The translations under genes were made by a program, and so were the position numbers. A model generated the notes under the pieces. The model was not told the origin of the DNA, did not search any database, and saw only the letters and a program-made list of their open reading frames with translations. A DNA stretch of 63,916 nt, the filler included, from Platydemus manokwari (taxonomy: Eukaryota), in NCBI GenBank assembly GCA_037951405.1. It is 5 parts of 5 records of this genome, joined end to end, with 100 filler letters (N's around TTAATTAATTAA, not from the genome) between each part and the next. Parts side by side here need not be neighbours in the genome. Positions count along the whole stretch, not along the records: positions 26,093 to 45,818 come from JBBMOY011666957.1; 4 more parts are not named here. One strand, 5' to 3'. Shown piece after piece: positions 1 through 63,916 of this stretch. How positions within the stretch are numbered: position 1 is the stretch's first letter; each line of letters starts with the position of its first letter.

Positions 1-26092: not shown

Positions 26093-26559
26093 TGTGTTTA
26101 TCAATTAGTTAATATATGACCTTACAATTAATAAATGATAACAATTAAATTTATTCATTGAAATACAAACTCATTTTTGTAAAAGCCGGAATCATACTAA
26201 TACACCTAATACATTCCAGGAATCCTGGTAAATTCCGAAATAATTAAAAGTCAGTCAACTTGATTATAACAATTTCGAAAATCCCATCGATGCTGTATTT
26301 TAAGGTAAAAACTGAAAATACATTTGATGCGCGCACTTTGTGAAGTACAAGCATGTGGTATCTGCCTGCTGGTATCAAAATCAAATATCCAACATCGGTG
26401 GAAGTGTCTGAAAAATTCCAAAATTAAAAAAAACATCTGGCAATTATATTTCCCCCAATAAAAGTTGGATTTTGATTTTCACTTTGATTTCATGATTTTT
26501 CTGTCATGAAAATCTTTGAAATATATCCCAGACTAAAATGGAATAAATTAAATATATGA

Positions 26560-28640
26560 TTATAGATGAAAGTTGACATGTACCGATTCCATCATGTCCA
26601 CAACGATTCTGTGAGGCACACAGCTGACGTTCTATTATTTTCAAATAAATTTTTTAATCCACTGATTTCATCATCAGTTTTTTCAATGAAATTATTTATT
26701 AAACATTTTAAAATAAACAAAGAAAACAGCAAAAACAATGCCAAGAAGATTGATTTCCAGTGAAATTAGAACATTGCCTCATTTCTTGACAGACAGGAAT
26801 TGCTTCAGAACTTATTGACATGTATTGTGTGATTGATGAAACATATCATATTTTTTCGAAAACAAGACTGTTTTTTATCAGAAATATCATTTCCTTTTTG
26901 TTGAACTCAACGTAAAAAATTCATCGAAATATGATTTCAATCACCAGACAGGAATTTGATTTATTGATTTATTATTCTCTCGTTACAATATCATTCATTT
27001 TCATCAAACTTGTTTACTGGGACGAATTGGTTATTTGATCGTGAGAGCCAGATCTAGCAAAATGATGGCTGAGAAAATGTTATTCGGACAGTAGAGCTGA
27101 AGAAAAATAATTAATTTATGCATTGTGTTCATTAGTTAAGTTATTCTCGATGACAAATAGTTGAATTCTAATAATAAAAAACAAGTTGTTTATAAAGTCG
27201 ATGAAGTACTTTTTATCAATTAAAATTACTTCAAAATCGATCTGGTTGACATGGAGCTTTCTATGCATGTTGTGAGACGCTGCTATTTTTATGAAGCACG
27301 CATTGGAAATGGGTGTGAAGTAACGACATAAAATTATATATTCAACTACAATTATTTAAATCCTTTGATATTATTTTATAAAATATTTTAAATTTAAATT
27401 TTAAAACCCTTAGAATCATTTAAACAACATGAAACACAAATATACTTAATCACAATTGTTTTGCCTAACTACCAATGAGAAATAGAATCATTTCTTCAAT
27501 CAATATAATTGCCATGGAAGCTTGAATTAGTAACAAATCCAAGACTGTACATGCACGATAATTGATTCGAACCCTCAAATATTTCATTCAAATTCAAAAT
27601 CACTTGGCCATTGGAACCAGTTTGAATTTCGTTTTTGTTTCATATTATCATATTCATCACTTTTGATATTTTCGAAATTAGATTGAAAATCTTCATCATT
27701 TTGATCGTTTTATTATCGTATCAAGGATAATTCTACATAACTCAGTTTCATTATTAATAGCGGATACCATATTTATTGATCAAAATTGTAAAATGATTTT
27801 TCAAAATTTTAGATTTTCTTATTTTTAAGATTGATATTTTCTATAAATGCAACTCTTGTCAATGTTTCCTGCAACCGTAGATGTATTTAAATATTGATAT
27901 GAATTAAATCGACCTGAAAGTTCCTGATTTATAATCACGTGACAAATATATCAATGTATCATACATCATACTATGAAATATAAACTGCTATGGTAAACCA
28001 AATTCACTTGTTTGGCAATTTATGGCAGCTAATATATAAATAAAGTTTCTTTTTATCGAGATTAGAAGACTTATGGAGATAATCCCAAGTTGCGATATCA
28101 ATAGTTATAACATAATGATTAACTTAAAGTAGAATCAAATAAATATAAAACATCAAATCAGTTTAAATATTCCGGGAGAAATGGACATCCTATAAGGATT
28201 GATAATATACTTCGTGATTTATTCTTAAATCATCTAAACTAATTACTTTAAATGTAATGAATATGATGATATGAAATCAAAATGCGGTCAAAAATGTGTT
28301 CACAATTCATAGTAAGTTAACCTTTTAACTAGGTATTGAAAATTTTGAAAAGCATTGAGATGGACCCCATTCGTCATCGACTAGTACATGACGTCAATCT
28401 TTGACACAAAAACGTCTAGACTTCTTGGATTACACATCACCAAACTCTTCAAAGGTAAGCGTAACCAGGAGATGCAAATTGTGTCATTCAAACCGTGTTA
28501 TCAGAGTATCAAGATTCCGATGTCCTTGTAATGCTATTTTAGGGCCTAGCCCTTTGCTTCAAGATAAATCATACTGCAAAAAAATTCTTCGAACATTGAA
28601 GATACTTGATTTATATGTTAAATATCATAAAATCTTTAGT
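26560..28640 (+). mobile_element. Decayed piggyBac transposase
   Basis: Ordered traces: CVIDET..F..RLFF (~26827, IDE motif), VYTG-like (~27012), YNIM (~28106), VHNS (~28298), and C-terminal Cys-rich domain TRRCKLCH...SRFRC.C...LCFKINHT (28464-28575). Confidence 0.7.
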
Positions 28641-31022
28641 GGAAATAAAAAATCAATAAGTTAAAAACAATCTTCTTTAAGGTTGGGTCTTCAACAATTA
28701 TTTAAACTCTGGCCCAAAAATAGAAGGCAGATAATATATTTTCTTGTGTACTATTCCGTCAACTACATAAAAACTATACTGCACAAAATACCAACCAAAA
28801 ATTGACTTTCGACTGGCAATTGATCATCTTTACATTGATTTTTATATTCGCGATCTGTGTAATTTTTAGTTCCTTCTTGTATCATATTTTGATTTGATAT
28901 TTGCTTTTCTATGTCATTATTGGATTTTTAAGTTTTTACTTGAGTGGGATTGATCAATCCATATATGTGTGTTGTCTAATTTCTATTTACTATCTTATTT
29001 CAATATGATTGGCTGATTTATCTTACTCAACATTAATAATTTGAGGAAAATGTGATAACATTACTTATCATTGCGAAAAAGTCCAGTGTATAAAATAAGT
29101 TTCACAAAATTTTATTAGCAGTTTATAATTTCAAGTGCAGTTAATTCTGGTTGGATAATCTAGTAACGAGCATCACACTCACAATTTCACTATTAAAATT
29201 ATTATTAGATTTATTATTATTATTTAATAAAATAGTTTAATGAATAATATCTATTTTTTTCTTCTAGATTTTCCATATATATACCGGAAAAATCGACAAT
29301 TTAAATCACCCAAATGTACTTGAAAAACAAATATTTAATCCGATAGCGAACTTTGCTGCTAATTAAATATTTTCTGAATGTCGATATCAAACCATTTTGT
29401 TATAAATTATTGAACATCGCCTCTCCGGCAATTTATTCGATTTGTTACAAAAATCATGAATAAATTTATCTAGTTAGATAGATGTTTAATATTTTTGAAA
29501 AGAATTTTATTTATTTTCATTTAATGAATAAATGTCTGCTATTAGAACTACATCTTCATGTGATATAACACTCCCGATGTAAATGCACTGGGAGAAAGTG
29601 CGTTTGTAACGTTAATCTACTTTTCTGTCTCCACATATTTAACATTTCATACTGTTTAATAATAAATATATATTTGTAGTATATTAAAAATAAAAATTTG
29701 ATAATAAATGTGAAAATATGAATTAAAAAGTTGAAAAAATTAAAATGGAAAATGTTGCTTGCAGAATAAAATGTAGTTTGTAATGGAAATACTTCTTCTG
29801 GCTTTCTATAAAAATTCGAAGAAACATGATTTAAATATAATATAAGAAGCTTAAATTTGATTTGGCTCGAGATCTATCAACTATTCAAAGTAGATTTCTT
29901 GGATTGATAATTTTTTATTATAATATATAATTATCGTAGTTAAAAATGATTGGATTTCAACATTATATATAAACTAATATAGTAATTTCAATCTATTTTA
30001 AGTAAATAAATTATCCCAATATTTCCAGTAATAACACTGTAGGAATTTTTCTGAACTAAAGACACTATCATAATTTTAATAATTTTTTAATATTATTATT
30101 TCAATATTATTATTATCAACAGCTGAGATTTGCCTCTGGATGTCTGGAAATTCAGTGATATTTAAAGATAAAAGTTAAAATGGGAATCAGGATCATTTGG
30201 TGGTCAAAATAATCTGAGTTGGTGTCGAATCATTTTCTCATTCTATGATATTGTTACTATTTTGAATTTACACATGTTGTTTGAGAATTTTTACGGTTGG
30301 ATAAATAATTATTTAAATAATCATTTGTAATAATGTAAATGATAAAAAATAACTTTAAGTTAATTTGTTTAGATCTTGTCATTAAAACATACTTTATCGT
30401 GTTACTTTCAATTCGTTTCTAATGTGTGTTTTTTAAAATAGCAACTACTAATATGCTATAATATTTTGATTCCAGTTATAACTATTTCATCGATAGCAAG
30501 TGGATGCTTCAAAGTCAAAAATACCTACATTAAAGCTTCTGACTTAGCTTTTACATTTTATTGTCATAAAACCTATATTATATTCAAAACTTCGACTTTA
30601 AATAATCGAATATTTATTCCATTTTATTTATCTCTAAAATTATTTTTTAACCAATATAACGCAAACATACACCAGGCTTTGAAAAAAATGGCTTTGGTTA
30701 ACTCAGAAACTTATTTGAAAATATTTTAATTTTTACATTATTAATATGATGGTTTTCCGAAGAACTTATTTCATGGAATTTTCTATCTATAATAATAGAA
30801 CCCATATAATATCTCAAAATTCATCGACTATATTTATTTTTAGTTCTATAAATGTGGATATTATTCAAGTATTCCATTATGTATTCGTATTCTCTTTATA
30901 TCACAATGCATATCAATGATATTAGCATAACTTTTTTCTATCAATACAGCAATTAAGATGTTAACCTTTTTATTATTTTTAATTTCTTATCTGTGAAAAA
31001 ATACCAATGTTTTATACTGTTC

Positions 31023-31793
31023 TCAAAGATGCGCCGTGACTTCACCAACTTTTCGAGAGGGATGTTTAAAAGTGCAGGCCTTTGTATGAAATTTTAAAGC
31101 ATCAGGATTGAAAGTACGTTGACAAAGTGGACAAGGCACGAGATTTTGATTATATGCTGCAGCATTCAGATCATTCATTGCTGCTTGCTGGGTATATTCT
31201 TTGTGTCCTTCTAACTTTTTCTCTTTCACCATTTGTTCTAAGAGTTCTTTGTTGGTTTGTGGTTTCACTGGTTCGGGTCGACGTTCTTTTTTAGGTAACT
31301 CATTGTTCTGTTTCCGAAACTTTTCCAGGCATAATTTTTCATGGATATCAATCGACGTCGTACCAAAGTTTCTGCCACAAATATAACAAACAACACCGGG
31401 TAATCGTCCTACATGCGTCGGCCCGGCATCATGTTTACGTTGTGCTTCTTGTTCTTTTAGTTCTCGTTCTGCCTTCTTATCGCATGCTACTTTATGCTTA
31501 TCAATTGAATGAATGGTAAATGTTTTTCCACACGTTTTGCACACGACAAAGTTAGATTTTGGAATGCTATTAAAGCTAGTATTGTTATCAGACGAAGCAT
31601 CATCAGTTAAACTAATATCGGCAAACGAAGGTAGATTGATATCATCTGGAGTTTCGTCTTTAAAATGAATCATTTTTGATTTAGGTGTTGTAGGACGTGT
31701 CAACGGATTCTTGCCTCGACATATTTTCTCGTGAACACTTAAACTCTGTGTGTTAAATGATCTGTTACACTTACTGCATTGAGCTAAAGACAT
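31023..31793 (-). CDS. ZNF474: ZNF474-like C2HC zinc-finger protein, 256 aa, intronless
   Basis: Four C-x2-C-x11-H-x3-C fingers; ZNF474-type block VVCYICGRNFGTTSIDIHEKLCLEKF..N..LPK..RRPEP.KP and terminal NLVPCPLCQRTFNPDALKFHTKAC; ATG in AAAA context, TGA stop. Confidence 0.85.
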   Translation of the reverse strand: MSLAQCSKCNRSFNTQSLSVHEKICRGKNPLTRPTTPKSKMIHFKDETPDDINLPSFADISLTDDASSDNNTSFNSIPKSNFVVCKTCGKTFTIHSIDKHKVACDKKAERELKEQEAQRKHDAGPTHVGRLPGVVCYICGRNFGTTSIDIHEKLCLEKFRKQNNELPKKERRPEPVKPQTNKELLEQMVKEKKLEGHKEYTQQAAMNDLNAAAYNQNLVPCPLCQRTFNPDALKFHTKACTFKHPSRKVGEVTAHL

Positions 31794-34202
31794 TTTTAAG
31801 CATTGTTAATCGATAATATAATAATAATAACAATCCAATAATTCATAATTTGAAAAAATCAGTAGGTTATTAAATAATATAGTTTCAGAAACTATAAAGA
31901 TTACTTGTAAAAAATAACATGCTGCAAAAATACTCAAATAATAAAAATAAACTATTGCTGATTAAAATGCTCTGTTTTACTGATTTTTGCGAGTTGGATT
32001 TTGTTTAATATATAAAATTACAAAAGATTATGAAGGCATTTAAAGATAATCCACTAAATGGTGGCATTATTCGATGAAGAAACAACGCATTATGTAAGAG
32101 GTTGAATATCCGTTGAAATTTTCTTTAATGATAATAATATATTAAATAAATAAATATAAATTAGCCAGAAATATCATAGAATCATTTTATCATTTTTTCT
32201 AATAAATTAAATGAATTTTTATTCCAAATCGTCTTCAAGGGCACTTCAAAAAACATTGGAAATAAAAGATAATTTCATGGGTTGAGAGGAAATATTGAAA
32301 TACTCGACTTTCTGGTAAAAGCGGATAAGACTCAAAGGAATTATAAATTTATTCCAATTTCAAAATACAATCATAAAAATTTGACCGATGTCTTAGGAAG
32401 AAAATTACTAACAAGCTAAAATGTAATTTTTATTAAAAAAAATTATTATTATTGTGACATATATATATATATATATATAGTGTGTGTGTATATTTATTTA
32501 AATCCGAACATATTTACAGATACTTTTGAATAAATAAATCTTAATATTATTTCAATATAACAATTATTTTAACCTCTATATATTATAATGATTTGATAAT
32601 TCCAATATTTCGAATTATTATTGGCTCTATGTTTCTCAATTGGTATATTCTATTTAGTTCGTGCTTTTTCAAACTTATTTTAAAGAGCCATTTAAACTTT
32701 AATTCAACATTTGTGACGACATTAATTTATTCAATAACAATCCTCTTTAAAAGTCGACAATTTTATGTAATATTATATTCCACTTACATTCCGTTTCAGA
32801 AATCTTTCTAAAATTAATTATGATTCATTTTTCCTATGATTATGTGAAATTTATTTTTGACAATAAACTATTAATTAAAATAAAATAATAAGAAATATTT
32901 TATTTTGTAAAACTTGTCAAAATTCTTTTAATATTATGAATCAAATGATAAAGTGTTCTCTTAAGTTTGCATTGATTTAAAATAACAAAATAGGAAAGTG
33001 TATCTACGACATAAAAAAATCTAAAATATACATTAACGATGTACTATACATTATGCAAATATAATATAACCAGTACAAGTATATTATGTTCCATTCGGCC
33101 CACAATTGATTTTACCGTGATGATTCTGACTTGATTTCCTTTGACTATTCGACATTATTCACTATTATTTCAAGAAACCTTCGTTTACTTTTAGAATGTT
33201 ATAGAAACTATATAATTATTTATAATTTCTTAAAACTTATATTAATCAACAATGAAGATTATCGAATTTATGGTCGATCATGAGCCATATTCAAATTATA
33301 GTATTGAATATTATGGAAAAAACAAATTTATTAAAAGCCTTTGTGTTTTGTTTTTTAAACGCAGTTAATTAAATCATACAGCACTCGCATGTTATGTCAA
33401 TCACAGCAGTTTTATCGCCTCACTTGCAGAACCCAACAATATGAACATTTCGATTTTATCAGAAACTGAAAAATATGAATGACTAAAAATGACCACATAA
33501 ATTTGATGACAGTTTAACAAGACTTTAACAAATGAAGAACGTAAATAGATATCGAAATCGATGGCATCCCTGCCATTACTGGCTGAGGATTTATCGAAAA
33601 TAATTGATTAAATTGATACAAAACATACAATAAACCCAGTATATTTTCGATGTCCTTGTTTTCGATAAAACTTCTGACCTTTAGATATAAGAATAAATAT
33701 AAAATTCAATATTAAATCATCTCTTCGAATATCGAATGATCTAACTCGAAATCCTATCAACAAGATTTTCAATAATTCATTCAGCTTTTCGGACAATAAA
33801 ATAGGAAAACAATATTTGTTGTTTAGTGATCAATAATTTTGTTTGAAGGTAAACACGTGCTATCATAATATAGAATAATTACCCAACAAATATTATGGTA
33901 AGAGATGCGAGAATTTGATAACTGAAGCCTTGCAGCCTCTAATAAGTACTCAAACAGTCTCATAGTTCTTTCTACTTACCGGTATCGGACAACATCTCGA
34001 ATTCACTGTCACTTCTGATATCTGATATTGAACTTGAGAATAAAAAAATATAATATGAATAGATAACACAAGTATTTATTTATTGGTAAAATAAATTTTA
34101 ATGAATACAATATGTAAAGAATAAAATGATGAAAAAATTATAAAATTTTTTCTAATAATCAAAAATATAAATTAATTAATGATAAGAATCGCAAATAAGT
34201 TC

Positions 34203-36183
34203 CTACAGAATTTTTGTCTTACTGATCAATGAATTGAGAAGATTCACCTCTTCTCCTTCACTGTCACTGAAAGGTCTGTCGTAATTTACTGAATACACGT
34301 TTCTACTGTTCGATCTTGAGCAGTTATTTACATTTCGGTGATTGAAATCTATTGTATTTTCCTGTGAATATTGAATTGAGTTATCAGTTGTATCATAATC
34401 AACATTTAATTCATAAGAATTTTGTAACATAGAATCATTGGTATTCAACAAGTTGACACTATCGACGGATGATGATGATGATGATGACAAAAAGTTCAAG
34501 CATTGACATTTTGATTTTTCAGTCAATTCTGTCTTCGTTTTCGTTTTACCGCTTCCAATACTTACAATGGATTGCGCAATATGATTGGTTTTAGTGTATC
34601 TATTGTTCATCGCTCTATTATTTAATCGTAATAAAAGATTTGAAGTGTTGGAACCATCTTCTCCCTTATTGTCATCGGCTTCGTTGATGACTACTGTTGG
34701 ATTTCCAATTTCTCCTCCTTCTGCTTCTGCTTGATCCTTTTTTTGTTTACTATCATATGCTCCTTGTAATAGTTGTGTATCGACTGAAACTTCTTCGTAG
34801 TCTTTCGCTAGTGTTGCTAGGTTATATAATGCTTCACAAAATTCACTTTCTTCTAAACCTTCACCAACAAACCAGTGTACAAAGCTTCTTTTGGCATAAA
34901 GTCGATGAAATCTTTGAGCCAACCGTTGCCAAACTGCACTAACAGATGAAGAATTAGTCATCATAACAACACTACAGTTTGTTTGACCCATTTGACTTTG
35001 TGGTAATATTAAAGGTGGTTGATCGATGATTCCCACTTTGAATCCTGTCGGACACCAATCGACAAAAGTGTGCATTCTAGAAGACTTTATTTCGGAGAGA
35101 GTAGAATATATCTCACTTGTATTAACTAAGCCTCGATAGACTAAAGAACAAGCCATGTACTTTCCATTAAATGGGTTACATTTAATCAATTGATGGTTCA
35201 ATTCGAACACCGATCTAGTAATATCAGTTATTGTATTTATATCTCGTTCAATTTTGGAGGCACATCCTAATGGGGCAAAGCTAACTAGTGGGAAATGTAT
35301 TCTTGGATATGGGACTAGATTTGTCAAAACGGCATTGATATCATTAAACATATCACTATTAAATCTAGATGATGCTGTAATACAGCTATTAACTTGTCCA
35401 AGTATTCGATTTATACTGGTCATTGTTGGATGGGTAATGCTCAAAATATCACACGAAATATCAAATAAAGCTTCATTGTCCAATAATAATCCCACATCGC
35501 ATTCTTCCATACAAAAATGTTCACCTAAAATACTGTTATAAGGTCCTACAACACAGCTGTCGAAGTGAGGAGATGGATGGATGGCTAATTCGAATCTAAT
35601 GACTTTAGAGTATTCCTCCATCAACTCAAAAATCATTGACGTCATTCCGGAGCCCGATCCACCGGCTAATGATCTGTGAAACAAAATTGATTGTAGAGAA
35701 TCGCAAATTTCAATTTGTTTTCTAAGCTTAGTTTCAATAGTATAATAAAGTAATCTTCCCATGGAATTGAATGCTCTGGAAAAATTTCCTGAACTATCAT
35801 CATTGCCATTGATAAGCTGAATTGGATTATACAGTTCTCGATATGCTCCCCTTCTCAATTGGTCTAACAATGGAATACATTAGTAAAAGTAATTTCAAAA
35901 ATAATAATCACCGATAACTGATGGCTCAAGATCAATGAAAAGTCCTCTGGGAACATAGTTGCCACAATGCGATTCTGAGAAAAACGATGAAAAACATCTA
36001 TCACCTTGATCTCTATCTTCAGTCAATTTTCCATCTCGGCTTATTCCATGCTCAGCGCACAATAATTCCCAGTTGGAAAATCCAATTTGATTACCTGCTT
36101 GACCCACGTGAATAGACAAAATCTCTCTCTGAATACGCCAATGTTCAAAAGAATAACTTTCATTAAATCATAATTATTACCAT
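34203..36183 (-). CDS. Divergent alpha-tubulin, ~626 aa; exons 36183-36181, 36128-35912, 35863-34203
   Basis: ATG|gtaata 52-bp intron; REILSIHVGQAGNQIG..WELLCAEHGI...FIDLEPSVI; 48-bp intron (G|gtgatt...ttag|AC); alpha-type [49 protein letters not shown]; then a ~190-aa tail. Confidence 0.93.
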
Positions 36184-36930
36184 TTTTAAACTTTCAAATC
36201 AATAATTAATTTGATTATTGGTTTTTATCTTCATTCAAAAATTATTATTTTCATTATAATTACAACCATACCCCATAAAAACTAATGATACATTCAAGAT
36301 GTTTGAACCATTTGTTCGTTCAGCATCTTGGATAATCTGATAGTTATTTTAGGATATGTTAATTAAATAATTAATAATCTTGGGACCAAATATAAGATAC
36401 TTATCAATCTAGTTAAATTAACTGCTGATCAGTTATCTCTTTTAATTATCTCTGCTTTTTTAATTATCTTTTTCAAAAATTTGAAAATTTCAACTTATGA
36501 AGGAATTTTAAAAATTATTTTCTTATATTTTATTTATATGAAATCGCGCGCAACTTTTAAGTAGTTCTCTAGTCGGTAGCTGACGCTAAGAATTTTGACT
36601 CTCCTATTTAGAATAATTCATTAGAAAAAAATTAATGTCATCAAATACAGAAATTGTTCTTGACATAAAACTCAAGTTACTGTACTTTAATGCTCCAAAA
36701 ATGTATAAAAATAAAAGATAAATATCATAATTTGCGATACATTTTATTTCTACTATAAATGTAATAAATGCTTGATTGAAAACTTTTAAATTTTACTTAT
36801 TTAGTGCCAATACAAGTTTATTATTCATAATCACCAGAAATATTTTTTTTATTGATAGAACTCTTATGCCAGTAGTAGTGAGAGTCCTCAAGTGATTTTA
36901 TCAGTGTATATGCTTCAATGGCCCCGTAAC

Positions 36931-37051
36931 CACTGCTGCAATATTGTTTTTGATTTTAGGATTTTAGATTTTAATTTAGGTTATAGATAAATGAGATTCA
37001 GATTAGAATTATTATTATGGAATAAATGCGAAATGGGATTTTAACAATAAT
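36931..37051 (+). repeat. Dispersed repeat, inverted relative to 43081-43199
   Basis: CACTGCTGCAATATTGTTTTTGATTTTAGGATTTTAGATTTTAATTTAGGTT...GAGATTCAGA matches the reverse complement of 43081-43199. Confidence 0.75.
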
Positions 37052-39266
37052 TAAAATTACTTGGTAGATTGGTTTTAAAATAATATTCGCACTAGGAATA
37101 TACTGGACAATGGTTCTTTGATCAAAATTATTCTCCTATATATATCTTGGAATTTGAAGGCGAATATTTCTGACTAGGAGATTTGGAAATTTTTTAGAGT
37201 AAACAAACTTTTTATTTATTATCATAGCACTGTCATAAATAATTTAGCTCTAGTAATTCGTTAATTTAATTAACATTTTATAATTAATTCATAACATGTG
37301 TAGCCTCCATTTATATTTTTATAATATTTATACAAAAATTGAGTAGCTATCTATTCAGAACATTTGATTATAATCTTATCGTTGCCTAAAAGCTCTTCAA
37401 ATCCCTAACCCGAGAGATAAACAAATTTGAAAGGAAAATAAATTTACAATCATTCCACTTGAATAAGAGGTAACTGATAATTACTTAGAATGAATTGACC
37501 TTGAATTAGTATCCACTAGTGTGTTTATTTTAGAATATAGGACAAAATTAATAGAATACCAACGGAGATCACGATCAATTCAAAATATCGATACACATTG
37601 ACACAATAAGCACATGTACCAGTAGCCTGTCATATGCCTTCAAATTATCAATACCTGAATAGATTTTGATCGTCAATTGTTGCACAGCAATATCCGACGA
37701 AGAACATTTAGATAGCATAAAAGCAAATAGGAAATTTGTCAACAAGATGGTGTTCTAACAAATAAAATGCAAAGATGCAAGACAACAGATTAAATTAAAC
37801 AATAAGTTCATAACTGGAGTTGACTCTCGCGGACAACCGCTCGACTTTATGGTCTGTAATTTCTCTCATTATGTTTTGTGATTTGACATTTGGCTTTTGG
37901 AATTTATTTTTCTGGGTGACTTAGTTTTACGATTTTTAAGCCTTGTGCGTTAACTTTGTGGTATTGAATTTATGTGATCTATTATTTTACAATCACAATT
38001 TTGGATACTCAGTTTTTGTAATTATCGTAACAGAATTATTGGGATTTTTGGAAAAGCAACCTATTCGAACTTCTCAACCGTGTAAACATTTTTATAATTA
38101 ATTTCATGAATTTCGTGTCAATTTTTATTTAGCATCAATTTTTAAATGGAACTAATATTAATTCATTTTTTGCTTTTCTTTTTTTATCATGTAACCATTT
38201 GAAGATAAGTTTGAAATTATACAATTTTAGAGATTTTATAAATAATAACTGATAGAATTTCCTAAATTAAAATATTGATCAATTAATAAATAATAATTCA
38301 GGAAAATCATTGCATGAAAAACTGATCGATATTGTACACTTTTCTATCTCTGATTAACGCGCCCAGAGTGTGGAGTCTATTAACCGTGAGTTTCATCCAG
38401 GAATTGTTAAAGTTAGTCATCATGTTCGTTGTATACAGTCATGATAGATATCAATAATTTGTATTTGTAATTTTTTAGTTCATAAAGTTTTGTATCCCAA
38501 ATTATGTTTATAAATTGAAGAAGCAAAAATAGTAAATAGTAAAGAAATCGTTGGTGTCAGCAAGTGTAAGGTACATAAAATTGAGACTGATTGTATAAAT
38601 ATAGGACCACTGTTTCCTTCAGATATTACCTTCAGATAATGTAGTCGTGTGAGGTAAGAATAATAATTATTATCGGGTATATTGCACCTGCACTTTGAAA
38701 TAAACTCACAGAGACTGATACAAAAAAGGATAAAAAGTAAAAAGTAATGGAAACAATAATAAAAACCAATAAGACTCAAAATCAACAGAATTTCTAAATA
38801 ATGGTCTCGAATTCGACTTATATAATATTTATCTCTTCTTTTCATCTCAGAATTTTCTAAACCATTATTTTATTCCATATGAAATCACAATTTCTTATCG
38901 TTATTGTGTTTATTTATTTACTATATTTTTAGCGTTTAGTATATTATCTTTAGATCATTACTGATTTATTGTTAAAATTGTTATTGGTTATGCGATATAT
39001 TGGAATGGAAAATTAAATTTAAAATATTAAACAAGATAAAGATCGGATGAGAATAAATTCAAAAGCCTACATAAAATCACTCAAAAATATTATTTAATCA
39101 AATACTTGTACGCTGTGCTTAAAAATTCAATGAAAAGAGGAAAATTATTCATTTGTTAAAAATGCATTCACTGAATTTTTCTTTAACAGAAAAATATTAT
39201 TTAAATTTCTATCATTATTTCATAATTATGAACTGCATCCAATTATATTTCCAGTTGAATCTAAAT

Positions 39267-39815
39267 CAGTGGTCTTCACATTTTTGTGTTGCGGCCCACT
39301 TTACGAGGCCAAATTTTTCATGACCCTTGACTCTATTTCGATGATGGGTGGTCTCAGTATCAATTCGATCGCTATTTTGTCTTAATATAAGTCAGTGACC
39401 GAAAATGATTTTTCACACAAATAAGAAGAGGCGAAAAGGAATTAGAGAAAGTATGACTAGTTCCTATAAAAGTGGATATTACATTAGCTCAAAAGGAACT
39501 TATGTTTTTTTGAAAAATTTACTTTCAAGCCCAAACCACTAGAGAGTTCTGTGAAAACTCTTCTTGGGCTTTAAGTGAGAAATGATACACCTTTTTAATA
39601 ATTGAAACATCCTCTTGTTGAGACTGTTTTTAGCATTAAGAAAAATTTACTATTTTGTCGTCTAATGATTTGAATAAAATAAAAGAATAATTATATTAAT
39701 AATTATTTAAAATTAGACTTCTCATATTTAATGAATATTTTCTTACGATCACTTTATTATGACCTTGAAATTTCTCGCCACCGACAATTTTTTTTCTTGA
39801 CCCACATAAGGTTGT
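39267..39815 (+). mobile_element. hAT (Charlie-like) non-autonomous remnant
   Basis: Starts CAGTGGTCTTCACATTTTT...GCGGCCCAC after ATCTAAAT (Charlie-like terminus and target); GACCCACA subterminal motif near 39800; right TIR not recognisable. Confidence 0.45.
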
Positions 39816-53050: not shown

Positions 53051-54893
53051 AAATCTTACTATATAGCTTGTTTTCTGCAGTTATAATATGATCTTGTGTC
53101 GAATAGTTTTTGTGATCTTGTATTTGTTTCCGAGATAGCAGCTACTTGATACATCCCGCAATCATGAAGCTTCGTTGTTCTAGTTTAGGATTGATTTAAG
53201 CTTCACATTTTTTCTTAAGAATCTCGATTTCAGCGTAAAGAGTTTTTACCAAAACCTTCTTATAACGCATAGCACAGAAATTATTTTAATCACCATCCAA
53301 ATTTGTTTATTTTTCATCTTTGATGTTTTATAATGCTTCACCAACGTCCAAGGTTGAGAAATTTTTCAAATTCTGGAAACCTTCCTATTTTACATATATT
53401 CATCACTTTTCTCTTTGATTAATTAAAATTTTATAATAATCCTATTGGAGAAATCTTTAGTACGTTCACCTTTCGATTGGTAAATGCCTAATAAATACTC
53501 TGAAGTTTTCATATCCAAAAGATTGAATAGTCACCTTATCTTCGCTTTTATCTATATCACATTTTAATAAATTTAGAATATCATCCTCAAAAACTTTTGG
53601 ACGATTATGATTTTCTTCTTCTCGTCAGAGTTATCAAAGTTAAATAAGTTGATTAAATACATTATATTTAAAAAATCTTGCCCGAATATTAATTTATTTA
53701 TTTCATATTGTTTAAGATATAAAATTTTGATTCTTTATCTTTGAAGAAATATTCGCCCTTAATTTTCTTGCTTATTTTAAATCCTTCTCGTGACTAAATG
53801 TAATGTAATTAAATAAGCTGCGATAAAATATAATATTAAAATGTAATATTAAAATTACATTTTATTAAAACCACATTTTTATGATAAATAAGTTTTCCTG
53901 AATATAACATTAACCGATACACATCATTTTATGAATCCGAAAATACTTGCAAACAATATTCGCGAGAAGATGTAAAATCACAATACATTCTATATCGATT
54001 ATCCATCAAATAGATAAGACAAGTTATTAAAATATTAAATTAAATAATGGATGATATCCGTTGTTTTATAGAATTGAATTGCAAGTAGAATCGACTGCGG
54101 AAGTAACTAAAGATGATTTTTTGTGGGCACTAATAAAATAACAGTCGGTAATTTGTTTGTTTCTATAATTGCGAGGTTTTTATAGATAATTCTTTAACAA
54201 ATTCTAAAAGTCATATTAAAAAATATATACATTAACAAACTGAATTATTATTTTTCTATTATGAGAAAATAGGAAGATATTCAATTTATAATTTTATATC
54301 CAGTCAGATTTATTTTTGTTGTTAAACTCAGAGTGATCAGATTTATTTTAAGTATATAAGTTGTACTTGAATAATCTCGTATTACTCAAATCAAATTGAC
54401 CCTTACAATACCTTTTATTAACATTTCTCGTTATCAATTCTGTGCTATATCGAAAAACAATTAAAACCAATGGTCAAACGAAAGGTATAACGTCAACCTA
54501 GCGACAAGAACTCAACTTAAATGTGGGTCAAAGATAATCAGTCATTACTAGAATTAATAATAAACTAATCGTTTCGTTAGCTTATCTTTAAGATCAATGA
54601 TTCATAATAGATTCATAAAAAAATCTTGTAAATAAATTTTTTTTTCGATTTCTCTAATATTTTATCTTCATATCATATTAAAAAATTAACCAAATCTTTT
54701 ATACAGTTTTGACAATGCATAATTTAAAACAACTGCTCATAATCATCAGACTATTACACGTAACACACTTAATTAGTCCCGAAAGTGACCGATAATGTAA
54801 ATATTTGCTATGGTGATTTCTAAGCAACAAACATAACATATAGAGAAAGTCTATTAGTCAATTGTTAATTTGAGAAATTAATGACAAACATAT

Positions 54894-54993
54894 NNNNNNN
54901 NNNNNNNNNNNNNNNNNNNNNNNNNNNNNNNNNNNNNTTAATTAATTAANNNNNNNNNNNNNNNNNNNNNNNNNNNNNNNNNNNNNNNNNNNN
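54894..54993. other. Assembly gap with TTAATTAATTAA linker
   Basis: N44-linker-N44. Confidence 0.97.
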
Positions 54994-55118
54994 CTCAGAA
55001 TCGAATCCTGATGCGTGATCGCCATGTAAGCCGCTACTATTTTATTGTATCGAATATTTTACATATTTATCTATGTAGAAATCTCTAATTCTTCTATCTT
55101 TTTAATATCTTCTCTACA

Positions 55119-55155
<37 letters not shown>

Positions 55156-55300
55156 CTTCTTTATATATAATCTATATAATCTCAACATTCTTCTTTTCAA
55201 TTATTTACAGTCGCTCATCTTCTCAGAATCGAATCCATATGCGTGGTCGCCATGTAAGCCTCTACTATTTTATAAAACACGCATCGAAAGCGAACTGAAA
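54994..55300 (+). repeat. Two ~50-bp direct repeats (54994, 55222) around a (CT)n(AT)n tract; third partial copy at 62105-62151
   Basis: CTCAGAATCGAATCC..ATGCGTG.TCGCCATGTAAGCC.CTACTATTTTAT twice; TGTAAACCGCTACTATTTTATAAATCACGCAT at 62105. Confidence 0.85.
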
Positions 55301-58300
55301 AGACACGACACTAAATTGTGAATTCAAATAAAATTATTTACTCAAATTAATATAATTTTATATAAAATTAAATATTCAAAAATGTAATTCAATTTTCATA
55401 TTTTCATTGAGTCATTTGGGAGGGCCACTTCTTCGTCGATTATGGATTCAGTTATGTTAAGTTTTCAATTGGAATTTTTAATGAATTTGAATGACTGATC
55501 TTTAAACTTCATAATGTGCTGCTAGTTGAATACGCTTCTTTAGAGTTAAGGGATCAGATATCTTTATAGTGCTTCAAACAAAATAATCGATCTGAAATGA
55601 AAACAATGTTTGATAGCCACATATTAATTAGCATATGCTAAAATCTTGAGAAAATAATACCAGAATGTGAATAAATTAAGGAGTTACTTTTCAATCCGCT
55701 TATTTATTAATATTAAAATAATACTGAATTAATATATTATTATATGAATATTTTAAATTAATGTTGAAGAATAAATTATTGTATTCAATAATATTCTAAA
55801 TTAATTTATCTGTGTAGAAAACTAGATGACTCCAAAATTATCATACTCAAATATATCAGATCTGGTGGGTGCTTGATTATGTAGACATTCATTATTTGAA
55901 TGATAAAAGAAATAGATCGTATTTCTGAACTTTGGGTATGATAAAATATTAATTATGTATATCGTAGGAATATTATTTCATCATTTATGGAATTCTGACA
56001 TTTCTTCATTTTACAATAATATTTTCTCCACACCTATCATTCACCGAGTCAATGAATAAGAAAGTCGACTAGGTAGAAATAGAGAAGAAATTGAATTCAG
56101 TCAGTCGGGTGACCATCTTTTATCTTTATCTCATCCTTTACGCTATTTGATTGGGTAATTTTCGAGTTGTTAACCATCGCATTGTCATAACTCACATGAT
56201 TGTTTTTTATGATAATTTCTTTTATAAATATATCACGTGTGAACACTCGTTATTTTTTATTTACATATTTTCACTTTCTCCCATGAATCATACAATTCCA
56301 TGAGAAATACTGCTTTTGCTTACAATTTTTATATTCCTTGAGTCTATCAATACGTTGGTAATTTTAAATTCAAGTGTATTTGCTTTGTTGCCGTTTTATC
56401 CTCCTCAACATCAAATTAATTAAATATATGATAAACCATACAAAATAATTTGAAAGATCATATTTTATCATAATATTGACATTTAATAATTATATTTAAA
56501 CCATGAATTTCTACCGCGTTTATATCGACTTTCAGATTGGTGAGTTGAATTCTAAACTTCAATGGGATAACTTTAATATTGTTAAAAATATTTCAAGTAA
56601 TAATGATGATGTTAAGGCGATTTTTTTTGGAAACTTATAAGACAATAGAAGATAAAATTCTCTGTTTATTGCGAAAAAAAAATTACAACAATTTAAAATT
56701 TTTATTTCCCAAAATTATTAATGAAATTTCGTGTGAAGTTTTACGTACAATGATTGCAAAGCCTGGGAATTTCTAATGATGCATAACAATAATATTTCAA
56801 ACAATCAATACAGTGGATTGCTTTTGACCTAGACAGCATTCAAGAACAATTTCCGATTATTTTTACATATGAATTAATAATAAAACCCCACTAATCACAT
56901 TCACAGATAAAGCGAGGAAATTAATTCTTCACACACTTTCAACAATAATTAATGAGCTTACACGAAAAAAACTATTTTCTCTGTAATATTGTTGACATCG
57001 GTATTCGTCATGTACAAAAGCTATTTCGAGTACCTAACTGATTAAATATCGAAGTGAGTTATCTTAGACTTCAAGATTGTACATTATTATGAACAATTTT
57101 CCTGCGAATGAATTAAGATTAAATTTCCTATTAGAATTCGATTGACATTATGAATACGCAATGGTTTTAATGGGATGATTAATGTATATTCTTGTCTCGA
57201 ATTTGATGAATCTCTAACGTATTTTCTTTAATATAACATATGTATTTTTATATTCGATTTTATCTGAAAATGTCATTTGAAAAATATGTCAAAATATTTT
57301 CCTTTTGAAGAACAAAATCCTACAAATATCAACGCAACATGACGAGGTAATTAAATACACGACGGTAGCAGAAGTGTTTCCTTAATCATTTAGTTATTGT
57401 TTTGAAAACAATTTAATTGGATTTTATCGGGTTCCTAATGGGAAATCTGGTAGAAAACTCGTTGAAAAAGACATTTGATAGAAATTGGAAGGAAAAGGTG
57501 AATGGTAAATGAATAAATACAAATTACAATCGAATGTGTCGTTAAATTTGATTTTAAAAAAAGTTAAATATTAATTTTGATAAAGCTAATAAATAATTAT
57601 CAAAAAGCGATCGGATAATAAAACAAAAATATTTTTATGATGTCGGATATCCGTTGTAAGCGTGCGACGGATATCAGAAATGTATTTTTATAAATGAAAT
57701 TTAAATCTATTAATTGAATTATTGGCCTATTCATTGTGTTGTTGTTTTTTTAAATAATTTTGACTTCTTATATCGAACTGAAATTTTGTTTTAATCAATG
57801 AAAAATTCTTTTAATAATTATTTTTATAATGATTATATTGATTGATTATAGAATTTTTAGCAAAATAAATAATCGTAGTAAACTGAACTAGACAATCTAA
57901 ACTAATGAATGGATTGTAATTGGTCAATTAATGAAAACACACATTTATTGGGTATAAGTGATTCTATCAGTATTATATATGAATAATAATACCGACAAAA
58001 TGGTTTGGATATTTATTTTTAACATAAAGCGTGTATATCATTAATTGTAGGAAAATATATTTATTTGCTTTAGATGGCATTTATGTTACAAATCTCAATC
58101 ACAAACATGTGTTTGTGTGTCTGTATTTGATGGATTAATTATTAGAATTTTAGCCTTTTTATTATCTAGGTATCATTTTTTTATTATTGTAAACATGGAT
58201 TGTTATTTTGGAATTACGGATCGAATTTCCTTTGATCAAAGTGCATTTTTATTTTTACAATCGGTTTCCTTTAATGACTTCCGATGATGCCAGATTAGGA

Positions 58301-60539
58301 TAACGCGTTATAATTGGAGATAAATATACAAATTAGTTTGGCTGAAATTACCTTTTTTTTAAAAAATATTTGAATGGTAATGATTTAATCCAACATTTCT
58401 GTAGTTTAAAATGTTTATTTATTTAATTAAAGGTATTTAGATAATCGATTTGTGAAACCGTTAATTGATTGGAATTTGAATATATAAATCTCGATTATAA
58501 TTAATTATATTAATTTCTTTCTCACCTTTAAATTGAATAATCAATACTGTAATTAATTGATCGCAATTAAATGATTTATTGGTATAAATTTGTCACACTT
58601 TATATCAATATTATTTATTTAATATATAATTTTAATAATTATATTGATTAATGTGGTTATTGTTCTCTTTAGTAAAAGGATAATTTAAGTGTTAACTTGA
58701 ATGTTTTGTCTAGATTTGATTGAAAATTCTTTTTGGTAGGAATGTTTCTATTTATTTTTTGCTCATTTATGTCGACTAAATAACCTTTCATTTCTTATAT
58801 ACTTCTCGGCTTAATCTAATAAAATAGCATCTTATGGCGTTTCTGTAAGAACCTTTATAAAAATAATGAAAAATTCGAGATTTTCTCAGTTGAACTCTAT
58901 TATTAAATGTGGGATTAAGTTTGTGAAAATTTTAAAATACATTCAAATGAAACAGATTTATAATCAGAATTGATATTAAAAATATAGATTATGAATTTTA
59001 TTTGATGAAATAATTTGGTGAAATATCTTTTATGTGATTTGACTTTTCAATGTGTTTATAATGCATGTTTTATAGAATAAAAGTGGCATTTGGGTTCGAT
59101 TCTGTGAAGATATGACAGAGATGTATTGAAAGATGTGAGCAATAATAGAAGATATAGAGAAAAGAGATCGAATGTAAAGAAGAGAGATAAATATCTAGAG
59201 AATCCGCAACAGAGATCTTTCAGTATAGATAGGAAATCAAAGATTTTAAAGACAGTTGGGTGTGAATATTTTAAAATGCAACAAAACTGAAGAGATAATC
59301 AATTTGATTTGTAAAAAAAATCGGCGGAGATATCGTTTATGTGTTGTGATTTTTCAAATTCATTTTCAATTGATGGACATTAAGATTTATATTATTTACT
59401 TAATCAATGTGTGAGAACTTTTAAACCTTCAGAATTAATTAATTAATTTTCTGTCCTAAAAATATTAGCATATCTGTTGCTAAATAAATAAATTCAAATC
59501 AATAAGAAAATTTTTAACTATCATCGATAGCGTTAATTAAACTGAAACACTATAATGAGTTGGTATAGATTCACAATTAGGTTCTTATAGGTTGTGAGAA
59601 ATATTGGGGAAAATTCGAATCTCGAAATGTCAGATATAAAACACTCAATTTGAAATGATTCTTAGCGGTCGACATTATAGAGTGATATCAAGGAAAAATA
59701 GTTTAGATTACTGAAAAAATAATCAGTAATTATTTATGAAATTGATTTGATAAGAATCGGTTTGGAGAATTTGAATGTATATCTAATATCAACAAATTAA
59801 ATCATATCGAATAATTAATGTAATAAATATTTGAAAGGCTTTTTGCTAATGATTTCGGCGAGGAAGATTATTTTGACGTAAAAATCATTTTTTGAGTTAT
59901 TGAAAGCGAAAACTAAACTTTTATATACACATTCGATGGAATTTATAAATTAGAAAGATATCGCAATAAATTGCCAAAATTTTAAAAACTTTACAAAAAA
60001 AGTCAATAAAAAATATTATTTTTTCATTTTACACATCAATTTGAATGAAAGTCATTTGCAATAAAGCAAAAAACAAATCATAAACTAGACTATGTTCGTC
60101 TTTATATATACATTGTAACATTTGTACTTGATTTGGATTTGGTTACCATAAAAACTTGTATTCGTTGCTCTTTAAATATAGCAACGATTGTTTTGTTTTT
60201 AATCAACTTGGTTCACATTGCGACAGGAATGACATAAATTATTTTCTGAAAATTGGCCAAAACAAACAGTGAAATCGAATATATTGCAATTCATGATCAC
60301 TTAACTTGTTTATAATTGAATTATTATTCAGACGATTAGTAGAAAATTTTCATTCATTTTTATAACTTATTCAGCGATGCTCTAATTATCCTGTCAACTC
60401 GAAAAGTATGTTGAATTGCGAAAATACAAGATGGGAATACATTATTGGCACTTTTATACATTAAAACAATGATCAGATGGATTTATTTTTCTGATAATTG
60501 AATTTTTTACATTTGAAATTAAAATAATTATTAATAAAC

Positions 60540-61278
60540 CGGTTCGAGTTCCGAATAGCGAGTCTCAATATGGCGACTTCACTATAGCGATTTTAATAAG
60601 TCAGCGTCTGCCACAATACCGACCACGTGATAGCGATTGTATTATAAGAGCTATTGTCATAACAGCGACATATTGACAAATTTTGATTTAAATAAACTGG
60701 CCAGATTAGTAAATGAAGGTTTTAGCAATGCACATATTACCAATAAATTAAGCGTTTCTGAATATTGTATAAGACAAAACTGAAAAATTTCCATTTTAAG
60801 GTATCTACAAATATTGAAGGGAGACCATGTATCCTAACAAAAAAAGAAAAAACAGGCTTATTACGCCAATACGAATGAGCCAAATTGGAAAACACTACTC
60901 TCGGTATTGTTTGAGAGAAAAATTTTAAAAGATTTTGTCATCTTGTCTATTGGAGAGAATATTAAATACTCTATTGAGCTTATCTCATAAAGCGAACACA
61001 AACATATAAACACGAGCAAGTAAAAATTAACCATCTAACAAATTACATGTGATCTTTTGAGTATATTTTATTCTAAATTATCTCAAAAAGTAATACAACT
61101 AAACACGTAGATACCAACTCAAAAACACAAGTAATTGAAACATTGATATATATATCCTTCTGTCCGGAGATGTTTGTTACAGTGGTCATATGATAGTCGC
61201 TATAGTGACAGACGTTGTTTTATTAAAATCGCAATTATGTGGTCGCTCTATTGATAGTCACTTTCCGATCCGTATTTC
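60540..61278. mobile_element. Non-autonomous element with ~100-bp degenerate TIRs built of ATAGCGAC-like subrepeats (MULE/foldback-like)
   Basis: 60551-60625 aligns with the reverse complement of ~61195-61268 (GCGATTTTAATAA....CGTCTG.CAC.ATA.CGAC); flanks TTAATAAAC / TAATAAAAC resemble a 9-bp TSD. Confidence 0.65.
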
Positions 61279-61443
61279 TAATAAAACCTACATTTTATGT
61301 TTTAATCAAAAAAAATTTTAATTTTATTTATCAAGAAAATGTCTTAAATTTTTAAATGTTTAGTTGAAAATTCTGTGAAATTCAATTAATTATGATAAAA
61401 TGGATTGTTATTCTTCAATACTAACAAGAATCTTTGTGTTTAG

Positions 61444-61744
61444 ATGTATTGTGATCCAGTTCAATGTAATTCTCACAATAAAACATTCCTTTGTCAGACG
61501 TTTCCAACCAGATGCATTTTGGAGTCGATGAGATGCGATGGAACCATCACTTGTAGAGATGGTGGTGATGAACGAAATTGTGATGTCATATTGCCATATT
61601 ATAATTCATCTCATATTCGAATAATACTTGTATCGAGTATAAGTGTAATACTGTGCCTACTTATGGTGGTTCTGGGATTCGTATGTATTTGTCGATTACA
61701 TAAAATGCGAATTTTGACTACCAGAAATTTGGCCAGGAGAAGAG
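61444..61744 (+). CDS. LDL-receptor class A repeat + transmembrane exon, LRP3/LRP10/LRP12-like
   Basis: Acceptor tttag| and donor G|gtatgt; FLCQTFPTRCILESMRCDGTITCRDGGDERNC (LDLa), then hydrophobic IILVSSISVILCLLMVVLGFVCIC and RLHKMR, resembling the LRP12-family juxtamembrane LG.CTCKLY.LR. Confidence 0.85.
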
Positions 61745-61882
61745 GTATGTTTTTAAATTAAATTATAATAATGGGAGATTTAATAATTTGGATAAAAAAC
61801 TTAATCATAAATCTGTACCTAATGCACATAGTTCACTGATAACAATATTAATTATAACAAAGTGTGAATCATTAATTAATTA

Positions 61883-62080
61883 CCGCATTTTCCGGACTAT
61901 GAGGCGCACCTTAAAACAAATTTTTAGGATTTATTAAGGCTGGAATATTAAAAGAAGGATGGCGATGATGTTAATATAAGCGAATGTGATATTTTAGATG
62001 ATGAAGAGCATTCAATCTTGCTATACATTTTTAATTTAATTTAATTTATCAATCATTCAATTATAGTCCGGAAAATACGG
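61883..62080. mobile_element. Tc1/mariner-superfamily (Tc2/pogo-like) MITE, 198 bp
   Basis: TIR CCGCATTTTCCGGACTAT / ATAGTCCGGAAAATACGG (1 mismatch) flanked by TA on both sides. Confidence 0.88.
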
Positions 62081-62639
62081 TAATTGAAGACCCTATTGGA
62101 TGTTTGTAAACCGCTACTATTTTATAAATCACGCATAGAAAACGACTGAAATTGATTTTTTCTAAAAATCTGATTGTAAAATCTTTCAATTCTCACAATA
62201 TTAATGAATAAAAAGGAATATCAAAACAAATTTAGTAGCAGTTTGCTTATCCAGATTGCTATCAGGAATCTTTCAGAATAAATTTTAGTGAATATTAGTT
62301 TTTTTAATTTGTTGTGATTATTATGATCAGTGATATAGATTCGATTTCATTTCATTTTATGCTTATTAATTATCAATCGATTTTTAGACTTTTAACCTAT
62401 CATGTTTGAAATACATGAAAATGTGTTTTTACCGACATTAGATGTTTCATAAGTTAAATATATCATATTATATATGCAATCTTAATGACTAAGTTTCTAG
62501 TATAATCATAGATTTCAGGTTCCTTTGAGACAGTAGATTAATTATTAGCATAATCGCTTGATTGTTTTGATTTTATCTCCCTTTTGTGCTAAAACCGGGA
62601 ATTTGTATTATTTTTCAACAAGGACCGATTATTAAAATC

Positions 62640-63000
62640 TGTTTGATGGCAGAAAATATGCATAGGGATTTGATAAGTTCATTTGTTGATAAATATGGTT
62701 AAGAAATTATATACTTGATAGTGGAAAAGATATTGCTTAAACTTTTGAATACAGCGCTATATGTAGAAGAGCTTATAATATTTCTTCGTGATGATTCGGT
62801 AAAGCATTGAATCGAAGATAGAAATATCTTAATATTTAAAGTGCCCAGAACATATATTTCATTTAAAATAAACCATATCAAGTATTCATAATTATTAAAT
62901 CTGCTTCGTACATTATTTCTAATATCTAATAATATTTTATTAATCTCTCCTGTTGGTAGAGTAAAACAATTAGTCAAATATAGAAATTTTATTTTTTAAA
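62640..63000 (-). mobile_element. Possible hAT transposase C-terminal relic
   Basis: ILLDIRNNVRSRF resembles the hAT D.....L..RF motif; otherwise weak. Confidence 0.22.
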
Positions 63001-63916
63001 AATCTGACCATAAAAGCTCTCCAAATATGTATTTGATATTAAATAAATAAATAATGCTTTATCATCGGTTTTGGAACTCATTATTAGTTTTATCATTGAA
63101 TTATCGTAGAATTTTATTCAAAGTTTTGGAGAATGTAAACCCCCACATAGAAGAATTTTATGTAATAGAAATAATAATTGTGAAATAGGTGAATTGAAAA
63201 AATGCTTCATTGGAACACATGTTAAAAATTGGTAAATTATTTTGGAAAGCTTAATCCGTTGAAATCAATTGTTATTTATTCCATTATGTTTTCTTTTCGT
63301 ATTTTCTGTGAATAATCTTGATCAATGTGATTTGGTTTTGAATGGAAAATTATTTGTTTTATTATTTATTATAATTTGCAATATATTGTAATAGAGTTTT
63401 AACAAATTGTCTATTTTGTCCATAACCATTCTGATATTTTGTTTTTCTGAAGCAGTTGCTCAACATTATAAAGTTAGATCTTTAAGGCAAATGTTAATTT
63501 TCTAGTGGGAGGATGTATATTTTTCTGAAATAATTGTGATATCTTGTGCATGTATTTTAAAGGTAAATATTGTGTATATATTTAATCGGAATTATAAGTG
63601 TTATTTATGGCCTAATTGTCTCGCATTTCTAAAAATGTGCTTAATTTTCAGATTTATTCATTTTTAATTCAGTAGATTATATCATTGATAGTTGCGATTA
63701 ACGTTAAATTATAATAGAAATTAGTGAGTAACATTCGGAATCATTTCATTACTGTCTCAAATGATTTTTATCATTATTCCATGTATCAGATGTAACGGCA
63801 AATTGCTCTGTTAATCTAACAGATTCTTTACTCTATGTTCTTTACTTTTATCGAATTTCATTTTATTTATTATGTGTATAATTATCAGTTTTATTATTAT
63901 TATTATTATTAATTGT

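What the first reader, a model, noticed from the sequence alone, without database searches (positions are those of the whole stretch)
35300..35375. Natural E254A alpha-tubulin: catalytic glutamate and T7 loop lost
Seen: the gapless alignment [32 protein letters not shown] versus canonical [32 protein letters not shown] places Ala (GCC, 35333-35331) at E254. The T7 motif GxxNxD becomes SxxFxD. The change from GAR to GCC needs two base substitutions, so a single sequencing error is unlikely. Established: alpha-E254 triggers GTP hydrolysis on the adjacent beta-tubulin, and E254A is the engineered substitution that gives hydrolysis-deficient, hyperstable microtubules. Inference: an intact gene encoding this state could be a dedicated stabilising or capping isotype for non-dynamic arrays (e.g. 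sperm or ciliary structures), or a tubulin that has left the lattice.
Basis: partly seen in the sequence, partly recalled or inferred. Interest (0 to 1): 0.85.

Follow-up and report, generated by a model that had tools for sequence, protein, structure and literature searches.

The report
Flatworm alpha-tubulin lacking catalytic glutamate
This is an intact, strongly conserved flatworm gene for an unusual alpha-tubulin that, like a whole flatworm-wide group of relatives, has lost the glutamate that normally triggers GTP hydrolysis in microtubules, so it may build naturally hyper-stable microtubules, probably in sperm.

Summary
On the minus strand lies an intact three-exon gene (ATG 36183-36181; exon 2 36128-35912; exon 3 35863-34203) for a divergent alpha-tubulin of about 626 aa. 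A gapless alignment to solved alpha-tubulins (E 2e-108, 43% identity) puts Ala, codon GCC 35333-35331, at Glu254, with G246S and N249F and with D251 kept.

It is not an error or a pseudogene. An orthologue from another species, with the same intron positions, also has Ala but uses GCT. In the globular domain pN is 0.075 against pS 0.83. A re-assembly of public reads matches the window exactly.

It is not an isolated oddity. In a tree it sits in a 25-sequence clade (support 91/91) of unnamed, probably free-living flatworm proteins plus trematode, monogenean and cestode alpha-tubulins. All have Ala, Val, Ile or Thr at 254. The Fasciola hepatica member is a testis marker in a published spatial transcriptome.

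The best reading is an old, flatworm-specific, hydrolysis-dead alpha-tubulin isotype, probably for stable microtubules of male germ cells. The gene's identity and conservation are shown. The mechanism, lattice incorporation and expression in this species are inferred; no RNA data were available. I found no paper noting this loss. It is a new variant of a known kind.

The parts
36181..36183 (-). Exon 1: the start codon ATG only, followed by a GT donor
   Evidence: Sequence read. Joining ATG to exon 2 gives M-R-E-I-L-S-I-H-V-G-Q-A-G, the canonical alpha-tubulin N-terminus. The orthologous contig L001 begins at the matching intron donor.
36129..36180 (-). Intron 1 (52 nt, gt...ag)
   Evidence: the acceptor ...tattcag lies directly before AGAGAGATT, and L001 has an intron at the same position.
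35912..36128 (-). Exon 2 (217 nt): residues 2-73 plus the first base of codon 76-equivalent. It holds the T1 loop GQAGNQIG, a shortened H1-S2 loop without K40, and the T2 residues D69 and E71
   Evidence: Pfam Tubulin, E 5.9e-14. Translation and alignment.
35864..35911 (-). Intron 2 (48 nt, gt...ag, phase 1 in the Asp76 codon)
   Evidence: The same position and phase are seen in the orthologue L001 and the paralogue locus L004.
34203..35863 (-). Exon 3: the rest of the GTPase domain, the intermediate and C-terminal domains, a tail of about 190 aa, and the stop codon (34203-34205)
   Evidence: Open reading frame. Pfam Tubulin 1.7e-26 and Tubulin_C 1.5e-35. PDB alpha-tubulin hits at E 2e-108.
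35646..35666 (-). T4 nucleotide-binding signature, read as AGGSGSG where canonical tubulin has GGGTGSG
   Evidence: G142A and T145S are specific to the window + P0034 lineage; the rest of the clade keeps GGGTG.
35319..35357 (-). T7 loop and start of helix H8 (residues 246-258): [13 protein letters not shown]
35331..35333 (-). GCC, the Ala at the position of catalytic Glu254
   Evidence: The orthologue uses GCT at the same place.
34206..34775 (-). Long, non-acidic, low-complexity C-terminal tail (about 190 aa) in place of the short acidic alpha-tubulin tail
   Evidence: The frame stays open in the window and in L001 despite only 44% identity; pN 0.36 is below pS 0.77. Long tails are shared by the 7-member subclade.
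34206..34253 (-). Conserved extreme C-terminal motif: an acidic patch followed by (S/N)-L-(L/M/I)-x-(E/S)-L-(I/S)-x-x-T
   Evidence: The C-termini of the window protein and P0034, P0056, P0061, P0058, P0059 and P0068 are compared.

Best explanation
The locus is an intact three-exon gene for a member of an old, flatworm-specific subfamily of divergent alpha-tubulins. Its common ancestor replaced the catalytic Glu254 of the T7 loop/H8 with a small uncharged residue: Ala here, and Val, Ile or Thr in relatives. Shown: the residue, the gene structure, the purifying selection, the clade-wide absence of Glu254, and testis-enriched expression of the liver-fluke member. Inferred: the protein still folds as an alpha-tubulin, pairs with a beta-tubulin and enters the lattice. 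There it cannot activate hydrolysis of the GTP on the beta-subunit of the dimer below it, so every interdimer contact it makes stays GTP-locked, much as the intradimer N-site does, where beta-tubulin carries Lys at the same position. This would give intrinsically stable, non-dynamic microtubules. Their outer surface would also be remodelled: helix H11/H12 residues are changed, there is no K40, and there is no acidic tyrosinated tail. In this subclade a long tail ends in a conserved short motif that may recruit a partner. The likeliest site of action is the long-lived microtubule arrays of spermatids and sperm (cortical microtubules, the 9+'1' axoneme).
For: Residue and alignment. Gene model with GT-AG introns conserved in the orthologue and a paralogue. 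Purifying selection: globular exon 3 has pN 0.075 against pS 0.83, and exon 2 has 0.126 against 0.87. Ala is kept with a synonymous codon difference, GCC against GCT. Clade: 25 rows with support 91/91, and the window's 7-row subclade at 100/99; all rows lack Glu254. The rest of H8 (T257-F267), D251, the Mg/phosphate residues D69 and E71, N206, N228 and the alpha-type S9-S10 loop are conserved, which suggests interface constraints persist. F. hepatica D915_006002 (A0A4E0RB94, P0179) is listed as a testis cluster marker in PMC11484910 supplementary file 3. Engineered E254A/N tubulin gives catalytically inactive, stable microtubules (PMC7018511, PMC8764682 and PMC11893814, titles and abstracts). 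Flatworm sperm carry parallel cortical microtubules and 9+'1' axonemes (abstracts). An intron-less full-length contig of a subclade member (L003) looks like a spliced mRNA.
Against: There is no RNA evidence for this species: only one DNA-like public run holds the sequence. No test of dimerisation, polymerisation or GTPase was possible. The window + P0034 lineage changed several N-site residues (N101G, G142A, T145S, E183G, Y224M), so structural GTP binding, and hence normal heterodimer formation, is not assured. D251 is retained and might support slow hydrolysis. Testis expression is shown only for a relative with about 48% identity in the sister subclade. The window keeps only 116 of 206 canonical-invariant positions.
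Confidence: 0.5

Rival explanations
1. It is a conserved alpha-tubulin-derived protein that no longer acts as a normal lattice subunit. It might cap an end, sequester or chaperone a beta-tubulin, or serve as a scaffold through its long tail and terminal motif. Loss of Glu254 would then be a consequence of leaving the polymerisation cycle.
For: This lineage has many changes at N-site residues (N101G, G142A, T145S, E183G, Y224M). Thirty-nine canonical-invariant positions are replaced clade-wide, including the H3 and H11/H12 surfaces. A 190-aa tail ends in a conserved terminal motif. The stem branch is long, 0.45.
Against: H8 after residue 256, D251, the M-loop lysine K280, the S9-S10 loop and most of H12 (E415, the DYEE motif) remain conserved. 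That is hard to explain without longitudinal and lateral contacts. The sister subclade has short tails and an intact GGGTG signature yet also lacks Glu254.
Confidence: 0.28
2. It is a lattice subunit with no special effect on stability. It would be a minor isotype diluted among canonical alpha-tubulins, or D251 or another group would sustain hydrolysis. The loss of Glu254 would then be tolerated rather than being the selected function; the selected function would lie in the altered outer surface or the tail.
For: D251 is invariant in almost all clade members. The clade-wide surface changes on H11/H12 and the loss of K40 point to altered MAP, motor or modification interactions.
Against: Position 254 never reverts to Glu or Asp in 25+ sequences across trematodes, cestodes, a monogenean and the unnamed, probably free-living sequences. 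Engineered mosaic lattices containing hydrolysis-deficient tubulin serve as mimics of the stabilising GTP cap (abstract of PMC11893814).
Confidence: 0.17
3. It is a sequencing or assembly artefact, or a decaying pseudogene.
For: No RNA run was found for this species. The sequence is very divergent from canonical alpha-tubulin (43% identity).
Against: The 626-codon frame is intact, with canonical splice sites. pN/pS is about 0.09. The orthologue has the same Ala with a different codon. An independent contig at depth 12 is identical.
Confidence: 0.02

Closest known systems
Canonical alpha-tubulin (e.g. TUBA1A/1B; PDB 6tis_A, 3j8x_A)
   Same: It has the Tubulin and Tubulin_C domains and aligns gaplessly over residues 75-439 at 43% identity (E 2e-108). 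It has the alpha-type S9-S10 loop, the T1, T2 and T6 residues, D251, and H8 from T257 onwards.
   Different: E254A, G246S and N249F. The T4 signature reads AGGSGSG. N101G, E183G and Y224M are changed. The H1-S2 loop is shortened and has no K40. The H11/H12 surface is remodelled. A 190-aa non-acidic tail replaces the acidic tail and there is no terminal Tyr.
Engineered hydrolysis-deficient human alpha-tubulin E254A/E254N (PMC7018511, PMC8764682, PMC11893814)
   Same: It carries the same substitution at the same catalytic position, so it is expected to be unable to trigger hydrolysis of E-site GTP in the neighbouring beta-tubulin.
   Different: Those are single point mutants in an otherwise canonical protein, made in the laboratory. 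This is a natural gene, conserved under selection, with about 57% of other residues changed. Its biochemical behaviour has not been tested.
Parasitic-flatworm 'Tubulin alpha chain' proteins of the same clade (F. hepatica D915_006002/A0A4E0RB94, Clonorchis GAA37663.2, Echinococcus multilocularis CDS39805.1, Hymenolepis CDS29155.1)
   Same: They belong to the same monophyletic clade, have no Glu at 254, and share signature replacements such as Y103F, F141L, G246N/S/T and F255 to an aliphatic residue.
   Different: They have Val at 254, keep GGGTG, E183 and mostly N101 and Y224, and are about 440 aa long with short tails. They share only 47-50% identity with the window protein, which belongs to a separate long-tailed subclade.
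Beta-tubulin T7/H8 (Lys254) at the intradimer N-site
   Same: This is a natural precedent within tubulin. A non-catalytic residue at the T7/H8 position leaves the GTP at that interface permanently unhydrolysed.
   Different: That concerns the intradimer interface of every heterodimer. Here the interdimer interface would be affected, and the residue is a small apolar one rather than Lys.

Membership tests
alpha-tubulin | Tubulin/FtsZ GTPase domain plus the tubulin C-terminal domain | tested here: met
   PF00091 (1.7e-26 for exon 3; 5.9e-14 for exon 2) and PF03953 (1.5e-35).
alpha-tubulin | Closer to alpha- than to beta-tubulin | tested here: met
   every one of the 60 PDB hits shown is an alpha-tubulin; the protein groups with alpha-tubulins, with two beta-tubulin sequences as outgroup (100/100).
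alpha-tubulin | Alpha-specific S9-S10 loop insertion (residues about 361-368) | tested here: met
   the alignment through this region is gapless.
alpha-tubulin | T4 signature GGGTGSG and the N-site contact residues N101, E183 and Y224 | tested here: not met
   AGGSGSG, N101G, E183G, Y224M. Q11, D69, E71, G143, G144, G146, N206 and N228 are kept.
alpha-tubulin | Catalytic Glu254 with the T7 motif G246-x-x-N249-x-D251 | tested here: not met
   S246, F249, D251, A254.
alpha-tubulin | K40 acetylation site and a short acidic C-terminal tail ending in Tyr | tested here: not met
   the loop is shorter and has no Lys at position 40; the tail is 190 aa, non-acidic, and ends in ...KTKIL.
Flatworm Glu254-less divergent alpha-tubulin clade (defined here) | Monophyly with trematode, cestode and monogenean members | tested here: met
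   a 25-row clade with support 91/91, and the window's subclade at 100/99.
Flatworm Glu254-less divergent alpha-tubulin clade (defined here) | A small uncharged residue at 254 and shared signature replacements | tested here: met
   A, V, I or T at 254; Y103F, F141L, G246 to N/S/T, and F255 to I/L/V/M/T.
Flatworm Glu254-less divergent alpha-tubulin clade (defined here) | Testis-enriched expression | not tested
   This is shown only for F. hepatica D915_006002. No RNA run was available for the window's species.
Hydrolysis-dead, lattice-stabilising alpha-tubulin (functional class of the E254A mutant) | Forms a heterodimer with beta-tubulin and polymerises | not testable with these tools
   This needs biochemistry. 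A complex prediction was not run, because any alpha/beta pair would be modelled as a dimer by homology.
Hydrolysis-dead, lattice-stabilising alpha-tubulin (functional class of the E254A mutant) | E-site GTP remains unhydrolysed and catastrophe is suppressed | not testable with these tools
   This needs GTPase and dynamics assays.

The most novel reading that the evidence does not exclude
Flatworms have kept, since before the split of planarians and parasitic Neodermata, a genetically encoded way to make GTP-locked microtubules. It would be a family of alpha-tubulins without the catalytic glutamate, expressed in male germ cells. These would build the permanently stable cortical microtubules and/or the unusual 9+'1' axonemes of flatworm sperm. 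In planarians a long-tailed branch would add a conserved C-terminal docking motif.
Probability: 0.35. Interest if true: 0.8.

Novelty: new variant of a known kind. Interest (0 to 1): 0.62.

Why it matters
Alpha-tubulin Glu254 is treated as the universal trigger of GTP hydrolysis and hence of dynamic instability, and E254A/N tubulins are the standard laboratory tool for mimicking the GTP cap. A natural subfamily without this residue, kept under selection across free-living and parasitic flatworms and testis-enriched in a liver fluke, would be a natural experiment. It could show how cells use hydrolysis-dead tubulin to make stable arrays, which surface and tail changes go with that, and which beta-tubulin partners it uses. 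It could also give a parasite-specific cytoskeletal component tied to fertility in flukes and tapeworms. The genes are already in databases as 'Tubulin alpha chain', but I found no paper that notes the missing catalytic residue.

Tried and rejected
[quoted passage not shown] It is a different protein (A0A4E0S3J4). The true clade member is D915_006002, also a testis marker.
- The five F. hepatica alpha isotypes of Ryan et al. 2008 are 72-95% identical to each other, and the paper does not mention hydrolysis or position 254. Judging by those identities they are probably not this clade.
- Schistosoma japonicum hits are canonical and carry Glu254. I found no schistosome member, but the word-based search cannot prove absence.
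- Only one run, DNA-like and with a coded organism, holds the sequence. So there was no RNA test and no truly independent read support.
'Planarian' is an inference from 27.7% GC, short introns and flatworm nearest relatives.
- JC-corrected dS could not be computed because synonymous sites are saturated (pS > 0.75), so I report pN/pS instead of omega.
- I did not run structure prediction, fold search or complex prediction. The joined three-exon protein was not to be submitted, exon 3 alone lacks the first 75 residues, and an alpha/beta dimer model would pass by homology without changing the odds.
- Pseudogene and sequencing error were considered and rejected.

Full report
**Observation**

The minus strand between 36183 and 34203 carries a tubulin gene. 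The codons for the T7 loop and the start of helix H8 read [13 protein letters not shown], and GCC at 35333-35331 encodes the Ala.

phmmer against all PDB chains returns alpha-tubulins throughout the 60 hits shown (best E 2e-108, 43% identity). It aligns residues 75-439 essentially without gaps. Because D251 and T257-N258-L-V-P-Y-P-R-I-H-F flank the position and are identical, the assignment is unambiguous: G246S, N249F, D251 retained, E254A.

**Gene model**

- The main open frame (35870-34203) is preceded by a 48-nt GT-AG intron (35911-35864).
- Upstream of that is exon 2 (36128-35912), which encodes R-E-I-L-S-I-H-V-G-Q-A-G-N-Q-I-G through E-P-S-V-I.
- Then comes a 52-nt GT-AG intron (36180-36129) and a one-codon first exon, ATG 36183-36181.
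- Pfam finds Tubulin in exons 2 and 3 and Tubulin_C in exon 3.
- The predicted product is about 626 aa.

All searches used single exons by reference.

**Is it real and selected?**

The closest database protein, P0034 (87% identity), lies on a 2-kb Logan contig (L001) from another sample. L001 has introns at the same two positions, so it is genomic DNA of an orthologue.

Nei-Gojobori counts:

| Region | pN | pS |
|---|---|---|
| Globular part of exon 3 | 0.075 | 0.83 |
| Exon 2 | 0.126 | 0.87 |
| Tail | 0.36 | 0.77 |

Synonymous sites are saturated while replacements are rare, which indicates strong purifying selection. The Ala codon is GCC in the window and GCT in L001, so the amino acid is held while the codon drifts.

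One public run holds the stretch. A 3455-nt contig at word depth 12.3 covers 33600-36600, introns included, with no differences. That run may be the assembly's own source, so it counts only as a re-assembly check.

No RNA run was available, so transcription in this species is not shown. A relative, P0068, sits on a 2191-nt contig with an uninterrupted ORF from the ATG and lacks both introns. The simplest reading is a spliced mRNA.

**Relatives**

Searches of 5.8 billion proteins and of 1.84 billion cluster representatives found the nearest relatives. They are unnamed contig or UniParc proteins at 45-58% identity and named flatworm proteins at 44-50%:

- trematodes: Calicophoron, Fasciola, Fasciolopsis, Clonorchis, Opisthorchis, Paragonimus, Echinostoma
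- a monogenean: Protopolystoma
- cestodes: Echinococcus, Taenia, Hymenolepis, Schistocephalus, Spirometra

A careful IQ-TREE analysis places the window protein with P0034 (100/100). That pair sits inside a 7-row long-tailed subclade (100/99), which sits inside a 25-row clade (91/91). The other branch of the clade holds more unnamed sequences and all the Neodermata.

Every member of this clade has Ala, Val, Ile or Thr at 254 and none has Glu or Asp. Canonical alpha-tubulins in the same data sets have Glu (284 motif matches).

P0034 and a paralogue, P0061, come from the same sample. The long-tailed subclade therefore already contains at least two genes per species.

The loss of Glu254 is thus ancestral to a clade that holds Neodermata and relatives of the window's organism. 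From the established flatworm phylogeny, that makes it very old. This last step is inference.

**What else changed**

Clade-wide, 39 positions that are invariant in my canonical sample are replaced. They include:

- G246, V250, E254 and F255 in T7/H8
- Y103F, F141L
- several H3 positions
- a block on the outer H11/H12 surface: E386, D392, D396, G416, R422, E423, D424, A427, E429

The H1-S2 loop is shorter and has no K40.

Conserved features include Q11, D69, E71, G143, G144, G146, N206, N228, D251, H8 from T257, K280, K352, R402, E415 and the D-Y-E-E end of H12.

The window + P0034 lineage alone also changed N101G, G142A, T145S, E183G and Y224M at the non-exchangeable nucleotide site.

The 190-aa tail is non-acidic and poorly conserved. 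It stays open in both species and ends in a motif shared by all seven long-tailed proteins: an acidic patch followed by S-L-M-E-E-L-I-R-I-T or a variant.

**Expression evidence from a relative**

The F. hepatica clade member P0179 is THD23391.1 / A0A4E0RB94. Supplementary file 3 of the F. hepatica spatial transcriptome (PMC11484910) lists A0A4E0RB94 as D915_006002, a marker of the testis cluster, next to radial-spoke and cilia/flagella genes. The gene highlighted in that paper's figure, D915_001685, is a different protein.

**Mechanism**

Established knowledge: alpha-Glu254 of the incoming dimer completes the E-site of the beta-tubulin below and activates hydrolysis, and E254A/N tubulin gives catalytically inactive, stable microtubules (PMC7018511, PMC8764682, PMC10319017, PMC11893814).

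Inference: a natural alpha-tubulin with Ala or Val here, if it still dimerises and polymerises, would leave the GTP beneath it unhydrolysed and act as a built-in stabiliser. Flatworm sperm have long-lived parallel cortical microtubules and 9+'1' axonemes (abstracts). Together with the fluke testis signal, this makes male germ cells the likeliest place of action.

My estimates:

- about 0.9 that the gene is a functional member of a Glu254-less flatworm clade
- about 0.5 for the stabilising-lattice mechanism
- about 0.28 for a non-lattice role, kept alive by the N-site changes in this lineage
- about 0.17 for a lattice role in which the loss is tolerated rather than selected
- about 0.02 for artefact or pseudogene

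**Comparison and novelty**

The protein meets the fold, domain, phylogenetic and S9-S10-loop criteria of alpha-tubulin. It fails the catalytic-Glu, T4-signature, K40 and acidic-tail criteria, so it is best called a divergent alpha-tubulin subfamily. It resembles the engineered E254A mutant only at that residue.

Literature searches found no paper noting natural loss of Glu254 in flatworm alpha-tubulins. The relatives are annotated simply as 'Tubulin alpha chain'. I rate it a new variant of a known kind, with interest 0.62.

**Limits**

- The organism is coded or unnamed. 'Planarian' is inferred from composition (27.7% GC), short introns and nearest relatives.
- There is no RNA and no biochemistry.
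- dS is saturated.
- The tree contains long branches.
- The word-based searches cannot prove absence, for example in schistosomes.

Noticed in passing
window 34206-34253 (-); also the C-termini of P0034, P0056, P0061, P0058, P0059, P0068: After poorly conserved tails of about 150-500 aa, all seven long-tailed proteins end in a conserved short motif: an acidic patch followed by S-L-M-E-E-L-I-R-I-T or a variant. It looks like a docking peptide, and no known motif was matched.
   Followed up: partly
L001 and L004 (both Logan SRR33002330): The same sample holds both the window-type orthologue (P0034, Ala254) and a paralogue (P0061, with a one-residue deletion in T7 and Ile at the 254 position). 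Both have the same phase-1 intron at codon 76, so the long-tailed subclade was duplicated before these species split.
   Followed up: partly
P0272 cluster (includes Fasciolopsis buski KAA0189647.1 = P0358); P0236, P0246, P0248, P0254, P0275, P0263, P0252, P0244: Further very divergent alpha-tubulin-like proteins have Gln, Asp or His at position 254. One group is from a trematode, and several share a UniParc accession range with clade members. Flatworms may therefore carry more than one Glu254-less alpha-tubulin lineage. Their placement in the tree is unresolved because the branches are long.
   Followed up: partly
P0197 (TRO73457.1, labelled Glycocaulis profundi): A 136-aa 'hypothetical protein' of a bacterial assembly carries the cestode-type T7/H8 motif and clusters with Echinococcus/Taenia tubulin. 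This looks like tapeworm DNA contaminating a bacterial genome record. The same 90% cluster also lists unrelated Taenia proteins, so the cluster is impure.
   Followed up: no
window 31023-31793 (-): This is a single-exon ORF of 256 aa with four zf-C2HC_2 zinc fingers (Pfam 4.4e-30), a ZC2HC1-like protein.
   Followed up: partly
window 40698-41186 (-): This ORF of 162 aa holds the CBFB_NFYA domain (Pfam 4.9e-19), and is an exon of an NF-YA CCAAT-binding factor subunit.
   Followed up: partly
window 34460-34496: The reads tool skipped this simple repeat inside the tail-coding region, a poly-Ser run (SSSSSSS). Its copy number could vary between individuals.
   Followed up: no
alpha-tubulin positions 386-429 (helices H11/H12) across the clade: Clade-wide, canonical-invariant surface residues are replaced (E386, D392, D396, G416, R422, E423, D424, A427, E429), mostly by uncharged or hydrophobic residues. 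This implies an altered motor/MAP-binding face in addition to the catalytic change.
   Followed up: partly
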